Shown: positions 1-64,000, numbered from the stretch's first letter. The stretch: DNA of 64,000 nt from Amoeboaphelidium protococcarum X5 (GCA_023515725.1 JALDTO010000215.1:211053-275052), one strand, 5' to 3'. Translations and numbers: made by a program. Notes: generated from the letters alone by a model not told the origin.

Positions 1-68
1 AGGATACTATACTCAATAAATTTATTAGTTCTTGTCAATAAACACATTTCTGGTTGTCATCTCGATAG

Positions 69-1589
69 TCATTACTATCCAAAGCGACGGTTGAATATCG
101 ACACATTACTTTGATATTAACCGTTCTATAACGCCAATGGATAGAGATGACTCTTCTTGGAAGCTTATTGCATTTTACTAGCAATCCAATGCGGAACATT
201 TAAAGTCGCACGTTCAAAAGCATTCTAGTTTACTGTGCCGCCAGCGATTACCATATTCTTATCAATAGCACGCACATTTGAAGTCTTACCACTTTCTAGA
301 TCTGATTTTGTAATTGGCAATGTATGAACTTGCACATTGGTGATACATACATCACGCGGCACTAACATAATATTAGTGTGAGGATCGTAATAACCAAACT
401 GGCTCTACTAAGGCTAAGGTTTGCGTGGGAAGTCAACAGGAGGCCTCTAACTGCTCAATCTCTACTTCTCACGACCACGTCCTCTACTTTTACGTCTCTA
501 AGCACCACCACCACCACTATCAGAATCTTCGCTATCATCTTCATCATCGTACAACAGAGACGACTCTTCATCCCCCATCTGGTCGTCGTCATCATCTTCA
601 TCATCGTCGTCGATATCAATGCTCTGCTCTGCATAATTCACTCTTCTTCTGCTACTTCCGCGCCCATAACCCTCTGCAATCTAATCTTATTCTACCAACG
701 TCATGCTTCCATCACCAGAGGCTGTGGCCACTTGGTCATCATTTAAATCCGAGATATCATCAGACTCTCTGGAAGATGAGCGACGTTTACGTTTAGCAAT
801 CTATGAGGTGATAGACTGTAAATGTTGTTATAATTAAGCGTCCTGCTGCGCACTAGCTCCACCATTAAGTCGCTACTCTCTATCCAATTTAAGCTTCTGA
901 TTATACGCAAAAGTAGACTTGGCAATCTGATAGATCCAATCCTGACCAGGTTGTTGAACAGGTGACGGATCCTTCAATAAGCCAGAGAGTTGACCAACAT
1001 TAGAATGGAATGATTTCAAATCTTCAATCTCAGTCTGATCCTGCGCAGTTCTATCTCCCTCTTTCAGAATCTTTCTAATCAACTTACCACCATACAATTT
1101 ATAAGCATTAACCGCTGAAGTGACGGCTACATTACGCTAACGCATGTTCGGGTGTATAATCTACATTTTGATCATATCATCACGTTCCTTCACACTCAGT
1201 ATAAGACGCTTAAAGTCTGGATTAGCACGCAAGAATCTATGAGAGTCTATCCCAAATACCAGACGGGCCATATCTAAAACCAGACAATACTTTCTATTAG
1301 CATCTCTGCGCCTCAGAATAAACGTTCTAATCCTAAACTCCTTCTTCTCCGGCTCCACAATATCTCCATTCTCATCCACTCTACCATCCCCACTAAATTC
1401 ATCATCCCAAATCTCTGCAGCCAATTTAGGAGTAATTTTGATTCTCTATAGAGCATCCTCTCCATCCCCATCATCGTCTGACATTTCCTCTTCCTCCTGC
1501 TTCTACTAAACCACTTCAACATCATCATCCCCAGGTTCCTCGCTTTTAAAGTACTTTCTTGGTCTTCCAGGTCTTCTCTTGACATTCAT
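69..1589 (-). CDS. Rsc7/Swp82 (Npl6)-family chromatin-remodelling complex subunit with N-terminal AT-hook (~506 aa, table 6)
   Basis: Single frame joins track ORFs 1161..1424 and 873..1097 when TAR=Gln. AT-hook RRPGRPRK, GRVDENG...EFRIRTF...DMARL...ERDDMI...YGGKLI core and C-terminal YDPHTN motif. Ends TAG TAA TGA. Confidence 0.75.
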
Positions 1590-2211
1590 TCTGCTCACTG
1601 TTTATTAAAATACAATATATGGATGAGATGTTGAGATTCGATTAAAGTCGCAAAAATAAACAACAGCGATTAGCTAAAAACTTGATGAATTGAAAGGAAA
1701 TAAAGAGCGGACGAGAGAGCGAGCGGACGAGAGAGAGAGAGGAGCTTCAATAAAAGTTACACTTAGCGCACGAGGCTTGGAGCTTCAGAGACACCACCGT
1801 ATGTTCTAGTTCTGAATAGATTATCTCAAAAAGAATTTTCCAAGCAAAAAATGCGCATAAAATTGGCTTACGCTGGCAGATCGAGTGTGAGTGCCTGCTC
1901 TATTCCCAAATGGATTTAATCGGATCATACAGTACTCAATTAAGAGATGTCCAACAACACGCGACAAATCGAGGAGATGTGAACAAGTCTTTCTCGTTAA
2001 CTCTGCCTTGTGTCTTGTCTTTTCAGTGAAGAATCCCATGAAGGCGCGTGCTTGACTGATTCATTCACTTAAAGGAACGTTCTAAGAGCAATCTCTCTTT
2101 CGCTCCCTTCCTCTCAACATTGTCTTGATCAGTTCTTCCCTTATCATCGCAGTAAATTAAGGAAACGCGAATTTAAACCATTGTAGGCAATCCACATCAA
2201 AAGTTATAATT

Positions 2212-2856
2212 ATGCTTTTTAAAAAGTTTAATCCAAAGGAGGATATTAGCAGTTAGACTAATATGAAAAACTCTCACGTTAAATAACTCCGGTAGAAATT
2301 GCAGTAGTAGTATGATCTGCGACCAGCTGAACTTGATCTCCTTGTACCTGCATCCAAGAAGAACACCGTGATTGTGTGTAAATGTAATATGCTCAATGTA
2401 AGTCTGTTACTAGTGCGCAGAGAGGATGATAGTAATGATGATGATACTACTGCGAAATCACTGTCCCTGGAAGAAGATGAATTCCTCTTCTGGAACTCTT
2501 TTGATGGAGATTGGATTCCGACGCTGCGATTGTTGCATAGATTCCCATGGATGCTCAAGTAGGTGCAGATTGACAAGGGCGCCATTAGACATATAGTTAA
2601 CGGAGCACCGATTATGTGTGTCGGGCTTACTAGTAAAGGTGGTCGACTACCCGGTGATGGCGACGGGGATGATGAGAAAAGCAACTGGCCAGTGGGAACT
2701 ATAGTAGCAGTGATGGCTGAGGGTAAATAACACGCGTGTGCTATCGGGCAGTTGAGCAAGTCGATTGAAGAGATACGGTCTGTCAATAAAGATACTGGTA
2801 TAGAGACTCTGCATCACATTGGCGATGAGTTATTTAACAATCCTGTCCTGAAATGA
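2212..2856 (+). CDS. TMA20: Translation machinery-associated protein Tma20 / MCT-1 (PUA domain)
   Basis: [12 protein letters not shown]..., [52 protein letters not shown]; in-frame TAR read as Gln. Confidence 0.92.
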
Positions 2857-2902
2857 TAATACCGCGGTACTAGTAAAGTTCATATTTTTTATAATTTTGA
2901 TA

Positions 2903-3868
2903 TCATTAGTCATTATCGCTGTATAGTGTGATGCCATTCTTGCTAAGGTAATCAATGCACTGTCTGATTATCTCTTCATTAGCAGCGGTAAAAGTCAACA
3001 TTACCTTATGGCTCTTTTAATCTTTATGCACATCATCATTACCGTGGAAAGACCATTGAGGATAGCTGCCAATCTACACCTAATTCTCAAATAGTCGCTG
3101 ACACTCTCGCAGTCTATCGGCAATATCTCCCTCCATCATGTCACATTTCATTCGAATATGATGCCTCCTGGTGGACGTGATGATCTATTTATCAATCAAA
3201 AACGGCAAACATCCATTCAGCATAGCCTCAAATAATGATGGTATACCAGGCAGAGTGAGCATGGTAAAGTTGGATTACAGACGCGTCATCACAACTGGAA
3301 CCCAGTAGAGTGGATTGATCTATTATTATTATCGCTGAGGAGTAGGCGTCAAGTATTAGTTAAAGTTTGACAAGTATTGTCCCTAATTCAATACGCTCTT
3401 GTCAGCTAACTCATTTCGCTGTAGATCGCCACTATGAGGATTGCACATATACCACGTCATACTCTTAGAGGGGAATAGAGCCATCCTTTTGCGACCTTCA
3501 TTCAGCGCACTGTTCTTCAATGCCATGTAGTGCGCCATCCTGTTCATTGTAGGCTTGTGATGTTCAAGTCTATCGCCAGTATATTTGGCCACAGACTCAT
3601 ACGTAATATCATCATGAGTAGGCCCACATCCGCCAGCCGTTATGATTAGATTCATCTATTAACTATCGCTGCCATTCAGAACAGTAAAATAATCAATAGC
3701 CTCTCTAATATCCTCATACGTATCGTGTACAGTCACAGATCTATCATGAAACAATCCATACTGAGTGCACAGTTTACTAACCACATGACTGTTGATATCC
3801 CTAGTCTTTCCCGTCAATATCTCAGTTCCAATAATAAGCGATCGGACTCTACACACTTACTGATTCAT
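2903..3868 (-). CDS. Molybdopterin-binding (MoCF/CinA N-terminal-like) domain protein, probable FAD diphosphatase (Fpy1-like)
   Basis: IIGTEILTGKTRDINS, AGGCGPTHDDITYESVA, RMALFP, LPGIPSLF, IGSYP motifs in one table-6 frame. Confidence 0.85.
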
Positions 3869-4157
3869 TTATATACTTAATACGACTTGAGCTTTTGGTA
3901 ATTGCTAGATACTTCAATGAATAACTATGCGCAATTTTATAGATGGTCACGCTGTATAAAGAATGGAGATACTGTAGCGGCGACGACGCGGTAAAGCTTT
4001 GTTAGTTTCCCCTCGGCGCGTGTTCTCTCTCTCTCTCTCAATTAACGCTAAATTGTTAGCCATCAGTTGATTGTTGGTTATCGAATACTGAGTCTATTAA
4101 TCGATTGAGTATTTTCTGCTACAGTATAGTGCAATAAAATACAAAGAGTAATAAAAT

Positions 4158-4628
4158 ATGGAGTAAGCGAATGAGGATTTGAGTCTACCGAAAGCTACTA
4201 TATCGAAGCTGATTGCGGATTACCTGCCTGATGGTGTTAAATGCTCGTAGGAGGCAAGGGATGTGATTTAGGACTGTCTTACCGAGTTCATACATCTGCT
4301 CACCACCCAGGCTAATGATGTGTGCAGTAAATCGACAAAGAAGGTCATTCTGCCACAGCACATCACCGAAGCTCTGGAATAGCTGGGATTCGGAAACTTT
4401 AATCAAGAGTTGGAGTCACTGCTGGATGAACACAAGAAGGAGGCGAAGGCTAAAGGTGAGCGGAGGAAGGGCGGCTCCATCGCTGGCATAGCTGATAAAA
4501 TGGGCGGTATGACGGAGGAGGAGCTGGCTGAAAAGCAGGCTGAGCTATTCCGATAGGCTCGGTAAAAGTTTGAATTGCGTCAATTGGAGTCTGAAGGTAA
4601 CGCGCCTGAAGATACGAAAGATCAATGA
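4158..4628 (+). CDS. NCB2: Negative cofactor 2 beta subunit (NC2beta/Dr1), histone fold
   Basis: EDLSLPKATISKLI...EARDVI(Q)DCLTEFIHLLTTQAN.VC....KKVILPQHITEALE(Q)LGF; MTEEELAEKQAELF. Confidence 0.93.
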
Positions 4629-4809
4629 GTGTTTGTCTTCTTGAGCATTTCTTGTATATATCTTATGAAGTCATTACATGTTATAAAATATTGTTCAAGT
4701 TTAGTAGTACAAAGTAAACAATTTTCTCTTTCAATCCAAAATTATCAACTTAATTACTTCCTGGTTCACAAAATATCATTTCATCACAAAGCAGGAGAGC
4801 ATTTTAAAC

Positions 4810-6404
4810 TCATCCCTTGTGCTCCACAATTTCAGTCTTGATTCCACCATTGACGATAGTGGTCTTCATCTACTCAGCCAGCGGCTTCTCGATGAAATCT
4901 TGACCCTCCTTAGGTGGTGGGATGGACACGTTCAACTCACTACTCTTGGCAGTGAAAATCTCGATATCCAAACACTCCTTGGACAAGAACAAGTTCAAAC
5001 CATCAGTCTTGTCAATCACTGCAGTAGGTGCACGGCCAAGAATCTGGGCCTACAAAGACTTGCAGTTGACAACATCGAACGAGGACACAACATTCTCCAC
5101 CACAACGGCAGTCTTCTTACAGCTGTCCACAGTCACAGCACCAATCTTGCCCTTGATCTGGATGGTACAGTTATTGCAGCCAAAGATGTAAGCACCTTGT
5201 CTCATCTCAGCATTCTCAATCACAATATCCTTCTTTCCATCATAGTTCTCCACAAACCACTTGTTACCTTCCAGGGCAAATTTGGCAGGACCACGCGCTG
5301 GAGCGGAATGGGAAGCACCGGCCTTGTTGGATGCTGCGGATGGGGCTACGAATGAGATTATATATAAAACTATTATATACATAAAAATACTGAAACTTAC
5401 CTGCAGCACTTTCCTCGGATTTCACAACACTTCCTGCACGCAAAGCTGGATTCTTGTGAGTCATCTAACTCTTTTCCACCTTCTTGAGACCGGAGGTGAT
5501 ATCTCCGCCCTTGTTCAGTTCTGCAAACAAGTTTCCACTTGGCTTGGTGGACGCAGCCTGCTAAGCAGCTGGAGTAGATGCTGCCGCCTGTTGAGACTGA
5601 GGCTGAGAAGTTGCAGTTGAAGGAGCAGCAGATGCACCAACAAATTGCTTAGCATCACCGCCATTAGCATTCCAAACCAGACCGGTCGTGTGATACTTCT
5701 TCACGAAAGCCTGCAAGTCAACCAGCACCTGACCGAAAGCCTTGGCAAAGTCAACGTGCACAGGCTCCTTGTCCTTGTAAGTGCTCAAGATACGGTTTGA
5801 GTAGAATGTAGAAGCATCCTTCATCTCACCAACAAACGGAGCAGGCTTTGGCTCAACAGCCACCCAACTCAGAGCCGGCACACCTTCACTCAGAGTGGAC
5901 AGATGGTTGAACAGAGGGGAGGTGCGGTTCTTCTCACGCAGCTCCTAAATCTTACCAATAAAGCCAGCGGTTGGAGCCAGCAGAGACTGGAAAGTCTAAG
6001 TATCCGGTTTCTTTGACTTAGAAGCAGCCACCAGCAATTGGCGTTAAGCCTCAAAAGCCTTTTAGAAACATGCAGTCTACACTCAAATAATAACGTTAAT
6101 ATCGACAATGGATACACAATTAAACAACACATCAGAAAACAAGAACAACTAGTAAACTTACCTGCTCAGCAACCAAGCCACCAATCTTGTTACCCAACTC
6201 CACCAACTGCTTAACTGGACCATTAACAATCTCATCGAAAGCCTCAATACTAGGCGATGAGGCACCAGAGTCAGCACCAGAACCTGATACAGCAGACTTT
6301 TAACCATTAGCTTATGGGGCAGACACTCCACCTCTAGCAGATAAATCCTCCAGACGAGTAGTAACAGTCTCCAAACGCTTCAACAATGCAGGCAAGTCAC
6401 TCAT
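4810..6404 (-). CDS. SRV2: Adenylyl cyclase-associated protein CAP/Srv2; introns 6077..6161 and 5346..5400
   Basis: LLKRLETVTTRLEDL, WVAVEPKPAPFVGEM, MTHKNPALR, GNKWFVENY, ends VEHKG*. Two GT-AG introns give an exact multiple of 3. Confidence 0.95.
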
Positions 6405-7034
6405 TTTACAATTCAAGTTGATATGTGATACAAATCAAGAAATAATTTAACAGCAGTTTTACCTGTTTTATGAATTGAGAGTAAAAGGAGAAAAAGAGCG
6501 CCGCCGTGTTTTCTCTCGTCGCAACAATTCATTCACGATGGAAACGAACTCAAGAACGGACCGGGCGATCCTGTATTGATGACTAGTAAGAGGGATAGCT
6601 TCATGTTGAAACAATTATCACGGAGTCCTCGCAGTGTAAGTACAGTAGTGGGAGATGCTTTTCTGTCTGAACTGAAAAAGTTGGCACGTTGAGATTCATG
6701 GTGATTGTTTCAGTAAATTCATGTGGTTATATGCTTTTAAGTGAATATTTAAAAAAGAGTAGTTCGTTGGTTCTGGCGTTGATGAATTTAAACCATATTC
6801 TTCGGGATTGGGCCACAGAATGCCGCCAATGCTATAAAGCGATTATGGTGAAGAGTTTCTAATTTCTGTCGTTGAATATTTACTGGCTGTGTTACACTTT
6901 TTGTTGGTACCCGGAAAGCCGCCATTCTGTCCTCGGACTTAACGTGTCGTACAGCGTAGTAATAAGACGATAGGTATGCTCATGTCAATGTCTAGCGGAT
7001 TGTCTGGATAAATATCGAAATATAATTGGAGTGA

Positions 7035-7880
7035 CAACATGATGCTAACGAACATATCATAAATGTACGATGTCACGCTTCATCAAATCCATCTGGGGTG
7101 GGGTGTACGTATGATGCTCTCTTCGGGAGATAGCCATATTTGATATCTATTGGCCCTGAGGCTCAACAGCGATATGGTATAGTTAAGAGCATTTTACAAA
7201 CTGCTCGTAATCGCCTCGATAGTGGGTTTATTCACCCAGATGAACTTGCTAAGGCTCCTTTGGACATGAACTTATTTATCGCTTGGTTTACGAAGATGAA
7301 GAAGTGTGCCTGCTAATGGTTGGTACAATTGGAAAGTTGTCAGACTAATTCGACAAGGACAAGAAAATCGTCGCCAAACGCGTGCATCTATCCAATGTCG
7401 ATGGTAATTATCCGTTAAAGATCGTGCCAGATTTTGCTCATGCTATTTCAGCTTTAAAACAAATTGCCTCACAATTTCCGCTTTAAATAGAATATGCGTT
7501 TGATCCGCTCTATAAGGTCAAAGCTGACGATTAAAGCGGATACATCCTATTTGACTTGAAAGCAGGTATGAAAAGCCCTTCGAAATTGGTAAATGAAGAA
7601 AATCAACAAATCGGCATGAATCAATTCGACTACATCTTTGGAATTGATGACCTAGTACTTGTCTCTTTCATGGTTTATCCGCATGGTGATAGTAGAAATG
7701 CTAGTGATAACAAGGGTTTTGCCAGTCTAATCAAAGAATTGAAATTAATCAAAAGAATCATGTCAACGAAGAGTTGTATGATCTAACAGCGTCGCTAAAA
7801 CACTTTAAACAGCCGGCAAGCGTCCCGGTCCATCTGAACCTGCGGTTAAGAAAGCGGATTTGGCAGCCTTTTTACAATGA
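7035..7880 (+). pseudogene. Degenerate, frameshifted ORF; C-terminal part resembles an OB-fold ssDNA-binding protein
   Basis: Protein-like reading in frame 0 (7035-7260) then frame 2 (7244-7837), with no clean ATG-to-TGA model. Motif FGIDDLVLVSFMVYP...NKGFASLIKELKLIKR. Confidence 0.35.
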
Positions 7881-8070
7881 ATTTATATTCGAGTAACATC
7901 TTCTCCCGTTCTGCTGCAATAATAATCTTAATTTTCCGTTTGAAGTATATTGTATATAGGAGGTGCAAGATCGCGTAATATTTTATTGTTCTTTCCTTCT
8001 TGTCTTAATCTCTCCCTAAAGGCAACTGATCAATTATTAATCACGTTCTATTACATACAATCACAGCTTA

Positions 8071-9810
8071 ATGAAAGCCATAAAATCATTAATCAAGTTG
8101 TTGCATGAGCCTGCATTGTTTGTTAATTAATTTGAAGATGTTCTTGATGATAAGGACATGCTGGTTGATTTGGTGGAGCACGTCTATGAACTTTTACACA
8201 CGCTGTCACAGATACCGCTGAGTGATGCTCTACTATCTCTATTTGACACTTGCATTGATCGAGTTATTGACTCTTTGCGGCAACAATCACGTCCACCTGT
8301 TTTGAATTTGGAACAGTTTAAGATTCTGCTGAATGATGGTAATCTGGAATAGTCGTTGCTTGTCGTGTACTTTATAATGCGTTTTGATTATAGAGCGTTT
8401 GTTGACAAGTTGTTGGGCTAGGAAACTATTGGTGGTAGCAGGGTAAAGTCTTCAGATGCTGGAAAGCTTTCGCGCGTCATACCATTTGGGTACAAGTTCT
8501 TGGCGCATGTAAAAGTGCCTTCTCTAACAGAAGTCCGATTACCCAACTGTCCGCTATTTAGTGGACGCTTTTCACTTTTGTGTGCATTTTATTTTCACCT
8601 TGATTGTCTCCACGCGTCAGTATCTGTGATAGATTAGAGTATCATTAGTAGTAGCAAGTCGTTAAACTAACATGATGATTAGGATCACGACACTAAAATG
8701 GGTAATGATGGAAATATATAGATGGACTGTTAGTAATTACTTGATATGCTCAAGCTGTCTGTTTAATCTGAAATGTATCTGAATTTAGATCTTATTGATT
8801 AATGGCTTAGATTGAAAAGATGTAGTCCCCTTCGATTTCTTGCTGATACATGGTCTGTATTATCATTGCGGGACTTTGATTATGAGTAGCTCTTGGATAA
8901 TTTTGATTAAATCTTTCCTCATTAGGCTATCATTTACAGAGATATCGGTATGTTTGAGATATTTGCCGCGATTCTGATGAATGCAGTTGAGAACCTACGA
9001 GTTCATTTGATTATGAGAATAGGCACGATGTTTGAACATTAAGATAACAGGTAACAAATTGATCGAGTCATTGATGCTGTATGTTAATCACTAGTGGGAA
9101 TCAGGGCGTCCTGTATCAGAACATTATTGCAAATTTTTAGTGAATTGAACCTGCGTTATAGTGCACACTTAAAGTGTCTTGGCCAGGTGATTGATGCTCT
9201 GATGGAGAACAATATTGCCGTGGTAATACGCGTATTGAACTAGAAATAACTTACAGAGACCGAGATATTATTGCTGGCAGTCTGTTGTCCCACTCTGGTA
9301 ACACTGGATTTAGAGTAACTTCTCACGTCTCCGCAAGTCTAGGTGCGATTAAATTCATTTCTCTTGGTCAGTTACTTGAGTAGAATTCACAATTTTGAAG
9401 CATTGATCAAGATAATATAAGATGTTCTGTTGGAAAAGATTACCAAAATGATCAATTACTTGGAGTTGAGGCCATACTAATACCGATAAAAGTTTTATGA
9501 AAACTCAGCGGTCCCTTAGAATTTATATTTTGTGGATGATCTTGGTATAATCGTCCTTGTTCTAAATGAATTGTGTCAATTCAAACCGGATCTTTTTGGT
9601 AATGTGGCGCTCACACTATTGCTATAAATCTAGAGGATTGTGAAGCCTTTGGAAGAGGGTGTTCTTGGTATTCTAGACAATGTTTAAAAGTCATAGTCAG
9701 TTCGGCATGCATTGCATACCCAAGTTCTGGCGGTTTCTAAACAATTAATCACGGGTCCTCTGGCATCATCCATCCAGTAGGCATCGTAATAATAAAATAG
9801 ATTGAATTGA
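8071..9810 (+). CDS. Hypothetical Leu-rich alpha-helical protein (~579 aa)
   Basis: Uninterrupted 1.74-kb frame under table 6; no family motif recognised; start codon uncertain. Confidence 0.7.
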
Positions 9811-9940
9811 ACTGAACCTATCACTCATGATCCGTGCAAAAAGAAATCACATAATATTATAGAATGTGTATATATATTATTATAAGACTGCATTGGACAT
9901 TCAATTTTAAACCAATGATCGCAATTAGATAGTCAAATGA

Positions 9941-12355
9941 TCATGAAGAAGAACCTGTTGCAAAATCATTCCCAGATTATCGTCTCTATCGCAAACTTTC
10001 AGCCTCTTATAAAAAGTTAGTAGTGGACGATGTGGAAGCACCTTCTGATGAGTAAGTAGGTTAATCGTCTTACTGCTATTGCGCAGATGTAGTAGCAGTG
10101 GTAGGATTATGAGGAGTTTGATTATCCCGACGTTAATCGTTCGTTTATTAGTTAACCAGATCAGGAGCAGGGACATTCATATTCTGCCTCACATTATCCC
10201 AAACTTGTTAATTCACATTATTACCAGCTGCTCCAGCCGGTTACTAACGGGCCCATAAGAGAACACCAGCCATTATGAACAGAATAAGCATCAACATGTA
10301 TTCAGACTCGTCATTACTAGGATCAAAGTATGATGTTATGTCTTCATACTCACCACCGGTATCTCTTCCGTCTACACCATTAGAATGAGCATGAGATTAA
10401 GCAGAATCGCCCGTACCCGCAGAATCACCACCATATTCAGCAGCAGAAGATTCAGTCTCGTGTCGTTCCAAGTCTTGCAGCAGATGATAATCTTTATGCA
10501 GAGGCTTCTGTGGTGTTTCCAAAGCAGGAGCATCCAGGAACAACGTGCCGCCATAGAACAGCCAATGTACCATATTCTTCACATTCAACTTGATCAATGA
10601 CAACATCACGGGCAGATACGCATCAGGATTAACTTTAAGGGCACGATCAAAGTATCTCTTGGCCAGGTGATAATCTTTCTCGACACCAAGACCATTTTCA
10701 TGCATATAGCCCAAATTGTAACTGGCTATAGCAGAGAGATCTTGTTCAGCTGCGCGATAAAAGGAGGCAGATGTTGCATAGTCAACATCCGTCCCCTTTC
10801 CGTAATAGAAATAATCACCAACACGTACTCTAGCATCAACGTAGCCTTGGTTGGACGCACGATGCCACATTTAAAGAGCCAAGCGGTCAGAGAATTAATC
10901 AGATAACAGCTTGACTTTACCGGAATCCAAGAGCCAGGCTAGATTTATTTGTGCAGCATCAATACCCAACTCTGCAGCAATCATATACTCCATTGCAGCT
11001 AGATGATATTCTTGATTCTAATAGTGTCTGTAAGCTTACTGGATATGAGTAATCTCATAATCTCCCTTCTCAACAACATGCTTAAAATGAGTGACTGCAA
11101 TATGGCAAGATGGTGTCAAACTTAGACCATTGCCATGCATTCGGCCCAACTAATAGATGGCCATTATATGTCCTTACTTGGCAGCAGCAGAAAAGTACTT
11201 GAACGCTGCACTATAGTCCCGACGCTTCTTATCCATCAGCATGAGTCCCAGATTAGTCTAAGCGTCAGAGTTCTCCTTCTCAGCGGCCTTGACAAAGAAT
11301 TGAAATGCTCGATCTGAATCTGCAGGTACAACGATGCCATTCTAATACATTAGACCGAGACAGTTATACGCTGCGGCATTATTTTAATTCGCCGCTCTCT
11401 TGAACCATTTCAGAGCAACATTATTATCCTACTTGACGCCTTCACCTCTGATATACATTTGGCCGAGTAGAGCAGCCGCCTGTGCACTAGATCTAACATC
11501 AACGTCTGGATCAACGATATGCTCTTCAGGAAGTTTAGAGGCAGCAGAGCGGAGATATCGCAGCGCAAACTCAAAATTCCTCTGTAAACTAGGCGTCCCG
11601 AAATAGTATAGAGATCCCAAAGTTAACTGAGAGTGAACATCTCCCTTTTCTGCGTTATAACGAAAGAATTAAATGATATCCTGAGCACTGACAGTCGATG
11701 CTCCTGAAGAGTGAGACGACACTTCCGTATTAGAAGCACGGGATCCTATTCCATATAAACCTCCATTCTCATCAGGAAGACGTACAGGCATTCTAGATTA
11801 TTTATTAATACCAAAGTAGGATTACTTGTACTTTTCAGCCACGACTTTAGCCGCGGATTTATAGTGCTTTAGAGACTAATCGCAGTCCTTCTTCACACCA
11901 ACGCCATGGAGATACCTATCTCCCAGAGCAATATTAGCATGTACATCATTCCCTAGAGAAGCCATAGTGTACATCAACAAGGCCTTCCCCTGATTCTAAT
12001 TGACAGCACCATCAAATCCAAATGAATAATACAGACCGGCGCGGAAATAACTTGAGCTATTGCCATGAACGATAGCAGTGTGGTTGTATAGCTAAAAGGA
12101 GTGACTTACGTTCTATCTCTATCCATAAAGACCGTAATGGTAAATATCTGCCAAAGTATTTAGAGCGTACTGACTCTCTTTATCACCAGCATTGCGCAAC
12201 TATTATAAAGCTTCATCCTTAATGTCTAGAGATGATCTGTGGTCACTCAATACAATCAACGCATCGTGCACTTTATGATTTAAATCCTCATTCTACTAAG
12301 CTTCTCCCAGTACCAGATATACATTAAATAAAAAAGCTAAAAGTAATTTGATCAT
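9941..12355 (-). CDS. HRD3: ERAD component Hrd3/SEL1L (signal peptide, Sel1 repeats, C-terminal TM)
   Basis: MIKLLLAFLFNVYLVLG signal; Sel1 repeats; DARVRVGDYFYYGKG...NLGYMHENGLGVEKDYHLAKRYFDRAL; TM MLMLILFIMAGVLLW. Confidence 0.92.
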
Positions 12356-12786
12356 TGTTCTGTATTTTGAAAGCTAAACAACAAGAAGTTACTAGTCTAG
12401 TCAAGTCGAGTCAGTGTACAATATCAGACAATTGTCAGTTAATTATGATGAAGCAAAGCCGTTTGAAGAAGAAGACGAAATTCAAACCGTTCAAAACTCG
12501 AAAAAGTTCGACGCGCTCAGTTTTTCGACTTGATGTGAAACCACAACCACCTTCACTTTGTATCAACTTTGCCATTTATACCCTTTGTCAGTAGAAGAGA
12601 AGTCCTTCAGAATGAAGTAAGACTAAGAGTATACAGTAGACTAAAATTTATCATTTTTGCATCAGACAAACGAACACAGACAGTATAATAGATGATATCT
12701 TCTTGTCAAAAGACCCGGAAACGAGCCAAATTAAAAGAGTGTCTCTCAAATCACAGTCATTAACAACGGTAGAATTTAACAACTCA

Positions 12787-13328
12787 TCATCTTAATTCAT
12801 TCCTCTTCAAATACTGTTCAGCGAGTTCAATCGATTTCATTTTGATCGGACCATCATCCAATTGTTCGAGTGCCTACGCGTAACTGAAGTTTAATGCATG
12901 TCCCAAATCATTGCGATTCTCCCTTAACTGTATAAAGTCATCGTTCAGAGCCAGCTTTTCAAACTAAAAATCTTGAAAAATGTCCAGAAACTTGGACTCG
13001 TCTGCAGTTAAAGGCTTCTTCTTATTCAGATAATCAACACGGGATTTGATTGCATTGAAGGTAGTTAAATACATATGTTGATTTTTATAGTATTCTGTAT
13101 CTTTGACTAGAGAGTATATAATTTAATTTTGATACTTGGAAATCAGTTCATAAGCAAGGATGACACCCTCTTACTTCAGTGATAGTTTCTTAAAGCTTTA
13201 CAAATCCACAACGTCAGCTTTTAAATTCTAAAGCCCCTCTTAAACTTCTTCAATCGATGTATATCCATTTCCTGAATAATTTGCTTCGACTGATCCTTCT
13301 TCAGTGCAGTAATGTTCTCAGTGGACAT
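12787..13328 (-). pseudogene. Coiled-coil protein with C-terminal RNxxxH motif; 5' end disrupted or unresolved
   Basis: Open frame 12787-13317 (…SIEEVQEGLQNLKADVVDL…LRENRNDLGHALNFSYAQALEQLDDG…*), bounded upstream by in-frame TGA. Confidence 0.45.
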
Positions 13329-13829
13329 TTCATTCAGAGATTTGCCTATGATTATTTAATCATATATTCATACAGACACTCAATGTGTACTGTACATTTG
13401 TTTGTTCACAATCACTCAAATGGAATCTCAAATATCAGCCCTTCTTTGAGCTTCTTTATCATCAATTCAAATGTAGGAACATGCTACATAGACCCTCTAT
13501 AACGATTCTCGGTTCAATCATTACTTTCAAACAGGAGACATTTGCAAAGGACGTGATAAGTTGTTCTATACTTTACTCTACACGGACGATTGTGACCTAT
13601 GGAGTTTAAGTCCAGTTCCCCATTAAACATTAGTACACTAAATCTACTAAGGACGAAGATAATGAGCCTTCTGTCTTCTCCAATCTGGTCATACAGATGT
13701 AGAACCTTCGCAGTAATCAGGATCTTTAAGTCACATCGTTCTCACCTTCATTAACGCAAAGATTTGCCTAAAGGGATAGAAACATAGTCATCCTAAGGTC
13801 GGCCCGCCTTGACAAGAGATATCACCCTC

Positions 13830-14160
13830 CTTCATTCATTCCTCTGCATATACTGTTCAGCGAGTTCAGTCGATTTATTTTGATAGGACCATCATCCAAG
13901 TTAACTAGGCGTTCGAGTGCCTAAGCGTGACAAATGCTCAAAGCATATGCCAAATCATAGCGATTACTGTACTTCGTAGATAATTTAAGTCATTGTTCAA
14001 CTCCAAATATCCAAACTAAGAATCTGGGCAAAATGTCCAGAAGCTTTGCTTCGTCAGTAGTTGAACGCTTTTCTCAGGTAATCAACACGGGATTCTGTAT
14101 CTTAGTGTGAAAGTAAAAATTTATATTATTTCGATACATAGAAATCAGTTCATAGGCAAG
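13830..14160 (-). repeat. Diverged, truncated tandem duplicate of the 3' part of 12787-13160
   Basis: Shared blocks: ATACTGTTCAGCGAGTTCA, GGACCATCATCCAA, GTTCGAGTGCCTA, AAAATGTCCAGAA, TAATCAACACGGGATT, AAATCAGTTCATA.GCAAG; indels break the frame. Confidence 0.8.
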
Positions 14161-14335
14161 TTTTGTACCTGTAGTTGTTTTTCGAAAGGAGAAAAGAAAC
14201 AACCTGAGAGAGAGAGGTCGCGTCACTTGGCTGTTTCACAAAGTTTTGATCAGATTAATCTCTAAAGTGAAACGTATACAATAGAATAGCAGTCCAACGC
14301 AGCGCTGGCCAATATGATTTACGTTACAACAATAA

Positions 14336-16284
14336 TCACTGTATTATGGTAGTCAGTCCAACACTATCTAACACGCGATAATCCAGTCGGCGAATACTCT
14401 CAAATGGACGTGATCCATCTGAGGTCTACATTAACTGTACATCAGACAATGCAGTAGCAATCAAAGATGGATCTTCTACTGCAGCATCAGATGCCATCAA
14501 TAACAACACTCCACCCCCTACACACACAAAGAGAATTATTAAAATGACATATAGATTTCAGATATGAAGTAAGAAACAGTACCCATTGCTCCAGAATATG
14601 AGCCTCCGTAAATAAGTCCCATTTCAAGTAGTTGATTGACTGGATGAAGCAGTACCTGACCATCATGTGGCGTATCAAACTTTGACTTTAATGCATTAGG
14701 ATCAATGATTTAGCGTAAGTTCATATACTACAATAGTAGCTTGCCCATTTACTACCAATTAGCTTAACGCAAAGCATTGACAATTTATTCGTGCACAAAT
14801 ATACTCTACTCTATTGCCTCATACGCTTTGGAATTGGTAGATTCTTGAGAACCAGCTTCAATCGTCGGACCCAGAAGATATGCCAAATGTCTCATATTTA
14901 ATCCTCGTTGTAAACCATCGCCAGTACTTCTCTAAATACCTGTATCAACAATAATAAGTCTATTTGTTAATTCGAACACGTCTAAATCAATCTGTTCATG
15001 TTATATCAACTATCTGTCAATTGCATAATTTTAGTCAAAGAATACTGGCCCATATTACCAGGAATTTAATCCATGACCATATAGAGGCGCATCAATATCT
15101 TGTCTACCACTCTTTAAACCAATGGTATTCTCAAATAGCCAGACAATAAGACCAAACTACTAACGATTAAGATCACAATCTAAATCCATCATAAACTAAA
15201 GATACTGGCAACATTTTGGAATAAATTGCATAAATAGTCTAAGCAGAGAGTTTAACAAATTTAGTGACACTGCACTAGATGAAGCAAATCCAGATCTAGA
15301 GGGTCCTTTATTCACGATACTGATGTGCATAACGCGCTGTTAAAATTCAGTATTAACGGATCCTATTGACAAGTCAATCAAACCAAACAGTTTACCATCA
15401 AAGTAGCCACAGAAATGCAAAGCCTCGTATACTAACCAGAATCGATCAGATCTATCGTATCTCCTTGACTTGATGGACTCCAAATCTTATGAAGAGATGA
15501 AAATACTTTTACACTACAGATCAACGGATTCCATTCGGTCAGTAGATTCAATTAGTAGACCACCATCATACTCAATGCCATCATTGATCATGGAAGAAGA
15601 GGCTAACAGTTCAGCGGATACTTCAACAGCAAATGAGTCATCATCAAAAGCAACAGAAGCGTTTAGAGCACGGCCACCTGTAGTAGACAGTGTGCTGAAC
15701 GTGTAATTATCGCTAGCATTAGCACTCGACAATGCCAGTCTCATTCCACTCTTACTGGTCACGCCCTGACACTTGCTGCTCTGATCACCAGAGGATTTAT
15801 TATTAAATACATCTTTTACGTCAGTATTCTCAATTTCTCTGTGTAGAAACTAGGATAATAGATTTTTAGCATGATTAATTTCAATTTGAGTTGAACTTTG
15901 TACTGCATTAGACAGCGCATACCAATAAATGCTGTCATTAACTCCTAACCACTTGACATTATCCCAATGAGCCTTTTAACATAATAAGGAAGCCTTTGCC
16001 AGGTCCTATATGTCTGAAACATTATTAAAACTAGCAAGTGTCATCCCTTACAATATATAATACTTTTAACTCTTACGTGTCCAATGATCAAAGACATTTC
16101 CAGTGAGAAAGAGAAATTCTTGAAATTGTTTCAGGCGATTTGATCGACGCGCGTCACATTCCGATCCATGAAAATATCGATAGAGTATGGCAGTAACAAT
16201 ATAGAAGCTTTGTACTGTCACTGAGTCATATTGAGTATGAATAAGTTTTAGTCTGAGACAAAAACTCGCATTTAATATATTCAT
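14336..16284 (-). CDS. GHMP-superfamily sugar kinase (fucokinase/HddA-like), divergent; intron 14518..14582
   Basis: GPSRSGFASSSA (GHMP motif II), GLKSGRQD, LIIVDTGIQRS, and GAMGGGVLLL (motif III, restored by the intron). Start uncertain. Confidence 0.75.
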
Positions 16285-16297
16285 AATCCATGAAGCA

Positions 16298-17767
16298 TCA
16301 ATTAGTTACTGTGACTTCAATTTCAATAAATTGACCATTGCCTAATGTTAGATTATCGCTAATGACCACAGTGAAGCTTCTAACAGACGCACCAACCAAC
16401 TCAGAGACTGCCTTCTCCAGATTAGGACGCGTACTTTCCTCTAGGAATGAAGGGGAACTCAAGTACAAACTAATGCTCTTGCCATCAGTCGTGACTGCCG
16501 TGTAAGACGGTCTCTTTAGTTTCACCAGTCTCGCCTGAAAGATCTAATCTCTGAGTTAATCAATCATATCCTGTAATTTCAGCCGACCATTTGTGTAATC
16601 AGACTCATCGATTTTCAAATTTAGTGGCTATTATATACTACTTAGCATTGCTTTAGATGCTTCTTCGGAACATACTGGACAATCATCAAGCTACTCATAC
16701 CTCAACGCCAAACTGTATATACCTTAATCGATGGAATCCCCAATAGTTAGCACGAAATCATTGACATCTGGCACGAATCTGCTACTAGTGTCCATATCAT
16801 CTTCTTTAAATGTGGACAAGGCCAGTGGACTTGCGACCCCAGTTATGATTTTCAAAGCTTCATTTACAACTGCAGCACCAATGTAAGCGTTAGTTCCCGC
16901 AATCGCTGGCACAATATTCTTCAACACGGCCATACATAGCTGATACGTAACACCTGGAATCTGAAAGACGCTAGCCCTTTCAGCCGCAGTGTCATATATC
17001 CACTTCATATGAGCAGGATTGTCAGTATCAAAGAGCACACCTGCACCAAACGGACTCTCCTTCTCCCACTGGATCACACTAGCCCATTCAATGCAATGCT
17101 CCGGTAGACGTGGAGTATTTGCTATCGTACAAATTGGGAATGCCTTACGCTCCGTATTGTTCATAGCAAGTGTACATTCATAGCAAGCTGTCATTCCAGG
17201 CAATATGACTCTAATCTAGCCTTTGAGACCTTCCGTACCACCATCAATCAGTGGTATCATACTAACATCCGACTCAAGATCCTCTTATTCTGTATCTTCA
17301 TTCTTCCTCTTTAAAGAGCCAAAATAAATCTGATGGATAGTCCTGTTAATCCAACGCCTGGCTTCAATACTATCCAATCCACACATGATCAGAGCAAATT
17401 AAGAATACCATGATACTGCGAAATCTTCTATGCGACAATTATGGGCGCGTATTTCCAAGTCCTTCATATGGGAGTAACGTTACTTTATAAACTTGGCTGC
17501 AGTCTCAGCTTTGCTCTTACCAATGTCCTACTTACGAAACAGGAACTGTCTGTTCAAATTACTAACATCAATAGTGTCCATGTCTATGATATCAATCTAC
17601 CGGAAGCCCATAAGAGGAGCAGATTTCAACATTTCACATCCAATACCACCAGCCCCAATGATAAGCACTCGCGAACTCTTTACTATATCAGCATACGGTA
17701 CATCCTACAGTGGTTCAAAGTTGGCCAACTACGATCTCCTTTAGTACAATTATTCTAAAGTGAGCAT
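16298..17767 (-). CDS. UBA3: NEDD8-activating enzyme E1 catalytic subunit
   Basis: VLIIGAGGIGCE, DMDTIDVSNLNRQFLFR, FPICTIANTPRLPEHCIEWA, C-terminal E2-binding LKRPS…PNLEK. Confidence 0.95.
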
Positions 17768-18192
17768 AATCAGTGCAACTAATCTTATTCACTTGATAAA
17801 GAACTAAGAAGAGATAATAATTAAACAGCTAACTAAATGGTGTGTAATTAATTTCTTGGAGAAAGGATCAATCTTCTTTGACCTTTGAGACAGAGTTGCC
17901 GAAACTGAACGCTATTAAGACTTTGTGTGTATTTTGACGCGCGTGTATTCAAAACGTGCAGGACTTACAGTACTGTAGTACGCTTTGGATGGGTGAATGC
18001 GCTCGCTCTTTTGTGCCCCTTAAAAACTGCTGCAGAGAGACATTCTCGTCGCCACCTTTATATCATTTACAGGTACGAATTTTATATTTAAATTCCGTTA
18101 CATATCGCTGGCTTGGTGAATATCTGACACCTATACCTGACTGAATAAGAATAGTTTAACTAAGTATCTCGACCTCCCATTCATAATAGTAT

Positions 18193-19215
18193 ATGAAGAA
18201 GGCTAATAAATCAGTCGGAAAAGCTGAGGAGATGGACAGCTCTAACAGATAAATTAGAGTGTACTGTGACGGTATTTATGACTTGTTTCATTATGGACAT
18301 GCTAGACAGCTGCGATAAGCCAAGATGGCATTCAAAGAATATGATTTGTCCGGTATTAATCCAGTGTATCACCCTCTGTTTGAGTAGAATAAGGATCGCG
18401 ACGTGTACCTGATTGTGGGTGTGTGCTCAGACGCTGATACACTTCTGCACAAGGGCAGGACTGTGATGAATCATGAAGAGAGAGCAGAGTCTTTGAGGCA
18501 CTGTAGGTATGTTGACGAAGTGGTTGAGAATGCGCCGTGGGTAATCAATTAGGAGTTTATTGATCTGCATCGAATCGATTTCGTCGCTCATGATGATCTT
18601 CCTTACACCTCTGCCACACATGATGATGTTTATGCTTTTGTGAAGGAGAGCAACAGATTCTTACCCACGCAGAGAACTGAAGGGATATCCACCAGCGATC
18701 TCATTACGCGTATTGTTAAAGATTACGACGTGTATGTCAGACGTAATTTGGCCCGTGGTATCGACAGAAAGGAACTTGGACTTAGCTCGCTTGGCGTCCA
18801 AGGTGTTAAGCTGTGGGGTCTATACCGTGAAGCGGAAGATATTGTAAAAAAGAATTGGACCAGTACTAAAGATGAAGTCTTTCCAAAGCATGCTGATGGA
18901 TCGAGAGATTTAATCAATGGCTTCTTGCACATGTTTGACATTCTCGGTCGTGATCGGAGTATTAATAGTGCTAAAAGATCTCAGAGCAGTAGTGGCGGAG
19001 GTGTTGTAGGATTTTTACGTCGTGCAGTTAGCCCAGCCTTTGTCGATGGTGATGAAGACTTGCTGCGGCAAACTAATAATGATCAGTACAATGCCGCTAC
19101 ACGTATACCTTTTACTGTCAATGGTAAGAATGATATGGATGACAAAGCAGAAGATGATACTGACATGGATGCGAAAGTGGTAAAGAAGAAACCCAAACGG
19201 AGTAGAAACAATTGA
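18193..19215 (+). CDS. PCT1: Choline-phosphate cytidylyltransferase
   Basis: [66 protein letters not shown]. Confidence 0.95.
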
Positions 19216-19222
19216 ATTTTTA

Positions 19223-20103
19223 TCATAGTTTTTAAATGGCATATCTCAATTTCGGTGGTAAATCTATACTTTTCAACACTTCGGCCAGCGATGGAAGCGC
19301 CTATCGATGACTATCAACGTCCTCGACAGGACTTGGCAAAGATGGAGTTGACGCGATGGACAATCTCCTCTTTTTTAGAGGTAGCGACTCATCGTTATGG
19401 CTTGACCGCTCAGTAGAATGGGACGATGGAGTCTCGTCTGAACGACTTCTTGTCAACGGCTAACTGCCCAATGATAGCGATGATTGTTGGGTGGATACAT
19501 TCTAGAGTTCACGCGATAGTTACACGTTAGCTAGATGCGGATCTTCACAAGGACGTGGAAATCTCGGACTATCAATATCTTCTACAGAGCAGTAAGCCAC
19601 CAGATTGTAAGATGCACCATTGACCATTATAGACAGCGTTTTCTTTATAAGACCATTCTCTTTCAAATAGAATACTCCCTTCTAACTAGCAAACACGCCA
19701 GTATTCTGCGAATGCTCAGACTTAGTTAGCCTAATGGTGGAGTTGAAATGCAAATCAGTGGGCGTGCATTATCGCTTCTCCTCAGCCTCTTTGTAGATAA
19801 GAAATGGTCCTACACATGCATAAAGCCACGATATAATATCGATATTTAACAAAGATAATAGTAAAAAACTCACTTACCGGCAATTCTAGAAGGACTCCAT
19901 AGCTTTCCATCAGTCCATCGCATAATCTTTGACTCATGCTTGTTGTATACGAATACATCGCCGGAGGATATTTGCGATCGCTGTAAAGCTGTCAATCGCC
20001 ATGAAACAACGGGGATCGTCCCGTCGATCGCTGCCTGTATGAGAATGGCTGCATCATTGGCATCCTGGACGCGGCCTTTATATGTCTAGAAATTGTTAGG
20101 CAT
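19223..20103 (-). CDS. Gti1/Pac2 (WOPR) family transcription factor; intron 19810..19877
   Basis: WOPRa TYKGRVQDANDAAILIQAA.DG…SGDVFVY…RWTDGKLWSPSRIAG|PFLIYKE; WOPRb GLIKKTLSI…NLVAY. Confidence 0.9.
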
Positions 20104-20732
20104 CAGATATGTCTTTAGATTAGTTACTGTAAAATCTAGCGGTGAAGAAAGGGGGGTATGAGAGTTAATTTATGCTTTTTGGAAACTGTGTGTATGCCAT
20201 GTTGATCCGCGATCGGGACCGTTGTCAATTCACAAACTGCGGAGTGAAACGCGGGGCTTTACAAAGATACTGATTGATGGAGTTGATCATATAAAGAAGA
20301 GATCTTGAAGCACAAAGTATGTGATGCTTCTGCCTCTACAGATAGAGTGTTTTGTGAATAGTGCTTATCTTCAGTCATAGCAAGTTTGGAGATTCTGTAC
20401 TCTGGTCTTTTACATCGCGGAGTAATATTCGTGAAAATACAATTTGGATTATTTTGGAGGTGATTTCAGTTATAAATTAATGTTGAAAATCCATCATGGT
20501 ATGGTGGCTTAAAGATCTGCAATGATTTTCCTTTGGATGATCTGAGTCTTTGGTGTTAATAAAGATCCAATCAAAAACTGCTGTCATTCAAACTATCGAA
20601 TTCCGGAGCTATTTAGCAAACCGCAACTTCGGTTGAGTGTGATATGAACTTCTTCGTTGGATGTCTCCTGGGCATATTAGCGATTCTTAGTACAATCAGC
20701 TGCAAATTTGAAATTTTCATAGAGGAACAATT

Positions 20733-21641
20733 ATGAGTTCACCATAGTATGAATGGATGACATGGGTGTCTGCTGCTCTTATATTCGTTGTGGTGTGCAA
20801 TTTTGCGCGCTTTGGTATCATGCGCCAGAAATAAAAATAGTCAGGATAACCACGCTCTTCATAGCAGAATCGTTAGGACCAATTAGTTGTTGTTATTCAC
20901 TTACTGTATAGTGTATGCATGTTAACTGGTGGATTGTATCACTCATCTGCAAAGGCTGCCATCGTCTATCAAGCCGCGTATTTGGTATCATTTGTTGGTG
21001 CTTATGGATGCTTGCTTAATTATATTGTATTGCGATCTAGATAATTTATTGATGGCTCCTAATTCGAATGCCTTTTTGATAGGAATTTGGACTTGTTGCC
21101 TATTATCGCATCTATTTGGATCTTGTCTGGTATTTTGAAGGATCTATATCGAGATAAAGTGTATCTCTTCGCGATATCTTGTCTCTTAATGGCATTAGCT
21201 TGCTTATTTATAGGTAATTTGTACCTTATACTTTTGGTTTAGATTAACAGCTGCATGCAGTCGGATTAGTTATCAAAGTCATAATAATCACTTGTTAACC
21301 AAGTGGACCACAGATGCGCTCAGTATATGCGCGCCATTCTTAGTACAACCGCTATTACTACCATCAGCGCCATGTTGGTTGAGATTAATCTTCCTCTAGC
21401 TGCATCCTGCGCGTGCTTGATCATCTCTAATTTCTCATTTATCTCAAGTTTGATCTTAATTGTCATTATGGAATAGCAGACACCGAATCAAGTTGTAATT
21501 CATGGTAAAACAACGACAGACTATTCTGCTGTCATGTCAACCAACCAAGTCGCGTCTAATGTTATCTCAGAGCCCACAAGTACTCCCGCTGGAACTTCTA
21601 CATTGATCAGACCAAAAGCATAAAGTGATGAAGTAGTATGA
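20733..21641 (+). CDS. Orphan seven-transmembrane (GPCR-like) protein (~302 aa)
   Basis: Intact table-6 ORF with seven ~20-aa hydrophobic segments and a Ser/Thr-rich C-terminal tail. Confidence 0.7.
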
Positions 21642-21720
21642 AATTGAATAAAAAGTTTATATTGATGCCACGTTTTCAATATATCATTAATTCATACGCT
21701 TTTAGAATACACTTAAGCAA

Positions 21721-24700
21721 TCAACCGCGATGAGCAGTCCAAGACGACGGCATATTACTGGTGGATGATGAAGAGCTAGTCGACTAAGTATTTCCGAATA
21801 TACTTGGCTTGCTTTGAGCTGCAGCTCCAAAGAGACTTCCTCCACCCTGACCAGTTGAAGTCTACTGCGTATTAAAGCCACCGAAACCGCCAGTCTATTA
21901 GGCTTAACTGTTATTCACCCCACCGGCGGTAGAAAAAGCAGACTGACCAAACACTCCTACATTTTACTACGGCGAAGCAACAGAGCCAAACTTTGGCATA
22001 TTAGAAGCCATCTGGCTAAAGCCAGTTTAGCCGAATGAACTTTACTACTGATTTGATTACTGGCTCTACTAGGTAGCAAATGATGGTTATCCAAATCCTG
22101 AAGTACTGAAAGCAGACTACCCAAACGGAGGAGGAGCAGGAGTCTGAAAAGAATTTTATCCAAATGCAGGTGTACCAAACGGTGGTGTACCAACCTATGA
22201 AGTTTTCTACTACTACTGATTATCACCAAAGGGAGTACTAGCAAAGGCAGTAGAAGCGTTTTGATTCTACGACTATTGCTCGGTACCAAAAGCAAAAGCA
22301 GAAGCCTTCAATGGAGTCTAAAATGGAAGGCCAAAAGATTGATTAAAGTTTGACGCACCAAAGTTCACGGGTGATTAATTGGCTTAAAAGGTAGCCACCT
22401 GTTATGGCTCTTCTGCATCAGACATCAAATTATCATCATCTTATGCCACTGCTTAATCGTTCTTCGAAGGCAACACTTCAATTGCATCACCAACAACAGA
22501 TTCGTTCACACTCTCATCGGCATTCTAACTTCCATCAGCATCCATAGACTCTTAGAATCCACCAAACGAGAATGTTTACTGTTACGGTTGCTCATCTTGA
22601 ACCTATGACACTTCTCCCTCCTCAGATGAGCTAATTTATTAAGCATCTTGCTCTTATGCCGCAGTTGACTCCACTGCCTGAGTCAAAGTCTCCTGATCAT
22701 CTTCTCCCTGAGGCTTATCAGCACCTAGGACTTCTTCATCATCAGCATCTACATCCTGGCCTCCTTCTGACGATATTTCAGATTTTTCAGATGCTTTACT
22801 CTCTAATTCATCTGTATCACCATTCTCTTCCTAAGATGCCACCTCAGGAGCATTCAACTTAATATCTTCTTTCTTGGTAGGGGATTACAGCGCGGAAGTT
22901 GAACTGCCAAAACTAAACAGAGACGGCGAATTAGATACTTTAGGCTTTTCTGCTTATCCAAATGATTAACCAACGGAAAATAGAGGCTTATCAGGAACTG
23001 CAGGCTGCTATTGTTACTCTTCTTTTTGCTTACTACCAAAGAAGCTAAATGGTGACTTTACTGCGGGTTAAGGACTAGGAGAAGCTGCAACCTCTTTAGC
23101 AAAGTCAGAAGACTTGGTCGACGAGCCAAAGGCGCCAAATAGATTCTAAATCGCTGGTTTTACAGGAGAAGCAGCAATAGAATCCTCCTTCTTCACAGTA
23201 GTTTTTTAACTATCCACATTTGCTAATGAAGGCAACTATTTTGACTGGTCAAATGAAGGCACAACGCTTGGCAAAGGCTTAGATGCTACAGCTCTATCCA
23301 TCTTGTCGCTTTTACGATCATTCTCAACCTCCACCACCTTTGCAATGACTGGCTTATCCCTTAACTTGCGCAGTAACTCAAGCCGACACCTAATATTCTA
23401 AAGACTCTGCACAGGCTGCAAGTGATCAAACTTGATCTCACGTGGATAAAAATCGCCACTCTTAGCTAGTCTCCGCAATCTAGAGAAATCAGCATTTGGC
23501 TTTGAGCCAGAGTCTTTTGAGTCAACGTGAAATAAATCAGTCGAAAGATCTAAATCATTATCTTCCAAATTTAATCTTCTCATACAAGTATCGATCTGGC
23601 TCTGTAATTTGGAAATGGCATCAGTCTTGGCAGCAGCGGCAACACTCAAATTCTTGATAGTCTATAGAATAGCCTGCGTGGATTCACTGCCATTCTAAGC
23701 ATTCTCCTTCTCAGAACTTTCGTCATCATCATCATTAAACTATAGCTTTTAGCTATTTATCAAGGAGAGCACTGATTTTAACTGCTCAATTTTAGTCTTG
23801 ACATCTTCAGCTTCTTTCAAAACTTTATCGTGAATCGAAGATTACTCCGGGCTTAGGCTGTTCTCGTGAGCAAACTTGGCGAATTTATTTTACGTTACAG
23901 AGTGCTTCAATTATCGTTCAATCTGATCCACTCTTAACTAGCACAATATCATTTCCTCCCTCATAGATTACAGTGGATCACCATACTGCTCAATGTCGTG
24001 TTAAATTCTCTTTTAAAACTCTAATCTTTGCTGACAGTCCTTATCTTAATTGGATAAGCCCTTTTTAAAGTCTTGGCTGCAAACTTGTTCAGTATTCTTC
24101 AAACTCTGATCAAGCTGAGACTTCATATAACTCAACCCGTTCTTAATCATAGCAGCCGTGTAGTTGATAGGCTCAATAAACTCGACTGGGCCATTAAATA
24201 CCACTTTGACAAACTCGCTATTCTACACTTGATCAATCGTTGATGAAGCGGCACTCTTCTAAATCTTAAATTAAGACTTTGCATAGTGATCAACAGCATC
24301 AGGCAAAGTCATGTCAGTATTTTGACAAACCACCTTGTAAGCAAGCATGATGTTAGTTTCAGTAAGAACATATACAATAGGCAGCTTGCGCCAGCTGACA
24401 CTCTCCACATCTTCCAGCTCTTCTTCGCTCCATTCCAGATTACCATCGCCCTTTGGAGGCAATAGCACCGCAACAGCCAGACATGACACGTCAATAACTT
24501 CATCAGTGACAGGCATCTCAATCCTGGCGGTCTCATCTAAATCGATCAATTTCAGTCCTCCGCTATGAAGATCATTCAATACGACAGGCACGTCATTACT
24601 TCCTGTAAATCCACAGAATAATAGTGATGTATCTTCATTTAAGCACAAACTCTGGACATGAGACTCCATAGGATTAGTCAAGTCTGGATGCGCCCAATAC

Positions 24701-25410
24701 AAATCTTCTCCAATCTCCGTAAATGTCAACTCTTTTGTGGAGTATAGCCCAAATTTCAACTCTAAATCTCCATCATTCTGAAAATACGAGAGCAAGTAAC
24801 CATAAGCCGTCTAGATTATATTCTCCACTTGGAAGCAGTGCAGAATCTCGCCATAATCTTCTTTCAACTAGCACTTTCCATCTGTAATTTGATACTCTTT
24901 CAATTCATTATTAGCTGTCATCAATGCAAGGATTGACTGTTTAATGCGGACAGTCCACTTCACAACCTTATCATCAATCCCCTTAAACGGATGCAATTTT
25001 AATGACTTTGATACGTATAAAAACTCTTTAGCAGTATGAATAACTGTCATGCTGGACATAGAAAAGACTTCTTATATACCACGAACCGCATGTTTAACCT
25101 TCAACTCTAGAGACGCAGAAGAGTATAGGAATAGTTCTTTCTCAGTCCATACGATGAGCAAATCAAGATCATCACTGAACTTACACGCAGCATTGACATG
25201 TGGAAGCTCAATAATTTTCTCATCCAACAACACTGGTTCTTCCTCAGCTCCTACTGATTCAAAAGGCTACAATACAACCGCATCCATCTAGCATACAGCC
25301 AACAAGCCATACTTGCTACTCACACCCAGTATAGAATCAGACTATCGAGATTGTGAGAGAGAGACTTCACATTGTCCACACTGTATTAATTTCAACTCTA
25401 AATCTGCCAT
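21721..25410 (-). CDS. NUP159: FG nucleoporin Nup159/Nup214-like (N-terminal beta-propeller, coiled coil, FG repeats)
   Basis: GVSSKYGLLAV propeller start; central coiled coil; many xxFG repeats (PFG, AFG, SFG, GFG) to the C-terminus; one 3.69-kb frame. Confidence 0.85.
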
Positions 25411-25780
25411 TTACACTTGACCTTGATCTTGTGATTACAAAGTAGAATTAAATATAAAATCAGAGAGATTGAGAGACAACCTGAATGAGAGAATGATGTA
25501 AGGGACAAAGTTTCGAGAGTGGTCTGAAGAACGAGAGCGAAAGCGCGTCAAATAGCACTGGGAGAGAAAGGGAGAGACAGAGCGTTCGTAATAGCAATTA
25601 TAGTAGTACGATAGAAACACATGAAGCGCGTTTCAAAATACAGACGATTTGCTTTGGTGTGAAGATGAAAACGGAAATTCAGTAGAATAATACATGCATT
25701 CAATATTTCCGATTCATTACATTCAATTTCATAGAGTATTTTGGCATAATGGCTCATGCATCATTCGAACATTGATTCAT

Positions 25781-27419
25781 TCAGCAGGTGGCGAATACTA
25801 TACACACAGTCAGATTATCAAGTAGAATAATCTGCACCGACAAGCAACATTCTTGGCGGAACCAGGTTTCCACCGTGTGATTAGACACGCGAGTAACACT
25901 GTCTCTGTCTTCATCTAAATACAAAAGATGAGATATCTCGTGTCTGACTTGCAGTACATTATCAGCCAGATAATCTTGCAAAAACTCAACCTTGGATTGC
26001 TAGTTGCTCTAATAACCAGTGGTGTCATATACAGCTGTGAAAATCACAGTCTACAATCTTGATTCCAAACAAGCAACAAAACTGACATCTGATGCAGTCA
26101 ACATATCAGCCACTCGATCGTCTTTCAAATCAGAGGCTTTCGGAGCTGCTTTTAGATAGAACATTGGTAAGCTGACGCGTTACTTCTTTCGTATCACCAG
26201 AATTTACTCATCATCACCCAGTTCAGGAAGTTGAAAGGCTTCAGTAGCATTTTATAGGCCAAGTTGAGGAGTATTCGTGAATGAAGCGGCTTCCTTGACT
26301 GGAGTCGGCAAACTGAGGCACTCACTTTATCTAACGTTGCCAGTATTGGTGACTTTTCTTTATGGAATTTAACATTTTTGGATCAAAGTCATCAGGTACT
26401 GCTCCATCAGTCTTTCATCCAACTACTCGGATGCCAAAGATTTCAAAGATATAGAAGAGTTATCATTGACCAATTCACCCAAACCACTTCTTGCCAGTCT
26501 TGCTGTCTCTTCGCGATACTTTCTATCAGCACCCTTGTCCCGGAATACCTTGACGGAACATTGACAAGACTCATAGTACGTGGACGTATAGGAGACAATA
26601 TTCAACGTGCATATGACACCACGAACTCCCTTGTTTGAGCTGAAATCAGTACTCAGAAAGTTGAATTTTACATACGCCTCGCACTTGCCACTCCACTCAA
26701 CAATGATAAATCTTGAGGACTATTTAGGAATGACTTGTTATGGATCGCCACGTCCGCCATCATCTTGATCGCCATGAAACTGATTTTGCAGATCAGACTG
26801 AATTAAACGCGACGTTGACTCGCGTTGTTTCAACTCCATTTCAATTGGCTAAAAAGTCTAATCTTCACCTACATAAATAGATTTTACAAAGTTTGATAAG
26901 TTTATATCGTGTCATACTAAAATATAGATTTATAAAAGTCTTACAGTTCTAGGCACATATGGTCCATGCCTCTTGGGAGTCAATCGGCTCTTTCTCTGCC
27001 ACATCAACATAGATCAATGAACGCACCTTTTCATTCTCAGCACCACCATTATCTATCAAAGTTATAGGCACAGACTAGCCTTTATTGGCATAGATAAGTT
27101 AACCTTATATTACGTTAACTTCACTGGCACGCGACGGGTACGCTTACTGAGCGTGCAGGTCCGTTTTGAAACGGTCTGCACCCCCGCGTCTTCCCGAGCC
27201 TGGTGGAGTGAACAGTAACATATTTGCAGGTTCTTAAAGTCTAAAGAGATCTACTACTTGCTATTACTATGTATAGGCGTATCTCAGATTCCCGGCTGGG
27301 ACAATGTAATTCGATTTCAAGGACGACGTGTTATGATCTGTCAGAATTTCCATTTTGAGCCATTGTTGTTTCCCTATTGGATCTGCATCGTGGCGTTCAT
27401 CTTTGCTATTGGACGCCAT
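25781..27419 (-). CDS. CP2/Grainyhead-family transcription factor; intron 26869..26944
   Basis: LIYANKGQSVPITLID…KVRSLIYV in exon 1; FLSTDFSSNKGVRG…CQCSVKVFRDKGADRK in exon 2. Confidence 0.85.
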
Positions 27420-27591
27420 TGTCTCTATCAATCTGCGCCACAGCCACAAAATTAGTAAAGTCGATCAAGGTGGGGAGATGTTGATCATCTCCTAGGTGAC
27501 TGATTGAAATATGCATAAAAACGGTTTAGTGTTTAGGTCATTTAATGGGGAAAGTGTATTTACCAACCTTTTGAATTCATAAAATACTACA

Positions 27592-30585
27592 TCACTGATA
27601 TTACTGCTTGATTTCACTCTACTTTTCGCAGAGTCTACGGAACGCAAACTTTCCATTAGAGTCCAACATGGCCATGATCACTTCTTTCTGAGTATCCTCA
27701 ATTACACCAAGAAGTGTGATCTAAATCTTCATAACAAGTGAGGCCACCTCATCATTAGATACCTACTGGGACATTTTAGTAAGAAAGGCGATAAGTGGAA
27801 TAGCATGCTGCTTCATAGAGATGATAAATGACGCGTTCTAACACAATCCTTTGGTGAGTCTCAGGATGCATGTACCAAGTTCCAGTGCTTGGACTAACTC
27901 AGCCTTACGAAGATGTTCAAAGAGAGGCTTCATAAGGCAGATCACTTGAGGTAAAATCTTATACGCGTTTTGCACTGTAAGTACTCTATAAAGTAAAATA
28001 GCCAGAGTCTTGACTTCCTAGAATTATGTAAGTAAGCTTTTACGTGCAATTATCAAGTTCAGAGACTTTTCCAGTGCAGAAATGCCAGAGAACGCCCCAT
28101 CATCATGACTTATGGCAACATGTAAAGTCTTCATATATAGAAGCAAATCTAGCTTATCTACTTTATGAGCCAACTCTAAACATTTATCATAATTCAATGA
28201 CAAGTCCAATTATCCGCTTCTAGATATACAATATATCTACGCGTAAACTTCCCACTGAACATTACGAAGCGCTTCTTCCAAGAACTCTATCTTTCCAGAT
28301 TGTCTGTATAAACCTTAAAGAGTCAATTCCAATAGCGTTACATGCTCAGAGACTTGTGGATTAAAGGCATTAAATAGTTGGGATAAATCTTCACTCGAAA
28401 CAGAATCTGACGCTAGAGTCCATATGCATCTATTAATGAACAAATATTGGTGAGAAATGGCAGCATCGCAAATCTTATTCCTGTAAGAGATCTTCTTGAG
28501 ATAATACTTTTGGAACAGCTTGAACTGCTGTAAATCCAATTAATTAGCATTTATGGAATCAACCAGCAGACTAACTATAACTTTATCGCACGATTATGTT
28601 CCCGCAAAGTGACCGAGCAATTGCCACCGACGATCAAAATCTTTCACTTGTAGCACGACATCGAAAAGCTGCTTTTGACAATCAACGTTATTTTTTAACT
28701 ACTGAAGTAGCTGAGAGGCTACTTTTGTTGAGATTCTCCCAAGTTTAACGCCTTCAACAAATACAGTACTAAGAATCTACTAATCATCAAGTGGACCCCT
28801 ACAATTCATTAAAACTTTTATAGCAGACTCAATATGATTCCACTCCTTATTATCAAGACTCTACTGCAAAAACTTGACACAAATCTGTTGCAGTTGATAT
28901 TAAAACTCATTATCAAATACATGAACAGGCAAATAAGGCAGAACTGCACTCAACTGGTCCATTTCCAACATTTACAGTACCTGCAAAAGAGATTAGGCAG
29001 GAACGCGCAAAATAAATCGCCATAAATCCATACACTTCAACTATTTGCCAAACTACACAAATATAACGCGCAAAACTGACTTTTAAACCTCAGGACAAAG
29101 TTGCCTTAAATATGGCAGACTTTAAATGGCAATTCTCTTCTAATAATCCGACTCCAATTCATCTCCACATTCTACATTCATTACACGCGCAGCATCAAAT
29201 TCCAATTAGTTTTCTAGACTACTATCTTTTAGAGCTTCAAGCATTTTCTTATAACTTCCACCTAAATCTCCTAATTCTTCGCCATTTCCAAAAGTAATCA
29301 GCCATTTACACATACCAAATACAATTTCACTTCTCACAATCTAATTAGGTAACTGAAGTGGAACATCATTCAACAAGCTGACCACCCTTTCAATCAGAGC
29401 GGAATATAAAGATTATCTCAACTGAATGCTCATCTACTTGACATGAGCTACTAGAGCTTATAGAAATATACTGGACCTGTAGACATTATTCTCGCACACG
29501 GGCAGAAAAGATGAGGTGATGGTCTACAGACAAGAGGTGAAAAAGTCAACGCCTTTACCAATCCGACACTAGTATTTGAGTATCAGCACAATCAGTTACG
29601 TTAACTCAACGTGATCAGACTGTAGACCTCGTTCAACGTGATTTTATACAATTTCAGCACACAACAGATTCCCGTCAATATGCATCAATTCAATTAGGAT
29701 AGCAGTATCAGACATGCAGTCCTAAGAATCTTTCAAAATAGATTATATGAACACTTCATCGCCTTTAAAAGATAATCCGTTGCACCGCACAATCCGTAGA
29801 CATTGACTGAGAACCTTTGGCAATTAGAGCAATCCCGACTACTGTTCGCCAGTGCACAAATAGGACAGAAAACCGGCAACCAAAGCTCTCAGCTCAATCT
29901 ATCGCTACATTGATACACTACTACAGCCGTATGACATGATGCAAAATATGTATAGCAGAGTAGATGAAGAATCAACATCATTTACGCAAGACTTTAGAAG
30001 AACCAGCAGTTTGTACTAAAAAGGAGCATACTTAGCGTTGATTGATCGCTTCTGAGATAGCAACTGATTAAACGTCTCCCAATGACTATATGCAAACAGA
30101 GCTCCATTCATCCACGCGTCAAAACATTTATAACTCTAAATTACTTTCACATTAGACAAGGCCAGCTCAAAATCGCACTTTAAATCTTTCAAAGTTAGTC
30201 TACGAGCAATTTCATCAGCAAACAGACACTCACCACTTTAAGCGCCCTCAGAAGTCACTACGGCACATAGAAGCTTTATCAGATCAGAGTTATTAAGACC
30301 ATCCGAACATTTAATAATTTATATTCGAGCAGATTTAGATAAAATCCTTTAATCAACTTTTTGAAATAACCACAATATCAGTCCAAATACCTGACGATTA
30401 TGAGATATGGGCTTTCTCATCAAACGCGTCCACCACTAAAGCAACGCGTCCTCATCCATCTATTTATTATCATCTTTTATACTATCCTAATAGTGCCTCT
30501 AAATCTATAAACATATGTAAGATATCTAAGATTAGTCCTCTGGAAAATATTATTCCATGAGCTCATGGTTATTACTAGCTTGCAT
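27592..30585 (-). CDS. Urb2/Npa2-like nucleolar alpha-solenoid protein (~997 aa)
   Basis: Start, the two track ORFs and the stop share one table-6 frame (interior not read codon by codon). C-terminal HAIPLIAFL…ITLLGVIED…AMLDSNGKFAFRRL resembles the Urb2 domain. Confidence 0.55.
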
Positions 30586-30889
30586 AATTTTTAGTCTTTT
30601 TCACACTGTACTTCAGTCAACTGGTAAAGACTGATGTCTGAGAAGAAGCTCGCAGTTACTATGCAGATTCAAGCGAAAAGGCAAATCAATACTGTTTTTT
30701 AAGACTAAAGTAAGAGAAAGAAGTAAATACGAGATTTAAAGCATAAACTGCATGTACAAAAGTTACAATCTATACAGACACAGAAGATATCGATAAAATG
30801 AGTGTTTGAAACGCGTCAACGCAGTTTCTCTTATTATTGTTTACGTACAAATTCAAGTTAGTAAAACACAAATACTATATCACAATACG

Positions 30890-32817
30890 TCAAAGAGCAT
30901 CAATGACAAGATCGCTTTCAGATTGCGGCAAATTGGCCATATTTTCGCGGTCTTCACCCGCGGCATTATGGTCAATGTATTGCTGTAAACTCTGCAGTGA
31001 AGATGATCCTGATTGTGAGCTCAATCCACTCTTATCTGACAACTTGCTTGATCTACACAGCTAACTAATAACAACTATTGCTGAATGCAAACGCTATAAA
31101 GTTACCTGATATTAAGAGATCTTAATAAACGCTACTTGCTTTCATTCTGCACCTACCGCTTCTTTTCGAGTGTCAATCGATCGACAGCACGTTCCAGTTC
31201 AAGCTTCTTCTCAATCAAGTCATGCTCCCTCTGCAGAAACTCTTTGATTTACACCGACATTTAATCAATCTGAGCGTCGGAGCTCTCAACCATTAGAGTC
31301 AACTTCTCTTGATTTTGTCTACTTATTGATAACTGAGCAGAGACACTATCTTTAATAGAAGTCAACTCTACAATCTGACACTCTAGTTGGGAGATTTACT
31401 TTACCAGATCAGCTCTTTCATCATTCAATCTTCCCACTTTTAACTAGTGCTGCCGTTTAATGTCTTCAATCTCATTTCTCCATAGCTGCGTAGTCTTTTG
31501 CTATTCGAATAACAATGTTTACACCTCCTTCTTCAATTGCTGATTCTCCATCTTGAAAGAGGATAATTCTTGATGATACTTTTCAATACTTTGCGAATGT
31601 TGTTATTTGATAGCTTTCATCTTGTTATCATTACTCACAATCACAGCCTCCTTACTAGCAACCAACGATTCAACTTCTGATTTCCGCTCATTTAGCAGCT
31701 TCACATGTTGAATTAATTCAGATTTCATACTCTCATTCTCCTACTCCAATTGTCTAATACGACTAGATTTGATCTCACTTCCCTACTATAGTAATTGTTT
31801 GTCACTCTCAAGTTTAGACTCCATACGAGACATTTATTAACGCAGAGCCTCCAACTGATGCACAGATTAATCTCTTTCACTGGCCAGCTTCCTTGACTTG
31901 TTATTCAACTCTTCCAACTAGTTACTCTTTCTCTCCATGGCTGACTGTGAGGACTTGACCACCTATTCTAGTTCAAGTTTCAGGAGGAGATTATCTTTAC
32001 TCACTAACGCCAACTACGATTTCAGATTAGCACTTTCAATCTGCAAATCAGTAATTTCATCGAACAGTTTCCTCTACTTCTTATTATGATCATCAGTTAG
32101 CAAAGATACTTCTTACTCAATCTATAGCTTAATACCATCTTTAACAGACTGCAGTCTATGATTTAATCGACTAATATCCTCCAGCAATTCAGCTTCCCGA
32201 GCAGATTATTGACCATCGCTGCTAGTATTAATAATCTAATTCTCTCTAACAATACGCTTAGCTTCTTCAACTACTGCCAGATTATCCGCTTTATCATTTT
32301 CCAACTCCACCACCCTCTCCTCAAGAGTATTGAATGAAGACTGAAGCATATCCCGCTCCCGCTGAACAATGCTCAAATCCTCCAAAGCTTCTGCATAATA
32401 TATTTTGAGAGATTAATGTTCATCAGACAGTTTGGAATACTATTTCAAATCATCATCCACCTAACCCAGTTCTCCAATAGTGCCTTTATATGCCAATTGC
32501 AAGTCTTTGTTCTCCTGTAGCAGTTGCTTAATCTGCTGCTTCTAAGAACGATTATCCTTCTACAACTTTTACAGACTTTCGCGGTGGTGAGATGCATCTG
32601 CTGCATATTACTGCAGACTATTCAGATTAGATTTTAAAGTCGCAACTTCTTCTAACAATTACTAATTCCCAGACTCTAGCTGGTAAACATACTATCTCGC
32701 AGCCAGTAATTCTTCACGACAGTCACCCACTGCTCTCTTCAACTCTGACTTTTCCTATTCCAAAACATTCAATTTTTACTGCAACACTTGAGCCAACTAC
32801 AAGTCTGTCTATGCCAT
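30890..32817 (-). CDS. Long coiled-coil protein, possibly centriolar (SCLT1/SDCCAG8-like); probable intron 31053..31105
   Basis: Heptad-rich Q/E/K/L composition across ~620 aa; family assignment tentative. Confidence 0.6.
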
Positions 32818-33056
32818 TTATCGTTTTATAAATTTACGCTAATGAAACGTATATTCTATTGAGGAACTTTGACAATTCTATGATATTAAACTTTTATAGA
32901 AAGAAAGCGATTCCAAGCGACTTTGATAGATCAAACAGAATCAAGAGCTCTTGTTCACGTTAAAGGTGTATGGTGAGTTGTAACTTTAATATCTCTAAAA
33001 ATATTATAAAATTAATACGCGGAATATATCGATACATACTTATAGATATAAAGTAT

Positions 33057-35186
<2,130 letters not shown>

Positions 35187-35310
35187 TATTATGTTGAATA
35201 ATTTTTGTAATTGAAAATTGTGTTAGATACATTTAAGAAGAGATCAAAAGTAACGCATAAAAGTTTTTGTCAATTTCTTCACCTTCAATGCTCTGTTTAT
35301 AAGGGGTTTC

Positions 35311-35945
35311 GATTAGGCCTCCCAAATAAATGAAGAGTATGGAAAAAATTTGCAAATATTTGAGTTTCAATCGAACATATTGCGGGGGGAAATATTTGAT
35401 GTTTGTGCAAATATATTCGATCAAATATTATATTTGATATTTGTATTACCTCACTTATTGTTCAAGAAGATTAGTCGATGTTATGTAACAACGCCCCGTC
35501 AAAGTCCATAATATTTGCATCTTCATACTCATAAACGGTTATCTTCAATTCGCACAGGCGTACCACGATCTCGGGGTAACATTTCCGAACGCAAGTTAGG
35601 CCTGGCTACTACGCTTAGAGCTAGACTGAGCTTTGCCTTTCCCCATGACTAGCAGACTTAGTACAGGAAGATAATGAGCGCGAAAGAGGCTCGAAAATAG
35701 ACATAGCTTCATAAGAGGCGTAAACATCACCTCTTGATGGCGTTCTACAATTAGATTAACGCCACGGGACGGAGAATATCGAAGACGTGTCAATCACGTT
35801 TACACATAATATATTGCAACAAGTAAATCAAATATTTAAAAACATTTTAAAATATTTCCAATCGAATATTGTCTACTCAACTTTATTTGATATTTGTGCA
35901 AATCAAACCAAACAAATAACAAATATTTAATTGGGAGGCCTAATC
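35311..35945. mobile_element. Non-autonomous TIR DNA transposon (MITE-like; possibly hAT-derived)
   Basis: 15-bp perfect inverted termini GATTAGGCCTCCCAA (35311-35325) / TTGGGAGGCCTAATC (35931-35945), extending imperfectly with TAAAT; subterminal arrays of AAATATTT-type motifs at both ends. Confidence 0.85.
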
Positions 35946-36242
35946 TTGAAGTCAGCAATTTTCACTACACTATAAAGCGGTAAAAAAACTTGGTTTATCT
36001 GTTGAGCTGAAACCGTGATGACGCGTTTCACTGACTAACTCGCTATCTTTATCACACAAGAGTTGATACAAAATATACTTGTTATATCTCAAATTCACTT
36101 CACCCTTTTACCTTATACTTAACATTATCTTGATAAGTACGATTGGAATAGTGCGTTGGATACAGCAACCAAGTTAAATAGGCAATTGTTAAATCATATA
36201 TGAAAAAATGATGTATCTAATTCATGCAAGATCAGTCATGTT

Positions 36243-37832
36243 TCAAGGCTTATAGTCAACTTCCGGGACAAATTTGCTAGGGATGAATGCCTTAGGAATT
36301 TCACCATCAGGATGTCTTTATATAGATCTTGACAGGAAGAAGATGTCTCCAGCTCCTAGCTCGTCAGCGTGGTACTAGACTTAGCAACCTTCATCGCGAC
36401 AAACGGAGGCATAACCAGTTCTGAGGACCCGCCTCTCCAGTCCTTTACGGATACATTCATAACACGTGCTGGACGTATTCAACTCCGGAACAACAATGGC
36501 TCTTGCATGATCATTCAGAACGCCCATGAATTTTCTAACAGGGAACTAATTGTTGTTGATGCGGTCAGATATGGCCCATGCACCATAGTAAATCGCAAAC
36601 TTGACGCAATCCTGACTTTTTAACACAGAAACGCCAAGAACTTCCCTCGCCATATCAAGAATCGCATGTCTTTTATTAACTTTTTGATTATGTTGCAGCT
36701 TGAGAGTAGCGCGTGAGCTATAATAGTCCATCTAATCTTCCAATTTTGAATATGACTCACGCAGAATACATCTCAATTTAAGAGTATCCCCATGAGTCTT
36801 GGGCAATTAGAACTAACTACAGACCACAGAAAAATCTTATATTTATCGACCATACGCAGCACCCCCAACGCGAGCCAGGTAATTTCCTTTAAAAATAACG
36901 CTACGGCGAGCTTATTCATAACAAATTTGATTCTCCCGGGAGGCCTTACTAATGCGGAGCAGGACAGAGTAGGAGATGTAATTTTTTGTTCAGAATAAAT
37001 GGCTATCTCAATGGCACCTTTTGATATCGACTTTTGGAGCAGGGAACTTATAACAGATCCTACTACAAGACTTATTACTAGCAAAATCTTATTCCATCTA
37101 AAGCTCGATACGCTAGATCTCAAATTAAAATTGTGCAGCAGAATCCATAGAGATATCTGAGTCCACTTCATAATCAGACAGAACATCATTGTGGGGATCA
37201 CCATCTTCATCACGCGTAATCTTGTAGTCAATACCGACAGTAAAGGATACAAGCTTTTCGAAGGCTGTCTCAGTAATGAACTGAACAGTATCGTCCTGCA
37301 AGACTTAGAAAATAGATGTCCACTGTTTAATTACTTAGGGTCTTGGCGTTATATCAGCGTCGTTCTAGACAAAAAACTCCATAATTTCCAAATGATGCTT
37401 TTGCGGGTGGGTCAGAGATTTCGCATGAAATTTGTAGATTATTGCGTTCGTTATAGACTACAATGTCAGCCTCGGTATGAATATCTGATCTTGCTTTAAG
37501 CAGATAGTGTCCAACAAATTATATATTGCAGATAGACGTTATAGCCGTCTTAAAACTGTGCACAAACCACTCGGATAAAGTCTATTCGTTTAGGATTTCA
37601 TTATTTTTACACTGTACTTGCGACGTTCCTCCTTCTATATGTTTATTTTCCAGGATGAAGTGCTTTGCCATCTTCACGCCAAGCGCGTATAACAGTATAT
37701 AACTTTTATAACGGACACCTTCAAAAGAGTAGGCGGCGGCCAATGGGACAGAAGATACCAAGTCTACTTCGGTAGTAGTATATCGTACCACTCCTGAATA
37801 GCAGCAACCCGTTCATTAATACTCTCCCTCAT
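36243..37832 (-). pseudogene. Decayed Fanzor/TnpB-like RNA-guided endonuclease gene
   Basis: C-terminus IYYGAW…FPVRKF…AIVVPELNTSSTCYEC…VCRDEGCQVQYHADELGAGDIF…PKAF matches RuvC-II E + CxxC/CxxxxC finger + RuvC-III D. In-frame TGAs at 36990 and 37008; frameshifts near the 5' end. Confidence 0.75.
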
Positions 37833-38010
37833 TTTATTCAGTCTAGAACTATATTCCTAGTGGAAATTGCGATTAAAATCGTATCTGCTGGTGAAGTATT
37901 CTTTTGGGTAAGGAAAAGGTAACGCGCCACAACGAATTTCTTCTTTTATGAAAGTACGAACGAAATTGCAGCCAAATCTCTTCTCTGCTTTTAATATCAC
38001 AACCAAAACC

Positions 38011-39737
38011 ATGATATTCGCTAATCATTTAAAAAGCTAATCTCGTGTCGTTTTGAATTAAATATATCAAGATTCTCCGTCTTCATGCCTCGCAGTGTTC
38101 AGAATGTTGCAATACGGTTCGCAATTGATTCTGATGCGATTACTTACAGCACCGCATGAACTTTCCATCAGCTCCGTGTTATTGAGATCATGGTTTATGT
38201 CAACGCCTCAAGGTCGCTTACAGTATGAACAGTCGGTAGAGCAATTAAAGTCTCTCGCCATTCTATTACCGGGCCCTGGAAGCGATGTTGATGATGATGA
38301 TGATGATGTGATGGGCATGGAGGGAATGGATGGCGATCTCAATACTGATGAAGTTTACACAGTGAACGCGCAATTCAAATTAGGACTCACATAGACTTTA
38401 TTAGGAACGTAAGATTGTTAAAGTAAATTTTTATGAATTCTCGATGGTTAGTTTACATCATAAAGTGTAGTGCAGAGCGAGGATCCTTTGGAATCTAATG
38501 TTAATCTATTGATTTGACCAAGAAGGCGTCAATGCTCTCTCCCGCCCAGTTAGAATATTTTGCAAGTACAAAATGGGAAGGTATTCTGCATTTTATGGTT
38601 GGATCTGGTCAGTAGTTGAAAACAGTGACACCTTCATAGAATGTCCTGTAATTGCTACTGGATTCTGGCCTTATGCAAGTGTTGGATGGAGATATAGATC
38701 GAAAAAGAAAATCATCAACCAGAGCTGCCACTTCTGATATGCATATTACTAATCTAGGCTTTTAATTTCTATTGCAGGATATAGTCACGTAGGTGTAGAG
38801 TATTCTCCTTTATTACGCGGATGCTGTATAAAAACTCAATGGAAATAATGTTCGTGTCCAAGTTGAAGTCTTTCAGATGATATTCATGTTGGGGCAGTTA
38901 CAGATTGGTCGACCATATGAGATCACTTTAAGTCAACAGTCGCGGTATACAGAAACGCAGATTACTCTCTTGGATGATCTAAGTGAACTGGGCCTCGTTC
39001 GTATAGTGTAGAGTGATTCTAATCTACTGGTATTCACACCCACTTAGTTATGCTCTGCTATTAACGCGTCCACTTCATCATCTGCGGTATCGTCTTCGTC
39101 ATCTCTATAGATTGGTAGTAATAAGTTTAACAATACTTAAGTACATCAGCAAGACTCCTTTATTATTGTGGAAACCAATTTCCGAGTGTATGCTTACACG
39201 GATTCACCTCTCAAGATATCCATCATATCGCTATTCACTCAGATCAATGCCAGGTTCCCCAACTTTGTGGTTGGTCAAGTAACGAGAGATTCAGTGAGAC
39301 GGGCATTAAGGAATGGTATTACGGCCAAGTTGATTTGCTAGTTTCTTTAATCTCACGCACATCCTATTGTGGTCAAGGCGCAGCAATAGTAACAGTATGG
39401 AATGAGCCATCAGAGTAATGTTCCGCCATCGGTGATTGATCAGATTTGCTTGTGGGAGATTGAAAGGAATCGATTGGCTCTGAAAGATGGCTTTTTATAC
39501 CGCGACTTTAGTGTGGAAGAAGAGTGGGAGGCTACGCTGAAGTATGCCCAAGATCTTAATATTCTATTATGGACATCGACGCCCAGTACAATGCTATCCT
39601 AATAGAGTTCATCATCATCATCAGTTACTGGTCTTAGTCTGCCAGTCAATAAGAGGCAGCTGGTTGTAAGTGCTGAAGGCCATCAACTGCTCAAAGAGTT
39701 TGTTAAAAATTGGTCCATCTAGCAAAAGAATTAGTGA
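38011..39737 (+). CDS. TFB2: TFIIH subunit Tfb2/p52; intron 38409..38470
   Basis: [14 protein letters not shown].(Q)GF(Q)[64 protein letters not shown]. Confidence 0.95.
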
Positions 39738-40124
39738 TTATTATTATACACACCAAGTTTCTTAAAGTGACTAGATACACGTATTTTAGTCTCTTGTTGG
39801 TTGGTATTAAAGGTTTTACCGATCGTATAAAGAGTTAGTTCTTCACACCAATCTTTCTCAGTTAGAGCTTTCTCTGACTGCCTGACCGACTGTCTTTCCT
39901 CTCTCGCTCGTTCTCAATCGCAGCGAAACGGAACGGAACGCGCCGTAAAAACTGTCTGATCGACCGTCGAAGGATCATCTCTTTCTTTTCTTTGTCACCA
40001 ACCGCAGTAAGTGTGTTATCATATCAGGAGTCCTACCGTTCTAATTAAAGATCAAGTATTAGGATTAAAACTATCTTATTTTGAAAGATTATTTTATTAT
40101 TTACAGAGATTTGTTCGAGACGTA

Positions 40125-43100
40125 ATGACCAAGTTGATGCTGTCGTTGGATGAGGCGGCCAAGGATAGTCCTCTGTTTAGAGCCACTCTGTCCAAGATTG
40201 AAGATGATATTGAACAGGTGGCCTAGTGGCTGGATTCTTGTATCCGTGCTGGAAGAGGATTTAATGAAGAGTTGATAAAGTTTAACAGTATGGCCACTCT
40301 CCTCGCACATAGATTACATCTGGCTCATCGTGGATAGTCATCACAATCATAAGAATAGTTGTCTCCTAATGATGGTGCTAGGAGGCAATAGTTTATAGAT
40401 TCACAAGTCACCACAAAAATGTTGGATACATTTAGCGAAAGTTTGCAGTGTATTAGTCCATTTAGTTAAAAGTTGATTGATGAAGTGGAAGAGTTGCTGA
40501 TAAGTCCTCTTGTTGCGTTACTCAAGTACGAACTGGCTCATTTGAAGGAGAAGCGGCGCAACTATGAGCGTATAGTGGACAAGTATGAGTACCAGGTGGG
40601 GAAGTATGTTGGTATTAGCAGATAAAAGGAGCCTTCTGCCATAAGAGAAGATTCATTTTAACTATATGATGTTCGCAAGTCTTATATAGCCGCAACTTTG
40701 GATTATACGTGTGCTATTGTGAAATTTAAGCGTAAATTGGATGTGGTTCTGTACGAGAGTATTGATCAGCTGTATGAGCAATTTACCGAATTCTACTCCA
40801 ATTGCTAGTAGATTTACGATGGATTCAAGCCTAGAATTTCAGAGATAAAGCAGGTGTATGAGCGCAATAAAGAATAGCTGGATGAGTACAGCGCAGATTA
40901 TGAAAGCACCACGCCATTAATGATTTAACAGTTGATTGCGAAAGCTAAACCATCCTCAGCTCTGCCTATAAACACCATACCTGAAAAGCCGGCTGTTACT
41001 GAGCAATCACTTACGCATAAAGCCGGGTATCTGTACAAGAAATATGGTGCTAGGACTGCGATTGGGGTGGCACAATGGAATAGAAAATGGGTCATCGTTC
41101 AGAATGGCAAACTCCTATTTCACACCATGGTGAATAGATCTACTATCGGGGTATCTTATTCTCTTCCGCTCTCACTGGTGGAAGTTCGTATAGATGACAA
41201 GTCTGATCGGCGTTTTGTATTCGAGCTACTCACCAATAAGAAGTCTTATTATTTTCAAGCGGAGACGGAATAGGATCTTCTTACTTGGGTTGAATGTATC
41301 GAGGCTGCAAAATTGTACTCCATGGATCGAGATAATATGGACAGTGTCCGCTTGGATGATGAAAAGATGCTGGATGATGACGAGTATGAGGAGACGTTGA
41401 ATGTTGAAATTACGGCCTCTGTATAGGATGTCACTAGCGCATCTGACCAGTCTGGTGTTTTGATGCCATCCACTTAATAGCCACTTCTACTCAGTGCCAA
41501 AGTTGTGCACTTTGTCAAGTATCCGAACGCTGCAATGAGGAAGAAGAATCAGGAATTTCATTATGCCGTCAAGGCTGTCGGGTCTGATGAATATGTGATG
41601 GAGGCTTTCACCTCGGCCTTCTGCCCAAAGAATAGCAGTGAATGCATACCTGGAAAGTTGTATCTCACTCAGAAATCTATATGCTTTGTCAGTTCTGCTT
41701 CCGCTTCCGGATCGATAATTCTTCTCCTACCACTCAGTCAAGTGAAGTCTGTACATAAGAGCGATTACAATGGCACATCCTCTCTATACTACTCGGTGTC
41801 TCAGTTATCTCAGATGGTTGACTCTCAAGAGTATGAGGTGGTTAATGTCGATCATATTGTACAGGTTCCATTTGAATCTGACAAAGCATTTGGTGCGTCA
41901 CAACTGTTGATCAATAATGTTTAAAATCAGGAGAGAAGTGCGCAGAGTCTATTTGATGAGATCTACGCCAAGTATCGATCTTCACCTGCAGAGTAGATTC
42001 AGCAGCTATAATAGCAGTAGTAGTAGTAATAGAAGATTTAGTAATAGCAATAATTACAATAACAAGTAAAGTTGCCAACTGATGAACAGGGCGGTGTGTA
42101 AACTACTTATAAGTGGCCTGAAGATGCTCCTGCTCAGCCTTAAGATGAGGTAAAGTGTGGCTGTGAGAGTCATTTTGAGCGGGAAGAACACAATCTGGAG
42201 CTCGATGTTCCCGCACATGTACTCTTTGCATAGTTATTTGAATAGAAGCTGATTTTTGAATAGGTGCATCAGCTGAGAAATGATTGGGATGTCACAATAT
42301 CTGATTGGGCTGTAAATGATGGTAGCAACTCTGATGGTAGTGGTGATTAATAATAGAAATCTCGCACAGTCAGATGGATGTTTAATGTGAATAATCCAAT
42401 GGTTAGCCTCAAGACTACAGATTGTATTGAAGTGTAGACTGTGACTAGTGAACGCAAGTACTTGTGCTATGTTGTGGACTGCTTTAGTAAGACTGTGAAA
42501 GTTCCATATGGTGATGCTTTCTAGACACAGACGCGGTACTGTATTACATACATTGATGCTAGTAAGTGCAGATTGCGTATTACAATTGGTGTTGAGTGGT
42601 TCAAAAATCCAATGGTGAAGAGTATTATTAAATCTCAAGCAATGAAGGGACTTACTGATTATCTAAAAGATTTAGTCAAGATTATTCAGACTCAAGTTGT
42701 CAAGTCACCTGATGGTAAAAGCCTAGGACCAGGACTTGATAGTAAGTCTGCAAAGGCTGTCCCATCTCAATCTGGAGTTGCTTAAAAGAGCACACTTGGT
42801 GTAAATGATTTGTCAGTATCTTCGATTATTTCCACATTATTGGACATCACCAGCTATTTTACTGTCTAAACGATCGCTGCTGTTTTATTCACCCTCGTTG
42901 TGATGCTGACGTTGTAATTCTTTTTAAGTAAATCTCCTGTTTAGTAATCGAGTAGTCATCAGTCTTATGGTGATCATCATAACCATCATCATCAGTAGTA
43001 GTACTAGCAATAGCCAATTGCGCTGTAGTACGACTCTATATCCTAAGATGTGGTGGGTATTTACCTACGTGATATTCAAGATTCATTGTTGAATAGCAAC

Positions 43101-43457
43101 TCAACTCTTGGTATGGGCAACGGGAACAGGGCCATGTTGAAGAGAGCAAGTTTCCAAGCGTTTCTGTCTAGTGATAATCATCGCTGGTTCAAGGTTGAAT
43201 CTAGAAAGTAGCATAGAGCAAAGTTGTAAATGTTGAAGCATCTAAGAATGTACCGGAAACATCTACTGGACTCTTTCAGATAAATAAATTAGATGGAGTA
43301 TGAGTTACTGACTGCTTAGTATGCTCTTTGGATGAAAGATTAAATTTTGCACTGTTAGTCTCTTCTTGACAAGGTGGATGTTAAACATCGCAACAAGTTG
43401 CAAAATGCATGTAAAGCTCTCCAAGTTGACCTAAGATTATTACAGATTTATCAGTGA
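40125..43457 (+). CDS. BAR-PH-GRAM-VASt (StARkin) sterol-transfer protein, Sip3/Lam1-like
   Basis: EAAKDSPLFRA BAR start; PH HKAGYLYKK…DRRFVFEL; GRAM PGKLYLTQK; VASt KVPYGDAF…WFKNPMVKSII; TM near C-terminus. Confidence 0.88.
42001..42066 (+). repeat. Poly-Gln tract encoded by mixed CAG/CAA/TAG/TAA codons inside the Sip3-like CDS
   Basis: …cag cag cta taa tag cag tag tag tag taa tag aag att tag taa tag caa taa tta caa taa caa… in frame between the GRAM and VASt domains. Confidence 0.85.
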
Positions 43458-43515
43458 TAGCGTAGTCTTATTGAAATGAAAACATTTGTTCATGATGATA
43501 AAATTTATCGTTTAA

Positions 43516-46936
<3,421 letters not shown>

Positions 46937-47206
46937 TATACAAACTTTACCACAAGAATATTAGTGATAAAATAGAGTATTACGTATACAAAGAGCTAAG
47001 ATAGATATACGTTATAAAGGTCGTGTGTAAAATCGTAACAGGAAAGAAGTTGAAACGATTCGACTGAAACTGAAACGAAAAATTCCTGTTCGATCGACCG
47101 AAGAAATGAAGATTACGCAACACAGTGGAATACATGGAATAGAGAAGAACTTGAATTACTCCAAGTGGAGTGATCGCGGATATATATTCTAATTAATTAT
47201 CATAAT

Positions 47207-50200
47207 TCAATACCTCTGTTGAAGGATCGCTTGCTTTGCCGTTTTATAATTCTCACTCGTCAACTCAGCGATGAACATTCCCTACACAGCAGTATGATCA
47301 ATTATTATAACTTGGAACAAGTCAATCCGAATTCACACGTACCTTTCTGCGACGTACAGACTCCATATACCTCCTAGCTATATTATCTCTATCCGATTTA
47401 TCACCCAAATCTTCCAACTCCTCTTCAGTCTGTGGTATCCAGAATGGATCCTGATCTAAGAGTTCCCATCCAGCAAAGACCAGTTGTGGTTGAGCAACTC
47501 CGCTAGTTCGCTTTCTAATATCTACACATTGTACACAAATCATGCGTTCTCAATATAGAGAAGTAACGCGTAATAATACTCTAATTACAGTAAGGTTATC
47601 AATAATTCTTACCGTCCGAGAATCCAAAAGACTCACATACAGGAAGTTTGGCAGAAATCGTGAATATCGCATAGCCATCCTTCATTTCTTCAGACTCAAT
47701 TCTACCGCGTCTCTAGTTGAGTACTGCGTAAACTCTACCAAGAACTTGTGAGGTGGCATAGATCTCACATCTATACATGGCCAACATTATACGCGGAGAC
47801 CATTACATGAAAGCCTTATGTATAGCCTCTCTCATCAGCGATATCATCTAACCACTGACAACAGTTAAATCAGCATCCGCATTCACGTCCAAAGACATTA
47901 TTGATATACAGACTCCCTGAATTGGCTCTGCGCAAAGAGGACCAGATTACACAGCAACACTGAATGCAGCTCTTATACTAGCATCCAACTGACTGTATAT
48001 CGTGTTTGCACTTTAAGGCAAAAGCCATGTATTGCGATTGTAATCCTAAATGCAATTGATCAGTATATTAGGACCGATTCTTTTGGGTCCAAAGCACCAT
48101 ATGTTCTTCATGTCTATAGGATGAATCCATGAAGCTTTTTGACAGATATCATTTAATTGATTAATAAAGTGTTAGCAGCCATCATTAACAGAAACGCCGC
48201 TGTTCTAATTTTCAATTATTTAAGTTATTCGCTACTAATTGGACTCTAGGAACTGCACAACCTCAGTTGGGATGGGCTAAGCTTTAAGCTTGATAGTGCA
48301 ATACTAATTCTAGACTTGAACACTAAAATCTTGTTGCAAATCTATTTCGTTACCATGCACAATGGCCTCCCTGAAAGGTACAATAGCTGGAGAGATATGA
48401 AGATCAATCCTTGCAAATTGCTCTTTCAAGTCTGCAATACATCGCTCCAGGTGCAGTTCACCAGCACATTACAGAATATGCTCACCAGTGTCTTGCAATT
48501 CAATTTAGACACAGGGATCAGCAAAGTTTAATTGCTTTAAGCCTCGTACAAGTTAATCCAATTGCTTCGGATCAGCCGGTTCTATCGAAACTCTAACAAT
48601 GGGCGCAGAGCTGCCAAAATCTATAGAGCCAAGCGGCACGCACTTGAGAGTGGAAGACAGAGTAGCATATTTAAGACTTGATGTACCACCACTAACAATA
48701 AGACCGAACACATTGCCCGCACTGATCTCTTAAACCTCTTCCAGATCGCGGCCCATCATCATAAAGAGATGGTTTACTTCAACTTGCTCATAAGATTAGG
48801 CTTATGGATTCTACAAATTAAATTTCGGTCGCAGAATATATATCTTCTATCCCTTCTTTATAACTCCAGAATATATTCGAGAGAATCCCACCATGAGACA
48901 ATCTTCACTACCACCGCTACCACCACTCTACGCATTAAAATCATTAAAACCATTGGATTCCTAATCAAAATTCCCCAGTAAAGATGCAGCCTTCATCCGG
49001 GCGGCAAGCATATCTCGTCTCCTCTGCAGATCCTTCTCATCTGCTTCATTACTGTTCGACTCTTTAAGGAAATGAATAAACTTCTCCGGCACAGAAAGCA
49101 TTTTAGCAATAAACGCAACAACAGGTGAATCTTCAATTTGAGAACAAGTAAATACGGCACTCTTCACAGGCTCCAACTAATCTGCTACCACTGAATCCTA
49201 AACGCTAAACAATTCACCCAACTTGATCATTTAAGACTATCGCGGACTAGGCAAAAGGTCCACTACGGCCAGAAGCACAGATTTAGAGAGCGGTAACCAC
49301 TACGACATGATGGCATTGAGAACAACTTTGGAATCTTTGGACTTGGCGTCGCCTGGAGACAGTTTGATATTGAGAGCCGTGATAATCTTCTCCCTCTACT
49401 GCAAATCTGGATTCAACTATACTGCCTCATAAACTTACCACAAGTTGTCGAGCATAAATTAAACTGCAAACGGCTTCAAAGCTCGTCCCTTCAATTACTT
49501 TGCCGTAAGTACTTTCTTCTACTTGGAATCAAAATAATAATCTCCCCACAAAGCTTTCTACAATGCCGCCTCTTTAAAGCCAAGCTTATGAGCCAAAATC
49601 TGAGCGAAATCATTAACTCTGAACGCCCAACCATCTATAGCACTACTAAAAAGCACATTACCAGCAGATGGTTCAAAATAATTGTTAATCTCACATTCCA
49701 CTTCTTCCTGTTATTATTATTACTATTATGGCTTTCCTTCCTATTGCTATTGCGCAGACTGATCAAGATTTTGTTAAATAAAAGACTAGGCGTTCTCTTG
49801 CTTCTGAATATCTTCATCTATACTAAATGATGCCCAGATGGCGTTAGCTTATTCAATGATATTACGCAGCTATTAATACGCTTCCTGAGGTGAAAGTCTT
49901 AGTTCAACTATGAAGCGATCAATCTTATTCAGTACCAGAAGGGGCTTTACTTTTTCCAACCTGGCCTACTTCAACACCACCACCGTCTGACTCGAAATAC
50001 CTTCCACTACATCCACTAGCACTAGAGCACCATCACACAATCTACTAGCCACGGATACCTCACTACTGAAATCAATATGACCCGGAGAATCAATCAGATT
50101 GATCAAGTACTCCTTCTCGACAATGCTCGATACACCAGGAGAATCAGCACCGCCACCACCATCAGCAGCATTAGTACTTGATTTAGACCTTGATACCGTC

Positions 50201-50436
50201 TTGGTGTATAGTGATATACAACTTGCTTTCATTGTAATACCACGATCCTACTCATCCTTTCGACTATCCAGAAATCTGACTTTACCAGCAAGTTTTGATG
50301 ATACAATACCATTGGTGGCCAGCAGAAGATCAGACATTGTAGTCTTTCCATGATCAATATGCGCCAACAGACAGATGTTCCTAATGTTCTCTGGATACTT
50401 TTACAATTTCAATAACACGTCTTTACCCACTGGCAT
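47207..50436 (-). CDS. EFL1: Elongation factor-like GTPase EFL1/Ria1; introns 47522..47612 and 47282..47342
   Basis: [65 protein letters not shown]. Confidence 0.95.
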
Positions 50437-50652
50437 ATTAAATTAATATTACTATAAAGAGAGTTGAAGTTATCAAGTGAGCTATACAAACTAAAGTAAA
50501 AGTAAATCACAATTGTCAGAGAAGAAAAAGCGAAAAACTTCTTCTCTTCGTTACAATTGTCTCAACTCTCACCTTGGAATTTTTGGGATTTAATTCATTT
50601 TTTACCTAGATCTAGTTTGATACTGCACAGCTTAATAATATCTCTAATAACA

Positions 50653-51522
50653 ATGACTGGTAAGAGCGAAAAGGTCCTGCTTAGAGATATAAAGTAATTG
50701 ATTTTGTATGGGGATCGGATGACCACAGGAAGACGTGCGGATCCCATCCCGCAGCTGGAATGCACCGGAGGCGATGCTTGTGATTATGCAGATATTCATG
50801 TGATGAGATGTGAGAATGTTGGTGTGGATGGATAGACGGGAGCAGTCAGTTGGAAGTGCACTGCTCAGCATGATGATACTGTTCAGCTTGGCGCAACGGA
50901 TGTCGTTTGTGAAGGCTACGCAAATTCTAATGATAAGTACGTCCTGGCCGGAAGTTGTGGAGTTGAGTATTCACTTCATCTCACTGCTCGTGGAAGGGAG
51001 TATTACATGGTGGGTGATGGTAAGAATAATAAGAATGGTAAAAATGGTAACCTTAAAGGGACCACGAGTGGGCGTTAGACTGACACTGAGATCAGTTGGT
51101 TTGGTTGGATGTTTATCTTGCTCATATTATATATACTTTATACATCACTATGTCGCGCTCACCGTGATAGTAGGCCAGGAGGTAATTATAACGGCAGTGG
51201 TCCGCCTAATAATCCAGGTGGTGGTCATCGCGATTCACCGCCACCACCTCCATACTCCAAACATCCTGATCATAACCAGGAGTTCCATGCGCGGTCTGGT
51301 ACATCTACCGCTTCTGATACGTCATCATTCTTGGCTGGGGCTGGGCTTGGAGGTATTGGTGGTTACATGTTGGGATCAAGATCGGGTCATAATGATAATA
51401 CTTAATAGACTGGTGGCGACTCTCGTATCAGGCGTGATAGTCCAGATAGGATGCGGCAATCTGAACCGTCTCCCCCTCGACAATCCTCTTCTACTGGTTT
51501 TGGTCAAAGTAGAAATAGATGA
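50653..51522 (+). CDS. SARAF: SARAF/TMEM66 (DUF1183) family protein
   Basis: KVLLRDIK(Q)L.LY..RMTTGRR..PIPQL.C.GG, V.CEGY....D.YVLAGSCG.EY.L, TM, PPPPYS, STGFGQSRNR*. Confidence 0.9.
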
Positions 51523-51791
51523 TTTAATATCTCTCTTGATGTATTTAGATTTCTTTTATGGCTAATTTTAGCTTGAATTCACAGAGGAAGCCTCGGCTAT
51601 TCCCCATAGTTGATATCTCTCCTTTGAGGTGATGTATCGTCTATCCAACAACGCCGAGTTGAGAGCCACTAATCAAAGGGGAAATTATATGACCAGCCAC
51701 AATATTATTATCATTCATTATTTACCATTTATTCACAAAAATTAAACATATCCACCGCAATAGTTGCATTGAGCATCCACGGTCACCTTAT

Positions 51792-53571
51792 TCAATGCTT
51801 TTTCTCTCTCAGACGTCTCTGCTCTCTTTGATATTGAAACAGTGACTATGGCTGAACCGGTCCATTGGAGTAGAAATAGCAAATATCGTCCATGCGCTTG
51901 TCTTTAGATGGAAATGAATGCTTTCCCTTTTACATGACATTTTTCTGTCCAATGGCAAAGTTATACGCAGTTGGAGGATGCTGCACTATGACTTCAGGTC
52001 CACAGTTCCACACAATACAATTGGCACCGCTCCATCCTTGTCCTACACTCTTGAACCGATTAATAACAACATGTACCATATTTACGTTCTACATATAAAG
52101 CAAATATCTCAATCTTACCTGAACCCATCCATGCGCGATTCTGAATTGCTACATTACCGCGAATGTTATCGTACAGAAATCCACTAGCCCATCTTTGATG
52201 CGTCTCGGAGCATCCCATATTACCAACAGCGGTGCAATCGTGAAATACATTTGGACCAACAATGCGAGAACTCACAGCATACGCATGTCTAGCCTCTTCG
52301 GTAGTGCAATGCTGAACAAGGCAGCAACTTCCATTAATGGTGAAGCCGTAGCGCTTACCACCATCAATTTTGGCAGCGGGCTTGTTAAAAGAGCAGTATT
52401 CAATAGTTGAGAATTTGGCACCTCCTTATAACACACAACCATGCCCAAAACAGTGACTATGAATATTCGACGCCCAGGATCTGATGCAATTGTCCATTGA
52501 GAGCGTTGTCTCCAGATGATTGTCATCACACCAGCAAGTCTACTTTGTCTTATTATCCGTCTGAGTCTGAGAGAAGTCAACATGGCAGACAACCTCGAAA
52601 TTCTCAATGGCCACCTAAGATACTCTATAGCTGTCGTCAAACTTTTCAACATGCCCGCCGCCATACTTGTCCTCAATCGTGGTGGTGACACCGACATCAA
52701 TATCGATATAGTTATGCTCTTTATCCACACCGGTGACATATCTCAAGTTGAACAGATTAAAAGGACCCCATGGCTTCGTTGAAGATGGATCATTAGGACG
52801 ACGTGGCATCTGCTTATCATCCATGCCAATATCTTCAATCCACTTCTGATTGCAACGACGGACAACACGGACACTATCACCAACTTTGTACTTGTCAGTG
52901 GACTTTACATGCACTCTAGTAACACCAACACCAAGTCTTCCCACAATATCAGTCTTATCATATGCACGGCCGGCTGGAGTGTCACTCATCACAGTGAACA
53001 AAGTGCCTTTATCTTTGGTTCTACAAACCAATCTTGTCAGCGGGCGACCATCTTGAGCTACTTCACCACGCAGTATAACGCCAGACTATTTAATAGTAAA
53101 GCCCTTTGAATCAACGCCGTAGGTACCAGCTTTCAATAAAACCACCGCTCTAAATCCACTACCTAGCACTGGCATTTAAGAAGCCTTGTCTATAGCCGCC
53201 TGGATTTCATGGCTCTAATCTGGCAGATGCAATTCATCTTGATGACACGAATGCTACTACTGCGGCAAGCATTTGTCCAAGTGTGGCTGGGCAACATTCT
53301 TGATCTGCTACTTGATATTACTAAACAAACCGTGCTTGTGATGATGAGAATGGCCATCTGACTGTGAAGAAGCTTAAGATTCAACAGACTTTGACGGGTA
53401 GACTACAACCTGAGGTATGTTGGGATCCCGACCTGCATCAATAATATTCTGAGGGCACCCACATAAAGAAAAGTCCAGCAACGGATCACCACCAGGCAGA
53501 ACAACCTTCTCTGGCTAATGCCACGGCTGCTTATCAGCATACAACTTTCTATCAATCTCTGCCGCAATCAT
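51792..53571 (-). CDS. Bacterial-type right-handed beta-helix (pectate-lyase-3-like) polysaccharide-active protein; intron 52043..52118
   Basis: DFSYVG, IQAAID…GFRAVVLLKAGTY…SGVILRGE, GPNVFHDC, ETHQRWASGFLYDN, NRAWMGS|GQGWSGAN..WNC, QHPPTAYNFAIG, P.SLFQYQ. Confidence 0.75.
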
Positions 53572-53765
53572 TCTTTAGTATTTAAAATGTTCTTACTACC
53601 AAGTTAAGAGTCTGAGAGGATGTGAATAGAAGATTGAGTAGCAATACGAAAATAAAACTGGAAAAGTTGAAACAAGAAAATGAGTCATAGATTGATTTCA
53701 ATATATTTCATACAGCCACTTCAGGCAATGAAACAAACGCGTAACGTTCACTTTGGAAGGATGAA

Positions 53766-54947
<1,182 letters not shown>

Positions 54948-55406
54948 TCTCTTTTGTATTTGGTCTTTTGATTATTATGCTGAAGTGTTTGCAGTCATTT
55001 TTAAAAGTAAATTATGAGGTTACTGCTTTTTAATAACAGGAAAACAACTGGTTTGATATAAAGTTGATCACAGCGGCGCGTTTGAGTTCGGCAATGTCAC
55101 GCGTGACCTTTGAAGATGTAACACCAGAAGAGACACAACACTATTCTCTGAGTTCTCATTTATTATCAAGCTTATTGAAAATGAACTGTCAATTTTGTAT
55201 TATTCAAATGCTGTCATTATAGAAGGCAGAATTTTATGTGTGAAGTACGAAACTGGAACACTTCACCTACATGAGCCAGAAGAAATTGCACTTGATCATT
55301 ATATTATTCGCGCACAAAATTCATAGAAAAACCACGTGAGGCAATTCAAATTTATACTTATTTTCTTTATATAAGCTTCATTAATTATTATGACCCAAGC
55401 ATGATA

Positions 55407-57068
55407 TCAATTACCATTTATACCATTGATGTGAACACTGGAGGAGGCATTGTTCTTCAAGAACGAATCCCAGACGGTCATCATCTTCTCATGAGACTCG
55501 GTCAACTTGCCCAGGAACTCTCTGACGGCCAGCTGTAAGTCTTTCACCTTGTTATGCTCAAACAGTTCCAATTCCTTCTTCAATACCACGCTGACATCAT
55601 CGAATTCCTTCTTAGTGTCGATAATCTTCTACTCAGCCTCAGCAATCTCCTACTCGGCCTATTGGACCTTCTCTGGTTTGGAGCGTGACATCTTGGTCTT
55701 CTCCAAGGAGATCTTCAACTTGCTCAGATTCTACTATGACAACAAATGGTTATTGTAAATCTTCAACCGTGATTGGAACGCAGACTTTACAGCACCCATA
55801 GTTCTTACATACTCATCAAAGGTATTGGCAAGGAACATCAGGTCATACCCAGACTGTTCAGAGTGTATTTTCTATATTTCTTTATGAGCCTCACCAAATG
55901 CAGTCAGCTGCTTCTCAATGCTCTTATTCAATTCAGACGTGCCCAAAGCAAATACACTCTCACCAAACTCTAAGACGGCAACGGACAGATTATCACGTTC
56001 CTAAATCATCTAGTCAATAGCCTTGGCGACAGCCTTCATAAGATTCTCTTGTTCTTCAATATAGACGCGTTTCCCCTCGAAGAACTCATCAGGGTCCGTG
56101 ACTTTGGCAAAGGATCCCGTGGCATTCGACATAGCATCACCCAGTTTACTCATGAAAGATGAGCCACTCTTCTGCTCCTTCTTCTTGTTATCGCTAATTT
56201 CTGAAGACAGGTCATCGGTCTCCATGAAAGTAACAAATACAGGGTCTTTGTTCAGCACTGGATGAGCGGCAATCTTCTTCATCATCCTGTCCAACAGGGC
56301 ACGTCGATTCTCGACAAAGTCTTCATCGAATCTACCAATAGCATGCTTCTCTGGTGGAGGCGGCACAATTATTCCAGGATTTCTAGCAGAGAGTTGAGCT
56401 GAAAGCCACAAGAATTCTTTATATCGACGATTGACACTCATGTGCTAATTCTTAAAGCTATTAGACTTGGTCATGGCAACGACTTTATACGTGGTGTGAG
56501 CTTTCATACCCTCGCCTTTAGTAGTAGGATCACACACGCTGATTGTAAAATCTTCATGCTCATCCGAGTATCCAGCTGGACGTTGATTATAATTCTAATG
56601 CAAGACTCTCGTGCTGCTCAAGCTATCGGCGCGATCTTTGGCCGCGTTACCACCAGTGTTAAGAGAAGCAGTAGTATCAGCCAAGCTAAGTCTTTCAACG
56701 CTCTTCACTGGAGCAACGGAGCTCTCATCCTACTCACCGCTGTAATTAGTTGCCAGCGGATTGTTAGTGCTCGCATCATCTAATCTCTCCTGACTATATC
56801 CGGAGCTGACAGATTCTTAACGCTACATACTGCTTCCACCCTCAGCCATACTGCTAGCTGCACCGCGAAACATTGAAGGATCTCTACTGCCAACCAGACC
56901 TTGAATAGAAGCACCATCATTCGCTCCTTGCTAGCTAGTGCCACTCACAGATGCAAAAGGATTGATGTGTAAATCCATATTGTAATTGCTAGAATGAAGA
57001 TCAGGATTCAGCAAATCCTACAGCTCACTCTTTTCGCGCATTGATTAAGACTAATTACTATCAGACAT
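55407..57068 (-). CDS. VPS5: Retromer PX-BAR sorting nexin Vps5/SNX1-2
   Basis: VCDP..KGEGMKAHTTYKV, VNRRYKEFLWL, GIIVPPPPEKHAIGRFDEDFVENRR, BAR coiled coil. Confidence 0.93.
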
Positions 57069-57499
57069 TATAAATTTTGATTATTATTACTCACTCAACA
57101 GATATAACTCTCACTTCTTGACGGTGAAATAAAAGTAATGAACAGATGATCTGAAAGACGGCGCGAAATCCTTTTCTTCAACTGACTGACTCGTGCGCGA
57201 TCAAAGTTTTGCGACTGATAGAGAAAGACTGCGTTAGATGATTCGCGCGCAAGAAGCTTTCTGAGCCCCTGAAAATGTTCTTTCCAAGGCGAGCCAATGT
57301 TTCCCCAAAAAATGGTGTCATTTTACTTGTAAAATTTTTTGTAGTTCCATATTTTATACGCGTTATAACAAAGATTTACTAAAAGCGGAAGAAAATGCCC
57401 GGATATTCCGCGATACCGATATAAAGGAAGTAATTCTATGGAACGCGCCTAGTAAAACATATTACAGGATTCAATAACTTTATAGTACAACAGATTATA

Positions 57500-58270
57500 T
57501 CAAAAGAATTCAGCAGATTGCTATTGAAAGAGCTCAACCATAGACTGCATCTTGTCAACTTCAAAGGTGGCTCTCGCGTAATCAAATTTAGACGAAGATA
57601 ATTGCCGCTCCGTCTATTTCATTCGACTCTTCAGTTCCAATTTCTACTTTCGCGTTTCAGCCAGCTTCTTCTCAATCTCAGAGCTCCAGTCTTTCTGAGA
57701 AGCTGCCGAAATTAATTGCTGTTGCTGAACCACTTCAGTCTAGGGAGCGGATGAGTTCAACTGCATCAAATCATCGACAGGCGCGCTTTAAGTCTTGGCA
57801 TCTTGCTGTTATTACGCATAATATTATTCATCCGCGGCGTATGTTTGGTATTAAGTCTGATCGGCAGCATAAGAATGGCGGTAGCGTTTATTTGGAGGAG
57901 GTTAATGTTCTCTGACATGGCTTTACATCATTGCATTGTACTCACTAGAGGTGGCATTGTACTACTACTCCGCACTATAATTATCACGGTAACTATAATC
58001 TTATCGGTAATTGCGATGATATTATTATTATTGTTATTATTGCTGTGGATAATTAGGCCTTTATACATATTGAGGACGCACCGGATATTGAGGTCGTGCT
58101 TAGTTATAGCGATAGTCTCTTCTTTCATACGTCTACGATTATTATTATTATGGAGGATATTACGCATGCGGTCTTCCTTGATACCCTCCACGCTAATAAT
58201 TTTAGCTGGACGAATAATATCCTCTCCCTCTCCCACGGCCTCTACTGTAATAATCACCTTAATCGGACAT
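57500..58270 (-). CDS. Low-complexity RG/Y/Q-rich protein with C-terminal coiled coil (~256 aa)
   Basis: MSDQGDYYSRGRGRGRGYY…poly-Q (TAA runs)…ELKSRMNRR…FDYARATFEVDKMQSMVELF; intact in table 6. Confidence 0.7.
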
Positions 58271-58408
58271 TCAAAATAGAAAAGTTTTTACTGGGAGGTT
58301 ATTGAAGTACAGAATATGCTTGGAAGAGAAAAGAAAAGAGCGCGTCAATCAAATTGCAATGAATTGATTTCATGAAAACGCGGCAAATCGGCGAATAATA
58401 CAATTAAA

Positions 58409-59152
58409 ATGGAGGTGGAGAATCAAGAATAGTAGCCATTATTTACAATAGAACACGTTGAAAGTGCTACGGTAATGTATTCGTCTAAATCGTTATTTAC
58501 TAATTTTAATTAATATTATCTGTAGGAAGCAACCTCATCAAAGAAATCTGGCACTTCTACATCCGGAGATCATAAAGAACTCAAATATAGAAAGATGCAA
58601 ATCCCAAGCCATCGCCTTACTCCCTTGAAGCAAGATTGGATAAAGATTTATACTCCTCTGGTGGAGCACTTGAAGCTTCAAGTTCGATTTAATACGCGTT
58701 CCAAATGTGTGGAGCTCAAAGCTTCAAAGGAGACTGAAGAGCCGCAGTCCGCATAGCTATAGAAAGGCTGTGATTTTCTACACGCCTTCTGCCTCGGATT
58801 CTCTGTTGATGACGCGATAGTTTTGCTCCGTTATCAAGAGGTGTACATTCAGTCTTTTCATTTGAAGGAGGTGAGATAGGTGCTGACTTTTAATAAATCA
58901 AATCGCTCCAATTACGCTCGTGCTATCGGACGTATTGCTGGCCATAAAGGTAAGACAAAGTTTGCAATTGAGAATTCTTGCAAGGTGCGTCTGGTCATTG
59001 CTGGTGAAAGTGGTATGATTCATATTCTGGGAACGCCTGATTGCATTCGCGCGGCTAAAGACGCCGTGTGCAGACTAATTCTCGGATCTCCAGCAGGCAA
59101 AGTCTACTCTTAATTGTAGATTGTTGGCAGCAGACTACGTGAAAGGATGTGA
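58409..59152 (+). CDS. PNO1: Pre-rRNA-processing KH-domain protein Pno1/Dim2; intron 58472..58525
   Basis: IPSHRLTPLKQDWIKIYTPLVEHLKLQVRFN, RAIGRIAGHKGKTKFAIEN, LILGSPAGKVY. Confidence 0.95.
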
Positions 59153-59309
59153 AAGTATTGATTTTTTAGTCCTTAGTTGTTCGCGATCGTGAAGTTTGAA
59201 TGACGCGACGTATGTTTTCTTTTTCTATCTCTCTTTAGTGTTAGTGTCCAATTCAGGATCTTACTACTGTATTCTTGAGCGTAATCTTAGTCATAATTTC
59301 TCCGCACTG

Positions 59310-59726
59310 ATGGCTACCACAACTACAAATAATGAAGATTTTGGAAAGCAAATTGTTGAGAAGACTACGAAATTTACAGTGCCTGTGACTACTCAACCAG
59401 GACTCACTTTAGTTTTGGGTATATTGAATCTCGTCTTCTTTGGCATAGTAAGATTTGCAAATCGACACGAGATCTTATAGATGATAATTTCATGACTGTT
59501 TTCTCGGTAGGGAACTATAATAGCTGGGGTAGTAAATAACAGTTTGGCGGACGTTGTCATTGGAATCCTTCAATTGCTGATTCCTTTCGTTGGCTGGGTT
59601 TGGAGTGTTATTTGTAAGACGATGATTGTATCAAGATTAACAAACCTTTTTTAATTTTGAAAATTTACCATTAGTGTAGGGGGTGTTCTTATGATTGGCA
59701 GTGCAGCGACATCTATGAAGAAGTGA
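59310..59726 (+). CDS. Small membrane protein, SPEC3/stum-like; introns 59448..59510 and 59614..59679
   Basis: Spliced: ILNLVFFGI|GTIIAG…IGILQLLIPFVGWVWSVIW|GVLMI (95 aa); GWxWSxxWG signature. Confidence 0.75.
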
Positions 59727-60003
59727 TGACGTGAATTGTATTTAAAAATTAATGATAAATTTTTTATAGTTGCATGCCGTGTACTATCAAAAGTCTCGTT
59801 TTCATATCTCGCTGCTGACGCGGTTTCTTGATTCGCACACATTGTTCGGGCGGGATCACCCCTTGTCGATATGGTTTGATCCATTACGGAGGCCCTTAAA
59901 ATAGAAAATTTTCCCACGCAACGTTTTTTCCACTCTAAGGTCACGCTTCTTGACTACAATTCGTCATCCACTGCGGATAGGGACACACCAGCTAAAAGTA
60001 TTG

Positions 60004-61002
60004 ATGATGTAGGTGTTGATACATTTGATAGCTGTTTTGTGCTGTTTGCAACTGGCGTTTTCTGTCATACCTACAATTAGAAAGATGAATGACGACTCTG
60101 CGGTGATGAAAGAGATTGAGTCTCACGCGCTTTAGTTGGCCTCCATTGAAGGAAGTGGTGAGGCGCGTTTGCTTATTTTTCGTGACTATATCCGAGGTGA
60201 ATTTAAGAGCAGGGGAATATACTTTGACCAAGTATCTCAGCCTGTTATCGCGTAGATCGCGCCCATTATAAGGAAAAATAATGAGCCTCTGCCAATCATC
60301 ATACTGAGTGCAACTTATGGTAGTTTGAACAAGAATTCAATTTTTGGGACGGCTCTGCTGCTGACATTGGCCAACCATTTGCATATGGAATCTGTCAAAT
60401 AGGTCTCTTAATTGCAGTGTGAAGTTTGGTTTGTGTTTAAACGTGCGCGTGAATATGATAATAGTCTTGGCTTGTCTGAGTTTTAGATATTCGCATCTTA
60501 ATTATCTCTGAAAACCAGGGCTCAAATTATTGGTGTGTTTGATATATAGAACATTGGCTTGTCAGGCTCTGACAATTTCCCAGTCGTGTTTAACAATGTG
60601 AAAAGCTAGAGTGCGTTGAAATTACTTCATAGATTTACATCAGCCTCCTAAACCTTTAATCTGAAGCCTTTTTGGTTGTAGAATGAAGAGATTTTTTACT
60701 ACAAGTTTAGCGATCGTAGTGAATTCTTGAATAGCGAGATGTTCAATGTATTTAGAGCGTGTTTGAAGCCGTCTGTGTACCCCACTCAAGCATTGTCTCT
60801 TCTGGAGCATAAGACTGATTTATTCCGATAGGAGATGTCTAATTTACCTGCAATTGCTGTTAGTGATGGGTCTTTCAGCGAGAGTGATCTCTCTAAGAGC
60901 AAGTTTATAATTGGAAATTACCATCTTCTCACGTTGAGATCATTGATGTTGGCACTAATGTTCACTATCGTTGATGAAGAAGTACAATTTAACCTGGTGT
61001 GA
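60004..61002 (+). CDS. Secreted protein with degenerate peptidase-M28/glutaminyl-cyclase-like fold (~332 aa)
   Basis: Signal peptide MMQVLIHLIAVLCCLQLAFS; IIILSATYGS, GTALLLTLA, VWFVFKRARE, IIGVFDIQNIG echo M28 segments without the metal ligands. Confidence 0.55.
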
Positions 61003-61152
61003 GTTATATTGATGGAACGAGACTAATATTATGAAGTACAGGAAATAATAAATATACGAATATAATCTTTGAATTGAGGAAATTTAATTTCTTAGTTTCA
61101 TTGATGAGTAGAAAATACCGCCACAGATCCAAGCAGGCGAAATGCACACGAA

Positions 61153-63723
61153 TCACTAATCACTGTCAGCTGGTTGCTTTGTGTACCTAAGAGGCTATAT
61201 AATCTTGCCCGGTTTAACGCTGACGCGCGGCTGAATCAACTTGTTATGGACACTAACCGTATTCCACTCCTTTCCAAGAGGTATTCTAAGGGACGCTTCA
61301 TACTACTCTCTACTCTTATACGGGAATGGGATAGTGTCTACCAGGTACTTGCTAGCAAACTTCTTGTCCTTCTTCTCTGTAATGATGACGCGCTTCATAC
61401 CGCGGTCTTTACGATTCTCCTTTTCAACACCGCCAGATTTTGTCGTAAATCGCTTAGAATTTTGCAGAGCCTTCTACTTTTGCTTCTTGCTCACACCCGC
61501 ACCTTCCCAGTGGCCCCATCCGGGGAGTCGATTGTCAACTTCCTGAGGAGCTTCTTCAGAAGCGAAAGCCTTCTTCTCTTTCGAGAACTCCTTGTCAATA
61601 ACATTATCATCAGCAAACGCCATCGAGATCAAATCCTTTTATGAAGTGAAGGTAATTTCAGGCTCGACATCTGGTAGCTCTGCTGTACTAGACGGAGCGT
61701 CACTTTACTGGCTAGCCGCTCTGTTGCTTTCAGGGCGTTTGGTAGATGATGTACCATTCTTACCATCTTACGCAGCCAACTCGGAAACCACCTAATCCTC
61801 ATCGATAAAATAATCTTAATTCTGGAGATCGTCATACTCTCTATCACTATCAACTGGAACTTGCTTCTAGTTTTGACTCTGTTTAGGCCCGAACTACATT
61901 CTCCCAGAAATAGGAGTATCATCTTGAGCTTCAACTTACTCGTAGTCGTCTCTCTTGATAGACTCCAAATATTGTTTTCTATCAGCAATCATTGCATCCT
62001 TCATAAACTTCATTGCATAGACACCCTTTACGCCAACGTCAGACTTGATATCATCGATCGATTTCTGTACATCTGAAATCAAATCAGTTGGTTCAGAGTT
62101 GACATTCTACGGCTCCTCCGCATCTTCATCGTCCGTGTCTTTACCAGCAATTTTACGCGTCAGTTACTGATGCTTCTCGATCATTGCCATCATTTTCAAT
62201 CTATCCAAGTCCTACTCGCCCTTGTACTCAAAGTTCTTACGCTGGCTGAGACGATGACGCAAAGTGACACGTTCTTCTGCACGCAATCTCTCATGTTCAT
62301 CAGCATCAATCTCCAAATTAGACGGATCTTTTGAAAGACTGCCGACATCAAGATCATCATTGTTACCAGCTGATAGTGCAGATAGTTTTGCCTCTTCCCG
62401 CTTCTTCTCCTTCTTTAATAGTCGCTTAAACTTCTTACTCTTCACTTTGGCAGCACGCTTGCTCTTAATTTCAGAGTAAAACAGAAGTGCCCGCATTTTA
62501 AGCAACTCCTCCCTATTCTTCTTTACATCTTCCATGGTTAAGCCTTTAACATTCATTGGAAGTTGCTTCTCTTATTCTTGCTCCTTCTTCAAAATCTGAT
62601 CAGTGTTACCAACTTTAGCCTTGTTCAACACCGACAGAATTTGAGATTCAAAGTCATTACTCTATGACGAAGTAGACTGCGAAGAATCAAATGAAGCAAC
62701 TAAAGCATTGGTGCTTGTACCCACCGTGACATCATTACCACCTTAGGACTGAGGCAGTGGAAAGACCAATTGATCTGCGCGGCGATTCTACTAAACTATA
62801 GGAGTCCATTTGCTAATCTCCTTCTTAGCTTACTTATACGCCACTTCTCTCTCCACTTTCTCTTGATGTAATACCGGTAGAGGAACTGCCAGACTTTGAG
62901 CCTATTATAAATTTTTATCACCATCTGATGATTAAACGACCTGACCAGTTAGTAGAGACTGCAAAGAGACTTTCTACTGCGCATCACGTAAAGAAATGCC
63001 GACATGATATTCGCTTTCATCATAAGCTTCAGTCAGCTCTTTATTCTTCAACAATTTATCTTCCCGACTTGCAGCTTTGCTCGATTTAAATTGTTATTTC
63101 TGTAAATCATCCATGGCAAAAGTTAAAGCTGACTGTAAATCAGCCTACTCATCATCGCTTGAGCCATCGCTAATAGCAAGATCTTGGTCGCTTTCACCAT
63201 CATCATAACTCTAAATGCGAAGATTGACGCGTTATTAAGACTTAACTGCGGTGATATCACGCTTCATCTAAGTATTATGATCTTTTCCGGCTTCATGATC
63301 AGAGTCTGAATCGAATGCTTCACCCAGAGGAACTGCATCAGCATCATCCTCGAAATCAGACGGATCATCCTCAGATTACGATTCATCAGAGTCACTATCA
63401 CTATGTGTCAAGCTCTTTCCCTTGTTGGCACCCTTCTATTTATCAAAGAAACTACCATATCTCATCTCATCATCTTCATTGAAAGCGTCATCTTCAGAGA
63501 TCTCTTCATCGTCGCTGCCACTAAATCTCTGCTGCTCATTATCACCCAGATCCATACCTTCATGAGCATCAGAATCAAACGCGTTTAGATTCTGACTCTC
63601 CTACTACTCTTCATACACATCTTAGTCCTATTTTTGCTTTTTCTGTCTCAATCTGCGGTCACTGGTGTTGGAGCCAGATGATGCAAATGGCTTCGGAATT
63701 GTGTATCTTCGTTTTTATCCCAT
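61153..63723 (-). CDS. UTP14: U3 snoRNA-associated protein Utp14
   Basis: WTPIV(QQ)NRRADQLVFP, LLKMRALLFYSEIKSKRAAKVKSKKF, RAEERVTLRH, LPGWGHWEG, PLGKEWN. Confidence 0.93.
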
Positions 63724-64000
63724 TTTCACAATCGAGTTCTAAGCTCTTACCGCAGAAGAAGAGAAACGTCTCGCATTACACTGAATCGTTAGATGAACAA
63801 TTTCGATAAAAGTTGAAATACGCAAGAATTTATAGCAAGTTTAAATCTCAATTTGCAAGAAATGTGTCTATTGATCTTATATGGTTAGCTCGGTTTGTTT
63901 CGTCATACGTCCACAGTTGAAGACATTATATGCTGACTGTGGATTTAAAGCGAACGAGAGATGAGACCATGTCACTGCGCAACGCTAGATGGAAGGATCT

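Follow-up and report, generated by a model that had tools for sequence, protein, structure and literature searches.

Fanzor1 proteins are widespread in fungi and protists (PMC10432273), and a "DPG / E-alt" signature, with a rearranged RuvC-II, has been described in Fanzors (Yoon et al., PMC10711439). At least two homologues from Amoeboaphelidium occidentale, KAI3658238.1 and KAI3657820.1, are among the proteins that Saito et al. tabulated in a 2023 supplement (PMC10432273). A literature search gave no paper mentioning Fanzor together with aphelids. Amoeboaphelidium protococcarum belongs to the aphelids, the sister group of Fungi, and parasitizes green algae. We analyzed a 64,000-nucleotide stretch of its DNA, called the window below, in which a sequence-only reading had placed the relic of a Fanzor/TnpB-like gene at 36243-37832 on the minus strand, written in a host code where TAA and TAG (TAR) stand for Gln.

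RESULTS

Both TAA and TAG encode Gln in the host

Ubiquitin has universally conserved Gln residues at positions 2, 31, 41 and 49. In this genome, the loci for polyubiquitin and for ubiquitin fusions have TAG or TAA as the codons for Q2, Q31, Q41 and Q49. Therefore, both triplets are read as Gln, and the host code proposed earlier was borne out. Under this reading the window has 106 TGA-free stretches of at least 150 codons, compared with 15 under the standard code, and its ORFs of more than 1000 codons contain 50-70 TAA/TAG. When TAR positions were compared with the columns of a Fanzor1 profile, Gln was the most enriched residue (1.8-fold), but weakly; the ubiquitin test, rather than this weak enrichment, is decisive for the Gln reading.

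A Fanzor1-like remnant lies between two host genes

The remnant is found within a 2.7-kb intergenic space. Downstream of it is a gene for a DEAH-type helicase with an HA2 domain (33060-35243, minus strand), and upstream is the TFIIH p52/Tfb2 gene (37961-39767, plus strand), pieces of which match PF03849 and PF18307. In runs from a related strain Tfb2 is expressed; a GT..AG intron of 62 nt (38409-38470) is spliced out, and the poly(A) site lies at 39767. In DNA run X1, a second haplotype about 7% diverged was seen over parts of Tfb2. The space also contains a 635-bp element at 35311-35945 with 21-nt terminal inverted repeats (TIRs) that are 95% complementary (GATTAGGCCTCCCAA...), probably a non-autonomous DNA transposon. 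A 126-nt dispersed repeat, also non-autonomous, follows at 35999-36124 and occurs at least 40 times in the genome, at 70-88% identity; it lies 120 nt downstream of the stop of the relic, its depth in the DNA run is about 20 times that of its flanks, and it has no evident link to Fanzor loci.

The genome was searched with a 54-aa piece from window positions 36384-36545, and 12 places were found. Three of them hold intact ORFs of what we call family B when read with code 6 (L014:5571-7802, L015:5690-7936 and L016:5883-7997), each with 705-749 codons including 25-30 TAR; others are broken. The intact proteins are about 700 aa long from a conserved start Met. Thus, the intact sisters that had been suspected do exist. 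An HMM made from these three proteins was then used for a six-frame hmmsearch over window positions 35500-41000. It matched 36255-37220, all in one frame, with E=5.2e-58 (HMM positions 425-743), and no match was obtained outside this interval, including 37221-37832. In tblastn searches, the three proteins matched the relic with E values of about 1e-36 to 1e-38.

The coding remnant spans 36246-37220 on the minus strand and corresponds to about residues 425-743 of the intact sisters. From the N to the C terminus it contains an acidic linker, a broken RuvC-I, a helical region, the RuvC-II strand, an alternative Glu, a zinc ribbon, RuvC-III and an IPKAF tail. Its ORF ends with a TGA at 36243-36245 (minus strand), a point at which, according to the tail alignment, sister B1 stops as well. 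The minus-strand frame of the sequence-only reading was correct, since the peptides that it quoted are read exactly when the codon phase is counted from 38000. Its interval stood in part: 36255-37220 matches family B, but the upstream stretch at 37221-37832 (minus strand) has no detectable Fanzor-family homology in any frame.

Profile searches identify the relic and its sisters as Fanzor1-like

The same genome has a canonical Fanzor family, family A. A 114-aa C-terminal piece of this family (from L013:5527-7713) has 824 relatives in a library of 1.8 billion proteins, many of them 675-740 aa long. We aligned 25 public homologues of family A to make a profile, A2. Against solved Fanzor1 proteins, A2 gave E values of 1.5e-34 for GtFz1 (nearly end to end), 1.3e-33 for SpuFz1 and 9e-28 for PpFz1, compared with 1e-11 for Fanzor2 L79 and about 1e-4 to 1e-7 for TnpB/Cas12f. 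Because the Fanzor1 structures score far above Fanzor2 and TnpB, A2 is a Fanzor1 profile. The code-6 translation of the family-A ORF in L013 matched A2 nearly end to end (profile positions 6-655, E=9e-176). The intact family-B proteins of L015, L014 and L016 matched it with E values of 2e-26, 1e-22 and 6e-22, respectively, over both N- and C-terminal parts; their N-terminal REC/WED region matched A2 positions 52-300 (iE of 4e-14 to 5e-7). The window relic matched in the C-terminal region, at profile positions 491-605 (E=3e-9). When shallow profiles of family B were compared with those of families A, C and D by hhalign, only the C-terminal 160-180 columns or so aligned (E of 2e-7 to 5e-3). The N-terminal relation was therefore not shown by hhalign but is shown by the public Fanzor1 profile A2.

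PF07282 scored the sisters at 26.1-27.5 bits with stops read through (cut-off, 26.3), and the 114-aa family-A piece scored 46 bits. Pfam found no family in the standard-code stop-free pieces of the window itself; the assignment of the relic therefore rests on the custom profiles. A profile of the C-terminal pieces of the genome was also compared with the PDB. All of the top 22 matches were TnpB, Cas12 or Fanzor proteins, and LaTranC, TnpB, L79, Cas12f and CasPhi were reached with E values of 5e-6 to 4e-3. When a 229-aa piece from the middle of family A was the phmmer query, the PDB gave spurious EGF-like matches only.

On the invariant columns of A2, the relic and its sisters share the Gly on the strand of the canonical Glu, the alternative Glu and the first CxxC, and the RuvC-I Asp of the sisters also aligns with an invariant column. 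In the relic, the Gly is that of FAIYYGAW at 36582-36584 (minus strand; column G590 of P0004 after hmmalign to the Fanzor1 profile). On this strand canonical TnpB has its RuvC-II Glu, and a Gly is the Fanzor-type arrangement. The alternative RuvC-II Glu (VVPELNTSS) is kept at 36483-36485 (minus strand), in the invariant column E624 of the Fanzor1 alignment, and C-Y-E-C, the first CxxC pair of the TNB zinc ribbon, is kept at 36453-36464 (minus strand). The second pair of the relic has degenerated to C-x4-C, where the sisters have C-P-[KR]-C. The RuvC-III Asp is found at 36363-36365 (minus strand) within Y-H-A-D-E-L-G-A-G-D, whose canonical form is R-D-x-N-A-A-x-N-I. Both TAA and TAG occur in frame in the zinc-ribbon region (C-q-V-q-Y-H-A-D). 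The sequence-only reading had named this Glu, this Asp, the diverged RuvC-III and the Gln codons of the zinc finger, and all were seen at the codon level; its identification of a Fanzor1/TnpB relic and the match that it expected to TnpB, Cas12f and Fanzor structures were likewise upheld by the family-B and A2 profiles, the shared columns and the PDB comparison.

The window copy is 5' truncated and disabled

The two TGAs reported earlier are in frame, and both fall within the former RuvC-I motif. One, which is disabling, is at 36990-36992 (minus strand), and the other is 6 codons upstream, at 37008-37010 (minus strand). A Leu aligns with the catalytic Asp of the sisters (saDlG / vDPG). The N-terminal 425 codons or so are absent from the relic, with no match in six frames over 35500-41000. 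From the start of homology (37220) to the Tfb2 transcript (37961) there are about 740 bp, and about 1275 bp would be needed for the missing half. The relic is therefore truncated and not merely frameshifted. Thus, the copy is damaged as claimed, with RuvC-I interrupted and its Asp lost, but the 5' frameshifts of the earlier description were not found, the gene being 5' truncated instead. Only 2 TGAs are present in the approximately 322 codons of the relic versus about 8 expected at equilibrium, which indicates that decay is incomplete. The segment at 36246-36989 (minus strand) is 248 codons long without a TGA and has 10 in-frame TAA/TAG.

Runs labelled X5 and X7, from the related strain, were treated as RNA-like assemblies, because the Tfb2 intron is skipped in them and the poly(A) end at 39767 is present. 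These assemblies cover only 36203-36840 of the relic, with a depth of about 3 versus 25-66 for Tfb2. Both RNA-like samples have 7 extra nucleotides in the relic after 36475 and lack one nucleotide at 36783. The closest relatives of the relic, L002 and L003, are degenerate too and are only 65-67% identical to it in DNA. Between the relic and L002, dN/dS was 0.17 with dS saturated, which suggests that most of the divergence took place under constraint and that inactivation came later. Within a 36-nt patch (36297-36332), the relic and L002 exceed 90% identity, compared with about 65% otherwise; L003 has a near-matching patch, and contigs from other loci join here in three runs. Upstream of the relic, 271 bp at 37422-37692 are skipped by one contig of DNA run X1, a presence/absence variant.

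No element ends or guide RNA were found at the relic

Alignment of the flanks had been suggested as a way to define the element ends and the omega-RNA. It did not succeed for the relic, whose ends are not definable and which has no conserved 3' flank: the flank has no similarity to those of the sisters, and no block is shared among subfamilies. A candidate TIR pair at 36214-36235 and 37485-37506 (22 nt, 82%) was rejected; it has no counterpart in any sister, and chance alone would produce about 0.3 such pairs. A search of 35000-38500 with Rfam gave no match. The folding z-scores of the relic 3' flank (36096-36245 and 36125-36245) were +1.2 to +1.3; over this flank, the family-A 3' tail and the B2 3' region, the z-scores ranged from -1.5 to +1.3, none of them significant.

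Family B has an altered RuvC-III motif

Among family-B copies, dN/dS was 0.31-0.39. The RuvC-I motif reads vDPG in subfamily B2 and saDlG in subfamily B1. The RuvC-III motif is [HD]-A-D-x-L-G-[AG]-[AG]-[ND] versus R-D-V-N-A-A-R-N-I, and the sisters read [HD]-A-D-x-L-G-[AG]-A-N; the Asp is kept in every member, and the Arg (R658) and Asn (N661) that are invariant in A2 are replaced. The tail, I-P-K-A-F-I-P-S-K-Y-I-P, is strongly conserved. Family-B copies belong to repeat units with sharp shared boundaries, 3.8 kb in B2 (2 copies, 89% identity) and more than 5.1 kb in B1 (3 copies, 95% identity). TIRs, a target site duplication (TSD) and an adjacent transposase were looked for in these units, and none was found; most family members were analyzed as 3.1-kb loci only. 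A low-sensitivity scan of metagenomes with a second family-B motif alignment returned one locus, a bacterial contig matched by chance. Because of that sensitivity, the scan is no evidence that family B is absent elsewhere.

The genome holds at least 41 TNB-domain loci

A whole-genome search with PF07282, reading through stops, gave 41 places, 36 of them at or above the cut-off. Grouped by sequence, these TNB-domain loci, at least 41 in number, form about five families. Family A is represented by about a dozen near-identical copies, which share sequence up to ...GTGAAAAATACAG and then TA, 88 nt past the stop, and diverge beyond. A complete family-A Fanzor1 element is present at L013:5438-8790 (G000:C13, about 151437-154789). 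It is 3.35 kb long, with TIRs of about 25 bp and a TA TSD, and its ORF lies at L013:5527-7713; further copies are L019-L031. This element is located inside a family-B gene, whose halves (HMM positions 471-604 and 607-715) flank it. The frame of the family-B gene closes across a single TA, so that the empty site can be reconstructed. Family A is therefore bounded by TIRs, makes a TA TSD and was mobile at a time when family B was already present.

Within the 5' part of the family-A element, in the opposite orientation, L013:8266-8499 (plus strand) has a stop-free reading, ...V-P-R-Y-H-S-T-K-L-C-S-C-C..., which looks like a fragment of another TnpB-like C terminus. One A. protococcarum protein, P0161 (KAI3635929.1, 708 aa), has a long N-terminal region with no evident Fanzor motifs on reading, followed by a family-A-like Fanzor fragment ending in V-P-E-F. 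This GenBank model is probably a chimera that spans nested transposons.

TAR usage differs between families

In the host genes of the window, TAR makes up 57% of the Gln codons and 5.0% of all codons. The TAR share of Gln codons was 49-65% in families B, C, D and E (49-59% in family B alone) and 23-32% in family A, whose GC content is 0.46-0.47 versus 0.40 for the host. The TAR share of family B is close to that of the host, which supports the long residence proposed in the sequence-only reading. The low TAR share and high GC content of family A suggest that it arrived more recently than family B, possibly from a standard-code donor. The family-A ORF ends with CAA-TAA-TGA, which fits an old TAA stop now read through by one codon.

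DISCUSSION

Positions 36246-37220 (minus strand) are, with high confidence, a decayed, 5'-truncated pseudogene of a family-B gene for a Fanzor1-like RuvC nuclease of the TnpB superfamily. The ancestor of the relic would have been a transposon-borne RNA-guided DNA endonuclease like the characterised Fanzor1s, with its guide (omega/fRNA) presumably encoded at the 3' end of the element. It was probably still functional during the divergence from L002, as the dN/dS of 0.17 implies, and would have died later, leaving a copy in the window that should now be without function. Three points argue against parts of this account. The C-terminal stretch of 248 codons is free of TGA, although equilibrium would predict about 6, and is weakly represented in the RNA-like assemblies; Pfam recognizes no family in the window's own standard-code pieces; and the RuvC-III departs from the invariant R-D-x-N of Fanzor1. 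The Pfam result would fit a relic unrelated to Fanzor, a chance match or a member of another zinc-ribbon family. We rejected this explanation and give it practically no weight, given the E value of 5e-58 to sisters that match the Fanzor1 profile over both halves and the 22 of 22 top PDB matches of the C-terminal profile.

The first point bears on whether a truncated but functional protein is still made from the 3' ORF, such as a DNA/RNA-binding fragment that has been domesticated or a factor that regulates related elements. The candidate would be a protein of 162 aa starting at the Met at 36729-36731, with the RuvC-II strand, zinc ribbon and RuvC-III. A run of 248 TGA-free codons has a probability of about 0.001-0.004 at 2.2-2.6% TGA per position, dN/dS against L002 is low, and low-depth RNA-like contigs extend over 36203-36840. 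Nevertheless, such a protein would lack RuvC-I and the entire REC/WED half and would have a degenerate second zinc pair; frame-breaking indels of +7 and -1 nt lie inside the ORF in both RNA-like runs of the related strain; the depth is about 10-20 times below that of the neighboring gene; and with dS saturated, the low ratio mostly reflects old constraint. We therefore consider a surviving protein improbable. Still less probable, in our judgment, is that the remnant matters as RNA, its 3' end and flank giving an omega/fRNA-like transcript that serves intact family-B proteins in trans. Guide scaffolds of Fanzor and TnpB do overlap the 3' end of the ORF (PMC10432273, PMC10711439), and the 36-nt patch at 36297-36332, more than 90% identical between the relic and L002, would agree with such a role. 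However, the 3' flank is unlike that of any sister, has no Rfam match and folds with z-scores of +1.2 to +1.3, its part at 35999-36124 is an unrelated dispersed repeat, and no element end can be defined.

The pseudogene itself matters little, as one more dead transposon gene in an intergenic graveyard of transposable elements. Because Fanzors of the genus are already in published survey tables, it is an ordinary member of a family that is known and widespread. Of greater interest are other parts of the genome, with the intact family-B genes and their atypical RuvC-III and with the recently mobile family A. Family B may be fully ameliorated to the TAR=Gln code, with purifying selection still acting at three or more intact loci. 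That it is an old Fanzor1 branch, so far found only in this genome and with a rewired RuvC-III pocket, is a tentative proposal that we hold to be rather doubtful. The family could encode an active nuclease whose catalytic geometry is unusual, or else an RNA-guided binder that has been domesticated. Its altered RuvC-III amounts to a natural experiment, as the residues concerned do not vary elsewhere. The genome also provides several diverse, intact genes of Fanzor1-like type and an element that targets TA and has moved recently, all of which could be tried as compact editors.

The genetic code affects how such genes are found. It had been argued that standard-code mining would miss the family. 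This holds for ORF pieces of family B, which fail Pfam: the longest standard-code piece is 123 aa, the TNB piece of L016 reaches 17.5 bits, and the window piece scores nothing. It does not hold for gene models, since the GenBank models of family-A-like genes of A. protococcarum that we looked up include full-length ones (one of 708 aa, Gln throughout), annotated as "hypothetical protein," and at least two A. occidentale homologues are tabulated by Saito et al. 2023. Standard-code, ORF-based mining fragments these genes, and at least 41 loci come to light when a search tolerates stops or uses the host code. TAR-codon amelioration may serve as a rough relative clock of transposon residence in a host with a reassigned code. 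If true, the TAR gradient from family A through families B-E to the host, together with the CAA-TAA-TGA end, would date the Fanzor invasions relative to the code change.

Compared with known systems, the relic shares the RuvC plus TNB zinc-ribbon C terminus with Fanzor2/IS607-type TnpB (mimivirus L79, 9b0l) and TnpB/Cas12f. However, those proteins are about 400-520 aa long and lack the long Fanzor1-type N-terminal region of the family-B sisters, and A2 scores the Fanzor1 structures better than Fanzor2/TnpB by at least 20 orders of magnitude. A. occidentale KAI3658238.1 and KAI3657820.1 come from the same genus and use the same TAR=Gln code as the relic, but they belong to other subfamilies, one being 1219 aa long and the other a 232-aa fragment with V-V-D-E-Y-N-T-S-K. 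The closest resemblance is to the Fanzor1 proteins of Guillardia theta (9cer), Spizellomyces punctatus (8gkh) and Parasitella parasitica (9cf0). Like these, the sisters are about 700 aa long, with N-terminal REC/WED, a split RuvC and a TNB zinc ribbon; subfamily B2 has the D-P-G RuvC-I Asp, and family B has the Gly on the canonical Glu strand, the alternative Glu before T-S-x-x-C-x-x-C and a C-terminal tail of the type [RI]-P-x-x-F. Both reside as dispersed repeats in eukaryotic nuclear genomes. Family B differs from these Fanzor1s in that [HD]-A-D-x-L-G-[AG]-[AG]-[ND] replaces R-D-x-N-A-A-x-N-I in RuvC-III, in that no TIR, TSD or guide RNA can be defined, and in that about 4% of the codons are TAA/TAG read as Gln. 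The window copy further lacks the N-terminal half and RuvC-I and is no working gene. Family A of the same genome has the full canonical Fanzor1 set, together with TIRs, a TA TSD and a conserved 3' tail of about 88 nt.
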